A stretch of 64,000 bases of DNA from Candidatus Cloacimonadales bacterium (GTDB taxonomy: Bacteria > Cloacimonadota > Cloacimonadia > Cloacimonadales > JAIOQZ01): NCBI GenBank assembly GCA_963674825.1, contig OY771587.1, forward strand, positions 2,592,001-2,656,000, given 5' to 3'. Position 1 is the first letter of the stretch. The number at the start of each line of letters is the position of its first letter. Positions 1 to 64,000 of this stretch are shown one piece after another. The position numbers were made by a program, and so were the translations under genes. Under the pieces are notes generated by a model that saw nothing but the letters and a program-made list of their open reading frames with translations, was not told the origin of the DNA and searched no databases.

Positions 1-41
1 TGCTGATAATCGGCGACGGGCAAAAAACGGGGGAGAAGAGC

Positions 42-2558
42 GTGTCAACGAAAGTAGAACCAAAGACCGCAGCGGGTGACGTACCGGTTACTTTTACTTA
101 CCAACCGCTGATCGGTGGCAAGCACGATATCTATGTAGCCGGAGATTTCAACGAGTGGTCTCCCACGGCGAACAAGATGAAAGAAGACGCCGGTATCTAT
201 TCGACGACCATGAACCTTCAGCAGGGTAAATACGCCTACAAATTCGTGGTCGATGGCAACTGGATTACGGACGAAAACGCTGTCGAATTCGCTGGTGACG
301 GTTATGGCGGCCAAAACTCGATCGTCTATGCCGGTGACCCGAAAGAGCTCAACGCGCTGCGTAAGGTCAAATTCCGCTACAAACCCGGTAAGATCGTTAA
401 AGATGTCTATCTCGCCGGTTCTTTCAATGCTTGGAACCAGAAAGAAGACCGCATGCTCGATACCGGTGACGGTACCTACGAAGTGATCCTGCTTCTCAAA
501 CCGGACGAATACCACTACAAGTTCGTGGTTGACGGCATGGAATGGCTGCACGATCCAAACGCGCAGCGTTATGCGGACGATGGCTTTGGCGGCAAGAACT
601 CCGTCGTGCTGGTTGATGACAGCTTCCCTATCGTGACCCTCGAGAAAGCCGATGGTCAGATGCTCATATACGGTATCTCCACAGAGCAGACCATCGAGAC
701 AGTCAATCCGCTTTCCGAAAAGACGGTTGAGTTCAAGACAAAGGCTCATCTGAACGATGTTGAGAATGTCACCTTCTGGAAAGACGGTAAAGAGATGCCC
801 ATGAAGCTCATCTCCGAAGACGGAAGCTTCGAATACTACAAAATTTTGATCGATACACCGAATCCGGACGAACAGTTCGATTACTGCTTTATCTACCATG
901 ACGGTGATAAGAAATTCTACCTGCTGAACGGCGAGATCGTCGAGAAGATGGATCGCACGAAGCTGTTCCATTACCCGGTCGAAGGCTTGGAACCCTTCAT
1001 CACCCCCAACTGGGTCAAAGAAGGCGTGATCTACCAGATCTTCCCGGAACGCTTCTACAACGGAAGCAAGGCCAACGATCCCGATTTCAGCGAATGGTAC
1101 TACGATGGCATGCGCACTCCGCCGCCCAAGGGCAAGAAGCTTGCCAAAGATCAGGTCTATTACCGTCTGATCAAAGACTGGTACGACATTGCTCCGCTTA
1201 CCAGCAATCCTTACCACCCGGAAGGAAAGCCGGACTGGTGGGCGTTCTATGGTGGTGACATCGTCGGTGTCCACGAGAAGCTTGATTACCTTCAAGACCT
1301 CGGCATTACCATTATCTATTTCAACCCCATCTTCCAGGCACGTTCGAATCATAAGTACGACGCTGCCGATTACATGAAGATGGACCCGCATTTCGGAACC
1401 GAGCAACAGCTCAAGGACTTTGTTAAAGACGCGCATTCACGCGGAATTCGCATCATCCTCGACGTGGCGTTCAATCACACTGGTGACGCTTTCTGGGCTT
1501 TCCAGGAAGGCAAGAAGAACGGTCCTTCTTCGCCGTACTACACTTGGTACGAATGGAAAAAGTGGCCGATTCCCGAAGGGAACTACAACCCTGCCGATTA
1601 CTACGAATGCTGGTGGGGATTTGGCGAAATGCCGGATCTAGATTACGACCGCAGCCGCCCCAACCCTTCCGAAAACTCGATTACGGATATCAGCCAGGCA
1701 GAACCCAACCAGCCGGTTGTGGACTACATCCTCGGTCTGGTCGATTATTGGATCGGTGATGTGGGATTCGACGGCTTCCGTCTCGACGTTCCCAACGAAG
1801 TCCCGTTCTGGTTCTGGAAACTTTTCCGCGAACGCGTGAAAGAGGTGAAGCCTGACGCGTACCTGGTGGGCGAGATCTGGAGCAACGCGGTTGACTGGGT
1901 CAACAACGATTACTTCGATGCCGTGATGAACTACGCCTACTTCAAGGATCCGGTGCAGCGCTTCTTCAACCAGCGCAATTGCAGCGCACGCATGTTCGAT
2001 CGCGATCTCAAGCCCGGCCTGCTTACTTACCCGACGCAGGCGACCCAGGTCATGATGAACCTCATTGACAGCCACGACACCTTCCGCTACCTCGAAACAG
2101 CTGGTGGTGACGTGAACAAGCTTAAGATGGCGGCTTTCTTCCAGATGACTTACGTGGGCGCTCCGCACATCTGGTACGGCGACGAAATTGGTATGATGGG
2201 TAAGCACGATCCCGACTGCCGTCGTCCGTTTGAATGGAACTACACCGGCGACAAGGATCGCGTTGCGCTTCGTGACTTCTACAAGAAGCTCATCCAGATC
2301 AGAAAGGAAAACCCCGCGCTTTCCAAGGGTGACTACAAGACCCTGCTAACACGTGATATGGTCTATAGCTATCTGCGTGAGTACAAGGGCGAAAAGATTG
2401 TCTGCGTGATCAACAACGAGCTCGAGCCGCGCGATATCGAAGTGGACGTTCCTGTTACCGGAACTCTGACCGATCTGATGTCCGGCAAGACCTTCACCGT
2501 CAAGGGCGGAAAGCTTACGATCCACCTTGATGGACAGACCGGCGCAATATTGAAATAA
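42..2558 (+). CDS. GH13 alpha-amylase family glycosidase (neopullulanase/cyclomaltodextrinase-like) with two N-terminal CBM48/AMPK-type glycogen-binding domains
   Basis: Two repeats of VAGDFNEW/LAGSFNAW...YKFVVDG..W; catalytic motifs GFRLDVPNE, GEIW, DSHD; YQIFPERF and SNHKYD. The frame is open to the window edge, so the true start may lie upstream of the GTG at 42. Confidence 0.92.
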   Translation: MSTKVEPKTAAGDVPVTFTYQPLIGGKHDIYVAGDFNEWSPTANKMKEDAGIYSTTMNLQQGKYAYKFVVDGNWITDENAVEFAGDGYGGQNSIVYAGDPKELNALRKVKFRYKPGKIVKDVYLAGSFNAWNQKEDRMLDTGDGTYEVILLLKPDEYHYKFVVDGMEWLHDPNAQRYADDGFGGKNSVVLVDDSFPIVTLEKADGQMLIYGISTEQTIETVNPLSEKTVEFKTKAHLNDVENVTFWKDGKEMPMKLISEDGSFEYYKILIDTPNPDEQFDYCFIYHDGDKKFYLLNGEIVEKMDRTKLFHYPVEGLEPFITPNWVKEGVIYQIFPERFYNGSKANDPDFSEWYYDGMRTPPPKGKKLAKDQVYYRLIKDWYDIAPLTSNPYHPEGKPDWWAFYGGDIVGVHEKLDYLQDLGITIIYFNPIFQARSNHKYDAADYMKMDPHFGTEQQLKDFVKDAHSRGIRIILDVAFNHTGDAFWAFQEGKKNGPSSPYYTWYEWKKWPIPEGNYNPADYYECWWGFGEMPDLDYDRSRPNPSENSITDISQAEPNQPVVDYILGLVDYWIGDVGFDGFRLDVPNEVPFWFWKLFRERVKEVKPDAYLVGEIWSNAVDWVNNDYFDAVMNYAYFKDPVQRFFNQRNCSARMFDRDLKPGLLTYPTQATQVMMNLIDSHDTFRYLETAGGDVNKLKMAAFFQMTYVGAPHIWYGDEIGMMGKHDPDCRRPFEWNYTGDKDRVALRDFYKKLIQIRKENPALSKGDYKTLLTRDMVYSYLREYKGEKIVCVINNELEPRDIEVDVPVTGTLTDLMSGKTFTVKGGKLTIHLDGQTGAILK

Positions 2559-2579
2559 CCTGTAAACCCAGGAGGAAAT

Positions 2580-3068
2580 ATGCGAAGCCTTGAATTTGCT
2601 ATCGAGATGGAAAAAGAAGGTGAGGCGTTTTACCGCGAACTCGCGAATCAATGCGATCAGAAAAGCGGGATAAACTACATCTTCACCATGCTTGCCGATG
2701 ACGAGAGCAAACACCGCCGCGTGTTCATGTCGATCATGCAGTCAAACCCGGAGATGATGCAGGACACCAAGGTTCTGCAGGAGGCAGACAATCTCTTTAT
2801 GAAGCTGCGCTCCGAGAACCGGGCTGTCGATTGCGGCTCGGATCAAGTCGATCTCTACAAAGAGGCGCTTGACATGGAGATCAAGTCCATTGATCTATAC
2901 GAGCAAGCACTCTTGGATATGGATGACGAAAGCGGCAAAAGCCTGCTTAAACGGATTATCACAGAGGAAATGAAGCATAAGAAAATCCTGGAAAATATCA
3001 TCGAACACGTGAATCGGCCCAATGAATGGATCGAAGATGCCGAGTTCAATCAGAAAGAAGAATATTGA
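2580..3068 (+). CDS. Rubrerythrin/ferritin-like diiron protein
   Basis: Paired E..E/ExxH helices (AIEMEKEG...DESKH; ALDMEIKS...EEMKH); SD aggagg upstream. Confidence 0.85.
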   Translation: MRSLEFAIEMEKEGEAFYRELANQCDQKSGINYIFTMLADDESKHRRVFMSIMQSNPEMMQDTKVLQEADNLFMKLRSENRAVDCGSDQVDLYKEALDMEIKSIDLYEQALLDMDDESGKSLLKRIITEEMKHKKILENIIEHVNRPNEWIEDAEFNQKEEY

Positions 3069-3103
3069 TTGAGATAAGTGCATCGATCACGTATTGAAAA
3101 TTT

Positions 3104-3140
3104 GAAGGCGAATCAGTTAATACTGGTTCGCTTTCTTTTA
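3104..3140 (+). terminator. Intrinsic terminator
   Basis: gaaggcgaatcag-ttaata-ctggttcgctttc followed by a T-run. Confidence 0.7.
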
Positions 3141-3270
3141 GCCTTATGGAATATTTTGTGCACGTTTTTGTGAGTGTAAAAATTTAATATGAAGTACTAG
3201 TGTATGCTTCGTCTGGTCTAACTGATTGAAATACCGGACGAATGAAAACAAATCGAGCTTTGGAGGAACG

Positions 3271-6252
3271 ATGAAAAAGGTGGTATGCGCATTTTTATTG
3301 ATCATGATGTTCACATTGTCGTATGCTGTCGTAGGCAGTATGGTTACAACAAATCCTGAAGAGGGCCTCAAGACTTTTTACGGACAGGTTGAACCGCATC
3401 AGTTCGAGCGAATCGAGGAATTATGGGTTGATACGGAAGAAGCGGCGATATGTGGCGATATCGCAATTGGTACAACAAGCGGCGATGTTGCGGCTGGCTG
3501 GTATCTGAACGACATCCGGATGTCGATGTATCAGGACAGCTCGAATCCGGAATGGGAATTCGCATTCGACGATCCGGGCTTTGATTACCCGGTTGATATG
3601 ACTCCCGATGGCTATACGCTTCTCGGAGCAGGCAGTATGCTCTGGACGTTCAATGCCAATAGCGCGACGCCAGACTGGCAAATGGAGATCACAGGTTCGT
3701 CTATCAACAATGTCGAGATTTCAAGCGACGGTGCTTATGCATACTGTTCTGCGGGATTTTCTGATCATGTCGATATCATGAAGATTGAAGTTGATGGAAA
3801 TACCGTATGGACACTGACACTCGATGGTGGCTCCGGTACTTTGGATCTGAGTGATGACAACGGCATACTGGTATTTACCCAGTATGGTGGTTCTAACAGC
3901 TTTATGACAGTAATTGATACTGAGAGTGGCGCAGTTCTGTTTACTGACACGGAATACAACCAAAATCCGCCTGCGCTTTCTTATGATGGTTCGATAATCG
4001 TTAATGGCGACTATTCCGGCTATGTTCATGTTTATCAGCGTACTGAAGACACGTACGAAGAAATCTGGAATTTTCATGTAAACAGCGGTAACTCAGGTAG
4101 TAACTCCTGGATCGGCGGCATGGCGGTTTCTGGTGATGGAAGTACAATCGCCGTGGGAACGCTGATGTTCAACAGCGCTGGATACGATGGTGAAATCTAT
4201 GTTTTCGACACTGAAATCCCGGAACCGCTATGGATGGTCGAGGGTTGTGGTGACTATGTTTGTAGTGTTGATATCTCGTACGATGGCTCGTTAATAGCCG
4301 TCGGTGGATATGGCCCGAGTGATAACTCCGGTCCCGATTTCTATCTCTTCCGCAAGCAGAGCAGCGAACCGCTTTACACGGTCAATACTTCCGGTTCGAT
4401 CTTCAAGGTGGAGCTCGCCGACGAAGGTGGAATGTGTGCGTTCGGCGGAAAGGCTGTTCATGCTCGTGTAATGGGTAGCGGAGGTTTGCTTTATCGTTAC
4501 GATGCACAGCCCGATGGTGGCATGCTTACCGGCACGGTCAACCTCAATGGATACGATGATAACTCAAATGTGCTGGTCACGCTTGGTGGAATCGATGACT
4601 ATCAGGCTTATACTGATGTCGACGGCTACTTCGAGATCCCGTATGTCCCGGCAAATACCTACATGGTATCCGCAACCAAGACTGGTTTCGGATCGGAAAC
4701 CGATGTCGCGATCATCGAAGAAGACGGTGTTGCGAATATCGATCTTACTCTTGAGCCCAATGGCCCAGCGCCCACTGACCTGGTAGCCAGCCAGTCATTT
4801 GCGCAGTATGTGCGTCTGGACTGGACAGCACCGGAGAATCGTGAGATTCAATCTTACAATATTTATCGCAAAAACTACATGACTGCTCCGTTCGATACAG
4901 AACCTGTCGGAACGGCAGGGGGCGAGGAGACTATGTTTGAAGACAACAATGTCCTGCCGCTCCGGGAATACTACTATGTAATTACCGCAGTTATCGACGA
5001 CCTCGAAACACCTTACTCGAACGTCGTTACCGGTTGGGCCTCGACCAGCTATATCGTAGATCAGGTGGATGCGTATGTAGGTACGGTACCGACGATCGAT
5101 GGTACGATCGAAGCGGAAGAGTGGGAAGACGCGTTTGTGCTTGTATGCGGCGACTTCCTTGGAACCAACGACAACGAACCGGATCCCATGAGAGGTGTAG
5201 TGGCCTATTTCAAGGTCGATGAAGACATGACCAATCTCTACATGGCTGTGATCAACGGAAACGATACAGTGTTCGAAGATCATGATGAGGTGGGTATCTA
5301 TATCGACGACAACAACGATGGTTTGTATCCTGAGAATGGATCGGAAGACCTCTCCGAGGGTAACTTCTGGGCGGTTCATTACGCCTCCGGCGACGTGATT
5401 CGCTATCGTCCGTGCTTCAATCCCAGCGGTGTCGGCACAACGGAAGAATACACTGACTGGCAGGTTGCCATCACTGCCGATGATGAAGGCATCTACTATG
5501 AATACGCGCTGCCTATCGGCGATCAATACAACTACATTCAACCCGACCAGAACGACATGTCCGGCCTCGGTCTGTTTGTGCTGGACGATCCCAGTTCATT
5601 CAACGCCTGGTGGCCACCCGCCATGCAGAATATCTTCAAACCGGTCTATTACGGTACGATCCATTTCGGTGCTGAGAACGAAATTCCTCCTGCGGTGGAA
5701 AACCTTTCGATAACCGGTTCGGATGCCAATATCATCCTCAGTTGGGACGATACGGAAATCAACGATCTGCTCAGTTACGATGTGTACATGACACTGGATG
5801 GAAACACGAGCCTCCTCGGGAACTCTGAAGGCCTTCAGTACTACGCGCATCTCACAGAGCCCGGTCTGTACGAGTTCTATGTGATCACGGTCGATCAGGC
5901 TGGTCAGGAGTCCGATCCTTCCACTACGGTAGAATACCAGTATTCGCAAGGCTCATCAGATCCTACGGTACCGGCATTCACGGGTATCAACGCCGTGTAT
6001 CCGAATCCGTTCAATCCGACGACCAACATCGCCTTCTCGCTCAAGAGTGCGGAAAAGACCCGCATTGATGTCTTCAACATACGCGGTCAGCGTGTCACAA
6101 CACTCGTGAACGAAACCTTGACAGCCGGTAACCATATGGTTAGCTGGCAGGGTCTGGATAAGAACGAGAAGCAAGTCGGTTCCGGTGTCTATTTCATCCG
6201 GCTCGAGGCTGGCGAAACAACTCAGGTGCGCAAAGCGCTGCTGCTTAAATAA
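3271..6252 (+). CDS. Large secreted acidic multidomain protein: beta-propeller, carboxypeptidase-regulatory-like, FN3, CBM9/DOMON-like, FN3 and FlgD-Ig/T9SS-like C-terminal domain
   Basis: Signal peptide MKKVVCAFLL after SD ggagg (ATG 3271); repeated V.IS.DG strands; PTIDGTIEAEEW; tail YPNPFNPTTNIAF...FNIRGQRV...SGVYFIRL...KALLLK. Confidence 0.8.
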   Translation: MKKVVCAFLLIMMFTLSYAVVGSMVTTNPEEGLKTFYGQVEPHQFERIEELWVDTEEAAICGDIAIGTTSGDVAAGWYLNDIRMSMYQDSSNPEWEFAFDDPGFDYPVDMTPDGYTLLGAGSMLWTFNANSATPDWQMEITGSSINNVEISSDGAYAYCSAGFSDHVDIMKIEVDGNTVWTLTLDGGSGTLDLSDDNGILVFTQYGGSNSFMTVIDTESGAVLFTDTEYNQNPPALSYDGSIIVNGDYSGYVHVYQRTEDTYEEIWNFHVNSGNSGSNSWIGGMAVSGDGSTIAVGTLMFNSAGYDGEIYVFDTEIPEPLWMVEGCGDYVCSVDISYDGSLIAVGGYGPSDNSGPDFYLFRKQSSEPLYTVNTSGSIFKVELADEGGMCAFGGKAVHARVMGSGGLLYRYDAQPDGGMLTGTVNLNGYDDNSNVLVTLGGIDDYQAYTDVDGYFEIPYVPANTYMVSATKTGFGSETDVAIIEEDGVANIDLTLEPNGPAPTDLVASQSFAQYVRLDWTAPENREIQSYNIYRKNYMTAPFDTEPVGTAGGEETMFEDNNVLPLREYYYVITAVIDDLETPYSNVVTGWASTSYIVDQVDAYVGTVPTIDGTIEAEEWEDAFVLVCGDFLGTNDNEPDPMRGVVAYFKVDEDMTNLYMAVINGNDTVFEDHDEVGIYIDDNNDGLYPENGSEDLSEGNFWAVHYASGDVIRYRPCFNPSGVGTTEEYTDWQVAITADDEGIYYEYALPIGDQYNYIQPDQNDMSGLGLFVLDDPSSFNAWWPPAMQNIFKPVYYGTIHFGAENEIPPAVENLSITGSDANIILSWDDTEINDLLSYDVYMTLDGNTSLLGNSEGLQYYAHLTEPGLYEFYVITVDQAGQESDPSTTVEYQYSQGSSDPTVPAFTGINAVYPNPFNPTTNIAFSLKSAEKTRIDVFNIRGQRVTTLVNETLTAGNHMVSWQGLDKNEKQVGSGVYFIRLEAGETTQVRKALLLK

Positions 6253-6264
6253 CGTGGAGTGTTG

Positions 6265-6666
6265 ATGAAACGAATCAGCTGGTTTGGAGTGATTGCAATC
6301 GTGCTTGTGCTGCTGGCATGCAGCGTGAATCGCGTGGAGAAGGTCCAGTGTGTGGAGTCGTTCATGCAGACGATGCAGGCGCATCCGTTCACCGATTCGC
6401 TTCTGGTGCGGCATATCTCGCCGGAGTGGCTGGAACGGAATCAACTCGACCCCCAAGACGTCAGTGTCAATACGTACGATCCTGAGGGTTTCACTGTGCA
6501 AGCGACCGATCCCGATACGGGAGCGGTTGTCGTGATTATCTGGGGTGAAGGCCACAAATGGCAGCATCGGCTTCTCTTCAAGACAACCGACGATGGCCGG
6601 TATATCCTGCCTGAGCGCTTTGAAGACAAGAAGATTACGCCATGGATCAAAGCGACAGACATTTGA
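6265..6666 (+). CDS. Hypothetical lipoprotein
   Basis: MKRISWFGVIAIVLVLLAC lipobox; start at 6259, 6262 or 6265. Confidence 0.7.
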   Translation: MKRISWFGVIAIVLVLLACSVNRVEKVQCVESFMQTMQAHPFTDSLLVRHISPEWLERNQLDPQDVSVNTYDPEGFTVQATDPDTGAVVVIIWGEGHKWQHRLLFKTTDDGRYILPERFEDKKITPWIKATDI

Positions 6667-6692
6667 TAATGCACAATACATGATGAATAATG

Positions 6693-6719
6693 GAGAGACG
6701 TCGCTTGCCGGCGTCTCTC
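6693..6719 (+). terminator. Hairpin, probable terminator
   Basis: gagagacgtcg-cttgc-cggcgtctctc downstream of the lipoprotein gene; the U-tract is weak. Confidence 0.45.
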
Positions 6720-6738
6720 TGCTTATTGAACGCAGGCA

Positions 6739-6768
6739 CCTGGGTGCGCAGACATCCTCGTCTGCATC
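6739..6768 (+). repeat. REP-like palindrome (CCTGGGTRCGC head)
   Basis: cctgggtgc-gcagac-atcctc-gtctgc; same head as the inverted copy at 41741-41770. Confidence 0.5.
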
Positions 6769-6998
6769 TCTTTCATGGAACACAGGCATCTGTGAATTTT
6801 ACCCGCAAATTCGAATCTCACCGATATGACGCAGAAGCGTATCGAAGCACGATACAACAATTCATGACGCATCTATCATAGCCTTGTAGCACTCGACCTC
6901 CTGTGTGTTTGCAAACAAACACGAATCCCGAGTGAAACGATAGCGAGCCATAGGAGCGCTGCTCAGAGATCAGCGCCTACAATACCTCTTCTCTCCAT

Positions 6999-7022
6999 TG
7001 GAGCGCCAAGCCCCGCTTGGCA
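6999..7022 (+). repeat. REP-like palindrome
   Basis: tggagc-gccaagc-ccc-gcttggc; resembles cgccgagctccagctc at 41741-41770 (minus). Confidence 0.45.
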
Positions 7023-7148
7023 GTTTTCCATGAAATCAACATTCGGAAGAGTCTCACTGCGTTCGCCACTTTCGGAAGATGATTTCATGCATATTCCCAT
7101 CATTCTACCGTGGAATACGATAGAGAAGGGAGCTATCGCGAAAAAACA

Positions 7149-7176
7149 TTGACAGCAACGCGTTGCTGAATAAATC
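7149..7176 (+). promoter_or_regulatory. Candidate sigma70 promoter with a perfect 16-bp palindrome (possible operator)
   Basis: TTGACA at 7149-7154; CAGCAACGCGTTGCTG at 7153-7168; weak AT-rich -10 region near 7170-7176. Confidence 0.45.
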
Positions 7177-7203
7177 GTACAAAAAATATAAACGAGGTGG
7201 AAC

Positions 7204-8091
7204 TTGCTGATTCAACGTTATTTCGACTCCCGCAAGGACATTGTTGAAGAATCGCTGAGAGAATACATCACAAAACCCAAGAAAGGCTCCACAAAGCTTT
7301 ACGAGGCAATGCAATACTCGGTTTTCAACGGTGGTAAACGGTTGCGCCCCATCCTCATGATCTCGGCATACGAGATGCTGCGCGGTCGCAAGAATATCAG
7401 TACCCTCAAAACGCTACAACCATGCGCATGTGCGCTGGAAATGGTGCACACGGCATCGCTGATTCACGACGATCTTCCGAGTGTCGATGATTCTGATGAA
7501 CGCCGTGGTATGCCCTCTGTTCACAAAAAGTACGGCGAAGCCATGGCGATCCTCGCCGGCGATGCTTTGCTGACCAAGGCATTTGAAGTGCTTACCGAAA
7601 TCCGTGACAAGAAGAAAGCTCTGCGCTGTGTCAATACGCTCGCCCGTGCGGTCTCCACACGTGGAATGATCGGTGGTCAGGCTGTGGATATTCTCTCAAC
7701 TAAAAAACGCATCCGGGTCAATGTCCTCAAATATATCCATCTGAAAAAGACCGGAGCGCTCCTCCAGGCAGCGATGGACATGGCGTGTATCATGTACAAC
7801 GCGGAAGAGAACCTCACCATCACGTTGGGCAACTACGCCTTGAACCTTGGGCAGGCCTACCAGATCATCGACGATATTCTGGACGATGTTGGCGCTTTTG
7901 AAATGCTGGGTAAGGAACCCTATGAGGATCATAAGAATCGCAAGACGACCTATCCTTCCCTGATCGGCCTCGAGAAGTCAAAGAAGACGGCGGAAAAACT
8001 GCTTGACGACTCCTATCGTCTCATCAAGAGCATGAAGAATAACGACGTGCTGGTTGAATTCATCAACATGATTCGCGAGCGGTTGCCATAA
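7204..8091 (+). CDS. Polyprenyl diphosphate synthase, probably GGPP synthase (IspA/CrtE family)
   Basis: GGKRLRP, FARM HTASLIHDDLPSVDD..RRG, GQAVD, KTGAL, SARM YQIIDDILD; TTG start after SD gaggtgg. Confidence 0.9.
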   Translation: MLIQRYFDSRKDIVEESLREYITKPKKGSTKLYEAMQYSVFNGGKRLRPILMISAYEMLRGRKNISTLKTLQPCACALEMVHTASLIHDDLPSVDDSDERRGMPSVHKKYGEAMAILAGDALLTKAFEVLTEIRDKKKALRCVNTLARAVSTRGMIGGQAVDILSTKKRIRVNVLKYIHLKKTGALLQAAMDMACIMYNAEENLTITLGNYALNLGQAYQIIDDILDDVGAFEMLGKEPYEDHKNRKTTYPSLIGLEKSKKTAEKLLDDSYRLIKSMKNNDVLVEFINMIRERLP

Positions 8092-8136
8092 ACAACTATC
8101 GTGAATGTCACAGATGGTCTTACGTAAAGATCCACC

Positions 8137-8967
8137 GTGAAAGTAATAGCATATTATAAAATTATCCGCCCGTTCAACTGTCTGTTCATTGCGCTGACAG
8201 TCTTGTTCGGGCTTTTCTACAGGAATCCAGCAGTGTTTTCACTACCCTACCTGTTCGGGATCCTCGCCGCTGTGTTCATCGGGGCCGGTGGCTACGTAGT
8301 CAACGACTATTTCGACCTACCTATCGATCGAGTCAACCGCCCGGATCGTATGCTTCCATCGGGCAGAATCACGCCCAAGGCAGCATATGTCTTTGCAATT
8401 GTACTTTTTGTGCTGGGCTTGCAGAGCAGCTTCCTGACGGGATCGTTCGCGGCTGTCGGCATGGCGTTTTTCAATCTCCTTTTGCTTTTCTATTATGCCC
8501 GTCAGCTAAAGACAACATTCCTCATCGGTAATCTCAGCGTCGCCTGGGCCTCTGCATCTACCTTTATCTATGGCGGAATCGTGGCGAATAATTTGCCTAA
8601 CATATGGCTCATCGCGTCCTATGCATTTCTTTACACACTCATACGCGAGCTCCTGAAAGATCTCCAGGACATCGAAGGCGATAAGGTGATTAAGGCCTCG
8701 ACTTTCGCGATTAAAGCTGGTCATCGCACCACGATGTCGGTTATTCTGATGCTGGCATTTCTGCTGGTGGCCGTCACGTGGTATGGCTCAACGCATGCAA
8801 TGCTGACTCGGCTCCAGATCATGCTTCTGCTCATGCTCGTCCATATACCGCTGATCGTTATAAATATCCTTTTCTTCCAGAAGGGTACACCGCGAAGATA
8901 TCGCATCCTATCCCTCGGAATGAAACTGGACATGATGGTACTGCTTCTGGTAATCTGGTTCGCGTAA
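8137..8967 (+). CDS. UbiA-family prenyltransferase, DGGGP synthase-like
   Basis: IIRPFN, NDYFDLPIDRVNRPDRMLPSG, RELLKDLQDIEGD; multiple transmembrane helices. Confidence 0.8.
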   Translation: MKVIAYYKIIRPFNCLFIALTVLFGLFYRNPAVFSLPYLFGILAAVFIGAGGYVVNDYFDLPIDRVNRPDRMLPSGRITPKAAYVFAIVLFVLGLQSSFLTGSFAAVGMAFFNLLLLFYYARQLKTTFLIGNLSVAWASASTFIYGGIVANNLPNIWLIASYAFLYTLIRELLKDLQDIEGDKVIKASTFAIKAGHRTTMSVILMLAFLLVAVTWYGSTHAMLTRLQIMLLLMLVHIPLIVINILFFQKGTPRRYRILSLGMKLDMMVLLLVIWFA

Positions 8968-9032
8968 AAAACCCTTGACCTGAGGCGGGGTTCAGAAAGC
9001 GTTACATTATACGAACATAAAGAGGTGGTCAC

Positions 9033-11711
9033 GTGAATATTCACAATCTCGATAGCATTTTCAAGCCGAATCGTATCGCCCTCCTCGGCATCGGCGCAAA
9101 TCCGCGCAGCGTGGGAGGAAAGATCCTGAGTAATCTTGTAACCGGTGGATTCCGCGGAGTAGTATATCCCGTAAATCCCGACCTCGAAGCCGTGATGGGC
9201 ATCCAGTGCTACCCGGATATCGCGTCACTGCCCAATACGCCCGAGCTGGGCATTGTCTGTTCAGCGCCCGAACTTGCTCCCGGTTATATCGATGACTGCG
9301 GGAAGGCAGGAATCTTGGGTATCATCATCGTAACTGCCGGGTTCAAGGAAGCTGGCGAGGAAGGGAAAGCGCTGGAGCAGCAAATCCGTGACATACGCGC
9401 AAAATATCCCGGTATGCGCATCATGGGACCCAATTGCCTCGGCTACATTGCGCCGGCAAACAAACTCAATGTCAGCTTTGGCGACGGAATGCCCAAGAAG
9501 GGCGACATCGCGTTCGTATCGCAATCCGGTGCGCTCTGCACCTCGATTCTGGACTGGGCGATCGAGGAGAAGATCGGATTCTCCTATTTCATCTCCATCG
9601 GCAACACCATCGACGTTGATTTCGGTGACCTGATTGACTACCTTGGCGAGGACGAAGACACCAAATTCATCATTTTATACATTGAATCGATCAGCATGGC
9701 ACGCAAGTTTATGACTGCCAGCCGTGCTTTCGCCCGAACCAAACCCATCATCGCGTACAAAGCAGGTCGCTTCCCCGAATCAGCGGAAGTCGCGGCCTCT
9801 CATACCGGCGCGATGGCAGCCGAAGACGCAATCTACAACGCCGCGTTCCGTCGTGCAGGTATCGCCCGGATTTACGACATTGGCAAGATCTTCGGTATTG
9901 CGGAGCTGCTTGGCCGGAAAAAGACACCGGAAGGAGCCCGACTTGCGATCGTTACCAACGCCGGTGGTCCCGGCGTGATGGCGACCGACGCGCTCATCGA
10001 GGCTAACGGCGAGCTGGCGAAGCTTTCGGAAGCGACCATGGAGCAGCTCAACCTGAACCTACCTCCGATGTGGTCACACGGCAACCCTGTGGATGTGCTC
10101 GGAGACGCGCGTCCCAAGCGAATTGCTAAGACGGTCTCGATCGTTCTGGACGATACGGGTGTCGATGCGGTGCTGGTGATTCTCACACCTCAATCAATGA
10201 CCAACCCATCCGGTACTGCTCGCGAGATCGGTAAACTTGCCGAAAAGGCGAAGAAGCCGATTCTGGCCGCCTGGCTGGGTGGCGCGAGCATGAAAGAGGG
10301 CATTCAGATCCTCAGCGAAGCCGGTGTCGCTACCTATACCACGCCCGAACAGGCGATCGGCGCATTCATGACGCTGGTTGCCTATGCTCGTAACTTGAAA
10401 GCACTCTACGAGACACCGCGTGATGTGCCAGTGGAGTTCAAGGTCGATCGCAAGCAGTTCCGTCAGCGATTTGATCAGGTTTTAAACGAGAATGGCCGTG
10501 TGCTGTCCGAAGAGATATCCAAATCACTCCTGGAAAGCTACGGCATCCCGACATCAAGTCCTGTACCCGCCGCAACGGCTGACGAAGCGGTGCAGATCGC
10601 GGAACAGGCAGGATACCCGGTTGTATTGAAGATATTTTCACCCGATATTACGCATAAAACAGACGTTGGTGGCGTGCTTCTGAACATTGACGGTGAAGAA
10701 GCTGTTCGCAAGGGATTTCAGACGATCACTGGAAACGCACGAGAGAAGATGCCGGATGCGCGCATCGATGGCGTAACGGTTCAGCCCATGATCAAGCGCG
10801 ACAACGCGGTCGAGATGATCCTCGGTATCAAGCAGGATCCGGTCTTTGGAACGGTACTGCTGGCCGGCATGGGTGGAATCTACGCCGAACTGTTCAAGGA
10901 TCGTGCCCTGGCGCTTCCGCCGCTTAATGAAAGCCTGGCTCGCAGAATGCTGGAGAGCCTGAAGATCATGCCGCTGCTGAAAGGTTACCGCGGTAAGCCT
11001 CCTGTAAACATGGATCAACTCGTGGAAATCCTGATCCGCATGTCCTATCTTGCGGCGGATTACCCTGAAATCGTCGAGCTGGATATCAATCCGTTACTGG
11101 TCTCGCCACAAGATGTGATTGCACTGGATGCACGAATCGTGGTCGATCCCACAAAGCGCGGTGTCGAGTCGTACGCCCATCTGGCGTTGCGTCCGTACCC
11201 CGAGGAATATGTCAGTTATGGCGAGTTGAACGACGGCACCCCGGTTACACTTCGTCCCATCAAGCCGGAAGACGAACCGATGTGGCTCGAGATGCTCGGT
11301 AGCTGTTCGAAAGAGTCGATCTACCAGCGATTCCGTTACTTCTTCTTCTGGGATTCTCACGATGTGGCTGTGCGCTACTGCTTTATCGATTACGATCGCG
11401 AGATCGCGATCGTGGCGGAAGTGGACACAGACGAAGGCAAGAAGCTGATCGGCGTGGGAAGACTGGTCGCGGATCCCGATTTCGAATCGGTCGAATACGC
11501 TGTGCTGGTTCCCGATGCATGGCAGAATAAACGGCTCGGCTCATTGCTGACCGATTTCTGCATGGAGATCACTCAGCGCTGGAATCTGAAGAAGATCGTC
11601 GCTCAGACAACGGCCGATAACCCAAGAATGATCAATGTTTTCAGAAAACGTGGCTTCACGGTAAATCCCGACCTGCATAGCTCGCTGGTCGATGTAGAAA
11701 AAGAACTCTGA
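9033..11711 (+). CDS. Acyl-CoA synthetase (NDP-forming) / GNAT acetyltransferase fusion (Pat/YfiQ family)
   Basis: CoA-binding N-terminus, GPNCLG, SQSGA, ASHTGAMA, TNAGGPGV, ATP-grasp HKTDVGGV and ELDINPL, C-terminal GNAT (LRPIKPED, IDYDREIA). Confidence 0.92.
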   Translation: MNIHNLDSIFKPNRIALLGIGANPRSVGGKILSNLVTGGFRGVVYPVNPDLEAVMGIQCYPDIASLPNTPELGIVCSAPELAPGYIDDCGKAGILGIIIVTAGFKEAGEEGKALEQQIRDIRAKYPGMRIMGPNCLGYIAPANKLNVSFGDGMPKKGDIAFVSQSGALCTSILDWAIEEKIGFSYFISIGNTIDVDFGDLIDYLGEDEDTKFIILYIESISMARKFMTASRAFARTKPIIAYKAGRFPESAEVAASHTGAMAAEDAIYNAAFRRAGIARIYDIGKIFGIAELLGRKKTPEGARLAIVTNAGGPGVMATDALIEANGELAKLSEATMEQLNLNLPPMWSHGNPVDVLGDARPKRIAKTVSIVLDDTGVDAVLVILTPQSMTNPSGTAREIGKLAEKAKKPILAAWLGGASMKEGIQILSEAGVATYTTPEQAIGAFMTLVAYARNLKALYETPRDVPVEFKVDRKQFRQRFDQVLNENGRVLSEEISKSLLESYGIPTSSPVPAATADEAVQIAEQAGYPVVLKIFSPDITHKTDVGGVLLNIDGEEAVRKGFQTITGNAREKMPDARIDGVTVQPMIKRDNAVEMILGIKQDPVFGTVLLAGMGGIYAELFKDRALALPPLNESLARRMLESLKIMPLLKGYRGKPPVNMDQLVEILIRMSYLAADYPEIVELDINPLLVSPQDVIALDARIVVDPTKRGVESYAHLALRPYPEEYVSYGELNDGTPVTLRPIKPEDEPMWLEMLGSCSKESIYQRFRYFFFWDSHDVAVRYCFIDYDREIAIVAEVDTDEGKKLIGVGRLVADPDFESVEYAVLVPDAWQNKRLGSLLTDFCMEITQRWNLKKIVAQTTADNPRMINVFRKRGFTVNPDLHSSLVDVEKEL

Positions 11712-11722
11712 CAGGAGAAACA

Positions 11723-12229
11723 ATGCGCAGAATCCCCTACTTTCTCGTCTCGATCCTGATTCTGACGATTCTTTTCGGATGCTCCAGCGACTACCTGGAC
11801 TTCAAGAAGGTCAATAACCGCGAATCAGGAAAAACGCTCATCATCTCCGCGATTGTAGGTAAGGGAACCCCTTACAAGCAAGAGATTGCAAACAAGCTCG
11901 TGGAGAAACTGAAAGACCGCTTTACCATTGAGGTCATGAATCTCCGTAGTGCATCTGACCTTGAACGGAAAGAGTATGACGCGATCGTAATCATGGACTC
12001 CTGTGAGGCATGGATGTTCTTCAATTCACGAATCAAGCGCATCATGAAAGCTCTGCCGGCTGAAAAGCAAATTATTGTGGTAACGGCTGAAGATCAGGAA
12101 TTCGAATGGACCTATAATGGGCTGGATGCGATCACCGGAGCATCGACAGATGATGACTCGGACAAGATCGCAGAGCGGATTCTTGCGCAGATCGACAAGA
12201 AATTTCCGCCAAAGAGACCTCGTTACTGA
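11723..12229 (+). CDS. Hypothetical lipoprotein (possibly flavodoxin-like alpha/beta fold)
   Basis: ILFGC lipobox; SD aggag; YDAIVIM...DAITGAS. Confidence 0.65.
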   Translation: MRRIPYFLVSILILTILFGCSSDYLDFKKVNNRESGKTLIISAIVGKGTPYKQEIANKLVEKLKDRFTIEVMNLRSASDLERKEYDAIVIMDSCEAWMFFNSRIKRIMKALPAEKQIIVVTAEDQEFEWTYNGLDAITGASTDDDSDKIAERILAQIDKKFPPKRPRY

Positions 12230-12310
12230 TTCCAATCACGAATTTTACTTGTAAAATATCGGCGGTCATTTTTTCTGTCGCCGATGGATAAATTTATTGA
12301 GGAGATAATT

Positions 12311-13324
12311 TTGAATCGAATTATCGGAACGGTTATCCTTGCCGCCGGCAAGGGCACACGCATGAATTCTAGTCGCGCCAAGGTACTTTTCGAACTTGGC
12401 GAGAAACCGCTGATAAAACATGTTGTAGATACATCTCAGAAAGTCCAGAGCGACCGCATTGTCGTTGTGGTTGGTTATCGCAAAGACGATGTAACCGCTT
12501 CTCTAGAAGATTATGAAGGGCTTCGTTTTGTTGAACAAAAAACCCAGAATGGAACCGGCCATGCCGTCATGATGGCAAAAGACGAGTTCAATGACGCCGA
12601 GGGCGATGTATTCATCCTCTGCGGTGATGTTCCATTGCTCAAGGCCGAGACGCTTGCGAGCCTGCTCAAGCAGCATCGCGAAACCGAAGCTGCCTGCACC
12701 GTTCTGACCGCTGTGCTGGACGACCCCGCACGCTACGGAAGGATTGTTCGCGATGAGAATGGTAATGTCCACAGCATCGTTGAGTATAAGGACGCAACCG
12801 ACGAACAGCGCAAGATCTGTGAAATCAACACCGGTATCTACTGCTTCGATATCCGGCTGCTGTTCGAAGCGCTCTCCAAGGTCGGTAACACGAATCAGCA
12901 GAACGAATATTACTTGACCGACACGCTGGAGATTTTGCGTACGGAAGGGAATAAGGTCTGCTCGATGATCCTGGATGACATGATGGAATGTGCCGGTGTC
13001 AATTCGCAGAAGCAGCTCGCCGAACTCGAAGATCACTACTATGAAGAGATTCGCGATCACTGGATGACCCACGGCGTGACCATTAAAAATCCCCAGACCG
13101 TCACCATCGGCGACAATGTTCAGATCGAAAACGATGTCGAGATTGGTTCGGGAACCGTGATCAAAGGCAAGACGCTCATCGGAAGCGGATGCCGTATTGG
13201 ACCAGGATGCATCCTGCACGACGCACGCTTGGGTGCGAACTGTGTTCTGCCGGGTCTCAATGTCGTCATCAACACCTACATGAGCCCCGATACGAAGCTC
13301 GATTACAGCGAGGATTTCCGATAG
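12311..13324 (+). CDS. GlmU-like sugar-phosphate nucleotidyltransferase with a short, truncated hexapeptide-repeat tail
   Basis: ILAAGKGTRMNS..AKVL, GTGHAV, GDVPLL, YGRIVR, EINTGIY, EYYLTD, GVNSQKQL; TTG start at 12311 after SD ggag. Confidence 0.85.
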   Translation: MNRIIGTVILAAGKGTRMNSSRAKVLFELGEKPLIKHVVDTSQKVQSDRIVVVVGYRKDDVTASLEDYEGLRFVEQKTQNGTGHAVMMAKDEFNDAEGDVFILCGDVPLLKAETLASLLKQHRETEAACTVLTAVLDDPARYGRIVRDENGNVHSIVEYKDATDEQRKICEINTGIYCFDIRLLFEALSKVGNTNQQNEYYLTDTLEILRTEGNKVCSMILDDMMECAGVNSQKQLAELEDHYYEEIRDHWMTHGVTIKNPQTVTIGDNVQIENDVEIGSGTVIKGKTLIGSGCRIGPGCILHDARLGANCVLPGLNVVINTYMSPDTKLDYSEDFR

Positions 13325-13325
13325 C

Positions 13326-13829
13326 ATGTCCGATATCCTTTATGCTCCCTGGCGCATTGAATACATCTTATCCGAGAAGGAGAAGCGGTGTATCTTCTGC
13401 ATCGAAAAGCCGGGTACGGACGAGTATGATCGGAAACACCTGATTCTGCATCGGGCTGAGCATTGCTTCGTAATCATGAACATGTATCCGTACAACAACG
13501 GTCACCTGATGGTTGTGCCATATCGCCATGTATCAACGATGCAAGGGCTTACGGATGAGGAGATTGCGAATCTTTTCCAGACTGTGAAGCTTGCCGAACG
13601 AATCCTGAGCGAAGGATTTCATTCGGATGGTATGAACATCGGCATGAACCTTGGTAAAGCCGCCGGAGCTGGTGTGGATGAGCATATTCATGTGCATATT
13701 TTGCCGCGCTGGTTTGGCGATAGTAATTTCATGACTACGATCGGTGGTGCGAGGGTGATTCCTGAGAGCTTTGAAACCGCGTATCATCGCTTGAAAGAAC
13801 AATTTGACAAGCTGTTGGGGGGTCAATAA
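13326..13829 (+). CDS. HIT-family protein (Ap4A phosphorylase/hydrolase-like)
   Basis: LYAPWR, CIFC, NMYPYNNGHLMVVP, HIHVHILPRW.GDSNFM. Confidence 0.9.
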   Translation: MSDILYAPWRIEYILSEKEKRCIFCIEKPGTDEYDRKHLILHRAEHCFVIMNMYPYNNGHLMVVPYRHVSTMQGLTDEEIANLFQTVKLAERILSEGFHSDGMNIGMNLGKAAGAGVDEHIHVHILPRWFGDSNFMTTIGGARVIPESFETAYHRLKEQFDKLLGGQ

Positions 13830-13830
13830 T

Positions 13831-14253
13831 TTGTCACCCGCAAAGAGAATTCGCATCTGGGTCGGGCTGTCGCTTCTAGTCGTGATTGCCGTGGCGATTG
13901 TTTCACTGATGGTGATACCTCCGCGCGTCAGGGCGAAAGAGGCTGCTGAAGCGGAAAAGAACCTACCGCCGATCCGTATTGAATTACTTAATGGATGCGG
14001 AATTCCTGATGTCGCTCGCAAAGTTAGAGATAACTTCATCGAGTACAACATCGATGTTATTCGTTTCGGAAATGCAAAAAAATATATCTACAATAAGTCG
14101 ATCATCGTTGTTCGCCAAGACGAAAAGGATGATCTGGAGAGGCTGAAGACTAAGACTGGAATCGATCAGGTGGTGTATGCGCTGGACGAACTCGCGGACG
14201 CACCGTTTCAGATTATCATCGGCGATGATTACGAACGATTCCTGAAGAAATAA
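13831..14253 (+). CDS. LytR C-terminal domain membrane protein
   Basis: N-terminal transmembrane helix, IELLNGCGIPDVA and IIIGDDY; typical position upstream of rsfS. Confidence 0.8.
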   Translation: MSPAKRIRIWVGLSLLVVIAVAIVSLMVIPPRVRAKEAAEAEKNLPPIRIELLNGCGIPDVARKVRDNFIEYNIDVIRFGNAKKYIYNKSIIVVRQDEKDDLERLKTKTGIDQVVYALDELADAPFQIIIGDDYERFLKK

Positions 14254-14266
14254 CAACAGGGGCTAT

Positions 14267-14632
14267 ATGGATTATTCAGCAAAAGAATTGCTTGATTTTC
14301 TCACGGAAACCATACAGGAAAAAAAAGCGGACAATATCGAACAGATCGACGTCAGTGAGAAATCGGGTTATACGGATTATCTCTTGATTTGCACCGGCAA
14401 CAGCGACCTGCATGTTCGCGCGATTGCGGACTGGCTGCTCCACGAAACAAAGGGCAAACCATACCAGCTTCTCGGTAAAGAGGGCTTCGAGAGCCTTAGT
14501 TGGGTATTGATCGATTTCGGTATGGTGATCGTCCACATATTCCGTGAAGAGACCAGAAAGTATTACGATCTTGAGGATATCTGGAGAAAGAATTCAGCAG
14601 AAATTAAAAAGATTGAGACGAACAATGATTAA
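14267..14632 (+). CDS. rsfS: Ribosome silencing factor RsfS
   Basis: EKKADNI..IDV, DYLLICTG, WVLIDFG.VIVHIF...R.YYDLEDIW. Confidence 0.95.
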   Translation: MDYSAKELLDFLTETIQEKKADNIEQIDVSEKSGYTDYLLICTGNSDLHVRAIADWLLHETKGKPYQLLGKEGFESLSWVLIDFGMVIVHIFREETRKYYDLEDIWRKNSAEIKKIETNND

Positions 14633-16277
14633 AGAAAAAATCAGTCAGGATATACAAGCTGCGGCGGAATCACTAGGGTTGAAGATCAATCCGGAATTCA
14701 ACATGGAGATTCCGAATAATGTCGATTTCGGTGACTACTCGAGCAACGTCGCGATGGTCAGTGCCAAGCTGAACAAGGCCAAGCCGCGCGAGATGGCAGA
14801 AAAGATCGCCGAATCTCTCCAGAAAAAGCGCTATTACCGCTCGGTGGAAGTGGCAGGTCCTGGATTCATCAACTTCAAGTTGGCGAACTCCGTTTTCCAG
14901 AGCGAGCTCCAGCAGATCGTCGAAAATCCGGAAGATTTCGGAAAAGTCGATCATGGCAAGGATTCAAAGATTCTGATCGAGTTCATCAGCGCTAATCCGA
15001 CTGGACCGCTCAACATCGTGAGCGCGCGTGCCGCCGCATACGGCGATACACTTTACCGTGTGATGAAATATACCGGCTACCATCCGGTTCGCGAATATTA
15101 TAATAACGACGCCGGAAACCAGGTCGATATCCTGGCTGAATCGGTTGAGCTCCGTTACCGTGAGCTTCATGAAGAAAATATTGGGGAATTCCCCGTTGAA
15201 GCCTATCATGGCGAATATATCAAGGATATCGCTGCCAAGCTCAACGCAGTGGAAGGATCCAAGTTGCTGCACGTCTCCGAGCGTGATCGCCTTCAGAAGA
15301 TGAAGGAATTCGCGCTGCAGGAGATTCACGAGATGCAGACTAACAGTCTGGAACGCTTCGGTGTGGAATTCGACAGCTGGGTTTCGGAAAAGAACCTTCG
15401 CGCACAGGGTGTTGTGGAAGAGGTTCTCAGCTTCCTCGCGGAAGCAGGTTGTACGTTCGAGATGGATGAAGCCGTATGGTTTGCATCCAGCAAGTTTGGT
15501 GACGAAAAAGACCGCGTTTTAATGAAAAGCGACGGCAGTATCACCTACATTGTACCGGATGTCGCGTATCACCTTACCAAATACCAGCGTGGATTTGACG
15601 TGATGATCGACGTACTGGGGCCGGACCATCATGGTTACGTGCCAAGGCTGAAGGCTGCGATCAAAGCGCTCGAATATGATGAGAGCCGACTCGAAGTGGT
15701 CTTCCTGCAACAGGTCAACCTCTTCTTCGAGGGCGAACGAGTCAAGATGTCCAAGCGCGAGGGTCGCATCATTACCATGGACGACCTCATCGACGAAGTG
15801 GGCAAAGACGCGGCACGGTTTTTCTTCATCAACCGTCGCCCGAGCGCGCACTTGAATTTTGACCTTGAACTCGCCAAGAAGCAATCCAGCGAAAACCCGG
15901 TGTACTACTGCCAGTATGCTCATGCGCGTATCAGCAGCATTATCAAGAAGGCGAAGAAAGAGAAGATCACGCTTCAAAAATTCGACGTGAAAGAGCTTCG
16001 TAAACTGGATAAACCGGATGAAATCCTGATGATCAAGAAGATGCTGGAATTTTCCAATATCCTGATCGCGATTTCGGAAACCCGCGAACCGCATCGTCTA
16101 GCGGACTTCGTCACCGAACTGGCGGGTATGTTCCATAAATACTATCAGAAATATACCATTGTGAACGAGAAATCGAAGGAGCTCTCCCAGGCACGCCTTT
16201 ACCTCATTACCGCGGTGAAGAATGTTCTTCGACTGGCGCTTGATCTGATGGGAATCTCCGCTCCGGAAAAGATGTAA
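14625..16277 (+). CDS. argS: Arginine--tRNA ligase
   Basis: GDYSSN, AGPGFINF, EFISANPTGPL, GPDHHGY, KMSKR, NPVYYCQYAHAR, C-terminal APEKM. Confidence 0.97.
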   Translation: MIKEKISQDIQAAAESLGLKINPEFNMEIPNNVDFGDYSSNVAMVSAKLNKAKPREMAEKIAESLQKKRYYRSVEVAGPGFINFKLANSVFQSELQQIVENPEDFGKVDHGKDSKILIEFISANPTGPLNIVSARAAAYGDTLYRVMKYTGYHPVREYYNNDAGNQVDILAESVELRYRELHEENIGEFPVEAYHGEYIKDIAAKLNAVEGSKLLHVSERDRLQKMKEFALQEIHEMQTNSLERFGVEFDSWVSEKNLRAQGVVEEVLSFLAEAGCTFEMDEAVWFASSKFGDEKDRVLMKSDGSITYIVPDVAYHLTKYQRGFDVMIDVLGPDHHGYVPRLKAAIKALEYDESRLEVVFLQQVNLFFEGERVKMSKREGRIITMDDLIDEVGKDAARFFFINRRPSAHLNFDLELAKKQSSENPVYYCQYAHARISSIIKKAKKEKITLQKFDVKELRKLDKPDEILMIKKMLEFSNILIAISETREPHRLADFVTELAGMFHKYYQKYTIVNEKSKELSQARLYLITAVKNVLRLALDLMGISAPEKM

Positions 16278-16301
16278 TCACAATGTGTTAGTATAAACTT
16301 C

Positions 16302-16331
16302 AAAAAGCTGTCGCAAGGCAGCTTTTTTTTT
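16302..16331 (+). terminator. Intrinsic terminator (possibly bidirectional)
   Basis: aaaaagctgtc-gcaa-ggcagcttttttttt. Confidence 0.8.
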
Positions 16332-16423
16332 CACGTGCCCAGAACGCTATTTCCACAATGTTTTTCGTAGCGTATGGCACCGGGCACTCAGGGATATCTG
16401 CCAAGACAGTAAAGAGGTAATCA

Positions 16424-16921
16424 ATGAAACGAATCATCGTGATGTCCGATACGCACGGCAACCAAAAGTTGCTTCGCAAACCGTTTATGCTGGAAAGCCA
16501 GTACGACATGATTATTCATCTCGGCGATAACTACGAGGATATACAGGAAAATTTCGACCTGTATGAGGACGCGATTCTGTTACGCGTCCCGGGTATTTTC
16601 CATCCGCGATACCGAGACCAATCGCTTCCGGCGATCATGCATACGGATGTCGAGGGTTGGATGATCGGCCTTGTGCATAATCTGGAAGATTATTTCAAGC
16701 AGAAAAGTCGTGGTGATATCGTGCTGCACGGCCATACACATCACAGCGAGATCCAGGATGATGGTGAAACGATTTACGCAAATCCCGGGCATCTCAAGAG
16801 CGAATTCGATCGCAATCGCGAGCCCAGCTACATGGTTATCGATCTCACACCCGAAGCTGCTCAGCTTACTGTGAAGTCGCTGCGCGGAGATGTCTTGCAG
16901 GAAGGGAGGAAAAAGCGATGA
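16424..16921 (+). CDS. YfcE/MJ0936-family metallophosphoesterase
   Basis: SDTHG, HLGD, HGHTH, NPGH. Confidence 0.9.
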   Translation: MKRIIVMSDTHGNQKLLRKPFMLESQYDMIIHLGDNYEDIQENFDLYEDAILLRVPGIFHPRYRDQSLPAIMHTDVEGWMIGLVHNLEDYFKQKSRGDIVLHGHTHHSEIQDDGETIYANPGHLKSEFDRNREPSYMVIDLTPEAAQLTVKSLRGDVLQEGRKKR

Positions 16922-17406
16922 TACCGATGGTCATAGTTGCCGCGAATCCTGAGGGCTGGCGGTCTGTGCTGGTTACGGCGATCTTTGTGATTGCCGGTGC
17001 GCTGATCATCTACCTCTTTTTCGCTCGAAGGAGATTCTCGCGTCCGGTGAACACCTACCCGTTCCGCAAACTCGCTCCCGAGCTGGCTTTCTATTCGCAT
17101 CTGGTCAATATCGAACTGGGGCACGAGCCACCGAAAATCAAGGTGCTGGAAGGCCATTTCCACCAGTTTTTACGGGATAAATACCGAATCGACAAGCGCG
17201 AGGATATCTTCCAGGGCGTTGCGGAATCGGAAGAAAACCCGCGCATAATTGAGCTTTACGGCGAGATACACAAGACCATCGAATCGCTTCAGCAAGCTCC
17301 GCCAGACGCGGTGATCAACTACACGAAGGAGCTGAAGAAGCTCATAAATCCAGCCGTTCACACCGAAACGGACAAAAACGAACAAGACGATTGCAACACA
17401 TGCTGA
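16918..17406 (+). CDS. Hypothetical membrane-anchored protein
   Basis: ATGA overlap with the upstream gene; one N-terminal transmembrane helix. Confidence 0.65.
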   Translation: MIPMVIVAANPEGWRSVLVTAIFVIAGALIIYLFFARRRFSRPVNTYPFRKLAPELAFYSHLVNIELGHEPPKIKVLEGHFHQFLRDKYRIDKREDIFQGVAESEENPRIIELYGEIHKTIESLQQAPPDAVINYTKELKKLINPAVHTETDKNEQDDCNTC

Positions 17407-17448
17407 CGCTATGCGTTATTTGGTTAAAATACAGAATCAGGAGGATTC

Positions 17449-18435
17449 ATGACGATCGAGGAAATTAATCAGAACGTGATGGAGAATAGCCAGGTGCTCG
17501 ATCGGGTTTTCTCGGAAGTTCGCAAAGTCATCGTGGGTCAGGACTACATGATCCGCTGCATGATGATCGGACTTCTTGCCAACGGCCACATCCTGCTTGA
17601 GGGTGTCCCCGGCCTTGCAAAAACCCTTTCAGTAACCACGCTTGCCGGCGCGCTCGACGCCAGCTTCAAACGTATTCAGTTCACGCCCGATCTGCTTCCA
17701 GCCGACCTGGTCGGAACCATGATCTTCAATCTCAAGACCAGCGAATTCAGCCCCAAGATGGGACCCATATTCGCCAACTTCATTCTGGCGGACGAAATCA
17801 ATCGTGCTCCCGCCAAGGTGCAGTCGGCCCTTCTGGAAGCGATGCAGGAACGTCAGGTGACCATCAGCGATACCACGCACGAGCTTCCCAAGCCCTTTCT
17901 GGTGATGGCGACGCAGAATCCCATCGAACAGGAAGGAACCTTCCCGCTTCCCGAAGCACAGGTTGATCGCTTCATGCTCAAGCTGCTGGTGACTTATCCC
18001 AGCCGCGACGAAGAACGCCAGATTATGGAACGCATGGTACGTGCGGAAAAAATTCCGGTTGAGAAGGTGCTTGATCCCAAGGAAATTATCGCGCTGCGCG
18101 ACCTGGTCAAGGACATCTACATGGAAGATAAGGTGAAGGAGTACATTCTGGATCTCGTGTTTGCCACGCGTGAACCGAAGAAATTCAAGAACCTCGCCGA
18201 ACTGGAAAATCTGGTGGAATGCGGCGCTTCTCCGCGCGCGGGAATCTACCTCGCGCAGGCTGCCAAGGCACACGCCATGCTTGAACATCGCGGCTATGTG
18301 ACGCCGGACGATGTGAAGGCGATCGGCAAGGATGTTCTGCGTCATCGCATCATCCTCACATACGAAGCGGAAGCAGAGCAAATCACGCAGGAAGAAATTG
18401 TTCAAAAACTTTTCGACGAAATCGAAGTTCCTTAG
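17449..18435 (+). CDS. moxR: MoxR-family AAA+ ATPase
   Basis: GHILLEGVPGLAKT, RIQFTPDLLPAD, DEINRAPAKVQSALLEAMQE, ATQNPIEQEGT. Confidence 0.95.
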   Translation: MTIEEINQNVMENSQVLDRVFSEVRKVIVGQDYMIRCMMIGLLANGHILLEGVPGLAKTLSVTTLAGALDASFKRIQFTPDLLPADLVGTMIFNLKTSEFSPKMGPIFANFILADEINRAPAKVQSALLEAMQERQVTISDTTHELPKPFLVMATQNPIEQEGTFPLPEAQVDRFMLKLLVTYPSRDEERQIMERMVRAEKIPVEKVLDPKEIIALRDLVKDIYMEDKVKEYILDLVFATREPKKFKNLAELENLVECGASPRAGIYLAQAAKAHAMLEHRGYVTPDDVKAIGKDVLRHRIILTYEAEAEQITQEEIVQKLFDEIEVP

Positions 18436-18447
18436 ACGTAACGGCTT

Positions 18448-19323
18448 ATGGATACATCGGAAATTTTAAAGAAGATCCGCAAGATCGAAATCTCTACTCG
18501 CAGCATGGCCAACGAGCTTTTCTCGGGTGAATACCATTCCCTGTTCAAAGGGCAGGGCCTGGAATTTTCCGAGGTGCGCGAGTATCAGGAAGGTGATAGC
18601 TATCGCCAGATAGACTGGAATGTCTCGGCACGAATGCGGAGCCCATACATCAAGAAGTTCGAAGAGACGCGCGAGCTTAACGTGATCTTTCTCGTTGATG
18701 GCAGCGCTTCAACCCTATTCGGGACCCGTGGTGCACTCAAGTCGGAGTATATCACTGAAGTAACTGCGGTTCTCTCCTTCTCCGCGCTTTCGAACAACGA
18801 CAAGGTGGGGCTTCTGCTTTTCACCGACGAGATCGAGAAGTACATTCCGCCACGCAAGGGCAAGAAGACAGCGCTTAGAATCCTGCGCGACATCCTCTAC
18901 TTCGAGCCCCAGAGCGGCGGAACCGATCTGCGTCAGGCTGCCGAGTATGTTTACAGGCTGGTCAAGAAGCACAGCATCATCTTCGTGATCTCGGATTTCC
19001 TGGCCGATGGCTATGACAACGCGCTCAAGATTCTGGCGAAGAAACACGACGTGATCGGTATCCGTGTTCTCGACCCGGCGGAAGAAGAACTTCCCGACGC
19101 CGGCCTGATCTCGGTACGCGATCCTGAAACGGGCGAGATATTCACGGTCAACAGCTCATCTACACGTGTTAGAAATCGCTACAAGCAACTTACCGAAAAG
19201 CGCGATGTCGAGCTGAAGGAGCGCTTCAAGCGGATGAAGATCGACCTGGTCGATCTGCGGACAGACAAGCCTTATGCCAAGGAGCTAATGCAGTTCTTCA
19301 AACTGCGTCAGAAACGGAAATGA
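18448..19323 (+). CDS. DUF58 (VWA-like) protein
   Basis: GEYHSLFKGQGLEFSEVREY..GD..R.IDWNVSAR; follows moxR. Confidence 0.92.
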   Translation: MDTSEILKKIRKIEISTRSMANELFSGEYHSLFKGQGLEFSEVREYQEGDSYRQIDWNVSARMRSPYIKKFEETRELNVIFLVDGSASTLFGTRGALKSEYITEVTAVLSFSALSNNDKVGLLLFTDEIEKYIPPRKGKKTALRILRDILYFEPQSGGTDLRQAAEYVYRLVKKHSIIFVISDFLADGYDNALKILAKKHDVIGIRVLDPAEEELPDAGLISVRDPETGEIFTVNSSSTRVRNRYKQLTEKRDVELKERFKRMKIDLVDLRTDKPYAKELMQFFKLRQKRK

Positions 19324-20252
19324 CTATGCGGTTTAAATCTCTGATACTAATCATGTTAACGGCAATCACTGTGTTGGGTGCCCAGACGCTTACCCAGCAG
19401 CAGGAGATACCGGTTGAAGTCTATATCGGTACGCCGGTAAAGCTCCATATCGAAATCGCGTCCTCAGTAGGCGACAGCATTTACGCGCCTATGATCGACA
19501 CGGTCGGTGTCTTTCAAATCATCGACCGACAGCACTTCGAAGAGACCGAGGGCGAGACACAGCACACGCTGATTGATCTCACCATTGCCGCCAAAGAGCC
19601 GGGAGAACATACCTTCCCGCCGCTCGAATACACACTCGACACACGCTCGGGCCAGAAGAAGCTGCATACCGAACCTTTCGAGATCGGCGTCCGCAGTATG
19701 CTGGCTGATAGCAGCAACGTCGTCCGCGACATCTCCGATCCTCTTATGATCTATCCCGGGTTCTGGGATATCTTTCTGCCACTTTTCGCACTGGCGCTCC
19801 TAATTACCGGATTGGTATTTCTAATCCGCTATTTGAAGAAACGCCCGCAGAAGGAAGCGGCTCCCGAAAAGCCGAAAGATCGGCGACCGGCGTACATCAT
19901 TGCGCTGGAGATGCTCGAAACGCTCCGTATGCAGAAGATGCCGGATCACGGAAAATTCCTCGAATACTACTTTGAGGTGACGATGATCCTGCGTTACTTC
20001 ATCGAGCGTTATTACAGCATCAAGGCAATGGAGATGACCACGCGCGAGATCCGCGAAAATCTGGTGCTGAAAGATCATAAGGAGAAGAGCGAGATACTCT
20101 ACTTCCTCGACGGCGCTGACCGTATCAAGTATGCAAAAGGCGAAAGCTCCTACAAGGCGTGTATGGATTCGGAGAAGTGGCTGGAGGAATATCTGAAGTC
20201 GTTTGAGCACCGGACGAAACAGGCCGAGGTCCAGGAGGCGCAAGATGTTTGA
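19320..20252 (+). CDS. Bat-operon membrane protein (BatD-like N-terminal domain plus transmembrane helix)
   Basis: Signal peptide, Ig-like region, transmembrane helix, AMEMTTREI and ADRIKYAK; canonical position between DUF58 and batA. Confidence 0.75.
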   Translation: MTMRFKSLILIMLTAITVLGAQTLTQQQEIPVEVYIGTPVKLHIEIASSVGDSIYAPMIDTVGVFQIIDRQHFEETEGETQHTLIDLTIAAKEPGEHTFPPLEYTLDTRSGQKKLHTEPFEIGVRSMLADSSNVVRDISDPLMIYPGFWDIFLPLFALALLITGLVFLIRYLKKRPQKEAAPEKPKDRRPAYIIALEMLETLRMQKMPDHGKFLEYYFEVTMILRYFIERYYSIKAMEMTTREIRENLVLKDHKEKSEILYFLDGADRIKYAKGESSYKACMDSEKWLEEYLKSFEHRTKQAEVQEAQDV

Positions 20253-21237
20253 GTTTGGAAATCCAGTCTGGTTCTGGCTTCTGCTGATTGTTCCGCTCTA
20301 CCTGGCGTATGAAATCTTCTATAAAAGCCGCAAGGTGGTTCGCATCATTCATCCGTCGGTGAAGCTCCTCAAGGAAGCTTCCGGTCACAGTAACCTGATG
20401 CGCTTTCTGTCCATCGTGCTTCGCACCATCATCATCATTCTACTGGTTACAGCGCTGGCACGGCCACGGTTCAAGAACAAACAGACCGAGATCGTGGGTC
20501 GTGGAATCGACATCATGCTTGCGATCGATGTCTCGGGTAGTATGCATGCCATCGACTTCCAACCGGAGAATCGCCTCGAGGCAGCCAAGAAGGTTGCCAG
20601 TGAATTCATCCAGAAGCGTCCGAACGACCGCATCGGTATTGTGACGTTCGCTGAGAACGCCTTCACCAAGTGTCCGCTCACGCTCGACTATCGCATCCTG
20701 AAAATGACCATGGACAACATCAAGATCGACGACAGCGCGAATGGAACTGCGATCGGTCTGGGGCTTGGCCAGGCCGTGGCAAGGCTGGAAAAGTCAGACG
20801 CGAAATCAAAGGTAGTGATCCTGATCACGGACGGCCGTAACAACACCGGCGAGATCGAACCGCTTGACGCAGCCGAACTGGCGAAGATCTACGATATCAA
20901 GGTCTATCCGATTGGCGTTGGCAGTCAGGGAGTTGTGGAATTTCCGTACAAGGATTCCTGGGGACGCACCCGTTATCAGAAGGGTCGCAGCGATGTCGAT
21001 ATGGAGACACTGGACCAGATAGCACAGATAACCGGTACCCGCAAGGCTCGCCGGGCACATAACACGAAGGAACTGGAGCAGATCGTCGAACTGATCGATA
21101 GCATGGAGAAGAGCACGGTAAAGGTCAACACGTACTACCACCACCGCGAACTCTTCGGCATTGTGCTGATTATGGCGATGGCATTCTTGATTGCGGAAGC
21201 GGCATTCCGGTTCCTCTTGAGAAAAGAGATACCATGA
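20245..21237 (+). CDS. batA: VWA domain protein BatA
   Basis: F.NP.WFWLL, ALARP, MIDAS DVSGSM, GTAIG, LITDG.NN.G. Confidence 0.9.
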   Translation: MFEFGNPVWFWLLLIVPLYLAYEIFYKSRKVVRIIHPSVKLLKEASGHSNLMRFLSIVLRTIIIILLVTALARPRFKNKQTEIVGRGIDIMLAIDVSGSMHAIDFQPENRLEAAKKVASEFIQKRPNDRIGIVTFAENAFTKCPLTLDYRILKMTMDNIKIDDSANGTAIGLGLGQAVARLEKSDAKSKVVILITDGRNNTGEIEPLDAAELAKIYDIKVYPIGVGSQGVVEFPYKDSWGRTRYQKGRSDVDMETLDQIAQITGTRKARRAHNTKELEQIVELIDSMEKSTVKVNTYYHHRELFGIVLIMAMAFLIAEAAFRFLLRKEIP

Positions 21238-21283
21238 GAAATCCAGCATTTGCCACAAAGGGTCTCATCCCGGGCGGTGTCTA

Positions 21284-21310
21284 TGTCACCCTGAGCGGAG
21301 TCGAAGGGTC
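21284..21310. repeat. REP-like element TGTCACCCTGAGCGGAGTCGAAGGGTC
   Basis: Imperfect palindrome in the batA-batB spacer; resembles a short intergenic repeat I recall from FCB genomes. Only one copy in the window. Confidence 0.45.
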
Positions 21311-21351
21311 AGACGCGCCTCGAGGGAGGAATCTCACGTCAAGGAGTTCAC

Positions 21352-22380
21352 ATGCATTGGGGTAATCCCGGACTTTTATCGCTTCTGCTTCTCATCCCGC
21401 TGTACATGGTGTTCATCTGGGTGAGTGCGAGGCTCAGAGTAAAATATTTTCAACGTTTTGCGGACAAACGGTTTTACAACTATTTTCTGCAAGAGTTTTC
21501 CAGCTTCCACTGGAATCTGAAAAATGTGATTCTGCTGGTAGCGCTATTCTTCATGATCGTTGCGGCCGCTCGTCCGCAATGGGGTAAGGAAATGACCATC
21601 ATGAAGAAAGAAGGGCTGGATATCGTGGTCTGCATCGATGTTTCCAAGAGTATGGACGCGCAGGATATTAAGCCCAGTCGCATCGACCGCGCCAAAGACC
21701 AGATCGCCCGTTTCGTGGATCAGCTCAAATCGGACCGTGTAGCGCTGGTGGCGTTTGCTGGCCGGGCGTATGTGCAATGTCCCCTGACAGATGACTATGG
21801 TGCGCTCCGCATGTATCTGGAGCTTCTCGATACCAATGCTGTGTCTGTTTATGGCACCGATATTGGAAAAGCGCTCACGACAGCGAACGAGCTGTTTGAG
21901 CAGTCGCATAAATACAAGGTGATTGTATTGATCAGCGATGGCGAAGATCTCGAAGAGAATGCGATCGACGTCGCGGAAGAGCTGGCGAAACAGGGTGTGG
22001 TGATCTACACGCTGGGTGTCGGATCGCAGCAGGGTTCGCCCATTATGCTGACGGATAAAAATGGCAATCGTGAATATGCCAAGGACGATGAAGGCAATAT
22101 CATCCAAACCAAGATGGACGTGCGCACACTGAGCCAGGTAGCACAGGTAGCGCATGGTAGATTCTACCCGGTAACGCCGCGTCAGTCTGAGATCACGGAA
22201 ATCCTGAAAGAAATTGAGCAGATGGAAAAACGAAAGTTCGATAGCAAGGAATTCGAGAAATACCAGGATCGCTACCAGTATTTCGTATTTGCGGTAATTG
22301 TGCTTCTGATCATCGAAGCGCTCATTATTGCTCGCCGGAAGGTAAAATGGGTACGCAATCCCGAGGAGGTTTCGAGATGA
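21352..22380 (+). CDS. batB: VWA domain protein BatB
   Basis: AARPQWG, DVSKSM.AQDIKPSR, FAG.A..QCPLT.DY, SDGED. Confidence 0.9.
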   Translation: MHWGNPGLLSLLLLIPLYMVFIWVSARLRVKYFQRFADKRFYNYFLQEFSSFHWNLKNVILLVALFFMIVAAARPQWGKEMTIMKKEGLDIVVCIDVSKSMDAQDIKPSRIDRAKDQIARFVDQLKSDRVALVAFAGRAYVQCPLTDDYGALRMYLELLDTNAVSVYGTDIGKALTTANELFEQSHKYKVIVLISDGEDLEENAIDVAEELAKQGVVIYTLGVGSQQGSPIMLTDKNGNREYAKDDEGNIIQTKMDVRTLSQVAQVAHGRFYPVTPRQSEITEILKEIEQMEKRKFDSKEFEKYQDRYQYFVFAVIVLLIIEALIIARRKVKWVRNPEEVSR

Positions 22381-23126
22381 GACGCCTGACACTATTATTC
22401 GCGCTGCTTGCGACATCGCTGATGCTTTCGGCGGAAATCCTTACCTACGATAAAGTTCTGACCAACCTCAAGGGCGTTGAGGCCTATAAAGACGGCGATA
22501 TCGAGAAAGCGCAGAGCCATTTCGAGGAAAATGCGATTGACAATCCTCGCGACGGCGCACTTCATTACAATCTGGGAAACGCCTACTTTCAGAACGGAAA
22601 CATGGAGCAGGCGGAACAGGAATATTTGATGTCGCTTCGAGACGAGGATTTCAAGGATGCCTCCCGCTCGTATCAGAATCTTGGTAACATCTACTTCCAG
22701 AATCAGGAATACGAGAAAGCGTTGAACAGCTTCTGGCAGTCGGTAGTGGATAATCCGCAAAACGAAGACGCCCGTTATAATTACGAGCTGACCAAGCGCT
22801 ACATGCAACAGCAACAACAACAGCAGCAGCAACAGCAGCAGAATTCGGATCAGAACCAGGATCAGGATAAGCAGCAACAGCAACAACAGCAACAGGGCGA
22901 CAAAGAGGACGAGAAGAAAGATCAGCAGCAGCAACAACAGCAACAGCAGGATCAGGAGAAAAAAGAGCAACAGCAACAGCAACAAGCCCAAAAATCGAAA
23001 GAAGAGATGAAAAAGGAAGACGCTGAAAAATTGCTCAAAGCCTTGCTCGAGAAAGAAAAAGATGAACAAAAAAAGCAGAAGGAACAAGAGCAGGGAACAC
23101 CTCGCCAGAAGGGTAAGTATTGGTAA
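22377..23126 (+). CDS. batC: TPR protein BatC with Gln-rich linker
   Basis: YNLGNAYF TPR motifs, ARYNYEL, poly-Q region, C-terminal W. Confidence 0.85.
   Translation: MRRLTLLFALLATSLMLSAEILTYDKVLTNLKGVEAYKDGDIEKAQSHFEENAIDNPRDGALHYNLGNAYFQNGNMEQAEQEYLMSLRDEDFKDASRSYQNLGNIYFQNQEYEKALNSFWQSVVDNPQNEDARYNYELTKRYMQQQQQQQQQQQQNSDQNQDQDKQQQQQQQQGDKEDEKKDQQQQQQQQQDQEKKEQQQQQQAQKSKEEMKKEDAEKLLKALLEKEKDEQKKQKEQEQGTPRQKGKYW
22805..22985 (+). repeat. CAG/CAA poly-glutamine tracts within batC
   Basis: Four mixed CAA/CAG runs encoding Q7-Q12. Confidence 0.9.
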
Positions 23127-23143
23127 TAAGGGGAGATAAGCCC

Positions 23144-24919
23144 ATGAGATATATCGCGATAAGCATACTGTTAATCATGCTCGTAGCGCCACTATTTGGC
23201 GATGTCGAGCTGCGATCCTACGTTGACAGGACTAAGGTCGGATTGAGCGACACATTCACCTTCTCGGTCGAGGTCTCCACCAGCGGTGGAGAAGATGTGG
23301 GAACGCCTGAATTGCCCAAGATCGATTTTGTGGAGAATCTCGGTGTATCGACCTCGGCGTCATCATCCTACACGATGGTGAACGGGAAAATGTCGTCGAA
23401 CCGAACGAATACTTATAGCTTCACACTTCAGCCGCTCAAAAAGGGCAACTTTGTCATACCGCCCATAACCCTGACCTATAAAGGAAAAGCCTTCTCAACC
23501 AAGCCAATTGGTGTTACAATTGTCGAAGGCAGTACAAGGCCAGCACCTCAAGCAAGTTCGCCGTTCCGACAGAACAACCGGCAGGATACCAGCGATGACC
23601 AGAAGTTGGAAGACAACCTCTTCATCGAGACACAGGTCTCGCAAACCAAGGCTTACAAGGGCGAGCCGATTCGCGTTACCTACATGCTTTTTACCCGCTA
23701 CAACGTCACCAACATGAGTTTTTCGGGTGACCCCGATTACAAGGGCTTCTGGAAAGAAGATATTTTCATGGCGAACAAGGTCGGATTTGACCGCGTGACA
23801 AAGAATGGCATTTCGTATAATCGCATGAAGCTTTCCGAGATCGAGCTGGTTCCGAACGAATCCGGCACCTTGACGATCCCAGGAATCGAAATGAATATCG
23901 AGTTGCTCAAACGCTCCCGTGATTTTTTTGATTTTGACCGCACCAACAGTTATCGGATCAAGGGTCCGGACCGCAATATTCAGGTCAGCGAGCTGCCAAT
24001 GCAGGGCAGGCCGATGAGCTTCACCGGGGCAATCGGTAACTTCAAGATCCGCAGCCGTATCGACAAGAACGAGCTAAAGGTGGGGGATTCCTTCACTTAT
24101 ACCTTGAAGCTGACCGGTGACGGCAATTTCATGAAGTTCGAGATACCTAAACTTCCCGAGGTCCAGCACCTGCATTTCCTTGCGCCAGAGGTTAAATCTG
24201 ATGCCAACGGCAAGACAGCCAAGTATCCCTGTATTGCGCAGGAAGAGGGAACATTCACCATCCCGGCGATCGAATTCAGTTACTTTGATCCACGCCAGGA
24301 GAAATATATCACCGACAAGACCGAGGCTTATACACTTCACGTCTCACCCGGTGAAGGGACCCCCGGTTACATCTCCCGTACGCCCGGCGTGGCGCAGTCA
24401 GCGGTTGAGATGGAAGGTATGGACATCGATTTTATTGTTCGAGAGACGGTTTTGGAGAACTACAGGCCCTACTTCTCTCGTCCGCTTTACTGGCTGGCAT
24501 GGCTTATCGTATTCTTATTAATCCCGGCAGCCGGTTTCTATGCTCGCGAGCGGCAGAAGGCGATGGGCAACGTTGATTACATCCGTCAGCGAAAGGCGCG
24601 CTCGATCCTTCACAAGTACCTCAAACAGGCATCCAGCGAAGTTGGAAAGATCGAGTTTTACGCTTCAGCACAAACGGGCCTGTCCAATTATCTTGCGGAC
24701 AAGCTCAGGCTTCCGCGAGGCAGCACAGCGGATGCACTGCTATCAACGCTGGAGAAGCGACAACCTGAGGCTGACCTGCTGGCGAGATTGAAGGCGTTCT
24801 TCGAGCGCTGCAACCAAGCGCGGTTCATGCCGGGTGGATTTTCCACGGAGAATATACGCGATGATTTCTCAACGCTCAAATCGCTTGTCGGTGAGCTTTC
24901 TAAGATGAGGTGGAAATGA
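23144..24919 (+). CDS. batD: BatD family protein
   Basis: Signal peptide, repeated Ig-like domains, FTGAIGNF, FSYFDP, transmembrane helix and RFMPG. Confidence 0.88.
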   Translation: MRYIAISILLIMLVAPLFGDVELRSYVDRTKVGLSDTFTFSVEVSTSGGEDVGTPELPKIDFVENLGVSTSASSSYTMVNGKMSSNRTNTYSFTLQPLKKGNFVIPPITLTYKGKAFSTKPIGVTIVEGSTRPAPQASSPFRQNNRQDTSDDQKLEDNLFIETQVSQTKAYKGEPIRVTYMLFTRYNVTNMSFSGDPDYKGFWKEDIFMANKVGFDRVTKNGISYNRMKLSEIELVPNESGTLTIPGIEMNIELLKRSRDFFDFDRTNSYRIKGPDRNIQVSELPMQGRPMSFTGAIGNFKIRSRIDKNELKVGDSFTYTLKLTGDGNFMKFEIPKLPEVQHLHFLAPEVKSDANGKTAKYPCIAQEEGTFTIPAIEFSYFDPRQEKYITDKTEAYTLHVSPGEGTPGYISRTPGVAQSAVEMEGMDIDFIVRETVLENYRPYFSRPLYWLAWLIVFLLIPAAGFYARERQKAMGNVDYIRQRKARSILHKYLKQASSEVGKIEFYASAQTGLSNYLADKLRLPRGSTADALLSTLEKRQPEADLLARLKAFFERCNQARFMPGGFSTENIRDDFSTLKSLVGELSKMRWK

Positions 24920-25686
24920 TGAGAACCAGATACATTTTGATCGCGCTTCTGATGCTAACCTTTGCTGCTGGCATATACGCACAGACGGCCGAGAGCGTAT
25001 TCGAAGATGGTGTGAAGGCATATGAAAACGGCGATTTCCAATCTGCGCTGGAAAGCTTCTCATCGCTGGTACACAAGAAGATCGTCAACGCCGACCTATA
25101 TTACAACATCGGTAATTGCTACTACCGCCTGGATGACCTCGGTCATGCCATCCTCAATTATAAACGCGCACTGCGCATCGATCCCGGTCACGCACGAGCG
25201 CTGAATAGCCTGGAATTTACACTTACGCAGACACAGGACAAACAGCAGGATCATTCCGGTGACGAAGTATCCAGTTTTCTGACAAAAATCAACCGGATGA
25301 TCAGCCTGAACACGATCGCATTGATCATAGGAATTCTGCTTCTGGTTGTCGTGCTTTTGATCGTGGTTCTGATACTCTTCTATCGTGGACGAGAGAAGAG
25401 TGTCCCGCTGTTTTTTCTCTACATCGCGATTGTCATATTTATCATCGCGAGTATATACGGCTGGGCCCGATGGCGTCACTTCGGGGATAACGAGCAGGCT
25501 GTATTGCTTGCAGATACGGCCGTGGGATACAGTGGTCCAGGGCTGGACTACACCCGTGTTTTCACCATCCACGAAGGCCATATCTTCCAGGTCATGAAGC
25601 GTGAAGCTGAGTGGAGCCAGGTGAAGCTCGGTAACGGGCTTGGCGGCTGGATCCAGACACAGAGTTACGAGAGAGTCGTCAAGTAG
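24916..25686 (+). CDS. batE: BatE: TPR plus SH3-like protein
   Basis: LYYNIGNCYYRL...AILNYKRAL, two transmembrane helices, C-terminal IHEG...W.QVKL.NG..GWI. Confidence 0.88.
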   Translation: MMRTRYILIALLMLTFAAGIYAQTAESVFEDGVKAYENGDFQSALESFSSLVHKKIVNADLYYNIGNCYYRLDDLGHAILNYKRALRIDPGHARALNSLEFTLTQTQDKQQDHSGDEVSSFLTKINRMISLNTIALIIGILLLVVVLLIVVLILFYRGREKSVPLFFLYIAIVIFIIASIYGWARWRHFGDNEQAVLLADTAVGYSGPGLDYTRVFTIHEGHIFQVMKREAEWSQVKLGNGLGGWIQTQSYERVVK

Positions 25687-25691
25687 CTGTC

Positions 25692-25822
25692 GGTATCCGC
25701 ACGCATCTTTGTCCGATCCCCTCCGTCGCGTAAATATACTGCGCATTCGGACTATCGGACACGAGAATTAATGCGCAGAACACTACGCATCCTGCGGGGA
25801 TCGAACGAATCTACTGTGCGGA
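25692..25822. repeat. Long intergenic hairpin element, copy 1 (diverged)
   Basis: Stems tccgcac/gtgcgga, gatcccc/ggggatc and ctgcgcatt/aatgcgcag; ends resemble copies at 41594 and 57781. Confidence 0.6.
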
Positions 25823-25937
25823 AGTGGTGTTTGGCGTGTTGTAGCTTGCCCATGGAAATTGCAATGTTTTCACCATCTGTTTTACTTGACAGTTCGTCGG
25901 TACCATCGATTTTTGCAGTAAACGAAAGAGGTGACGA

Positions 25938-27008
25938 ATGACAAAACTGCAACTTCTTCAAGAACTATGCGATACGCCCGGTATCTCCGGTTTTGAAAAA
26001 CCAGTTCGGGAGATCATGATTCGTGAATTAACAGGCGATTACAAAAAAGATCGCCTTGGTTCGATCGTGTTCGAGCGAAAAGGATCGTCGGAAGGTCCGA
26101 AGCTGCTCTTCGTAGGGCACATGGACGAAGTCGGTTTCATCGTGTTCGACATCACGGAAAGCGGCCTGATCAAGGTTCAGCCGATCGGCGGTTGGGATCC
26201 CGGAACGCTGATGTCGCAGTCGGTCGATATCATCAACAACGATGGCGAAAAAGTTTACGGGATTTTCGGATCGGTCCCCAAGCACTACATGAAGGCCGGC
26301 GAATCCGCCTCGGTGGACATGGACAGCCTTTTCATCGATATCGGCGCAGCATCGCGGGATGAAGTGCAGGAGAAGTTCAACATCAGTCGCGGCAACGCAA
26401 TCGTTCCCCACTGCGTACCCAACTATACCGAGCTTACCGATCGTTATTTCAATAAAGCATTCGACAACCGCGTTGGTATTGGCGCTGCAATCGAACTTGG
26501 GAAGGTTCTAACAGAAGTCGATCACCCCAATACGGTCTATTGTGCCGGTACGGTGCAGGAAGAGGTTGGCGTACGAGGCGCGCAAGTGATAACCAGCATC
26601 GTCAAGCCCGACATCGCGTTTATCCTGGAAGGACCTCCAGCAGACGATACGATCGGGCAGTATCTGAAATCTTCACCGCAGAGCTGTGTTGGCAAGGGCG
26701 TCCACGTGCGGCTGTACGATCCCAGCATGCTGGTGCATCAAGGCCTGGCAAACTACGTGATCGAGATTGCGAAAAAGCATAATATCCCGATCCAGCTAGC
26801 AGTTCGAAAGGGTGGAGGAACCGACGGGGCGCGGATTCATCTGGCGCATGAAGGTATCCCATCCATCGTTTTAGGTGTCCCGGTTCGTTACGCACATAGC
26901 CATATCGGTTCGATATCCATGGAAGATTACGAGAACATGATTCGCCTGATCACGGTGATCAGTCGCGAATTCGACCAAGATACATTGCATACCATACTGG
27001 ATTCCTGA
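25938..27008 (+). CDS. M42 family metallo-aminopeptidase (TET-like)
   Basis: GISGFE, GHMDEVG, KAFDNRVG, TVQEEVGVRGA, GGTDG, RYAHS. Confidence 0.93.
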   Translation: MTKLQLLQELCDTPGISGFEKPVREIMIRELTGDYKKDRLGSIVFERKGSSEGPKLLFVGHMDEVGFIVFDITESGLIKVQPIGGWDPGTLMSQSVDIINNDGEKVYGIFGSVPKHYMKAGESASVDMDSLFIDIGAASRDEVQEKFNISRGNAIVPHCVPNYTELTDRYFNKAFDNRVGIGAAIELGKVLTEVDHPNTVYCAGTVQEEVGVRGAQVITSIVKPDIAFILEGPPADDTIGQYLKSSPQSCVGKGVHVRLYDPSMLVHQGLANYVIEIAKKHNIPIQLAVRKGGGTDGARIHLAHEGIPSIVLGVPVRYAHSHIGSISMEDYENMIRLITVISREFDQDTLHTILDS

Positions 27009-27850
27009 TGGAAACGAGGCCCGGTCCCAAACACCCCATCGGAATCTTCGATTCCGGCGTCGGTGGCCTGACGGTTTTCCGGGAGATTCGTCGTCTGTTC
27101 CCGCATGAGGATATCGTCTATTTCGGCGATACCGCACGGGTGCCTTACGGACCAAAGTCACGCGATACAGTTATAAACTATTCGATTCAGAATGCTCGCT
27201 TTCTGCTTCAGCTCGGAGCTAAGATCATTGTTGTCGCATGCAATACCGCCGCATCTGTCGCGCTACCAGCGCTTAAAGCACGGTTTGCCGTGCCCATCAT
27301 CGGTGTGATCGAGCCCGGTGCACGCATGGCTGTGGAAGCTACCCAAAACCATCGTATCGGCGTGATCGGTACAGAGGGTACAGTGCGTAGCAAGGCCTAC
27401 ATGCATGCGATCCAGCAGATCGATCCCAATCAGGAAGTACTCGGCACGGCCTGTCCGCTCTTTGTTCCGCTAGCGGAAGAAGGCTGGGAAGACCACCCGG
27501 TAACCCGCTCGGTCGCGCAGGAATATCTTCACGATTTACTGTCCCGGAATATCGATACGCTCGTGCTTGGCTGCACGCACTACCCAATCTTGAAAAAAAC
27601 CATCCAGGAGGTCGCCGGTAACTCGGTAACGCTGATCGACAGCGCCGAAGCCATCGCGCGGCACCTGAAAGAAATCCTTCCCGAACCGCAGAGCAGCGGT
27701 GAGGGCCACGATCAATTTTTTGTGAGTGACAACGAACAGAAATTTGAGCAAATCGCAAGGAAGATACTTCAGAATCATGTCAAACCACTACGAAAAGTCG
27801 GACTCGGAGAAACCTGGTTCCTGGAAAATCTGGAACCATCTTGTCAGTAA
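27008..27850 (+). CDS. murI: Glutamate racemase
   Basis: FDSGVGGLTV, PYGPKS, VACNTA, LGCTHYP. Confidence 0.97.
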   Translation: METRPGPKHPIGIFDSGVGGLTVFREIRRLFPHEDIVYFGDTARVPYGPKSRDTVINYSIQNARFLLQLGAKIIVVACNTAASVALPALKARFAVPIIGVIEPGARMAVEATQNHRIGVIGTEGTVRSKAYMHAIQQIDPNQEVLGTACPLFVPLAEEGWEDHPVTRSVAQEYLHDLLSRNIDTLVLGCTHYPILKKTIQEVAGNSVTLIDSAEAIARHLKEILPEPQSSGEGHDQFFVSDNEQKFEQIARKILQNHVKPLRKVGLGETWFLENLEPSCQ

Positions 27851-27863
27851 GGGACAGGTTACA

Positions 27864-28964
27864 ATGGTCAATTACCCGGTCATAGCGTTCAAAATCGCAA
27901 ACATCATTCTTGGAATCAAGAAGAATGACGTGGTCTCGATCAGTGGCGACATCCACAATTCGCCCAGGGACGAGGCGATCGAGGATGTGCTGGCAGAGCT
28001 TCCTCTGGTTGAGGAACTGGCTCTCGCTGTGCGCAAGAAAAAGGCCTTTCCGGTAATCGATCTTTCCACCGATAACCTCAAGCGGCGCTTCCTCTCGGAA
28101 ATGCCTGAAGATATCTACGAACTTCCGCTCTCCTACTACACACGTTGGGTGGAGGCGATCGATTTCTTCATCGATATTGGTTGGCGCAACATGCCGCAGC
28201 TTTATTCCGGTATCGAAGACAAGCTGTTCGGCAAGATCAAGGAATCGACGCAGGAGATCTGGAACGTGATCAACAGCAAAGGCAAGCGCGTGCTGTTCCT
28301 CGGATTTCCAACGCATTCGCTGGCCGAGTTTTTCGATCTGGAGTACGACAAGCTTCTGGCGATGTATTTCAAGGGACTGGATTGCGATTATAACCGTATC
28401 ATCCATATATCGGAAGAGCTGAAGAATGAATTGATCAGGCTGGGTACGTTCAAGTTGGGTACGTTCGAAAACGATCAGGCGGAAGTTGCTTCGCTGGATA
28501 TAAAGCTGAACAAGAATTTTGCCGAATCAATGCCGTCACATCCATTCATGGAAAAGACGCTGGTTCTTCCGGGCGGCAAGCTCGAATTCGAGCTCGATAA
28601 AGAGATGCTGACCGGTGTTCTGGTGGCCGAATGCGGATACTACACAAAACACGTGTTCCACAACGTCCGGATCCACTTTGCCGAGGGCAAGATTTATTAC
28701 GTGGAATTCGACGCAGGCGTAAAGGGTGGAAACAAGTTCCGAAACGCCATCATGAACCGCAGCGGAAACTATCGGCTCTGTATCGGGCTGAACGAGAAGA
28801 TCACCGAGACCACCGGCTATTACTTATATGACCTTGTGATGCAAGGAAACGTGTCGATCAAGATGTTCTCGTTCCAGGGTGAGGAGATCATCCTATCTAC
28901 ACGCAAGGCGAAACTGATTACCGAAAACGAAGAACATTTGCTTCGAGATATAATTTACGGATAA
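27864..28964 (+). CDS. M29 (AmpS/AmpT) aminopeptidase-like protein, metal ligands apparently missing
   Basis: Layout resembles M29 (LPGG, I.F.EGKI, LCIGLN..I...GY.LYD....GNV); ATG 27864. Confidence 0.6.
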   Translation: MVNYPVIAFKIANIILGIKKNDVVSISGDIHNSPRDEAIEDVLAELPLVEELALAVRKKKAFPVIDLSTDNLKRRFLSEMPEDIYELPLSYYTRWVEAIDFFIDIGWRNMPQLYSGIEDKLFGKIKESTQEIWNVINSKGKRVLFLGFPTHSLAEFFDLEYDKLLAMYFKGLDCDYNRIIHISEELKNELIRLGTFKLGTFENDQAEVASLDIKLNKNFAESMPSHPFMEKTLVLPGGKLEFELDKEMLTGVLVAECGYYTKHVFHNVRIHFAEGKIYYVEFDAGVKGGNKFRNAIMNRSGNYRLCIGLNEKITETTGYYLYDLVMQGNVSIKMFSFQGEEIILSTRKAKLITENEEHLLRDIIYG

Positions 28965-28988
28965 TATTATAAACTAAGGGGATGGGAA

Positions 28989-30605
28989 ATGGCTAAGTAT
29001 ATTTTTGTGATCGGCGGAGTGGTGTCTTCGCTGGGTAAGGGAATCGCGTCAGCGACGATCGGGCTGCTGCTCAAACGAATGGGCTATAAAATCGGTATGA
29101 TCAAACTCGATCCGTATCTGAATGTCGATCCGGGTACGATGAGCCCGTTCCAGCACGGCGAGGTTTTCGTAACCGACGACGGTGCAGAAACGGACCTCGA
29201 CCTCGGTCACTACGAACGCTTCATCGACAAGAACCTCACCAGGGCTTCAAACATGACCGCTGGAAGGATCTACGAAAGCGTGATCGATAAAGAACGCAAG
29301 GGCGTTTTTCTGGGTAAAACGGTCCAGGTGATCCCGCACGTAACCAACGAAATTATCCTCAACATTCGCAAGCAGGAAGCTGAAAACGATATCATCATCG
29401 TAGAGATCGGCGGAACCGTGGGCGATATCGAGAGCCTTCCGTTCCTGGAAGCAGTTCGTCAGATTCGTCTCGATGTGGGGCCACGTAACAGCCTGTTCGC
29501 ATTCCTCACCTATGTCCCGTATGTCCGCGCAGCCGGTGAACTCAAGACCAAACCAACGCAGCACAGCGTTTATAAACTGCGAGAAATCGGTATTCAGCCC
29601 GATGTGTTGCTTTGCCGCTCCGAAGAGAGCTTCAACGACGAGATCAAGTCTAAGATCGCGCTTTTTACCAACGTGCCCAAGACCCACGTGATCAACGCGA
29701 TCGACGTGGATCACATCTATCGCGTACCAGTCGTCTATTGTGAAGCCGGCTTGCCCAGTATCATCTGCCAGAGTTTGGATATCAAAGAGAAGTCGATCGA
29801 TCTGGGCGATTGGGATCAATTCTTGAAGAATCTTACCGAATCGGATCAGGAAGTGACAATCGCGATTTGCGGTAAATACGTCGAGCATCAGGACGCCTAC
29901 AAGAGCGTCGAGCAATCGCTGATTCACGCGGCGGCATTCCATCGCGTGAAGCCTAAATTCTGCTGGGTCGATACCGAAAAGGCCAACCACAATGACGAGA
30001 TGCAGAAAATGCTGAGTAATGTGGATGGAATCCTTGTTCCGGGTGGATTCGGCGTGCGTGGAATCGACGGCAAAATCGCGGTGGCGAGGTATGCTCGTGA
30101 AAATAACATCCCTTATTTCGGCATCTGCCTCGGTATGCAGGTGGCGGTGATCGAATTTGCCAAGAACGTCTGCGGCCTCAACGGCGCATATAGCGTGGAA
30201 TTCGACGAGACCTGCGAGCATCCGGTCATCTCCATGATGGAAGACCAGAAATACATGGAGTTGGTTGGCGGAACCATGCGTCTTGGCGCGTACGACTGTC
30301 TACTCAAGCCCGATACGTTGGCACATGGTATCTATCGTCAGGACCTCATCTCCGAACGCCATCGCCATCGCTACGAATTCAACAACGACTACCGTGAAAC
30401 CATCAACGAACACGGTATGAAAATAACCGGAACCACGCGCGAAAACCTGCTGGTCGAGATCGTGGAGATTCCGGAACATCCATTCTATATCGGCGTGCAG
30501 TTCCACCCGGAATTCAAGTCCCGTCCGAATCGCCCGCAGCCGATTTTCAGAGACTTTGTCGGCGCGGCGCTGAAGTACAGAATAGAAAAAGAGAACCGGA
30601 AGTAA
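28989..30605 (+). CDS. pyrG: CTP synthase
   Basis: GGVVSSLGKG, DPYLNVDPGTMSP, KTKPTQHSV, GICLGMQ, ERHRHRYE, QFHPE. Confidence 0.98.
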   Translation: MAKYIFVIGGVVSSLGKGIASATIGLLLKRMGYKIGMIKLDPYLNVDPGTMSPFQHGEVFVTDDGAETDLDLGHYERFIDKNLTRASNMTAGRIYESVIDKERKGVFLGKTVQVIPHVTNEIILNIRKQEAENDIIIVEIGGTVGDIESLPFLEAVRQIRLDVGPRNSLFAFLTYVPYVRAAGELKTKPTQHSVYKLREIGIQPDVLLCRSEESFNDEIKSKIALFTNVPKTHVINAIDVDHIYRVPVVYCEAGLPSIICQSLDIKEKSIDLGDWDQFLKNLTESDQEVTIAICGKYVEHQDAYKSVEQSLIHAAAFHRVKPKFCWVDTEKANHNDEMQKMLSNVDGILVPGGFGVRGIDGKIAVARYARENNIPYFGICLGMQVAVIEFAKNVCGLNGAYSVEFDETCEHPVISMMEDQKYMELVGGTMRLGAYDCLLKPDTLAHGIYRQDLISERHRHRYEFNNDYRETINEHGMKITGTTRENLLVEIVEIPEHPFYIGVQFHPEFKSRPNRPQPIFRDFVGAALKYRIEKENRK

Positions 30606-30618
30606 TATGGGAGGAGGC

Positions 30619-31824
30619 ATGACGATTGCTGCAATCAGTGACTGGCTGAACATCTCGATGCAAAGTGCGAGACTGGCAGCGGCTGCCGGCGTGCTGATCC
30701 TCTGCTGGGTTTTATATCTGATCGCGCGGCACATCCTTCTCAAGATCATCGATAAAGTGGTCGAGAAGACCAAGACTTATTGGGACGACGTACTGCGCAA
30801 ACACAAGGTTTTCCGGCGTATGGTGCTGGTAGTCCCGGTGCTGACGCTGTGGTTCTTTGTAGGGCTTTTCCCTGGCGCGCAAGCATTCATTCAAAAGCTC
30901 TGCATCTCGCTGATTGTCATGATCGGCGTGAGCGCTTTCAACGGAGTGTTGAGTAGCATCGAAGAGATTTACGGTGAATTGCCGGTATCTCGCGAAAGGC
31001 CCATCAAAGGTTTCATCCAGATCATCAAGCTGATCCTGATCATCTTTAGCCTGTTTGTGATCGTAGGCGTGCTCATCGATCGTTCGCCTATCTATCTCTT
31101 GAGTGGACTCGGCGCTATGACCGCCATCCTTCTGCTCATATTCAAAGACACTATTCTCTCGTTTGTCGCCAGTGTGCGAATCTCTACCAATGGCCTTATC
31201 AAGATCGGTGACTGGATCAGCTATCCACAGCACGATGCCGACGGCGAAGTGATCGACCTTGCACTGCATTCCATCCGCATCCGCAACTGGGACAAGACCA
31301 TCACCACGATTCCCATGCACAAGCTTCTGGAAGAATCGTTCAAGAACTGGCAGGGGATGGTCGAAACCGGCGGAAGGCGCATCAAGCGTTCGCTTTCTAT
31401 CGATATGAACAGCGTGCGATTTCTTGATGACGAGCTCTTGGAAAAGCTCTCCAAAATTCGTCTGCTGGAAAGCTATGTTAAAGAGAAGCAAGCGGAAATC
31501 GAGGCGTTCAACCGGGAGCTGGAGAAAGAAGGAAAGATTGGCAGCAGCCGCAGAATGACCAATTTCGGCACGTTCCGTGCCTATATTGCGGCGTATCTCA
31601 GAAGCTTGCCCACCATCCGAAAGGATATGACGTTCCTTATTCGCCATCTCGATCCTACGCCCAAGGGTATTCCGCTCGAGGTATACGTCTTCACCGCAAC
31701 CACCGAATGGGGTGCGTACGAGGCAATCCAGGCCGATATTTTCGATCACCTTCTGGCGATCATCTCCGAATTCGACCTGCGCGTATTCCAGGAGCCTTCC
31801 GGCTGGGATTGGCGAGAGAAATAG
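30619..31824 (+). CDS. Mechanosensitive ion channel, MscS family (YbdG/MscM type)
   Basis: GLGAMTAILLLIFKDTIL, GDWI, NWDKTITTIP, FKNWQGM..GGRRIKRS, TNFGTFRAY, FQEPSG; start at 30607 or 30619. Confidence 0.92.
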   Translation: MTIAAISDWLNISMQSARLAAAAGVLILCWVLYLIARHILLKIIDKVVEKTKTYWDDVLRKHKVFRRMVLVVPVLTLWFFVGLFPGAQAFIQKLCISLIVMIGVSAFNGVLSSIEEIYGELPVSRERPIKGFIQIIKLILIIFSLFVIVGVLIDRSPIYLLSGLGAMTAILLLIFKDTILSFVASVRISTNGLIKIGDWISYPQHDADGEVIDLALHSIRIRNWDKTITTIPMHKLLEESFKNWQGMVETGGRRIKRSLSIDMNSVRFLDDELLEKLSKIRLLESYVKEKQAEIEAFNRELEKEGKIGSSRRMTNFGTFRAYIAAYLRSLPTIRKDMTFLIRHLDPTPKGIPLEVYVFTATTEWGAYEAIQADIFDHLLAIISEFDLRVFQEPSGWDWREK

Positions 31825-31880
31825 TAAGCTCGATTCAGGCTAACAATTGGTTTTATGGGGCAGGTCGTATGGCTTGCCCT

Positions 31881-33302
31881 TTACTTCAACACCTCAATCT
31901 TCGGCTCCACATCCTCGAACTGTGGCAATACCGTGCCGATATTCGCGTAGGCATAGAATGGATCGCACACTACATAGCTACTACCATCGTAATCGACCTT
32001 ACTTCCAGGGATCACATCGCTCAGCAGAACACCAGCAGCAAAATACCCATCGTAATCAAGAGCCACAACATCGTAGTCGGTAAGAAGCTGGATCATGCCA
32101 ATAAAAAACCGCGTCCGAGCTCTGGAATCGGCGATGCCGCTTTCGATTAAAGCGTCAGCGGAATTGCCTGATGAGGATGTAGCCTGATCCTGTCGGAATG
32201 CGGATTGGGTGAACCGCAGGATGATATTGACTGCCTGCGCGCGATTTTTTCCGGCAAGTATGGGGGAGATAGCGGTAACGAGCGATTGCTCCAGCTCAGA
32301 TGAAAAAGCGATGGGTGCAAGGTTCGATTCTTCCGGCTGACTGCTGTAGTAGTCCACGAAAGATGGATTAAAAGCAATGCTGGCTGTGTAGGTTGAGTCG
32401 TCGTAGCTGAATTCGATGGCGCGATTCTGCTGTATTTTACCGACCAGCGGTTTCTTTCCTGATCGCATGTTGAGAAGGTTGTTGGCTTTGGGATATTTGC
32501 CATCATAGGTTTTGATCTTAATCGGCTGTGCCTTGGTGTTCTCGAAATCGAGGATGTAGTATGTACGATCATCGACCATGAGGTAGCGTGTGTCGAGTAG
32601 CTCCTGATCGGTGGGCACCATAAGATAGACGGTATCCTGCTCAAACCCGAGTCGTGCGTCGTAGCCTGTTTTGAGCAGCATAAACCAGATAAATACGTTG
32701 GTTTCGCTGGGGTCGTTGGCGGTGAGCTTGGAGCCTATCTTGTGCAGGAGGCGGCAATAGCCCCAGTCGTTGAGGTTGAGGTGCTCGCGATGCTTCCCGA
32801 GTTGTTCCGAGAGATCTTCCCATGGTGTGTTCGAAAGCTTGAACCACGCGTTGGCGATCGATTTCTCTTCGATGGGCAGGCTCAAATGCATGGTAAGCGA
32901 ATCGACGTAGCAGAACTCGAGCGGCAAGCCGAAATAGTCGATCTCAAATGATGTGCATGCCGCGGCCGGTGCGTAGGCGAGCTGCTCGTAGTTGGTGGGT
33001 TGATCGGCAGTTTTCACCTTGATGGGCAGCTCGTACATCGTCTTGGCCTGGTTGAGCTCCGGAGCTTTCCGGGCTTCCACTACAGGAATTCTTTCCGGTA
33101 GATCGGGCATGGGTGTCGTTTTACCGGTCGAGAGTTCGAACTCGGTCCAGTCGCGCTCCAGGAATCCCACAAAGAGCGAGTCCTGGCTGCTGCGATAGGA
33201 TGTCCAATCGTTTGACTGCCCATCGAGCCAGTCCTGGTAATCATCAGCCGGAAGCAGACTCAATGCCACCAGCATGCATGCGAAAAACAGTATTCTCTTC
33301 AT
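31881..33302 (-). CDS. Secreted hypothetical protein with a degenerate transglutaminase-like C-terminal domain
   Basis: Signal peptide MKRILFF; LNDWGY, WFMLLKTGYDARL, Y.VCDP.Y..ANIG. Confidence 0.7.
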   Translation of the reverse strand: MKRILFFACMLVALSLLPADDYQDWLDGQSNDWTSYRSSQDSLFVGFLERDWTEFELSTGKTTPMPDLPERIPVVEARKAPELNQAKTMYELPIKVKTADQPTNYEQLAYAPAAACTSFEIDYFGLPLEFCYVDSLTMHLSLPIEEKSIANAWFKLSNTPWEDLSEQLGKHREHLNLNDWGYCRLLHKIGSKLTANDPSETNVFIWFMLLKTGYDARLGFEQDTVYLMVPTDQELLDTRYLMVDDRTYYILDFENTKAQPIKIKTYDGKYPKANNLLNMRSGKKPLVGKIQQNRAIEFSYDDSTYTASIAFNPSFVDYYSSQPEESNLAPIAFSSELEQSLVTAISPILAGKNRAQAVNIILRFTQSAFRQDQATSSSGNSADALIESGIADSRARTRFFIGMIQLLTDYDVVALDYDGYFAAGVLLSDVIPGSKVDYDGSSYVVCDPFYAYANIGTVLPQFEDVEPKIEVLK

Positions 33303-33359
33303 CGTTAACCTCGTGCCTGAAGGATGCCCCGCGCACCGATTTTCGTCAATGAAAATGAA

Positions 33360-33388
33360 TTGACATCTCCGCCCTGGCTACGTACCTT
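33360..33388 (+). promoter_or_regulatory. Candidate sigma70 promoter
   Basis: TTGACA-17 nt-TACCTT upstream of the small CxxC gene. Confidence 0.55.
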
Positions 33389-33425
33389 TTGCGGTATAAA
33401 CCAAGCAAACGCGAAAGGAGACACT

Positions 33426-33659
33426 ATGTCAGAATTCAAACCAGTAACAGCCGATCAGTGGATCGAAGACATTTTAAGGGCCTATCCCGATTCTCAGGAC
33501 TTTCTGAGCAAACACGGCATCGTGTGCGTGATGTGCGGCGAGCCGGTTTGGGGAAGCCTCGAGGAGCAGATGGAAGAAAAGGGTTTTGATGACGAAAAGA
33601 AGCAAGAGCTTGTGGCCGAACTGAATAAATTCCTTGAAGCTCGGTACGGCGAGTCTTAA
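33426..33659 (+). CDS. DUF1858-like small protein with CxxC
   Basis: SD aaggag; I..IL.AYP....FL..HGI.CV.CG....GSLEE. Confidence 0.75.
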   Translation: MSEFKPVTADQWIEDILRAYPDSQDFLSKHGIVCVMCGEPVWGSLEEQMEEKGFDDEKKQELVAELNKFLEARYGES

Positions 33660-33683
33660 AGCTTATAAAAAACAAGATTGCGG

Positions 33684-33713
33684 TTGACACGAAACAGAAT
33701 TCATGTCTATTCT
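33684..33713 (+). promoter_or_regulatory. Candidate sigma70 promoter of the WOR-Bfu operon
   Basis: TTGACA-18 nt-TATTCT, about 95 nt before the ATG at 33808. Confidence 0.5.
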
Positions 33714-33807
33714 GACCAGTTATTTCTGTTTTAACGAGATAGCGCGATAACCACTAAAAACAACACCTGTGAGAAATACGTGATTCTTGCAGAGAAGGAG
33801 GATGTGA

Positions 33808-35100
33808 ATGCCTGCGATGCAGCTCGAAAAGATGCGTCAGGCTCACAAGATTCTTGCTGATATCCCCTTCGAGATCGTGCAGATTGACCGCGGATATGCT
33901 AACCGTACCCTGCATGTCGATATCAGTTCGAATACCGTCGAGACCAAACCCGTTTCCCAGGAGATGAAGGATCTCTGGATAGGCGGTAAAGGCTTCGATC
34001 TGTGGCTGACTTTCCAGCAAATCACCAAAGACACCAAGTGGAATGACCCGGAAAATCCGCTGTGTTTCAGCTCAGGACCTCTGGGCGGAACTACCTCGTT
34101 CCCGGGCTCCGGAAAGACCATCGCAACCGCGATCTCACCACTAACCAATTCCATGATGGACTGTAATGTCGGCGGCTATTTCGGCCCCTACCTCAAATTT
34201 GCCGGTTTCGACGCACTCAGCGTGTCCGGTAAGGCAACTGAAGAGACCATCGTGATGATCGACGCCGTGAAAGGTCGAATCACCATTGAACAGGCCCCGA
34301 TGGAAAGCGTCGATTCGCACATTCTTGCCGAAGAACTCACCGATATGTATGCCGACGACGAGCTCGACAAGCGTAACATCGCCGTGATCTCTGCCGGTAG
34401 TGGCGCAGACCACAGTCGCATGGGCGTACTCAACTTCTCTTTCTACGACTGGCGTCGTCGCGTTCCCCGGCTCAAACAGGCCGGCCGTGGTGGCATCGGT
34501 ACCGTTTTCCGCGACAAGAAGCTCAAGGCCATCGTGATCAAGAATCGCGGTATTACGCCGGCATGGCGCGTTCACGAGAGCAAGCCTGCCAAAATGATGC
34601 GCCCGAAAGAGCTTATAAGAGTCACTGATGATCGTATGCAGACCATTAGCGATATCATCGCCAAATGGAGCCGCGATCCCGAGTATGTAATCGAGATGAT
34701 GCAAGATATCCAGAACGAATTCCGGTGTATTCCGCAGGCAGCCATAGACGAGCTGACCGCACAGACCGGAACACCGCGTTCCTGGCTCTATCACATCGCA
34801 ACATTCTATAAAGCGTTCAGCCTGGAAGAAAAGGGCGAGACCATCATTCAGGTCTGTATGGGGACCGCTTGTCACGTCAAGGGCTCCGCGAAGCTTCTGG
34901 ACGCGTTCCAGCGTGAGCTGGGCTGTCCCGTTGGCGGAACCACGACAGATCGCAAGTTCAGCCTGGAAGGCGTTGCCTGCCTGGGCGCATGCTCCATCGC
35001 GCCGGTTGTGAAGATCGGCGAGGAGGTTCATGGCGGCGTGCAGGTCAAGGACGTGAAAAAGCTGATCGAACAAGCAAAGAAGGAGAAGGACCATGCCTAA
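33808..35100 (+). CDS. Fusion: aldehyde:ferredoxin oxidoreductase N-terminal domain + NuoE/HydC-like [2Fe-2S] subunit
   Basis: aa 1-245 carry IGGKG, DPEN.L.F..GPL.G, SPLT, GGYFG..LKFAGFDAL, AGRGGIGTV..DKKLKAIVIK; aa ~275-430 carry IATFYKAF, CMGTACHVKG, CLGACSIAP. Confidence 0.92.
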   Translation: MPAMQLEKMRQAHKILADIPFEIVQIDRGYANRTLHVDISSNTVETKPVSQEMKDLWIGGKGFDLWLTFQQITKDTKWNDPENPLCFSSGPLGGTTSFPGSGKTIATAISPLTNSMMDCNVGGYFGPYLKFAGFDALSVSGKATEETIVMIDAVKGRITIEQAPMESVDSHILAEELTDMYADDELDKRNIAVISAGSGADHSRMGVLNFSFYDWRRRVPRLKQAGRGGIGTVFRDKKLKAIVIKNRGITPAWRVHESKPAKMMRPKELIRVTDDRMQTISDIIAKWSRDPEYVIEMMQDIQNEFRCIPQAAIDELTAQTGTPRSWLYHIATFYKAFSLEEKGETIIQVCMGTACHVKGSAKLLDAFQRELGCPVGGTTTDRKFSLEGVACLGACSIAPVVKIGEEVHGGVQVKDVKKLIEQAKKEKDHA

Positions 35101-36973
35101 GCTATCACCACACGATATTCCTCGCATCGCCGGTGAAGAAAAGGCACGTCAGGCAGCCTGGAAGGGCATGTTGATGGTCTGTACCGGTACCGGTTGCGTA
35201 TCCGCGCATGGTTTCGACATTCTCCATGCATTACAGAAAGAAATCAAGGACGCCGGACTGGACAAGGAATGGGTCGCGGTAGGCACAGGCTGTAACGGCT
35301 TCTGCGCTGCCGGTCCGATCGTGGTTGTCCAGCCGCAGGGCGTATTTTATCAGAAGGTGCAGGTCGCGGACGCTAAAGCGATCGTTGACGAGCATCTCAA
35401 GGGCGGTACGCCGGTCGAGCGCATCCTGTTCAAGGATCCTGTCAGCGGTGTGGTAGCCCATACGATGGACGAGATCGGCTTCTTCCGCAAACAGCAGTTG
35501 ATCGCGCTCCGCAACAAGGGTCTCATCGATCCCGAGAATATCCAGCACTACATCGCGCGTGGCGGATACGAAGCGTTACGCAAGGTTCTGGAGCGGAAAG
35601 AACCGGAAATGGTCATTCAGGAAGTGATCGCATCCGGTATTCGCGGACGTGGTGGCGGTGGTTTCCCGACCGGCATCAAATGGAAATCCGGTCGCAAGGC
35701 TGCCGAAGAGCGTAAGGAAGAAATCTATGTGGTCTGTAACGCGGACGAGGGCGATCCCGGTGCATACATGGACCGCAGTATCATCGAGACCGATCCGCAC
35801 TCGGTGCTGGAAGGTCTGCTGATCGGTGGTTTTGCCGTGGGCGCGAAAGAAGGCTTCGTCTATATCCGTAAAGAATATCCGCTGGCTATGGATCGACTGC
35901 ACATCGCGATCGACCAGGCTCGCGAGATGGGCCTGCTGGGCAAAGACATCCTTGGTTCGGGCTTCGATTTCGATATCCACGTGCATCGCGGCGCAGGCGC
36001 GTTCGTCTGTGGCGAATCGACCGCACTCATGGCCTCCATGTCAGGTCGTGCGGGTGAGCCGCGCGCCAAGTATGTCCACAACGTCGAATATGGCTATCGC
36101 GACAAGCCCACTGTGCTTAACAACGTTGAGACCTGGGCAAATATCCCGGTGATCCTCGAAAAGGGCGCGCAGTGGTTTGCAAGCATTGGCTCCGGCGACG
36201 TGAGCGAAAACCCGTGGAACGGCTCCAGCGGTGCGAAAGTGTTCTCGCTGGTAGGGGATATCCGCAATACGGGTCTCGTTGAAGCGCCGATGGGCATCTC
36301 ACTGCGAGAGATCATCGAAGATATCGGCGGTGGCATCCCGAACGGGCGGCAGTTCAAGGCCGTGCAGACGGGTGGCCCCAGTGGTGGCTGCATTCCCGCA
36401 TCCATGCTGGATATGACCGTCGATTTCGATTCGCTGACCGACGCCGGCTCCATGATGGGCTCAGGCGGCATGATCGTAATGGACGACCATACTTGTATGG
36501 TTGACGTGGCGCGCTATTTCATCGACTTCCTCGTCGATGAGAGCTGCGGTAAGTGCACGCCTTGCCGTGAGGGACTTTTCCATATGCGGAACATCCTTCA
36601 GCGCATCTGTGACGGGAAAGGCAAGGAAGGCGACATCCAGACACTTGAAGAGCTAGCGTATACGATTCGCGAGACAAGCCTCTGTCAGCTCGGTGCGAGC
36701 GCACCCAATCCGGTGCTGTCTACGCTGCGTTATTTCCGTGAAGAATACGAAGAACACATTCGAGATAAAACGTGCCGTGCGGGAGTCTGCAAGGCATTGA
36801 TACACTACGAGATCAACGACAAGTGCGTAGGCTGTACGGCGTGCGCGAAGGCCTGCCCGGTAGATGCAATTCAGGGCGAGGTCAAGAAATTGCACACCAT
36901 CGATCTCGAGAAGTGCATCAAGTGCGGCATCTGCTATGAAACCTGTAAGTTCGATGCAGTGGAGGTGAAGTAA
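35093..36973 (+). CDS. HydB/NuoF-like (BfuB) NAD(H)/FMN-binding flavoprotein with N-terminal [2Fe-2S] and C-terminal 2x[4Fe-4S]
   Basis: CTGTGC...GCNGFC; GIRGRGGGGFPTG; NADEGDPGAYMDR; GAGAFVCGE; GGPSGGC; SCGKCTPCREG; HIRDKTCRAGVC; CVGCTACAKACP; CIKCGICYETC. Confidence 0.95.
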   Translation: MPKLSPHDIPRIAGEEKARQAAWKGMLMVCTGTGCVSAHGFDILHALQKEIKDAGLDKEWVAVGTGCNGFCAAGPIVVVQPQGVFYQKVQVADAKAIVDEHLKGGTPVERILFKDPVSGVVAHTMDEIGFFRKQQLIALRNKGLIDPENIQHYIARGGYEALRKVLERKEPEMVIQEVIASGIRGRGGGGFPTGIKWKSGRKAAEERKEEIYVVCNADEGDPGAYMDRSIIETDPHSVLEGLLIGGFAVGAKEGFVYIRKEYPLAMDRLHIAIDQAREMGLLGKDILGSGFDFDIHVHRGAGAFVCGESTALMASMSGRAGEPRAKYVHNVEYGYRDKPTVLNNVETWANIPVILEKGAQWFASIGSGDVSENPWNGSSGAKVFSLVGDIRNTGLVEAPMGISLREIIEDIGGGIPNGRQFKAVQTGGPSGGCIPASMLDMTVDFDSLTDAGSMMGSGGMIVMDDHTCMVDVARYFIDFLVDESCGKCTPCREGLFHMRNILQRICDGKGKEGDIQTLEELAYTIRETSLCQLGASAPNPVLSTLRYFREEYEEHIRDKTCRAGVCKALIHYEINDKCVGCTACAKACPVDAIQGEVKKLHTIDLEKCIKCGICYETCKFDAVEVK

Positions 36974-38964
36974 TGGAAAAGGTCGATATCGTAATCAACG
37001 GTAAGAAGACTACCGTCCCGAAAGACACCTACCTGCTGAAAGCGATCCAAAATGCCGGACTCACCGTTCCGACGCTGTGCCACCACAAGGATCTGACGCC
37101 TTCGGGCACCTGCCGTCTATGCGTGGTCGAGATCGAACAGAACGGGCGCAAGAAGATCGTGACGAGCTGCAACTATCCCGTTCGCAGCGAGATCAGCGTG
37201 GAGACCGACAGCGAGCGCATCAAGCAGCATCGCAAAGTCCTGGCTGAGATGTACCTGGGGCGCTGGCCGAACGTACCGGTTATCCAGGACGTAGCCAAAC
37301 GCTGTGGTGTGACCGAAAGCCGCTTCACCAGCGAGCTCACCGAAGAGAGCGAGAAAGCTTGCATCCTCTGCGGTCATTGCGTGCGGGGTTGCCATGAATT
37401 CATCATGGAAGACATCCTCGATTTTGCGGGACGCGGCATCAAGCGTCACCTGACGATGCCGTTTGGAGAGGTAGATCCGCATTGTATAGGCTGCACGAGC
37501 TGTGCCTATGTATGCCCGACCGGGGCGATCGAGGTTATCGACGATCTCCAGAATCCGGTCAATCCCAAGCTGATTCGCGACTACGGTATGCGTATCAACG
37601 CCGAGATGGCGACACTCGACCAGAACCAATGCCGCATGCGCGACGTTGGTACCGCCAACATTGTGGACGTGATGGACGCTTATGATCTTTTACCAGTGCA
37701 CAACTATAAGTTCGGTAAGCATGAAGAGACTTGGAAGATCGACTCTAAAATGCTGAAGAGAGAGTACTTTACACAGCAAATGCCTGATGGCTGCTGGAAA
37801 GGTTGCTCGATGGCGTGTGCGAAAGCGGTAGATGATTTTGAACTCAAGACCGGACCCTACAAAGGACAGAAAGTCTGTGTGGACGGACCAGAGTACGAAA
37901 CCGCGGCTGGTGCGGCAAATATGGGCTGCTTCGATGCTGACTTCCTGGTTGAATTCAACTTCTACTGCGATACGTACGGTGTGGATACCATCTCGGTGGC
38001 TACCTGTACGGCATTCGTGATGGAGGCGTTTGAAGCAGGCCAGATAACGACAGAACATACCGGCGGACTCGAGCTTAAATTCGGTGCTACCGACGAAGTG
38101 CTGGAGTTGTTGCATCAGATGGCGCGCGGCGAAGGATTTGGGGTGGATGTCGGGCAAGGTATCCGCTGGCTGAAAGAGAAGTGGGCTCGTGAGTACGGTG
38201 CCGACGCAGCGTTCCTGCAAGATATCGGTATGGAGGTCAAGGGCCTCGAATACTCCGAGTATGTTTGTAAAGAATCGCTGGCGCAGCAGATCGGATATTC
38301 CGCGGCTGTAAAAGGACCGCAGCACGACGAGGCCTGGCTGATTTTTATGGATATGGTCAACAACCAGATTCCGACATTTGAGGACAAAGCAGAAGCGCTC
38401 TACTACTTTCCGCTGTGGAGAACCTGGTTTGGTCTTCTGGGCCTGTGCAAGCTGATCTGGAACGACGTTGTTCCGGCAGACAACAGCAAATATGCACCAC
38501 CAGTAGCTGCGAAGGTTCCGGGGCATGTCGAGGACTTCTTTAAGTTCTTCGAAGGCATGACGGGACAACCGCTGGACGAAGAGAAGATGCTGGCGCAGTC
38601 GGCAAGGGTTCACAACCTTCAGCGGTTGATGTCACGCATGCTGGGCTATGGTACGAGAAAGGACGATATTCCTCCTTATCGCGCCGTAGGACCGGTTACC
38701 GAAGAGGAATTCCTTTCACGGCAGGATCGTTTCGATAAGCAGTTAAAGGAAACAATCGGCGTCGATCCCGAAAAGATGACGACCGAAGAGAAGATGAAGA
38801 CGCTACGAGAATATCGCATGCAGCAATACAACAAGGCTCTCGATGCCGTTTATCAGAGACGTGGCTGGACACCTGATGGTGTACCGACAGTCGAACGCCT
38901 GAAAGAACTGGGCATCGATATTCCTGAGCTGGTAGCAATCGCGAAGGATGATAAGACAGCCTGA
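36973..38964 (+). CDS. Fusion: HydA/NuoG-like N-terminal Fe-S module + aldehyde:ferredoxin oxidoreductase C-terminal domains
   Basis: PTLC...GTCRLC...SC, CILCGHCVRGC, CIGCTSCAYVCP; then LPVHNY, CWKGCSMAC, GPEYET, DTYGVDTIS, GLCK, Y..RGW..DGVPT.E.LKELGI. Confidence 0.92.
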   Translation: MEKVDIVINGKKTTVPKDTYLLKAIQNAGLTVPTLCHHKDLTPSGTCRLCVVEIEQNGRKKIVTSCNYPVRSEISVETDSERIKQHRKVLAEMYLGRWPNVPVIQDVAKRCGVTESRFTSELTEESEKACILCGHCVRGCHEFIMEDILDFAGRGIKRHLTMPFGEVDPHCIGCTSCAYVCPTGAIEVIDDLQNPVNPKLIRDYGMRINAEMATLDQNQCRMRDVGTANIVDVMDAYDLLPVHNYKFGKHEETWKIDSKMLKREYFTQQMPDGCWKGCSMACAKAVDDFELKTGPYKGQKVCVDGPEYETAAGAANMGCFDADFLVEFNFYCDTYGVDTISVATCTAFVMEAFEAGQITTEHTGGLELKFGATDEVLELLHQMARGEGFGVDVGQGIRWLKEKWAREYGADAAFLQDIGMEVKGLEYSEYVCKESLAQQIGYSAAVKGPQHDEAWLIFMDMVNNQIPTFEDKAEALYYFPLWRTWFGLLGLCKLIWNDVVPADNSKYAPPVAAKVPGHVEDFFKFFEGMTGQPLDEEKMLAQSARVHNLQRLMSRMLGYGTRKDDIPPYRAVGPVTEEEFLSRQDRFDKQLKETIGVDPEKMTTEEKMKTLREYRMQQYNKALDAVYQRRGWTPDGVPTVERLKELGIDIPELVAIAKDDKTA

Positions 38965-39565
38965 TCTGTTTAGTCGCAATGTGCCTGGCTCCACCGAAGT
39001 GCTTCAACGTGCTACGGTGGGGCTGGCGGGTTGCGGCGGACTTGGCTCCAATGTTGCCGTTGCGCTGATTCGCGCCGGGATCGGGAAGCTTGTTCTGGCA
39101 GATTACGATCGCGTCGAGCCAAGCAACCTGAACCGTCAGCACTACTTCCAATCCGATATCGGTAAACTCAAGACAATTGCCCTTGCTGAACACTTACAAA
39201 ACATCAATCCCGAAATTGAATTGAAATTAATCTCGAAAAAGCTTGCACCTTCGGATATTGCAGTAAACTTTGGCTCGGCTGACATCCTGATCGAGGCATT
39301 CGACAGGGCAGAGGCCAAGCAATGGCTGATCGAAGCCTGGTGCCGGCTGTTTCCCGATCGTCCGATCATAGTAGGGAACGGCATTGCAGGCTTGGGCGAG
39401 ACCAGCTCCATTAAGGTCCGGCAAATGGGCAACATCTGGTTCTGCGGAGACGGATGCAGCGACATGAGCATTGGACTGAGTGCGCCACGAGTAGGCATCG
39501 TAGCAATGATGCAGGCCAATGTGGCAATATCGATTCTTACAAAGGGAGTACATGATACTGGTTAA
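38948..39565 (+). CDS. thiF: Sulfur-carrier adenylyltransferase, ThiF/MoeB family (short type)
   Basis: GCGGLGSN, D.DRVEPSNLNRQ, EAFD.AE.K, APRV..VA.MQAN; overlaps the upstream gene. Confidence 0.9.
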   Translation: MIRQPDLFSRNVPGSTEVLQRATVGLAGCGGLGSNVAVALIRAGIGKLVLADYDRVEPSNLNRQHYFQSDIGKLKTIALAEHLQNINPEIELKLISKKLAPSDIAVNFGSADILIEAFDRAEAKQWLIEAWCRLFPDRPIIVGNGIAGLGETSSIKVRQMGNIWFCGDGCSDMSIGLSAPRVGIVAMMQANVAISILTKGVHDTG

Positions 39566-39752
39566 TGACCGAGATGAGGTCGAATTCCGGGATAACATGA
39601 CCGTCCAGGATGTTCTGGACGAAATGGGGTACGATTGGGCGCTGTTGACAGTTACCGTCAATGACACCTATGTTCCTCAGGAAGAATATCAACATTATCA
39701 GGTGCCTGACGGTGCTGATTTTAAAGCCATGCATCTCTTTCATGGCGGATGA
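39552..39752 (+). CDS. thiS: ThiS/MoaD-family sulfur carrier protein
   Basis: 66 aa ubiquitin-like pattern (MTVQDVL, VNDTYVP) ending in GG. Confidence 0.85.
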   Translation: MILVNDRDEVEFRDNMTVQDVLDEMGYDWALLTVTVNDTYVPQEEYQHYQVPDGADFKAMHLFHGG

Positions 39753-39933
39753 CCTGACAGTCATTCGTGTGGGGTTAGTTGAATCCTATGAAAACACATT
39801 CTTTTTCACTTGTACTTGATCGTAATCCACGAATCAATGCGCATTTCATGAGCGCTTTCGCCAACGAATAGCCCCAACTCTCTCATTCTATCCGACACTA
39901 CCAATCTACTTATACAACGGAGGAAGACTACAC

Positions 39934-41460
39934 ATGCAAGAATTCTTAACACGACTCGGCATCAAGGAAGTGAATCCTGGAGCTTATTGCGGACGCTGGC
40001 TGGACACACAGGGCGAAATGATCGAAGTGTACTCACCGGTTGATGATTCTCTGATCGCGAAAGTAAGATCCGCTACCGCGGAAGACTATGACACCGTTGC
40101 CAAAGAAGCGCAGGAAGCCTTCAAGGTATGGCGTATGATCCCGGCACCCAAGCGTGGTGAAATCGTGCGTCAGCTCGGTGAAGCACTGCGTGAGCAGAAA
40201 GAAGACCTGGGCAAGCTCGTTACGCTTGAAATGGGGAAAATTCTCACAGAAGGACTCGGCGAAGTCCAGGAAATGATAGATATGGCTGATTTCTGCGTGG
40301 GACTTTCCCGTCAGCTTTACGGCATGACAACCCATTCCGAACGCCCATACCACCGTATGTACGAACAGTGGCATCCTATGGGTGTAGTCGGCATCATCTC
40401 CGCGTTCAATTTCCCAGTCGCGGTGTGGTCATGGAACGCGTTCATCGCGGCTGTTTGCGGTGACACCATGATTTGGAAACCATCCTCATCAACTCCGCTT
40501 ACCGCCATCGCTGTACAGAACATTGTTCACAAAGTGCTGGAAGCAAACGATATCCCGAAAGGTATCTTTGGAATGGTGATCGGTCGCGGTAGTGTAATCG
40601 GTGAGAAGCTTATCAACGATCCGCAGATTCCGCTCGTTAGCGCAACCGGTAGCTGTGCCATGGGTAAGAGAGTTCATCAGGCTGCGGCAAAGCGCTATGC
40701 TCAGGTGATCCTCGAGCTGGGCGGCAACAATGCTGTTGTCGTGATGGAAGACGCCAATGTCGAGCTCGCTCTCAAGGCAGTGCTCTTTGGCGCAGTGGGA
40801 ACAGCCGGACAGCGCTGTACCTCCACTCGTCGCGTGCTGCTTCACGAAGACCTGCACGACAAGTTTGTCGAATCGCTCAAGAAGGCGTACAGCTCCGTGC
40901 CGATCGGCAATCCGCTGGACAGCAAGACACTTATGGGTCCGCTCGTCGATGGAGCTGCGGTCAAGGCGTACCAGAATGCAATCGAAAAGGTCAAGGAACA
41001 GGGCGGCGAGATCGTCTACGGTGGCGAAGTGATCGAATCCGGTGTGCCGGGTAAGCTCTATGTTAAGCCTACCATCGTGCTGGCGGAGAACGAATGGCAG
41101 ATCGTTCAGGATGAAACATTCGCTCCGATTCTGTACATCATCAAGATCAAGGACATCGACCACGCGATCGAGCTGCACAACGCGGTTCCGCAGGGTCTAT
41201 CATCCTCAATCTTCACCAATAATATGCGCTACAGCGAACGCTTCCTCTCGCATGCCGGTAGTGACTGCGGTATTGCCAACGTCAATATCGGAACTTCCGG
41301 TGCTGAGATCGGCGGTGCGTTCGGTGGTCAGAAAGAAACCGGTGGTGGACGTGAAGCCGGCAGTGATGCCTGGAAGGCCTACATGCGCCGTCAAACCAAC
41401 ACCATCAACTGGTCGACAGAAATTCCGCTCGCACAGGGTGTCAAATTCGATATCGATTGA
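39934..41460 (+). CDS. Aldehyde dehydrogenase, ALDH7 (aminoadipate-semialdehyde/piperideine-6-carboxylate dehydrogenase-like)
   Basis: PAPKRGEIVRQ, SAFNFPVAVW.WN, LELGGNNA, GTAGQRCT, ETFAP, GTSGAEIGGAFGG, PLAQG.KF. Confidence 0.93.
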   Translation: MQEFLTRLGIKEVNPGAYCGRWLDTQGEMIEVYSPVDDSLIAKVRSATAEDYDTVAKEAQEAFKVWRMIPAPKRGEIVRQLGEALREQKEDLGKLVTLEMGKILTEGLGEVQEMIDMADFCVGLSRQLYGMTTHSERPYHRMYEQWHPMGVVGIISAFNFPVAVWSWNAFIAAVCGDTMIWKPSSSTPLTAIAVQNIVHKVLEANDIPKGIFGMVIGRGSVIGEKLINDPQIPLVSATGSCAMGKRVHQAAAKRYAQVILELGGNNAVVVMEDANVELALKAVLFGAVGTAGQRCTSTRRVLLHEDLHDKFVESLKKAYSSVPIGNPLDSKTLMGPLVDGAAVKAYQNAIEKVKEQGGEIVYGGEVIESGVPGKLYVKPTIVLAENEWQIVQDETFAPILYIIKIKDIDHAIELHNAVPQGLSSSIFTNNMRYSERFLSHAGSDCGIANVNIGTSGAEIGGAFGGQKETGGGREAGSDAWKAYMRRQTNTINWSTEIPLAQGVKFDID

Positions 41461-41481
41461 TAAGATCAATTCATACGATAC

Positions 41482-41511
41482 AAGGGAATCCGAAAGGAAT
41501 CCCTTTTTTTT
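41482..41511 (+). terminator. Intrinsic terminator
   Basis: aagggaatcc-gaaa-ggaatccc followed by T8. Confidence 0.8.
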
Positions 41512-41529
41512 GTCAATGCTCCTATTAGT

Positions 41530-41571
41530 AGAGCCCTCACCCCAGCCCTCTTCCACAATTGGGCGTGGGAG
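41530..41571. repeat. REP-like CCCTCACCCCAGCCCTCT element
   Basis: agagccctcaccccagccctcttccacaattggg is near-identical to 57665-57705. Confidence 0.7.
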
Positions 41572-41593
41572 TATGGCATGTTTGTGTGCTGAT

Positions 41594-41695
41594 GGTATCC
41601 ACGCGCATATTCGCCCGATCCCTCACGCCGTGAATGAACACGCCTTCGTCGTGTAACACCACGGCTGGTGCGATCAAACGAATCTGCTGCGCGGA
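41594..41695. repeat. Long intergenic hairpin element, copy 2
   Basis: gcatattcgcccgatc...gccgtg/cacggc...cgaatctgctgcg shared with 57781-57883. Confidence 0.75.
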
Positions 41696-41740
41696 GGGTG
41701 TGTGGGATCTGAGTTTACTTCGAGTAGGGGAGTGATAAGA

Positions 41741-41770
41741 GGTGCAGAGCTGGAGCTCGGCGTACCCAGG
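41741..41770 (-). repeat. REP-like palindrome (CCTGGGTRCGC head)
   Basis: Minus strand reads cctgggtacgccgagctccagctctgcacc. Confidence 0.5.
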
Positions 41771-41772
41771 AG

Positions 41773-41807
41773 AAAAGAAAAAGCGACCCCTTTGAAGAGG
41801 TCGCTTT
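41773..41807 (-). terminator. Intrinsic terminator of the minus-strand gene cluster
   Basis: Minus strand: aaagcgacc-tcttcaaagg-ggtcgctttttctttt, 19 nt after the stop at 41826. Confidence 0.75.
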
Positions 41808-41825
41808 GTTGTATGCGAATGTTGT

Positions 41826-42950
41826 TTACTCGGAGATGATCTCGACATTGGCGCGGGGAATCATAACCCGTTCGCCGGTTTCGAGTTCGGCCTCGAGGAT
41901 ACGCACGAGGGTCTCTGATTCGACCTTTGTGAGTTCCTCAGGCATTGCGATGACCTTACCGATCTTACCGAAGTTGGGCTGGCGGATCACGCGTATGACC
42001 TTGCCGACTTCGATCATGGGCAGCTCGGATTCCTGCATTACAAGCTCGTCTTCCCTGAATTCGATCGGCCTGATAATCTCGGGGCGGATAACGCCGGCAC
42101 GAATCTGTGTGAAGCCGTGCATTGAGACGTTCTTACCCTGGAATCTCTTGAGCAGGTCGAAAGTCTTGTTTGCCATCTTGATCGGTCCGAAGCCTTCGGT
42201 AACCACGATGGTGAGTCCGATTTCTTCATGGCCTGTGATGGCGACACCGATGTCGTATCCGAGGAGCTTCTTGAGATCCTGGTCGTGGATACCGCCGGTG
42301 ATGATACCACTCACACCCACTTTCTGTGCTTTCATGATGACTTCGTAAGGCAGCATGGAGCCGGTAACAACGATTTTGCCTTTGTGGCTATCGTTGAGCA
42401 TGTCAGGCTTGAGGACTTCGTCGGCTGTGTTAACGACAACATCGATCTCGGCATTGATTTCGCCGCCGATACCGAAGATACCCTGGATGTAGGATGATTT
42501 ATTCTCGATAACGACGCCCTGCTCGGGGATAACCTCGACCACAACGCCATCGATGAACGCTTTGACTTCAACCGGGATACGCGGTTCGTTGAGAAGAACC
42601 TGGCCAGTGTGCCGGGAGATGCTCTGCACCTCACCCGCCGTGGGTGAGCGGACGGTAGTCTTGAACATACCGAGGAATCCGTTCGTCTGAGCGAGAATCT
42701 GGCCCTGGGTGATCTGGTCGCCTTCTTTCACTCTGAGGTATTGATCTACGAGCTGTGCCGTGACACCCAGCTTGTTCGCCAGGTTGATCGGGACAACTTT
42801 ACCCGGAAGCATGGTGACCGCGACGATCTGGTCGGCTTTGACCTTATCGCCTTTCTTGACCTTAACTTCGCCTTTCAACGGAAGGATTCGTTCTTTACGT
42901 ACGATGGTGCTGTCAGTTACGGCAAGTCCTTGCGAAAATGATTTTCCCAT
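41826..42950 (-). CDS. Conserved hypothetical protein (barrel-sandwich hybrid repeats, C-terminal KOW-like), partner of glmL
   Basis: V.VKKGDKV, VKEGDQI..GQILA, SPTAGEV, IQGIFGIGGE, TQIRAGVIRPE, VGKVIRVIRQPNFGKIGKV. Confidence 0.75.
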   Translation of the reverse strand: MGKSFSQGLAVTDSTIVRKERILPLKGEVKVKKGDKVKADQIVAVTMLPGKVVPINLANKLGVTAQLVDQYLRVKEGDQITQGQILAQTNGFLGMFKTTVRSPTAGEVQSISRHTGQVLLNEPRIPVEVKAFIDGVVVEVIPEQGVVIENKSSYIQGIFGIGGEINAEIDVVVNTADEVLKPDMLNDSHKGKIVVTGSMLPYEVIMKAQKVGVSGIITGGIHDQDLKKLLGYDIGVAITGHEEIGLTIVVTEGFGPIKMANKTFDLLKRFQGKNVSMHGFTQIRAGVIRPEIIRPIEFREDELVMQESELPMIEVGKVIRVIRQPNFGKIGKVIAMPEELTKVESETLVRILEAELETGERVMIPRANVEIISE

Positions 42951-42960
42951 GCGATCCTCC

Positions 42961-44853
42961 CTATTTCAGTATTTCTTCGGGGTACACATCAAGCTCACGC
43001 ATCCACTTCTTCAGAAGTCTACGACGCTCAGCATGATCGGTCGGCAGAACGAACGGATTACGGCCACGTGTATCAATCACGATACCCACGACGCCGCCCC
43101 AGAGGGTGGTTTCCAATTCCTGATTCTTACCGGCACCGATGTCGAGTCCCCGACCCGGTTTAAGTTTAGCTTTGGCGGTTTCGCCGACTCCACACGGAAT
43201 CAGGCGCATCTCGCCGAATGGAATGTCTTCTTTGAATGATTTTCCGCCGGGAAGCTCTATCTCGACGGTCAGTGCGGTTCCCTTGCCCTTGAAGGGGCCA
43301 ACCGGCGCGACGACGGTTCCGAGGTAGATCATACAGTCTTTGTCGAACACTTCGGTCGCAGCTTTTTCGCTGATCTCGGCCAGCACGCCAAGGTGCGGCA
43401 TCATGAAGATACTATCGACGCCAAGGCGGGTGATGCCTTCGGGAAGAAACGCGTCGATCAGCATAAGAACGGTCTGATTACGGCGCGGTGCGTGCGATGC
43501 CACACCACCGGAACCGACCAGCAGGTCGAGAGACATCATGTCAACGATGGTTCCGCCAGAGACGCTCTGGCTGAATGCTTCGGAGATTTCGCGCTTCTTC
43601 TGCGTACCCTTGAGGGTCACGGCAAATTCTTTGTGCTGCACGAATGCGAGCCGCAGCGCTTCCTTGGCGATCGCCTGCTCCAGAACCAGCTCTTCCAGCT
43701 TCTGCGGAATGGTGGTCGGGCGGATCATCTTGTTCTTGATCATGTTGCGCAGTTCGGATTCGTCGATATCGAGCGGAACCCAGCGCAGGATGTTTTCCAG
43801 ACCGGCGGAGGCGAGAACGTTGGAGATCGAGTAACTCATACCCAGGTTCGCGCTCACGGTACGGTTGAAGATGTATTTCGGTGGCTCGCCTTCTTTGACG
43901 TCTTTATCCTTGAATACGGAGAAAACGTCGGTGGTTGCGCCGCCAATGTCCACGCCCAGCACCTCGATGCCTTCATTACGGGCGATGGTTTGCATGATGT
44001 TACCCACAGCAGCCGGAGTCGGCATGATGGGGATATTCTGCAGCTTGCCGTCGAGCGGACCGCGGGTCCACTGCATCAGCTTGTTGTAGCCGGGGGCTTG
44101 CTGCATAACGTGCTCCATGAAAAGATCATGGATTTTGTCGCGCGCTGGTCCGAGGTTTTCCACTTCGAGAGTGGGCCGGATGTTCTCAGTAAGAATCAGG
44201 TCGCTCTTCTCTGCGAGCGTTTCCTTGATGATATCCTGCGCGTCTGTGTTACCTGCGTAAATAACCGGAAGCTTGTAGCTCGAACCGAGGCGCGGCTTGG
44301 GATCCGCGGCTGCGACGAGCTCTGCAAGCTCGGCAACATGCTTCGTGGTACCGCCATCGACCCCCCCCGCCATCAGGATCATATCTGGGCGCAGATGACG
44401 AATACGTTCAATCTTCTCGTAGTTGGCACGCTGATCGTTGCTTGCGATCAGGTCCATCACGATCGCGCCAGCGCCAAGCGCGGCACGTTCGGCACTTTCA
44501 CCCGTCATTCGGGCGACAACACCTGTTACCATCATCTGAAGACCACCACCAGCGCTACTGGTCGATACGTACGCATCGACACCAACATCGCCGTTACGAG
44601 GGATGATGATTTCTTCGTTCTCGATGAACTTGATGTTCTTGTTGCCATACTTGAGCTGCGCAAGCTCTTCAAGCTCCTGCACCGAGTTGATGACACCTTT
44701 GGTCACGTCGTTGAGCGGCGCTTCAACAGTCGTAGGCGCCTCACCGCGAACAGTCTGACGAAATTCGCCATCAACGTACTCGATGAGGATGGCTTTGGTC
44801 GTCGTACTGCCGCAGTCGGTGGCGACAATTCTCCGTAACTGCTCATTTGCCAT
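42961..44853 (-). CDS. glmL: GlmL/MutL-family (glutamate mutase L-like) ASKHA ATPase
   Basis: DCGSTTTKA, SSAGGGL, AALGAGA, L.GGVDGG, PTPAAV, DIGGATTDVFS, RTVSANLGMSYS, GSGG; ATG 44853 after SD ggag. Confidence 0.85.
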   Translation of the reverse strand: MANEQLRRIVATDCGSTTTKAILIEYVDGEFRQTVRGEAPTTVEAPLNDVTKGVINSVQELEELAQLKYGNKNIKFIENEEIIIPRNGDVGVDAYVSTSSAGGGLQMMVTGVVARMTGESAERAALGAGAIVMDLIASNDQRANYEKIERIRHLRPDMILMAGGVDGGTTKHVAELAELVAAADPKPRLGSSYKLPVIYAGNTDAQDIIKETLAEKSDLILTENIRPTLEVENLGPARDKIHDLFMEHVMQQAPGYNKLMQWTRGPLDGKLQNIPIMPTPAAVGNIMQTIARNEGIEVLGVDIGGATTDVFSVFKDKDVKEGEPPKYIFNRTVSANLGMSYSISNVLASAGLENILRWVPLDIDESELRNMIKNKMIRPTTIPQKLEELVLEQAIAKEALRLAFVQHKEFAVTLKGTQKKREISEAFSQSVSGGTIVDMMSLDLLVGSGGVASHAPRRNQTVLMLIDAFLPEGITRLGVDSIFMMPHLGVLAEISEKAATEVFDKDCMIYLGTVVAPVGPFKGKGTALTVEIELPGGKSFKEDIPFGEMRLIPCGVGETAKAKLKPGRGLDIGAGKNQELETTLWGGVVGIVIDTRGRNPFVLPTDHAERRRLLKKWMRELDVYPEEILK

Positions 44854-44894
44854 AGAGTCCTCCATTTATCTGAGAAATTATTCTATACTCTGGT

Positions 44895-45260
44895 TTATGA
44901 TTTCCGGAACAGCCTCTTGAAAAGCTGCTTCATTCTGTTCCTGCGCCGCTTTCGCATAAGTCGAGCCTTTTCGCGCTCTTCCCAATGCATTTCGTGATCG
45001 AGCCGCTCGATTTTCTTTAGCAGCATCTCGATATACTCGTCACGTTCGATCAACGCGGCAAATTCCTGATACTCTTTCGCTTGAAAGAGCAGTTCAGCGA
45101 ACGGCGCAACAAAATACAATGCCTGGCTGCCTAGAAAGTTCAAGGGCTTTAGGGACTCGATACTCATAATCGCTGGAGCTGCCATTTTGCGTTCCACGAT
45201 GAATTTAGCGTATCGATCCGTAAGTTCGTTCGCTCGTTCCTGAGAAATTTCAACTATCAT
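44895..45260 (-). CDS. Conserved hypothetical protein
   Basis: Clean ORF in operon position; PAIMSIESLKPLNFLGSQ motif; basic C-terminus. Confidence 0.65.
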   Translation of the reverse strand: MIVEISQERANELTDRYAKFIVERKMAAPAIMSIESLKPLNFLGSQALYFVAPFAELLFQAKEYQEFAALIERDEYIEMLLKKIERLDHEMHWEEREKARLMRKRRRNRMKQLFKRLFRKS

Positions 45261-45290
45261 AGCTATCCTTTGTCGTGTCAAGCAGAATGC

Positions 45291-45998
45291 TTAACTACTA
45301 CTGCCGGCTTTGGCGATCGTCAGCACATTCACGATCCTTGCACCGACATCTTTCAAAGCACCTGCCGCAGAACTTGCGGTAGAGCCTGATGTAAAGACAT
45401 CGTCAACCAGCAGGATCGTCTTGCCGTAAACGTCACTGTGCGTGACGAATGCGTCTTTCAAGTTCGTCTTCCGTTCGTTACGGTTCAGGCTGGTTTGCGT
45501 CTGAGTATAGCGGCAGCGTTTGAGAAGGTCCGGATTGTATTTCCAGCCCATAGTCTGTGCGACACCCTTCGCATAGCGATCAGCCTGATTGTAACCGCGA
45601 TGCCTGCGCCGTACGCTGTGGAGCGGAATCGGCGATACATAATCGATGTGCATATCGAAAGGACGGTAGTGCATCAGGAACGCTACCGATTTCTCAATCA
45701 GACAGTCCGCGATCGTCGGAAGATCGTGATATTTCATTTCGTGAATTATCTTTTGGGTCATTTTGTCAAATGGAAAAACCGATGCCGCGAAATCGAACCG
45801 ATAGTTCATCGACCGGCAATGCGAACATTGGCTTCCCTGCTGTATCGGCGATCCGCACCGAGGGCAAAGCAGTCCTACCGAATAGTCGAGTTGTGAATAA
45901 CAATCTTCGCATAGCCAACCCTCTTCGATATGCTCGCCGCAGCCTATGCAGATGCGAGGAAAGATCAGCGATATCAAATCACTGAAGCCAGTTCTCAA
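45291..45998 (-). CDS. comF: ComF family protein (double zinc ribbon + phosphoribosyltransferase)
   Basis: CIGC, C..C, CPRCG, CSHC; PIPLH..R..RGYNQA; LLVDDVFTSGST. Start uncertain (45998 TTG or 46025 ATG). Confidence 0.88.
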   Translation of the reverse strand: MRTGFSDLISLIFPRICIGCGEHIEEGWLCEDCYSQLDYSVGLLCPRCGSPIQQGSQCSHCRSMNYRFDFAASVFPFDKMTQKIIHEMKYHDLPTIADCLIEKSVAFLMHYRPFDMHIDYVSPIPLHSVRRRHRGYNQADRYAKGVAQTMGWKYNPDLLKRCRYTQTQTSLNRNERKTNLKDAFVTHSDVYGKTILLVDDVFTSGSTASSAAGALKDVGARIVNVLTIAKAGSSS

Positions 45999-46668
45999 TC
46001 GAGTCGAAAATACCTTTCCCGTCATGGCTTGCCACAATGTCCTCCGCCGCACGTTCCGGATGCGGCATCATGCCCAGGATGTTCCCCTTCTCGTTGGAGA
46101 TCCCCGCGATGTTGTAGATCGCGCCGTTTGGGTTGGCAGCTTCGGTAATCTCGCCTTCGGCCGTGCAATAGCGAAACATGATCTGGTCATTGTCCTGTAG
46201 GCGCTTGAGTCCGTCGGCGTCGATGTAGTAGTTGCCTTCCTTGTGTGCGATAGGGATATCCAGCACTTGTCCAGCCTGGAGCTTGTTGGTGAACGGTGTT
46301 CCAGTCTTTTCGCAGCGAATATACTGGTGCTTGCATATGAATTGCAATGACTGGTTCATCATAAGTGCGCCAGGGAGCAGTCCAGTCTCTGTGAGAACCT
46401 GGAATCCGTTGCAGATACCAATGACGATGCCGCCCTTCTCAGCGAACTTCACCACTTCCTGAATGATGGGTGAGAACTTGGCGATCACGCCGGCACGCAG
46501 GTAGTCACCATAAGAAAATCCGCCAGGCAGGATCACCACATCGGGGTTACCAAGGTCGGTCTCTTTATGCCAGACCATATTCGCGCTCTGTCCGCGCAGG
46601 GTAGGGATCCAGATGCTGTCGTGGTCGCAGTTCGAACCGGGAAATTGAATAACGGCGTATCGGATCAT
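45979..46668 (-). CDS. purQ: Phosphoribosylformylglycinamidine synthase subunit PurQ
   Basis: FPGSNCD, PGGFSYGDYLRAG, GICNGFQ, NPNG, MMPHPER. Confidence 0.97.
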   Translation of the reverse strand: MIRYAVIQFPGSNCDHDSIWIPTLRGQSANMVWHKETDLGNPDVVILPGGFSYGDYLRAGVIAKFSPIIQEVVKFAEKGGIVIGICNGFQVLTETGLLPGALMMNQSLQFICKHQYIRCEKTGTPFTNKLQAGQVLDIPIAHKEGNYYIDADGLKRLQDNDQIMFRYCTAEGEITEAANPNGAIYNIAGISNEKGNILGMMPHPERAAEDIVASHDGKGIFDSIENWLQ

Positions 46669-46916
46669 GAGAGCGTTCCTATCTCGTAACGGTAGGTTTC
46701 GGTGTTGGGGTTCGCCAGGATTTTATCGCAGATGGTCTCGATTTCCTGCTCTGCTTCATGCTGCGAACCAGCTTCCAGCTTGATCTCGATATATTTGCTG
46801 ACACGGACATCGGTCACTTTGTTGTAGCCGAGGTTGTTGATGGTCTGCTTGACGACCTTACCCTGAGGATCCAGAACACTGGGCTTCAATGTAACATAAA
46901 CTTTTGCCAGATACAT
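46665..46916 (-). CDS. purS: Phosphoribosylformylglycinamidine synthase subunit PurS
   Basis: LKPSVLDPQG, VRVSKYIE, LANP..E.Y. Confidence 0.95.
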   Translation of the reverse strand: MYLAKVYVTLKPSVLDPQGKVVKQTINNLGYNKVTDVRVSKYIEIKLEAGSQHEAEQEIETICDKILANPNTETYRYEIGTLS

Positions 46917-46918
46917 GA

Positions 46919-47647
46919 TTAGCTTCCTTTTATCTCTTGTTTTATAGTCGATGCATGAAATATTTTAATAATTGCGTACCGAACAAGGCAATACATTACG
47001 TAGAGCCCCATTACAACCATGTACATGAGGTAGGGATAGAAGATGCCGGCGATGATAAGCCCAAGCATTACATAGAATCGGACATCGATATATACTTTCT
47101 TCCATTTCAGTGCGCCAATGCTTAGAAATTCAATATGGCTGATCATCAGCAGTGCGATGACGGGGAGGATAATCAGCAAATATCCTTCCGGGAAATGGAA
47201 TGAATCAAAATGCTGCTCGAAAAGCGTCATGGATGATATGAATCCCGCTGCTGCCGGAATGGGAAGACCATAGAAGTTGTGTTTCTGGCCGTCTCCGGGG
47301 TCATTGAGATTGTAACGCACCAAGCGGTATCCTCCGCAGATAACATAGAAGAAAGCCGTCAATGCACCCAAGATTCCCAAGTGCTCCAGGCCGATCCTGT
47401 AGAATAGATATCCCGGCACCACGCCGAAGGATACGAAATCGACCAGACTGTCGTACTCAGCGCCGAAATTGCTCGTTGCGTGAAGCGCACGGGCTACTTT
47501 ACCGTCGAGCCCGTCGCAGATAATCGCGAAAAGGATAAGCCATGCTGCAGTAGTGTAATGCTCGAGCGTAATCAAATGCAGCGCAGTGAGTGAAAACGCC
47601 AGACTGCATGTCGTGATGACATTGGGGAGCAAATTTCTTATGCTCAA
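46919..47647 (-). CDS. pssA: CDP-diacylglycerol--serine O-phosphatidyltransferase
   Basis: LPNVIT, DGLDGKVAR, FGAEYDSLVDFVSFGVVP, RLVRYN, F.GLPIPAAA. Confidence 0.88.
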   Translation of the reverse strand: MSIRNLLPNVITTCSLAFSLTALHLITLEHYTTAAWLILFAIICDGLDGKVARALHATSNFGAEYDSLVDFVSFGVVPGYLFYRIGLEHLGILGALTAFFYVICGGYRLVRYNLNDPGDGQKHNFYGLPIPAAAGFISSMTLFEQHFDSFHFPEGYLLIILPVIALLMISHIEFLSIGALKWKKVYIDVRFYVMLGLIIAGIFYPYLMYMVVMGLYVMYCLVRYAIIKIFHASTIKQEIKGS

Positions 47648-48222
47648 CTGCGTCTCCCGATGATCGTTTCACCCGCGACGACCTTCTCGCCTGTCGCGAT
47701 ATCAATTGTCCAGCCCTGTGGGAAGATCATCGACGCTGTGCATTTCCCCACGGTCGCACCCTTCATCCTGCCCTGCGTTGTAACCTCGTCGGCGAAAACG
47801 TGGATGTGATTGCCGGTAAGCTCACATTGGACATCCGATCCCTGGAAACCGTAGATCACCTCGTTAATCTTCGTGAAGCTCATGCCAGTCATAAGGCTGC
47901 GGATATCGACATAGTTGAGGGCCTTCTTTTCGATCGTGAGTTTATTGCCTTCAATCGATACGACGGTGCCATGTACCGGAGCAAGGCAAATGCCCGTTTC
48001 CTGCGGCGGCATCGGACGATAGACTCGATGCAGGTATATAATACCGAGGAAAAGAAACAGCCCGACCATTGAAGATATCTTAACATAGTCATTCTCGTAA
48101 TACGAGAAAATCACAAAGCCCAGAACGACCAGCGCGATGGGGAAGATCGCCAGCTTGTATTTTAGACGCTGTACCTGCATCAGCATGGTGGTCGGAGTGA
48201 AGTCTTCCAGTCTGGTGTTCAC
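47644..48222 (-). CDS. Phosphatidylserine decarboxylase-related protein, degenerate
   Basis: Two N-terminal transmembrane helices, LAPVHGTVVSI (cf. SPADG.V..I), C-terminal GEKVVAGETIIG; sits just upstream of pssA; no FGS/LGS motif. Confidence 0.6.
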   Translation of the reverse strand: MNTRLEDFTPTTMLMQVQRLKYKLAIFPIALVVLGFVIFSYYENDYVKISSMVGLFLFLGIIYLHRVYRPMPPQETGICLAPVHGTVVSIEGNKLTIEKKALNYVDIRSLMTGMSFTKINEVIYGFQGSDVQCELTGNHIHVFADEVTTQGRMKGATVGKCTASMIFPQGWTIDIATGEKVVAGETIIGRRS

Positions 48223-49511
48223 ACGCCCACCCTGTCGTAAATTTTCTGGACGTTGCGTGTATAGCGATTGTAGGAGAAGGCTTCGTCGAGGTCTTCCGTT
48301 GTGAGGTATTGCATGATTTCCGGATCGCTCTCAACAAGCTCCCGAAGTGGCTTCTTGGTCTTCCAGCATTCCATGGCTGATTTCTGGACCAGTGCGTAGG
48401 CTGTCTCGCGCGAACTACACTTTTTTGTTACGGTAAGCAACAGTGGTTGGGAGAAGACGAGTCCGTTGGTCAGATCGAGGTTACGCTGCATGTTCTCCGG
48501 GTAGAGGAGGAGGTTATCGACCAAGTTAATGGTCTTGTGCAGCATGTAGTCGACCAGGATGGTGGAATCAGGGAAGATGACCCGTTCTACTGAGGAATGG
48601 CTGATATCGCGTTCGTGCCAGAGCGCAACGTTTTCCAGTGCTGCCACTGCGTTGGTGCGGATCAAGCGTGCAAGACCGCAGAGCTGTTCGCTAACGATGG
48701 GATTGCGCTTGTGCGGCATCGCCGATGATCCTTTCTGGCCTTTCGTGAAATTTTCTTCTGCTTCCAGCACTTCGGTGCGCTGGAGGTGCCGGATTTCAAG
48801 CGCGATCTTCTCGATGGTTGCTGCGATAATGGCGAGCGTGGTCATAAACTCGGCATGGCGATCGCGTTGAATGACCTGCGTGGAGATGTTTACGGGCTTG
48901 AGCTCGAGGATCTCGCAGGCGATGGCTTCGATCTCGGGATCGATGTAAGCGTAGTTACCCACTGCACCGGAGATCTGGCCCACGGATACGGTTTCGATAG
49001 CCTGTTCCATGCGACGGATGTTGCGATTGGTTTCGTCGAACCAGAGCGCGAACTTGAGCCCGAAGCTTGTCGGCTCAGCGTGGATGCCGTGCGATCTGCC
49101 CACGCAAAGGGTGTCTTTATATTTTCTCGCCTTCATCTTGAGCACTTCGGAGAGCTTATAGAGGTCGCTGAGGATCATCTCACCGGCCTGTTTGAGTTGA
49201 ATCGCGCTGGCGGTATCCAGCATGTCGGATGATGTCATCCCCAGGTGGATCCACTTGCCCGGTTCGCCCACGTATTCGTTAACGTTGGTCAGAAAGGCGA
49301 TTACGTCGTGTTTGGTTGTTGCTTCGATTTCGAGGACGCGTTCAGCGTCGAAATCAGCCTTCTCTTCGATTGTTTTCCAGTCTTCGTCTGGTACGATCCC
49401 AACCCGGTTCATCGCCTGGCAGACAGCCAGTTCCACATCAAGCCAGGTGCGTAGTTTATTTTCGATCGTCCAGATTCGTCCCATCTCAGGACGGGTATAG
49501 CGTTCAATCAT
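48219..49511 (-). CDS. purB: Adenylosuccinate lyase
   Basis: MIERY, HDVIAF, H.GMTSSD, GRSHGIHAEP, GSSAMPHKRNP, HERDISHSSVER. Confidence 0.97.
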   Translation of the reverse strand: MIERYTRPEMGRIWTIENKLRTWLDVELAVCQAMNRVGIVPDEDWKTIEEKADFDAERVLEIEATTKHDVIAFLTNVNEYVGEPGKWIHLGMTSSDMLDTASAIQLKQAGEMILSDLYKLSEVLKMKARKYKDTLCVGRSHGIHAEPTSFGLKFALWFDETNRNIRRMEQAIETVSVGQISGAVGNYAYIDPEIEAIACEILELKPVNISTQVIQRDRHAEFMTTLAIIAATIEKIALEIRHLQRTEVLEAEENFTKGQKGSSAMPHKRNPIVSEQLCGLARLIRTNAVAALENVALWHERDISHSSVERVIFPDSTILVDYMLHKTINLVDNLLLYPENMQRNLDLTNGLVFSQPLLLTVTKKCSSRETAYALVQKSAMECWKTKKPLRELVESDPEIMQYLTTEDLDEAFSYNRYTRNVQKIYDRVGV

Positions 49512-50155
49512 CGGTTCCCCTGATTAAATGTTAGTTCTTTTACCTGTATCGGTTCCAGAGAGATTTTGTCAATGATAATATCGATAACTACCGCTCCGTT
49601 TTCGAGATAGCGAATCGAGGAGAGTCGATCGTTTTTGTTATACTCGAACCTGAGCTGGTGACGTCCATCGAGGCTGGTTATCGATTCAAGAAGATAGTTC
49701 CATGCGAATTCATACTTGAGGCCGTATTTCTCGAGCTCCCACTTTTGGAGGATCTCATGGTAATTGCTTTGTATAACGTTTGATAGCGATGAGAGCTGCC
49801 CCACCCAGTCGATATAGAGCGAATCGGAAGCCGGATCGGCAATACGGGTACCGTAACTGTCACGGATGAGAATCTCGTCCTCGCGGTAAACGGTAATGAA
49901 CGGAGTAGGTCTCGCTCCGAAAAGCCCGGTGTCGTATATATCGATGCGAAAGCGTTCGGCTGACTTGCGGATCACGATATTTTTACGGAAGGTGAGCTGC
50001 TCGTAGTTCATCTCGATGATGCCGTCGATGCGAAATTGCTCCCACATCTTGGCGTGCTGAACCAGGGCTTTTTCGGCCTCGATGGGTTTCTGCGTCATGG
50101 CGCAGCTGGAAAGAATCAGCGCGATCAGGATACCGAGGGTGATTTTCTGAGCCAT
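49508..50155 (-). CDS. Hypothetical lipoprotein (possibly LolB/DUF4292-like)
   Basis: ILSSC lipobox; beta-rich sequence; RIDIYDTGLFG. Confidence 0.6.
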   Translation of the reverse strand: MAQKITLGILIALILSSCAMTQKPIEAEKALVQHAKMWEQFRIDGIIEMNYEQLTFRKNIVIRKSAERFRIDIYDTGLFGARPTPFITVYREDEILIRDSYGTRIADPASDSLYIDWVGQLSSLSNVIQSNYHEILQKWELEKYGLKYEFAWNYLLESITSLDGRHQLRFEYNKNDRLSSIRYLENGAVVIDIIIDKISLEPIQVKELTFNQGNR

Positions 50156-51078
50156 AAGAGGATAAACGCGATTACCGAAGCGAGGATCATCACGGAGCTT
50201 AATATCTGCCCCTGGGTGAAATGCATCCAGATGAATCCGAGATGCTCGTCGGGTTGGCGGAAGAATTCGACCACGAAGCGGAATACACCATAGAGGCCGA
50301 TAAACGCCCAGAACACGTAGCCTTCACGTCGGGTTGTCCGCAACAATACGTAGAGCGTGACGCTGAGGACGAGTCCTTCCAGAAACGCCTCGTAGAGCTG
50401 TGATGGATGCCGCGGAAGGTTGATAGCTTCACCGGCGATGAGCCCTTTGATGCGGTTGCCGTCGGTGTTAGTTACGATAGTCGCTGCCTGGTTGATCTTC
50501 CAGCCCAGTTTATGAATGACGGATTGAACGTCGGCACGGTCGAGCGACAACTTTTCCGCATAGGGAAACAGCATTCCCCATGCGTGTGACGTGATGCGCC
50601 CGTAGAGCTCGCCGTTGATGAAGTTTCCCAGTCTGCCGAGTCCTAATCCCACAGCCACGAGCGGCATGGAAGGATCGGCGATTTGGTAGAACCGTATCTT
50701 GTTTTTGCGACAATAAAACAGAACGAAGAGGATCACACCGAGCGCGCCACCGTGGAAGGACATCCCACGGATTCCCACAAAACGCCAGTTGTCGGTAGGA
50801 TCGAAAGGCAGGATGATCTCCAGCGGATGCGCTGCGTAGTAGGGCAGATTGTAGAATAGCACATAGCCAAGTCTCCCGCCGACAATCACACCCAGCATGA
50901 TGTTGAAGATGAACGACTCGTATTGATTGCGATCCATCTCCATGCCGCGATACTTGAAGTTCCTGCGGATGAAGAAATAGCCGAGTCCGATCGCGGCGAT
51001 ATAGGCGATCGCATACCAGTGGATTGCGAGCGGTCCGAGACGCAACGCGACAGGATCGAAATCTGGAAATCGTATCAT
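50125..51078 (-). CDS. lgt: Prolipoprotein diacylglyceryl transferase
   Basis: IHWYA, GGRLGYVLFY, GMSFHGG, GRLGNFINGELYGR, RHPSQLYE, RF.VEFFRQPD. Confidence 0.96.
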   Translation of the reverse strand: MIRFPDFDPVALRLGPLAIHWYAIAYIAAIGLGYFFIRRNFKYRGMEMDRNQYESFIFNIMLGVIVGGRLGYVLFYNLPYYAAHPLEIILPFDPTDNWRFVGIRGMSFHGGALGVILFVLFYCRKNKIRFYQIADPSMPLVAVGLGLGRLGNFINGELYGRITSHAWGMLFPYAEKLSLDRADVQSVIHKLGWKINQAATIVTNTDGNRIKGLIAGEAINLPRHPSQLYEAFLEGLVLSVTLYVLLRTTRREGYVFWAFIGLYGVFRFVVEFFRQPDEHLGFIWMHFTQGQILSSVMILASVIAFILLWLRKSPSVS

Positions 51079-51093
51079 GTTCAATTCCTTCTA

Positions 51094-51129
51094 TAAAAAC
51101 AGAAGAGGATGCGCAGGGCGATCCTCTTC
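51094..51129 (-). terminator. Intrinsic terminator after etfB
   Basis: Minus strand: gaagaggat-cgccctgcgc-atcctcttc-tgttttt. Confidence 0.7.
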
Positions 51130-51141
51130 ATAAAACGTCAA

Positions 51142-51924
51142 TCAGGTTTGCAGCTCTTTCAGCCGCTTGTAGAGGATTTCAGCGGCGTCCTCCGGCGCAA
51201 CCTCGTGTTTCTCGCCATGCTTCTCGTGCTTGGGTGAGAAGATTCGAACCACCTGTGTGGGAGAGCCATTGAGGCCAACAGCGTTCTCTTCCAGGCCGAG
51301 GTCGTCAAGACCCCATACAGTCATTTCTGCATTACGCGCGGCGCGCTTTCCACGAAGGGACGGCAGTCGCGGTTCGTTGATTTCCTTAACAACGGTTATC
51401 AGTGCTGGCATTGGCATCTGGACTCTATCATAGCCGTCTTCCATCAGACGCTGGCAGATCATGTTGCCGTTCTCGATCTTCTCGATCTTACGAACAAAGC
51501 AGGTCTGCGGAAGTTTGAGGTGCGTTGCCACGCCGGGTCCCACCTGTGCGGTGTCGCCGTCGATAGCTTGCTGGCCCATGATGATAAGGTCGTAATCGCC
51601 GAATTTCTTGATTGCTGCGGCGAGCGTCAGGCTGGTTGCCCAAGTATCGGCCCCAGCGAACGGACGGCCTGATACGAGGATAATCTCATCCACACCGATA
51701 GAAACGGCTTCACGAAGGGCGTTTTCTACCTGCGGCGGCCCCATGCTGATCGCTGTCACCTTTCCGCCGTACTCCTCTTTCAGGCGTAGTGCTTCTTCGA
51801 TGGCGTACATATCGAACGGATTGATGATGCTTTCCACACCTTCGCGAACAAGCGTATTGGTTACGGGATCGATACGGATATCGGTCGTGTCCGGAACCTG
51901 TTTGATCGATACGATAATATTCAT
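51142..51924 (-). CDS. etfB: Electron transfer flavoprotein beta subunit
   Basis: IKQVPD, INPFD.YAIEEA, SMGP, GADTWATS, AIDGDTAQVGP, NEPRLPS, GSPT.V. Confidence 0.95.
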   Translation of the reverse strand: MNIIVSIKQVPDTTDIRIDPVTNTLVREGVESIINPFDMYAIEEALRLKEEYGGKVTAISMGPPQVENALREAVSIGVDEIILVSGRPFAGADTWATSLTLAAAIKKFGDYDLIIMGQQAIDGDTAQVGPGVATHLKLPQTCFVRKIEKIENGNMICQRLMEDGYDRVQMPMPALITVVKEINEPRLPSLRGKRAARNAEMTVWGLDDLGLEENAVGLNGSPTQVVRIFSPKHEKHGEKHEVAPEDAAEILYKRLKELQT

Positions 51925-51936
51925 ACTGTTAACCCC

Positions 51937-53043
51937 TTACAAATTATAAAATTCCCGAATGGTGCGAATCACGTAGTCTTGGGATTCGCGCGGTAGCTCG
52001 GAATAAATCGGGATTGAAAGAACCTGATTGGCCCGTTCTTCCGAGATCGGGAAGTCACCCTTCTTGTAGCCGAGATACTGGAAGCATTCCTGAAGGTGCA
52101 GTGGCAGCGGATAATAGATCGCGCAGCCGATGTTGTTCTCTTGCAGGTGCTTCATGAGGTCGTCGCGGTTTTCGACGATGAGCGTGTATTGGTTATAGAT
52201 GGTCTCTGCGTCCGGATGGATGACCGGCGTCTTGACCATTGGCAGATTTTGCAGATTTTCATCGTAGTAAGCAGCGTTGTCGCGGCGCATCTTCGACCAC
52301 TGGTCGAGGTATTGCAGTTTCGCGATGAGCACGGCTGCCTGCATGGTGTCCATGCGGCTGTTAAGGCCTACCCATTTGTGATAATACTTCGGGTTTTCAC
52401 CATGAACGCGCATCTGACGGAGCTTTGCACCGAGTTCATCGCTCTGCGTGAGGCACATACCCGCGTCACCCATCGCGCCGAGGTTTTTGCTCGGGAAGAA
52501 GGAGAGCGTTCCGATATCGCCGATCGTTCCAGCGACCTGCCCCTTGTAACGTGCACCAATGCCCTGTGCGTTGTCTTCGATCACGTAGAGGTTGTGCTTC
52601 TTCGCGATTTCCATGATGCGATCCATCTCGCAGGCCTGTCCGAAGAGGTGCACCGGCATGATGGCTTTGGTGTTGGGCGTAATCGCCGCTTCGATAAGCG
52701 CTGGATCAAGATTGAAGGTGTCCGGCAGGATATCGACAAACACCGGTTTTGCGCCAACGCGCTGGATAGAGCCGGCGGTTGCGAAGAAAGTAAACGGTGT
52801 GGTGATCACTTCATCACCGGGGCCAAGGTCAAGCGCTTTGAGCGCAAGCACGAGTGCGTCCGATCCGGAAGCGCAGCCGATAGCGTTTTTAACTTCGTTG
52901 TATTCTTCCATCCTGGTTTCCAGTTCTTTGATCTGGGGTCCCATGATGTAGTAGTGGGTCTTGTATATTTCTTCGAGTCTGGTTTTAATCTCGTCCAGGA
53001 CGGGTTCGTATTGTGCGTGAAGATCAAGAAGCGGGACTTTCAT
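51937..53043 (-). CDS. DegT/DnrJ/EryC1/StrS PLP-dependent sugar aminotransferase
   Basis: SGSDAL, FTFFAT, PVHLFGQ, EDNAQ, SFFPSKNLG, NSRMD. Confidence 0.95.
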   Translation of the reverse strand: MKVPLLDLHAQYEPVLDEIKTRLEEIYKTHYYIMGPQIKELETRMEEYNEVKNAIGCASGSDALVLALKALDLGPGDEVITTPFTFFATAGSIQRVGAKPVFVDILPDTFNLDPALIEAAITPNTKAIMPVHLFGQACEMDRIMEIAKKHNLYVIEDNAQGIGARYKGQVAGTIGDIGTLSFFPSKNLGAMGDAGMCLTQSDELGAKLRQMRVHGENPKYYHKWVGLNSRMDTMQAAVLIAKLQYLDQWSKMRRDNAAYYDENLQNLPMVKTPVIHPDAETIYNQYTLIVENRDDLMKHLQENNIGCAIYYPLPLHLQECFQYLGYKKGDFPISEERANQVLSIPIYSELPRESQDYVIRTIREFYNL

Positions 53044-53055
53044 CGAATATACTCC

Positions 53056-54135
53056 TTATTTGATATTTGCGTTTATAAGGATCGCTGAAGAAACGATACC
53101 TGCGATAATGCTGAGCGTGGTGAGGTAATTCTGCATCCAGCTCAGAGTATTCTGCGGAATATGCACAGTATCGCCTGGGCGTATGGGCTCGACGGCCAGA
53201 TCCTTTCGGTGTCCGTCGGGAGCGTAAACTTTTGCTTTCCTTAGGCTTCCGGTGTTGAGAAGACCACCGGCTTTGCTAACGTATTGTATGATTGAACCGC
53301 CGGAAATATACGGGTAGGGACCCGGTTCCGGAATGTTCCCGGTTACATATACAAATGCCGCTTCGACGGATACGAACACGCTGTCACCGGGAGCGACTAA
53401 AAAGTCTGTATTGGTCTTGATCAACTCGCCATTACGGAAAGCCGTGATGCGATCGAATTCAGACCACTTCAGCTTATGTCCGAGGTTCAGGAATATATCC
53501 CGAGATGGAGTCTCTTTATCGAGTTCGTAGTATTCCACGACGTAGGTGGTGTCGTTGCTGACATAAACCTTGGCGTAATCTTTCGCGAAGGGAACGAAGA
53601 CGATGTCATCTTCCATAATCAACGGGTTCTGAGTCAGATCGCCGTCCGAGAGATACTTACGCAAATCGTAAGTTGTCTTTCTGCCATCTCGGATGATTTC
53701 GATTTTCCGGCTGGAATAGGGCAGGAGTCCCCCGCTTTGAGCCAGCGCGTGACTCAGCGTGACCATTTTTTCGGAATAATATTCTCCCGGGGTTGTTACC
53801 GCGCCGGTTACATGGAATCGAGTTGGCCCGAGTTCGAAGAGCTCCACCGAGACATATCCGCGCTTGATATTCTCGCGGATCGCGCCTTCCAACATGGATT
53901 TTGCTTCGTGCAGTGTCAATCCGGCAACTTGCAGCGCATCAGTGAGTGGCGGAAGCTTAATGATACCTTCTGGCTGTACCGGAACAAAAACACGCATACT
54001 GTCGGCACCCATAATGTGCACCAGAAACGCGTCTCCGACCTTCATCCGGTACTGGTCGGGATCGAGATTGGACTTTGCACTCAGGCCAAGGCAAAGGATG
54101 GCCAGCACGAATAAAAGCAATACCTTACTTTTCAT
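53056..54135 (-). CDS. Polysaccharide export / SLBB-domain protein (Wza-like)
   Basis: Signal peptide, Y....GD, V.PEG.I.LP, VTGAV..PG.Y, AGG SLBB repeats, PGDTV.IP. Confidence 0.82.
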   Translation of the reverse strand: MKSKVLLLFVLAILCLGLSAKSNLDPDQYRMKVGDAFLVHIMGADSMRVFVPVQPEGIIKLPPLTDALQVAGLTLHEAKSMLEGAIRENIKRGYVSVELFELGPTRFHVTGAVTTPGEYYSEKMVTLSHALAQSGGLLPYSSRKIEIIRDGRKTTYDLRKYLSDGDLTQNPLIMEDDIVFVPFAKDYAKVYVSNDTTYVVEYYELDKETPSRDIFLNLGHKLKWSEFDRITAFRNGELIKTNTDFLVAPGDSVFVSVEAAFVYVTGNIPEPGPYPYISGGSIIQYVSKAGGLLNTGSLRKAKVYAPDGHRKDLAVEPIRPGDTVHIPQNTLSWMQNYLTTLSIIAGIVSSAILINANIK

Positions 54136-55084
54136 AATGGGCTATGATTCTCTCTAGAATTTTGTCGAGGGATATCTGCGGTTCGTAACCGACGTATTCT
54201 TTGATCTTGCTGATGTCCGGTACGCGACGACGCATATCTTCGAAACCTTCTTCGTAAGCGTCTGCGTAATCGATAAACTCAATCTTGGAGCTGCTCCCGG
54301 TCATCTTCTTGATCGTTTCTGCCAAGTCTTTAATTTTGATTTCTTCGGTGTTGCCGATGTTGAAGATTTCGCCTTCGGCTTTCTTCTCGGCCATCAGTTT
54401 GATGAGTCCGGAAGAAACATCGTCAACATCAGCGAAACAGCGGGATTGTTCACCGTCGCCAAAGATGGTGATGGGGTGGTCCAGAAGTGCGTTTTTAACG
54501 AACTTGGGGATAACCATGCCGTATTGGCCGGTCTGACGAGGTCCGACGGTGTTGAAACAACGTACGATCACAACGGGCAGTTTTTTCTCGCGATAGTAGG
54601 CGAGAGACAGGAACTCGTCGATCGCCTTGGCGGAGCTGTAGCTCCAGCGAGAGATGTGGGTAGACCCCAGCAGACGGTCGTCTTGTTCTTTGAACGGCAC
54701 GTTTTCACTTTTGCCGTAGATCTCGGAAGTAGATGTGATCAAAACTTTCTTTTTATATTTGTTTGCCAATTCCAGAACGATTTCGGTACCTGTGATGTTG
54801 GTACGGAGTGAAAGCAGCGGATTATCGATGATATATTTCACACCGACAGCCGCAGCCAGATGATAAATTTGATCGCATTCTTTAATGAGCCGTTCCATTG
54901 TGGTCTGGTTCAGGATTGTATCGATAGTGAACGTAAAGCGTTCATGTGATATCAGATGTGATATATTGGAGAGTCTGCCTGTGGAAAGGTTGTCGATAAT
55001 CGCTACTGTGTTTCCGGCTTCGAGAAGCTTTTCGCTGAGGTGAGAGCCGATAAAGCCAGCGCCTCCTGTGATTAATATCTTCAT
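54125..55084 (-). CDS. NAD-dependent nucleotide-sugar epimerase/dehydratase
   Basis: ITGGAGFIGSH, HLAAAVGV, STSEIYGK, YSSAK, FNTVGPRQ; ATG 55084. Confidence 0.93.
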   Translation of the reverse strand: MKILITGGAGFIGSHLSEKLLEAGNTVAIIDNLSTGRLSNISHLISHERFTFTIDTILNQTTMERLIKECDQIYHLAAAVGVKYIIDNPLLSLRTNITGTEIVLELANKYKKKVLITSTSEIYGKSENVPFKEQDDRLLGSTHISRWSYSSAKAIDEFLSLAYYREKKLPVVIVRCFNTVGPRQTGQYGMVIPKFVKNALLDHPITIFGDGEQSRCFADVDDVSSGLIKLMAEKKAEGEIFNIGNTEEIKIKDLAETIKKMTGSSSKIEFIDYADAYEEGFEDMRRRVPDISKIKEYVGYEPQISLDKILERIIAHYEK

Positions 55085-55386
55085 TCGTTTTCCGTCCTGA
55101 TTCTTATTTTGCCTGCGCTTGGAGGCACTGCGTAGTAACCTTTTCTCGGTTCCGGGCAATTGAAGTACAGTTCCTGTTTGACGCCTCCATTCAGATAGTC
55201 GTGATGTTCTTCATTGCTCCAGAAATAAAGTTCTGTCTTGTCCATCTCAGCGATTTCAACTTCACGCAGCAGTGTAACCCGTCGAATAATGGCATCTGTC
55301 TCGTGATCGAAATCCCCAATTTTATTGATGGGAATGTCATAGTTGGTTGATGGATTCTTCTCAACCGTGTTCAGATTTTGTTTCAT
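55081..55386 (-). CDS. Small protein, weakly GatC-like
   Basis: ATGA overlap with the epimerase gene; NCPEPRKGYYAVP resembles the GatC tail NAP....GYF.VP. Confidence 0.5.
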   Translation of the reverse strand: MKQNLNTVEKNPSTNYDIPINKIGDFDHETDAIIRRVTLLREVEIAEMDKTELYFWSNEEHHDYLNGGVKQELYFNCPEPRKGYYAVPPSAGKIRIRTENE

Positions 55387-55595
55387 TTATATATCTAACC
55401 AAGTCCTTATGCTAATATTACAGCGATCATTCGCTGGTTCGGAAATTACCCTGAGCGCACACCCATGCACCCAGCATAAAGAACGAAGCTGATTTATACC
55501 CGGTTTTTGTCAATTATTTTCCACGAAAGAAGATGCCTCGTTGCGGATTCCTATCGTGTGCTTGTTTCGAGACATTTCTGCCCGGAAACCATTGC

Positions 55596-55623
55596 TTGAC
55601 AACAACGATCGGTAAAGTACCTT
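55596..55623 (+). promoter_or_regulatory. Candidate sigma70 promoter
   Basis: TTGACA-16 nt-TACCTT, the same hexamer pair as at 33360. Confidence 0.45.
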
Positions 55624-55640
55624 TATGCACGGAGGTACCG

Positions 55641-56333
55641 ATGGCGAAACAGAAATGGTTCGATGAGAATACACTGTCGTTCTTCCGACGGTTGGAAATG
55701 AACAACGAACGCGAATGGTTCGAGGCTCATCGTAAAGATTACGAGCATTTCGTTCTCAATCCTGCGAGGATTTTTGTCAGCGACGTTGGTGAACAACTGC
55801 TGAAGAAGAGACCAGAATTGCAATTTTCACCCAGCGTCAATCAATCGATCTTCCGAATTTACCGGGATATCCGCTTCTCGAAAGACAAGAGCCCCTACAA
55901 GACTTTCCTCGGGATTCTCTGGTGGGAAGGTGGGAGCAAAAAGCTGGAAAACTCCTCCTTCTATTTCCAACTGGACAGCGACCGGATTCTGCTTGGCTGT
56001 GGGATATACCAGTTCAGCAAGGAACAGCTCGAGACCTATCGACAAGCGCTTGTGAACGAAAAGACCGGTAAAGCGCTTATGGACGCGATCAGCAAGAGCG
56101 ATTCGAAGGGCATCTTTGAGGTTGATGGGAAATTTTACAAGAACGTCCCACGGGGTTTCGATAAAGAACATCTCTACTCCGATTACCTGAAGCACAACGG
56201 TCTGTATTTTTCCTACACCTCGCCGTTGCCACCTCAGTTTGGTTCGAGAGAGTTAGTTGATTGGTGTGTTGAACATTTTATCGATATGATACCGCTGCAT
56301 GTGTGGCTCGTCGAAACGATGAAGAGTCTTTGA
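55641..56333 (+). CDS. DUF2461 family protein
   Basis: L..NNEREWF..H...Y, IFRIYRDIRFSKDKSPYKT, VPRGF; SD ggagg. Confidence 0.9.
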   Translation: MAKQKWFDENTLSFFRRLEMNNEREWFEAHRKDYEHFVLNPARIFVSDVGEQLLKKRPELQFSPSVNQSIFRIYRDIRFSKDKSPYKTFLGILWWEGGSKKLENSSFYFQLDSDRILLGCGIYQFSKEQLETYRQALVNEKTGKALMDAISKSDSKGIFEVDGKFYKNVPRGFDKEHLYSDYLKHNGLYFSYTSPLPPQFGSRELVDWCVEHFIDMIPLHVWLVETMKSL

Positions 56334-56791
56334 TGCGCCGAAAAGACAGAGAAATAACTGATCCTGCCGTCATCGAAGAGATCCTGAAAATTGGTGAAAC
56401 CTGCACGCTAGGATTGGTCGATGATGGAGAGCCTTACCTTGTGCCCATGAACTATGGCTACGTGAATGGTGCAATGTGGTTTCATTGCGCGCCAGATGGA
56501 CTCAAGCTGGACATCTTGAAGAAAAATCCACGAATATGCTTCAGCGTCGTTACCGACTACGAGATGGTTCGAACACCGGATTTCAGCAATTACACGAGTC
56601 ATTACCGGAGTGTCACCGGGTGGGGTAAGGTTGAGATCATGCAAACGGATGAGGAGATGATCGAAGGCTTGAACGTGCTCAAGGATCATGCCGGTTACCT
56701 GGAGAATTACGACTATCCAGCGTCTGTGCTCAAACGGGTGGTGGTCTTCCGTGTAGTGATCGAGAAGATGACCGGCAAACAGAACGTCTAA
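56333..56791 (+). CDS. Pyridoxamine 5'-phosphate oxidase-like flavin-binding protein (NimA-like)
   Basis: MRRKDREI, PYLVPMNY, FHCA..G.K, NPRICF, YRSV...G, MTGK. Confidence 0.9.
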   Translation: MRRKDREITDPAVIEEILKIGETCTLGLVDDGEPYLVPMNYGYVNGAMWFHCAPDGLKLDILKKNPRICFSVVTDYEMVRTPDFSNYTSHYRSVTGWGKVEIMQTDEEMIEGLNVLKDHAGYLENYDYPASVLKRVVVFRVVIEKMTGKQNV

Positions 56792-57582
56792 TCGCTCTGG
56801 ATCAGTTTATAGAGCTTCTCTCTTTCAGTTCCCAGAATACTGACGTGCGTTCCGCCATGCACCTCGTGATATTCCACACCCTCCAGTCTCGCCAGTTCCC
56901 GACTCATTTCGACTGATATCGAAGTATCTTTATCACCATGGAAGATGGTGACAGGTACATCAGGATGATTTTCATGCAAATTCTGTAGCCATTCCACATT
57001 GTTCATGCCGTCCGGGATAAGCCAGCCTAGAAGTCCGAACCGCTTGACCATTAACGTGCGCATTTTCGTAAAAGGGGCCATCAGGATGATGCGGTTGGGT
57101 GTTTTGTGTGAGGTGAATTGCATTGCTGCGCCTGTTCCGAATGAATGACCGATCAGGATAAGGCGATCATTAAAAATATCTTTATCCTCCTGGAACCGTG
57201 CAGCCAGTTTGCGTAAGGCTGCATCGACGCTCTGCCATACGCGGCTTGGCCGTAGTGAGCCCTCAGACGAACCACGTCCAGGATAATCGATCATGAGAAA
57301 ACCTGCGTCTTCGTCCGGATAATTCTGTGCAAAATCGAGCCAATCGAGTGCCCGGGACTTGATACCGGGGAAGATTACGACCAGTTTTTGAGGGATTTGC
57401 TCGGATTTGCTGAAATAGAGCGCTTGCTGCATTCCGGAGGAGATGTCGTAGTTGAGCTCGGTAAGGCGAGGCTCTTTCTGCATGCCGATGCGCTCTTCCT
57501 GGCTGTAGCGTAATTGGCTGCCACAGGCGGTGATAACGATCGATATGACGGCGGATACGAAGGGGATTCTTGATTTAACCAT
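56788..57582 (-). CDS. Alpha/beta hydrolase, probable lipoprotein
   Basis: ITAC lipobox; DYPGRG.S, GHSFG nucleophile elbow, HGDKD, GGTH. Confidence 0.88.
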   Translation of the reverse strand: MVKSRIPFVSAVISIVITACGSQLRYSQEERIGMQKEPRLTELNYDISSGMQQALYFSKSEQIPQKLVVIFPGIKSRALDWLDFAQNYPDEDAGFLMIDYPGRGSSEGSLRPSRVWQSVDAALRKLAARFQEDKDIFNDRLILIGHSFGTGAAMQFTSHKTPNRIILMAPFTKMRTLMVKRFGLLGWLIPDGMNNVEWLQNLHENHPDVPVTIFHGDKDTSISVEMSRELARLEGVEYHEVHGGTHVSILGTEREKLYKLIQSD

Positions 57583-57626
57583 GGGTTGATTTCGGGGGCT
57601 ATTGGGTTTTCTGTCAATGAAATCGT

Positions 57627-57756
57627 GGAGCCCTCATCCCAAATCTCCCTCGATACGTATTTGAGAGCCCCTCACCCCAGCCCTCTCCCACAAGTGGGAA
57701 GAGGGAGCAGAGAAACCCCATCCCTGCCTTCCCCTTTGGAAAAAGGGGAAGAGGAA
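57627..57756. repeat. Cluster of three CCC(T)CAYCCC REP-like units
   Basis: gagccctcatccc (57628), gagcccctcaccccagccctctcccacaagtgggaagaggg (57666), ccccatccctgccttcccctttggaaaaaggggaag (57716). Confidence 0.7.
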
Positions 57757-57780
57757 GAGAGTGTTGTTTGCAGATGGTTG

Positions 57781-57883
57781 TCACATTGCATATTCGCCCG
57801 ATCGCCTCGCGACGCCGTGTAACACCACGTCTTCGAAGTGGATGAACACGGCTGCTCGGGTTCGACCGAATCTGCTGCGTGAG
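57781..57883. repeat. Long intergenic hairpin element, copy 3
   Basis: gcatattcg/cgaatctgc, cccga/tcggg, gccgtgt/acacggc, ccac/gtgg; abuts the mutS stop codon. Confidence 0.75.
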
Positions 57884-57884
57884 T

Positions 57885-60509
57885 TCAAATCTTCTTCTGC
57901 AGTTCCATGAGGTATTGAAGTGCCTCAAAAGGTGTCATCTTGTCGAGTTCGAGGTCGCGGACTTCGTCGAGCACCGACTGCTTTTCCTCGGATTTCTCGT
58001 AGAGGATTTCGAAGATGTTGCGTTGCGGACTCTGCGAAGCGAGCTGTTTGCGCATTCGCGCGGTGAGTCCTTGGGGCGAGAGCTCGTGGGCCTCGAGGTT
58101 TTCGAGGATCTGTTTGGCTCTGCGGATCACTTTGTCGGGCATACCGGCAAGCCGGGCAACCTGGATACCGTAGCTCTGGTCGGAACCTCCGCGCTCGATC
58201 TTGCGCACGAAGACCATCTGGTCGTTCCACTCTTTCACGGAGACATTGAAGTTCTTTACGCCGCTAAGCACGTTTTCCAGCTCGGTAAGCTCGTGGTAGT
58301 GCGTCGCGAAGAGCGTCATGGCCTGCAAGCGCTTGATATTGTGGATATATTCGACGATGGACCATGCAAGGCTGAGGCCGTCGAAGGTGCTGGTTCCGCG
58401 ACCGATCTCGTCCAGCAAAATGAGCGAACGGTTGGTGGCGGAATTGAGGATGTTCGATGTCTCGATCATCTCTACAAGGAACGTACTCTGGCCCATAGCG
58501 AGGTTGTCGGATGCGCCGACGCGAGTGAAGACTTTGTCGAACACGGGCAGGCAGGCGGATGTTGCCGGCACGAAGCTTCCCATCTGCGCCATGACGGCGA
58601 TGAGCCCCACCTGACGGAGGTAAGTCGATTTACCGGCCATATTGGGGCCGGTGATGAGCGCGATCAGGCAGTCCTGGTGGTCGAGCGAAACATCATTGGG
58701 GATGAACGCCTCTCCATTAAGCAGCCTCTCCACAACGGGGTGCCGACTATCCACGATGTCCACCTTGCCTTCGCTGTTGAATACTGGCCGGCAATAGTTG
58801 TTGTGGTACGCGATCCAGGCGAGGTTGGTGATGAAATCGATTTCCGCGATGATGCCGACGTATTTTTGCATGCGCGGTGTTTGCTCAAAGACCTTCTCGC
58901 GGATCTTGAGGAATAGCTCGTATTCGATGTTCTGGATGCGTTCTTCCGCGCCGAGAACCTTCGATTCGTAGTCCTTGAGGTCGGGCGATATAAAGCGCTG
59001 GCTGTTGACCAGGGTTTGCTTGGCGATGTAGTGCTCGGGGACCTTCTCCGCATGGGTTTTCGTCACTTCGATGTAGTAGCCGAAGACCTTGTTGAAACCC
59101 ACCTTGAGGCTGGCGATACCAGTCTGCTCGCGTTCTTTCTGTTCCAGTCGGGCGATCCAGCCTTTTCCGTCCCGACTGATCTGACGAAGCTCGTCCAGCT
59201 CCTCATGATAGCCGTCACGGAAGAGATTGCCGTCTTTAATCTGGATGGGCGGATTCTCAACCAGCGCGCTTTCGATCTCGTTGATGATCTCCGAATAGTC
59301 GCTGATCTGCTCGACACACTCGGTAAAAATGTCGTTCTGGAAGCCTTCGAGCATGTTGATGAGCTGCGGCGCAGTGGAGAGATATGCTGTGAGCGATAGC
59401 ATCTCGCGCGGATTGATGCGCTGCGTCCCGGCCTTGCTGAGCAGGCGACTGAGGTCGCCGATAGTGTCCAGCAGTGTGCGGATGTCCTCTGTGAGGTGAA
59501 AGAGGTCTTTGCATTCGTACACAGCGTCGAGCCTGCGATCGATCTCCTTCTGGTGAATCAGCGGCTGTAATAGTCTATGATGCAGAAGCCGTGCGCCCAT
59601 TGGGGTCATGGTCTTGTCCAACACTCCGATAAGGCTTGCTTCGCGTGTGTTTGTTCGGAGGTTTTTGACCAGTTCGAGGTTTCGTCGCGAGGTCTCGTCG
59701 AGCTGCATGGCGTCCTCGATGGCGTAGCGACGCAGGGTTCTGACGTGCTTGAGGTCTGTTTTTTTAAGGGATGCAAGATAAGATAGGAGCAACCCTGCGG
59801 CGATGGTGCCAGGATCGTTATCTTTGGCTCCGAATCCCTCCAGCGTGCTGGTACTGAGCTGACTCATCAGAAGACTGGTAGCTTCGGCTGCATCGAAGAA
59901 ACCGTTTTCGTAATGGGTCAGTACCGGCTGATGCGCCAATCGCATGTCGTTGAGCGCGTGGATTAGCTCTTCGTCGAGTGAGACGATCTCCACGGGCTCT
60001 TTACGCATTATTTCGTCAGCGAGTTGAGTATCTTTGAGGACAGTGAAGTAAAATTCACCGGTGGAAATGTCGATCAGTGAAAAGCCGTAGTTCTTGCGCC
60101 GGGTGCCTGTGTAGATCGCAGCAAGGAAGTTGTTCTCCTTGCCGTCGATATACTGGTCGTCCACGATTGCGCCCGGTGTGATGATCTCTACCACTTCGCG
60201 CTTGACCAGTCCCTTCGCCTCCTTGGGATCTTCCACCTGTTCGCAGATTACCACTTTGGTGTTACTGCGGATGAGCTTGTCCATATAGCGATCAATGGCA
60301 TGATGAGGGATTCCCGCGAGTGGAACCGGGTTGTCGGACTTCCGGTCGCGTGCGGTGAGCGTAATGCCCAAAATTTTGGATGCTTTGATGGCGTCGTCGA
60401 AAAAGGTCTCGTAAAAATCGCCCATGCGGAAGAGGAGAAGCTTGTCGGGATGCATTTTCTTGATGTCCATGTACTGTTGAAGCATGGGTGTGAGCTTCTT
60501 CTCAGCCAT
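57885..60509 (-). CDS. mutS: DNA mismatch repair protein MutS
   Basis: TPMLQQY, FRMGDFYE, TGPNMAGKSTYLRQ, STFLVEM, DEIGRGTST, FATHYHEL, SYGIQVA. Confidence 0.98.
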   Translation of the reverse strand: MAEKKLTPMLQQYMDIKKMHPDKLLLFRMGDFYETFFDDAIKASKILGITLTARDRKSDNPVPLAGIPHHAIDRYMDKLIRSNTKVVICEQVEDPKEAKGLVKREVVEIITPGAIVDDQYIDGKENNFLAAIYTGTRRKNYGFSLIDISTGEFYFTVLKDTQLADEIMRKEPVEIVSLDEELIHALNDMRLAHQPVLTHYENGFFDAAEATSLLMSQLSTSTLEGFGAKDNDPGTIAAGLLLSYLASLKKTDLKHVRTLRRYAIEDAMQLDETSRRNLELVKNLRTNTREASLIGVLDKTMTPMGARLLHHRLLQPLIHQKEIDRRLDAVYECKDLFHLTEDIRTLLDTIGDLSRLLSKAGTQRINPREMLSLTAYLSTAPQLINMLEGFQNDIFTECVEQISDYSEIINEIESALVENPPIQIKDGNLFRDGYHEELDELRQISRDGKGWIARLEQKEREQTGIASLKVGFNKVFGYYIEVTKTHAEKVPEHYIAKQTLVNSQRFISPDLKDYESKVLGAEERIQNIEYELFLKIREKVFEQTPRMQKYVGIIAEIDFITNLAWIAYHNNYCRPVFNSEGKVDIVDSRHPVVERLLNGEAFIPNDVSLDHQDCLIALITGPNMAGKSTYLRQVGLIAVMAQMGSFVPATSACLPVFDKVFTRVGASDNLAMGQSTFLVEMIETSNILNSATNRSLILLDEIGRGTSTFDGLSLAWSIVEYIHNIKRLQAMTLFATHYHELTELENVLSGVKNFNVSVKEWNDQMVFVRKIERGGSDQSYGIQVARLAGMPDKVIRRAKQILENLEAHELSPQGLTARMRKQLASQSPQRNIFEILYEKSEEKQSVLDEVRDLELDKMTPFEALQYLMELQKKI

Positions 60510-61553
60510 TTAGTACCTCTGTATCAGCAGCGAGTTGATTTGCTCGCCAGAAAGTTTTTGTTTGATATCCAACGCTTCGTCTTTGGTTCGATAGGGCCCG
60601 GTTGCGACGACATACAGTTGCTTGCTGTTGACGATCTTGGTGAAGGTGATGGATGGATAGCCGGCGGTGATCATCTGCCGTTTATAGCGGTCGGCGTTGT
60701 CCTGCGTGCCAAATGCGCCTACTTGAAGGTAGTATTTGAGTGCATTGTCCGGGATCGGTTCTGGCTCGGCAGGCTTTTGGGCATTGCTCGTGTCGAACGT
60801 TGTGAAACTGGTGACATCCACATCGGCTTTATTCTGATCATCGAGTTGGTGCAGCCTGTCTTCGGCGGTGTAGCAATACTGTGTGTAGCGATATTCGTTC
60901 ATGATCTTGCGATAGGCGTTGATCGCCATCGTGAGGTTGCCGAGCTTCTCCTGGCATTCGCCGATCTTTAGCCACAGCAGTGGGATATTGGAGATATCGA
61001 CTGAATTCCGCATCATATCGAGCGTCTTGAGCGCGGTGGAGTAATCGCCCTTGTTCATCTGCGCTGAGGCGATGGTGAACCAGGTGGATTCGATCTTCAC
61101 GCTGTCTGTTGCTTGAGAGATAAAGACCTGAGCGGAGCTTACAGCGAGATTGTATTTTCCGAGCCGTTCGTAGTTCTTGGCTTCCCAGTATGATTTCTCA
61201 ACCAATCCAGAATCTTTCAACCCCTTCAGAGCGGTTTCAGCTTGATTGTACTCGCGCTCAAAAAAGTTGATTTTTGCTACCTCCAGAAGCGCTAGTTTTC
61301 CGTAGTGCGTTCCGGGATACGATTCGAAGATCACTTGAAGCTTCGCCTTTTGATCGGATGGTGCAAGTAGCGCTTTGTAGTAAGCTGCGCAGGCTTTTTC
61401 AGCGTCGGAAACGACCGGATTGTCTATAAGCGTTTTAAGTTGCGAGAGGTTTCCGATGTTATATGCACTCTCGCAGTCCTGCACGAAATCGGCAAACACG
61501 GCGCGTACCGATAACAGTAGGAGCAGCGCGACTAAAATTCGATTGGATGCCAT
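60510..61553 (-). CDS. TPR + SPOR domain periplasmic protein
   Basis: Signal peptide, TPR helices, C-terminal YYLQVGAF....NA...YVVATGPY. Confidence 0.85.
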   Translation of the reverse strand: MASNRILVALLLLLSVRAVFADFVQDCESAYNIGNLSQLKTLIDNPVVSDAEKACAAYYKALLAPSDQKAKLQVIFESYPGTHYGKLALLEVAKINFFEREYNQAETALKGLKDSGLVEKSYWEAKNYERLGKYNLAVSSAQVFISQATDSVKIESTWFTIASAQMNKGDYSTALKTLDMMRNSVDISNIPLLWLKIGECQEKLGNLTMAINAYRKIMNEYRYTQYCYTAEDRLHQLDDQNKADVDVTSFTTFDTSNAQKPAEPEPIPDNALKYYLQVGAFGTQDNADRYKRQMITAGYPSITFTKIVNSKQLYVVATGPYRTKDEALDIKQKLSGEQINSLLIQRY

Positions 61554-61587
61554 AACCTTTCCGTTGTTTATTCGTGTGTACCGGTGT

Positions 61588-62778
61588 TCAAGCTTTCTTC
61601 CTGATGATCGCTCCGGTGACGGGCATTTTCTCGACAGGTAATAGAATCTTCGTGTTCGGGCGCGCGGAATCGGTTGAACTACCGTCCTCTTCCAGAATCT
61701 TCTCGACGTTGATCAAACAATCGTCAGCCATATTGGGTGCAATCATCTCGATTTCATCGTCGACAATGAACTTTGCGCGGCATTCAATTTCCATCAAGCC
61801 GTCGTTCCAGCCGGTGACTTCTCCCAGAAATTGGTAGTCCTGGATATAGGCTGCGGAAGGATAGTGTTGCGCACCGGTGGATGAAAACCCATCGATGAAT
61901 CCATGATAGTAGGGCCTGTGACTGACCTTGTCCAGCTCTTCGCGGAGCCTTGTGTCTGGCATTTCACTCCGTACCGCGGCGTCAATGGCGGCGCGATAGG
62001 CGCGCGTTACAGCGGCAGTGTAATAGAGGCTCTTCATGCGACCTTCTATCTTTACGCTGTCCAGACCAGCTTCGATCAGTTCCGGGATGCGGTCGATAAG
62101 ATTGAGGTCGCGCGAATTGAAGAAATATGTTCCGCGTTCGTCTTCTGTGACGGTAAAGGTCTCGCCCGGTCGTGATTTCTCCTGTAGCTGGTATTCCCAT
62201 CGACAGGGTTGCGTGCAGAGGCCCTGGTTAGCGCTACGGTCGTTCAGGAACGCGCTGATCAGGCAGCGGCCTGACCACGCGATGCACATCGCGCCGTGAA
62301 CGAACATCTCCAGTTCGAGCTTCGGGAGCTTTTGCTTGATCTCCCTGATCTCGTTCAGAGTCAACTCACGTGCGAGAATGATTCGGCTTGCCCCCATATC
62401 GTGCCAGAACTTCGCCGTTCGCCACGAGGTGACGTTGGCCTGCGTGCTGATGTGGGTGATTAGTCCTGCCTCTTTTGCAAGTGTGAATACGCCCGGATCG
62501 GAGACAATGACCGCATCGACTCCGATGCCCTTGAGGAATTCGAGGTAGGGTGGGAGCTCTTCCAGATCGTGGTTACGCGCGTAAATGTTTACGGTGACGA
62601 AAACCTTCTTGCCAAGACCATGCGCGAAAAGAACAGCCTCTTCGAGCTCGCGATCGCTGAGATTGACAGCTTTCGCACGCAGCCCGAAACGTCTGCCTGC
62701 GGTATAGACAGCATCCGCGCCGTAAAGCAGCGCAAACCGGAGCTTATCGAAGCTGCCGGCGGGAGAAAGAAGTTCCAT
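61588..62778 (-). CDS. U32 family protein (TrhP/YegQ-like tRNA hydroxylation protein)
   Basis: ELLSPAG, GADAVY, HISTQAN, LAREL, HGAMCIAWSGRC, CTQPCR, KIEGRMKS. Confidence 0.92.
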   Translation of the reverse strand: MELLSPAGSFDKLRFALLYGADAVYTAGRRFGLRAKAVNLSDRELEEAVLFAHGLGKKVFVTVNIYARNHDLEELPPYLEFLKGIGVDAVIVSDPGVFTLAKEAGLITHISTQANVTSWRTAKFWHDMGASRIILARELTLNEIREIKQKLPKLELEMFVHGAMCIAWSGRCLISAFLNDRSANQGLCTQPCRWEYQLQEKSRPGETFTVTEDERGTYFFNSRDLNLIDRIPELIEAGLDSVKIEGRMKSLYYTAAVTRAYRAAIDAAVRSEMPDTRLREELDKVSHRPYYHGFIDGFSSTGAQHYPSAAYIQDYQFLGEVTGWNDGLMEIECRAKFIVDDEIEMIAPNMADDCLINVEKILEEDGSSTDSARPNTKILLPVEKMPVTGAIIRKKA

Positions 62779-64000
62779 TTACTGGCTCATGATGTTCAGG
62801 AATTCATCGTTGTTCTTCGATTGCAGCATTTTATTGCGCAATGTCTCGATTCCCTGATACGGGCTCATGGTCTTTAAGAATTTACGCATGACGAACATGC
62901 GGTTGATTTCGTTTTGAGAAAGAAGCAGTTCTTCGCGACGAGTACCTGATTTGACAAGGTCGATTGCCGGGAACAGACGAAGATCGCTGATGCTGCGGTC
63001 GAGAACCAGTTCCATATTACCGGTGCCCTTGAATTCTTCGAAGATCACCTGATCCATGCGGCTTCCGGTATCGATCAGCGCGGTTGCGATGATGGTCAGC
63101 GTACCAGATTCGAGCGTGTTACGGGCAGCGCCGAAGAACTTTTTCGGGCGATGCAGCGCGTTGGCATCGACACCACCGGAAAGAACCTTGCCGCTGGAGG
63201 GCTGCTGATTGTTGTAGGCGCGTGCCAGGCGGGTGATACTGTCGAGCATAATCACAACGTCTTTGCCCATTTCGACCATGCGCTTCGATTTTGCCAGAAC
63301 CATCTCTGCTACCTGGATGTGGTTGCGCGGGGTTTCGTCGAAGGTTGAGGCCACGACCTCGGAATTGGCAGGGATCAGCGTGCGACGCATTTCGGTCACT
63401 TCTTCCGGGCGTTCGTCAACGAGCAGCACGATCACGTAAACTTCGGGATGATTGGTCAGGATGGCGTTGGCGATATTCGCCAGAAGGACGGTTTTACCGG
63501 TTCTTGGAGCAGCCACGATCAAGCCACGCTGGCCTTTGCCGATCGGAGTGAAGAGGTTGATAATACGAGTGGAGATGTTCTTTTTATCGGTTTCCAGATT
63601 AAGCTTCTCTTCCGGGAAATACGGGGTAAGCGAATCGAAGTTCCTCACTTCTGTGACCATATCCGGTTTTTCGTAGTTAACCATGTCCACGCGCAAGAGA
63701 GCGTAATATTTCTCGCCTTCTTTAGGGGAACGTACTGGGCCGGATACGATATGACCTTTTTTCAGGTTGAAGCGACGGATCTGCGTGAGTGATACATAAA
63801 CGTCGTCGCGACCGGGGTTGTAATTGTTGTGCTGGAACCGGAGAAAGCCGTAGCCATCGTCCATGATTTCCAGACAGCCGGTTACGAAAGCGAGGCCTTC
63901 CTGGCCTGCGAGCGCTTCGAGCACCTTGAAGATCAGCTCGTTCTTGCGAAGGGTTGTCATAGAGGGAATCTCGAGTTCTGTGCCGACCTTGCGCAGTTCC
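62779..64000 (-). CDS. rho: Transcription termination factor Rho (5' end outside the window)
   Basis: [64 protein letters not shown]; frame stays open to the edge ([13 protein letters not shown]). Confidence 0.98.

Follow-up and report, generated by a model that had tools for sequence, protein, structure and literature searches.

The three overlapping genes at positions 33808-38964 of the window, i.e. of the whole 64,000-nucleotide stretch of DNA that was analysed, probably encode a compact electron-bifurcating aldehyde oxidoreductase that does without WorS and has the predicted form (AOR-N-BfuC)(BfuB)(BfuA-AOR-C), in which each Bfu core would have a single catalytic site; we give this reading a probability of about 0.62. 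All genes and features described below lie on the forward strand. Gene 1 (33808-35100, an ORF of 430 amino acids) carries domain 1 of an aldehyde oxidoreductase (AOR) in front of BfuC, gene 2 (35093-36973, 626 amino acids) encodes BfuB, and gene 3 (36973-38964, 663 amino acids) encodes BfuA followed by AOR domains 2-3. The ORF list shows overlaps of 8 nt between genes 1 and 2 and of 1 nt between genes 2 and 3, as an earlier, sequence-only reading of this DNA had stated. Two further genes, absent from that reading, belong to the same gene run: thiF, a ThiF/E1-like adenylyltransferase (38948-39565; NF006395, 218 bits versus a cut-off of 159) whose start overlaps gene 3 by 17 nt, and thiS/worX, an ORF for a ThiS/MoaD-like sulfur carrier with a Gly-Gly end (39552-39752; PF02597) that overlaps thiF by 14 nt. 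WorX is the name used for the ThiS/MoaD-like carrier in PMC13328260. At the 41 split loci discussed below, thiF is found 29 times and thiS/worX 34 times. An ALDH7-type gene downstream is not conserved beside related loci and was excluded as part of the system. A putative sigma-70-like promoter consensus (TTGACA-18-TATTCT, 33684-33713) lies about 95 nt before gene 1 and is suggestive by position only, the scan having given 4 sites versus 5.8 expected by chance; promoter and terminator counts in the window are both at chance level, and Rfam gave no matches in the window at gathering thresholds.

Domain 1 covers approximately residues 1-250 of gene 1 (33808-34557), as seen from alignment to 1aor and from PF02730 (AFOR_N, residues 33-246, model positions 2-198 of 199, E 7e-48); the KAIVIK motif ends at nt 34542, where it had been placed before. 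The remainder of the gene (34558-35100) consists of a linker of about 25 residues and a BfuC/HydC/NuoE-like domain with the C1 [2Fe-2S] ligands (PF01257, 2Fe-2S_thioredx, residues 281-423, E 5e-42), the best PDB matches of which are HydC (8a6t_C) and then WorC (9mqx_C). Gene 2 had been taken for a complete HydB/NuoF, and this is borne out by Pfam (Complex1_51K, SLBB, NADH_4Fe-4S and two Fer4 domains), by PDB comparison (9mqx_B is the second-best match) and by a motif scan, which located the ligand sets of B5 (C30/35/67/71), B1 (C485/488/491/531), the B2/Zn site (C468/H555/C561/C566), B3 and B4 (two CxxCxxCxxxC motifs, at 578 and 608), the FMN loop NADEGDPGAYM and the SLBB motif GGPSGG. Gene 3 begins with the Fe-S arm of BfuA (36973-37542; PF13510 and Fer4), in which Pfam places Fer2_4 at residues 2-80 and a Fer4 dicluster at 130-187. 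The motif scan found the cysteines of the A1 [2Fe-2S] cluster and two CxxCxxCxxxC motifs for the [4Fe-4S] clusters A2 and A4, and no His-ligated A3 motif in BfuA, as in WorA; the arm has neither the zinc finger nor the adaptor helix of WorA, which is its best PDB match (9mqx_A, E 5.6e-41). Behind it, AOR domains 2-3 (37543-38964) were identified by PF01314 (AFOR_C, residues 207-648, model positions 5-385 of 385, E 3.5e-90), by alignments to 1aor and 8c0z and by Foldseek, which returned FOR, WorL and AOR. The proposed fusion of a HydA/NuoG Fe-S module to AOR domains 2-3 was thus recovered together with its motifs CxxxCxxxC (C274/278/282), EYET (307-310) and DxxGxDTIS (D333-S341); the junction motif NPVNPK is present as well, starting at about nt 37552 and not at about 37545.

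The break loses no residues. The joined halves are collinear with P. furiosus AOR (PfAOR, 1aor), to which they align over residues 6-206, 241-459 and the C-terminal end. AFOR_N and AFOR_C have no other matches in the genome besides genes 1 and 3. The second-shell residues Thr243, Glu313, Tyr427 and His448 of PfAOR, given as conserved in PMC13328260 and PMC12096430, are present in domains 2-3 as T227, E309, Y430 and H451, and the pterin/Mg-binding residue N93 (PMC12096430) is present in domain 1 as N120. The ligands of the catalytic [4Fe-4S] cluster are C274, C278, C282 and C492, all of them invariant. PfAOR residues R76, R182, D338, D343 and D489 presumably bind the pterin or Mg as well, D489 being what we take to be the second pterin-binding Asp. 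The equivalents of R182 (R227), D338 and D343 (D333 and D338) are retained, R76 is replaced by Lys (K103) and D489 by Gly. In all 48 of 48 split pairs, 14 of the 15 checked WOR positions are kept, including the four second-shell residues and the four cluster cysteines; the D489 position is Gly in 47 pairs and Ala in one. The changes at D489 and R76 are common to the intact parent clade.

The suggestion that the two halves rebuild one AOR is in agreement with the complex prediction for residues 1-260 of gene 1 and 190-663 of gene 3, in which the ipSAE was 0.93 as compared to 0.00 for the best of three controls; part of this result may be owed to the resemblance with single-chain AORs of known structure. 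At least 93% of the contacts recur between runs, and the partner pLDDT is at least 88. Of 157 solved complexes 116 pass the ipSAE mark, as do 2 of 215 mismatched pairs. Within the AlphaFold model of gene 3, pLDDT falls below 50 over residues 132-193. Comparison with two same-genus genomes, both also without moeA, gave dN/dS values of about 0.03-0.07 in all five domains, i.e. purifying selection; the ratios are rough because several pairs approach saturation in dS.

The double fusion was sought in other genomes. From 581 confirmed candidate loci the best 80 were kept; 41 of these, from many phyla, have BfuA and AOR-C in one ORF, and the other 39 are intact relatives of about 715 amino acids with about 60% identity. 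Among the matches listed, 120 of 120 homologues of gene 1 (62-89% identity) combine AFOR_N with a NuoE-like domain, and 120 of 120 homologues of gene 3, one of them being the window's own protein, combine Fer2_4 with AFOR_C. Layouts of two, three and four genes occur. In the two-gene forms N, C and B are fused, and in the four-gene forms AOR-N is a free-standing gene. The split and the double fusion are real, and the fusions do not define the system. A single-chain N-C-B-A-C form was not scored among proteins of 1162-3315 amino acids, which is weak evidence. Literature searches found no description of a split WOR-Bfu layout, so the architecture appears to be undescribed. Note that PMC13328260 counts only proteins that carry both IPR013983 and IPR001203, which here sit in genes 1 and 3; since surveys require both domains in one protein, split WORs are invisible to them.

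When treed with intact AORs, the split forms nest inside intact WORs (the tree was rooted on more distant intact representatives), and the sequences indicate that the intact WORs of about 715 amino acids are their direct parent clade. The fused forms make up one clade (SH-aLRT 100), and the split BfuBs are sister (0.999) to those of classical worSLCBA operons. The AOR-N, BfuA and BfuB trees group the four-gene with the fused forms, in conflict with AOR-C, where a single split clade is rejected by the AU test (p 0.0065); direct descent of the fused from the four-gene form is therefore not established. Of the earlier proposal that a cassette had been inserted into an aor gene, the origin from an intact aor stands, and a single insertion with fusion on either side is one of two histories compatible with the trees. 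We suggest that a worCBA-type Bfu cassette came into the linker between domains 1 and 2 of a WOR gene of about 715 amino acids from an uncharacterised clade.

The host genome is 99.6% complete. It has no moaC, moaE or moeA and nothing above the cut-off for moaA, and the tungstate/molybdate binding proteins TupA, WtpA and ModA were not found in it either. The label tungsten-type describes the protein family alone, since the host has neither a known pathway of pyranopterin synthesis nor a known uptake system for tungstate. The pattern is phylum-wide: among 151 genomes, AFOR_C occurs in 109 and xanthine-oxidase-family domains in 131, whereas moeA and moaC are found in 12, the same 12 for both, and 99 of the 109 AOR-bearing genomes sampled have neither. 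In one genus (g14) neither AOR nor XO domains were found in any of 5 genomes. According to Table S1 of PMC6147048, Ca. Cloacimonas acidaminovorans has six Moco-dependent enzymes and is negative both for Mo transporters and for Moco synthesis. The host has to import its cofactor or to make it by a pathway not yet recognised. Several candidates were rejected. DUF6754 as importer does not discriminate, since 144 of 151 phylum genomes have it, the ones that lack pterin enzymes among them. The ABC binding proteins examined appear to be PstS and a sulfate-type Sbp/CysTWA, and neither TupA nor WtpA; PF13531 has two weaker matches besides (L156, L157); the PF00994 match looks CinA-like, and that to PF00384 resembles an Nfn-like BfuA. 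The split as a means to capture an imported cofactor was rejected as well, 20 intact relatives also being in genomes without a moeA match. As a separate observation, one DUF6754 copy lies in a run of membrane genes directly upstream of mobB in the host genome.

PMC9304861 defines the Bfu core as BfuBC with B1-B5, C1 and FMN, and here the ligand sets B1-B5 and C1 and the FMN loop are all present. Bifurcation, which had been proposed on sequence grounds, is accordingly predicted for the present copy and does not extend to the whole family: the FMN/NADH loop is missing from 13 of 34 relatives with readable BfuB, B3/B4 from five and B5 from several, and one locus (L038) has no BfuBC and retains only AOR-N and BfuA-AOR-C. 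The family thus tolerates the loss of bifurcation, with the WOR residues invariant throughout. A split WOR that is active and non-bifurcating in vivo, carrying out simple NAD+ or ferredoxin reduction with Bfu mainly as scaffold or wire, could explain these losses; the cassette would not be losable once fused to essential halves, and aldehyde oxidation thermodynamically needs no bifurcation (PMC12318220). We nevertheless consider it unlikely for the present copy, which keeps the complete core, under selection on BfuB as strong as on the AOR halves (dN/dS about 0.04), while B2-B5 are missing in non-bifurcating homologues according to PMC9304861.

The scarcity of moeA and moaC, the purifying selection on an operon without them and the D489G and R76K changes of the clade would also suit a host lineage without the classical W-bis-pyranopterin, i.e. 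with a cofactor from a pathway not yet recognised, in which the attached ThiF/ThiS pair might take part, or with another metal site and maybe a non-aldehyde substrate. This seems rather improbable to us, as genomes with and without moeA do not differ at the active-site positions, close relatives have wtpABC next to them and occur in Moco-positive genomes (31 of the 41 genomes with a split locus have moeA, and wtpABC and modE adjoin the operon in 6-7 split loci), and the lack of Moco genes hits all pterin enzymes of the phylum, for which uptake is the simpler explanation. Similarly doubtful is the combined proposal of a three-chain, nanowire-free bifurcating WOR with a two-polypeptide active site and, in Cloacimonadota, a cofactor made without MoaA/MoaC/MoaE/MoeA or a non-pyranopterin site. 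The missing cofactor genes might finally point to an inactive relic or an assembly chimera, which is very improbable. A chimera is already refuted: the locus is not an assembly artefact because the BfuA-AOR fusion is shared by 41 of the best 80 loci from many phyla, and two same-genus genomes have the same junctions. One contig of a public run spans positions 33000-40000 and crosses both junctions with no joints or differences, and is not independent because the run may be the source sample; another run (X3), which covers the locus in patches, was left out, and no RNA run is listed for this sequence. The genes are free of stops and frameshifts, and the low dN/dS argues against a relic.

For the bifurcating enzyme that we prefer, we infer activity, metal, bifurcation, electron path, substrate and cofactor uptake as follows. 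The halves would re-associate non-covalently and rebuild the bis-pyranopterin site with its [4Fe-4S] cluster. Electrons would pass from the aldehyde to the W(Mo)-bis-pterin and the WOR cluster (C274/278/282/492), then to the tethered ferredoxin-like A4/A2 domain, which would replace WorS or ferredoxin, to A1, and through the BfuB/BfuC core to NAD+ and, via B3/B4, to ferredoxin. Aldehydes or semialdehydes from amino-acid fermentation may be the substrates, a weak suggestion. ThiF and ThiS/WorX probably have a role in maturation, of the cofactor or of sulfur. The cofactor itself is most likely imported by the host in a finished or nearly finished state, and the two xanthine-oxidase-family enzymes of the host would depend on it too.

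The split forms would constitute a new WOR class that occurs commonly among anaerobic lineages from many phyla. If the reading is true, this is the smallest bifurcating aldehyde oxidoreductase, with three chains of 1719 residues in all (two chains in some relatives), and a simpler test object than WorABC(SL)3 for electron entry into the Bfu core; relatives without the flavin loop, B5 or B3/B4 are natural deletion variants. The natural split allows WOR domain 1 to be made separately, which may aid studies of cofactor loading and the engineering of acid/aldehyde biocatalysts. Selected pterin enzymes without pterin synthesis throughout a phylum make cofactor cross-feeding among prokaryotes directly testable, and a cofactor route without MoaA/MoaC/MoaE/MoeA, if true, would give a handle on a pathway common to the whole phylum.

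The characterised counterpart is WorABCSL of Acetomicrobium mobile and Eubacterium limosum (Class IV WOR, Wor-Bfu, Type 2 Bfu; PDB 9MQX; PMC12318220, PMC13328260). The two systems share the catalytic family, the Bfu core, a BfuA with A1/A2/A4 and without A3, and the gene order C-B-A followed by worX. They differ in that Class IV WORs have five subunits, whereas here WorL is cut into two polypeptides and the locus has no WorS gene, so that there would be no nanowire and a stoichiometry of 1:1 instead of 1:3. AOR domains 2-3 stand where WorA has its zinc finger and adaptor helix, and the WOR half belongs to a distant clade (the structural alignment to 9mqx_D gives 20% identity). In the Type 1 Bfu enzymes of PMC9304861 (FeFe-HydABC, Nfn-Bfu, Fdh-Bfu, F420-Bfu), the catalytic domain is fused to BfuA and is proposed to pass its electrons on through A4; here BfuA bears only two-thirds of the catalytic unit, AOR domains 2-3, and domain 1 is on BfuC or a separate gene and is predicted to dock. 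No Type 1 Wor-Bfu was found in the accessible text of that source. The 'orphan molybdoprotein' organisms of PMC6147048 show the same pattern; its accessible part gives no architecture and leaves incomplete sequencing as a possible cause, whereas here Moco genes are lacking in one near-complete genome of the phylum after another. P. furiosus AOR and FOR (1AOR, 1B25) and other Class I WORs have the same fold (Foldseek E 2e-13 to 6e-11), second-shell T/E/Y/H, four cluster cysteines and worX/thiF neighbours; the P. furiosus enzymes are single chains of about 605-620 amino acids that use free ferredoxin, are 20-24% identical to the split form and have Asp489 in place of the Gly of the split/intact clade. 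The intact WORs of about 715 amino acids from Bacteroidales, Clostridia, Bipolaricaulota and Cloacimonadota (L046-L084, L143-L146), encoded by one ORF with no Bfu genes nearby, share the signature residues of the split form.

An ORF check of the window bears out the three overlapping ORFs of the sequence-only reading, and Pfam its domain layout: gene 1 (33808-35100) pairs AFOR_N with a NuoE-like domain, gene 2 (35093-36973) holds the full HydB/NuoF set, and gene 3 (36973-38964) has an Fe-S arm followed by AFOR_C. Both AOR domains are full in Pfam, and the two halves align with P. furiosus AOR (PfAOR) residues 6-206 and 241 onward. They are the sole AFOR_N and AFOR_C matches in the host genome (a single contig, 99.57% complete), therefore neither half has another partner. 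The same genome has six Complex1_51K genes, including an Nfn-like Bfu and a tandem bfuC-bfuB pair in which one B lacks B2-B5 (L175-L177).

The 3' end of the gene run is overlapped by thiF and a thiS/worX gene whose product ends in Gly-Gly. Upstream (33426-33659, forward strand), and in this position in same-genus genomes only, lies a gene for a 77-aa protein with a CxxC motif and a weak, sub-cut-off likeness to the hybrid-cluster-protein-associated redox disulfide domain. The operon is directly followed by an L-piperidine-6-carboxylate dehydrogenase gene of the ALDH7 type (39934-41460, forward strand; NF050084 above cut-off), a neighbourhood that is not conserved beside related loci. The reverse strand carries, at 41826-44865, genes for a mutase accessory protein like GlmL/MutL and a protein with likeness to the RnfC barrel.

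The same fusions were found elsewhere: the domain pairs of gene 1 and of gene 3 each occur in 120 of the 120 best homologues listed. Of the 581 candidates confirmed when species genomes were scanned, the best 80 were retained. In 41 of these best 80 loci BfuA-AOR-C is one ORF, whereas the other 39 are intact WORs of ~715 aa and ~60% identity. Upstream, 15 of the 41 split loci have an AOR-N-BfuC fusion and a separate BfuB, as in the window, and 19 have all three in a single ORF; one has AOR-N without BfuBC, and six are truncated by contig ends. Of these 41 loci, 34 carry thiS and 29 carry thiF. Taxa named in the titles of the split loci include Krumholzibacteriota, Aminicenantes, Myxococcota, Eisenbacteria, Bacillota, Synergistia, Elusimicrobia, Bdellovibrionales and Cloacimonadota. 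An assembly chimera is ruled out, since the split layout recurs across loci of many phyla; one public-run contig, from what is possibly the source sample, also covers the locus without joints.

Sixteen extra host-phylum regions, picked by AFOR_C frames of about 660-690 aa, comprise seven 3-gene loci (two duplicating earlier ones), seven 4-gene loci and two cut loci. The 4-gene loci (L134, L137-L142) have a free-standing AOR-N gene of ~270 aa, then bfuC, bfuB and bfuA-AOR-C. Class IV WORs are encoded within the host phylum too: in family f12, classical worS-L-C-B-A-X operons are accompanied by mobB, moeA and wtpABC (L171-L173). Among single proteins, the intact relative P0241 (862 aa) has an insertion of ~95 aa within AOR-C, and P0256 has FG-GAP repeats ahead of AOR-C, possibly through mis-assembly.

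That the locus derives from an intact WOR, as the sequence-only reading proposed, is upheld by the trees. With intact representatives of 30-60% identity as outgroups, the split forms nest within intact WORs, therefore the intact form is ancestral. The gene is interrupted in the short stretch joining domains 1 and 2, with no residue lost. In a tree whose outgroups are three classical worS-L-C-B-A-X operons and four host BfuBs only, the BfuBs of split loci are the sister group of those from the classical operons (support 0.999), which makes it a Wor-Bfu cassette. Insertion of the cassette in a single event, the other part of the proposal, is one of two histories that would fit. The 2- and 3-gene fused forms make up a single clade (SH-aLRT 100 in a quick tree of 35 rows), and the 4-gene form joins them in AOR-N (1.0 by FastTree, 85 by SH-aLRT), BfuA (0.91) and BfuB (0.83, both FastTree). 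Its AOR-C has another ancestry than the AOR-C of the fused forms, falling in with an intact paralogue, and AOR-C trees that unite all split forms in a single clade are rejected (p-AU 0.0065). This conflict reflects either one insertion followed by AOR-C replacement in that branch, or two origins. Alternatively, a duplication around a C-B-A cassette may have been followed by complementary loss.

At the pterin-site Asp, which we take to be D489 in PfAOR numbering, 47 of 48 split pairs have Gly and one has Ala, and R76 is Lys in all of them; both changes are common to the intact clade. Fourteen of the 15 WOR positions checked are identical in 48/48 pairs, and the invariant positions include the four cluster cysteines and T243, E313, Y427 and H448, the latter four named as conserved in WORs in the accessible parts of PMC13328260 and PMC12096430. 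Relaxed selection is not indicated: compared with two genomes of the same genus, each of the five domains has a dN/dS of about 0.03-0.07, dS being near saturation in places. In 14 intact relatives, mostly with Bacteroidales titles (L049, L052, L062, L064, L069-L071, L073-L078, L080), the DxxGxD motif has, instead of the Asp equivalent to D343, a Cys that is a possible extra metal ligand.

The two halves, which the sequence-only reading had assembling into one active site, are predicted to fit together. The complex predictor gave 0.93 (best of three controls 0.00; the mark for this score is attained by 116/157 solved complexes and 2/215 mismatched pairs), with contact agreement of at least 93% and partner pLDDT of at least 88. 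Since single-chain AORs are already solved, the prediction shows that the halves are compatible rather than that they bind. For gene 3, the AlphaFold model has matches in FOR, WorL, AOR and WorA and is unreliable across the A2/A4 domain.

By analogy with WorABCSL, an aldehyde would be oxidised at an active site rebuilt between two chains, and electrons would pass from the WOR [4Fe-4S] cluster directly to the tethered A4/A2 domain, then through A1 to the BfuBC core, and from there to NAD+ and ferredoxin. The window BfuB has cluster sites B1-B5 and the FMN loop; the B1-B5 set fits the Bfu core definition in the accessible part of PMC9304861. Among 34 relatives with readable BfuB, the FMN/NADH loop is missing in 13 and B3/B4 in five, which counts against a family-wide bifurcating role. 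The loop losses (L005, L006, L014, L019-L021, L025, L026, L036, L037, L042, L044, L045) come from different branches; B5 and B3/B4 are sometimes gone too, and what these BfuBs retain is the B1 and B2 set of Fe-S ligands. These BfuBs are possibly flavin-less Bfu wires. As substrates, amino-acid-derived aldehydes are a weak guess, made because of the phylum's reported metabolism (bioRxiv 10.1101/2021.10.08.463351, in the part accessible) and of sarcosine-oxidase-like genes next to 5-6 of the 39 intact relatives among the best 80 of 581 loci. Sarcosine-oxidase or proline-dehydrogenase-like genes adjoin the intact relatives L047, L048, L058 and L082, a hint in the same direction.

In a profile search of the 99.57% complete host genome, MoeA, MoaC and MoaE were missing and MoaA had no match above cut-off; 11 of 14 control genomes have MoeA, MoaC and MoaE together. 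Tblastn of the host genome with MoeA, MoaA, MoaB, MoaC, MOSC and TupA-like queries from related genomes returned generic radical-SAM and ABC matches only. Retained are mobB, fdhD, a MobA-like transferase and two xanthine-oxidase (XO)-family enzymes. Across 151 genomes of the phylum, each at least 85% complete and, as kin, not independent, AFOR_C was found in 109 and an XO-family domain in 131; moeA and moaC occur in just 12, the same genomes for both, absence meaning not found in those searched. Ten of these 12 bear AOR, and 99 of the 109 AOR-bearing genomes are without moeA and moaC. Such phylum-wide 'orphan' pterin enzymes suggest that the cofactor is either taken up or made by an unknown pathway; Ca. 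Cloacimonas acidaminovorans is tabulated as an orphan of this sort in the accessible part of PMC6147048.

Most simply, this would be a W-pterin enzyme of the ordinary sort, its cofactor imported by the host. Active-site residues are alike in moeA-positive and moeA-negative hosts, wtpABC adjoins 6-7 split loci, and among the best 80 of 581 loci moeA occurs in 31/41 split-locus versus 23/39 intact-locus genomes, whose completeness is not given. Synthesis of the cofactor by an unrecognised route is possible. For import, a weak lead to a transporter is a run of four membrane-protein genes, DUF6754 first, directly behind which mobB lies on the reverse strand of the host contig (G000:C1:158000-162040; L178:13007-17040), with fdhD ~4.5 kb further on. 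DUF6754 is found in 144 of the 151 phylum genomes and in 0/6 of family f12, whose members produce Moco themselves.

The split layout is real and conserved, and apparently undescribed so far: no description of a split WOR-Bfu was found in the accessible open literature, where the unassigned clades 1-17 of PMC9304861 may include such operons. In the accessible part of PMC13328260, the definition of WorL asks for both domains and that of Class IV for five subunits; by construction, the split layout falls outside that scheme. The window BfuA, in which A1, A2 and A4 are present and A3 is absent, matches WorA of WorABCSL as given in the accessible part of PMC12318220. The enzyme is a variation on the Wor-Bfu kind rather than a new kind of chemistry, and the origin of its cofactor is a testable question.
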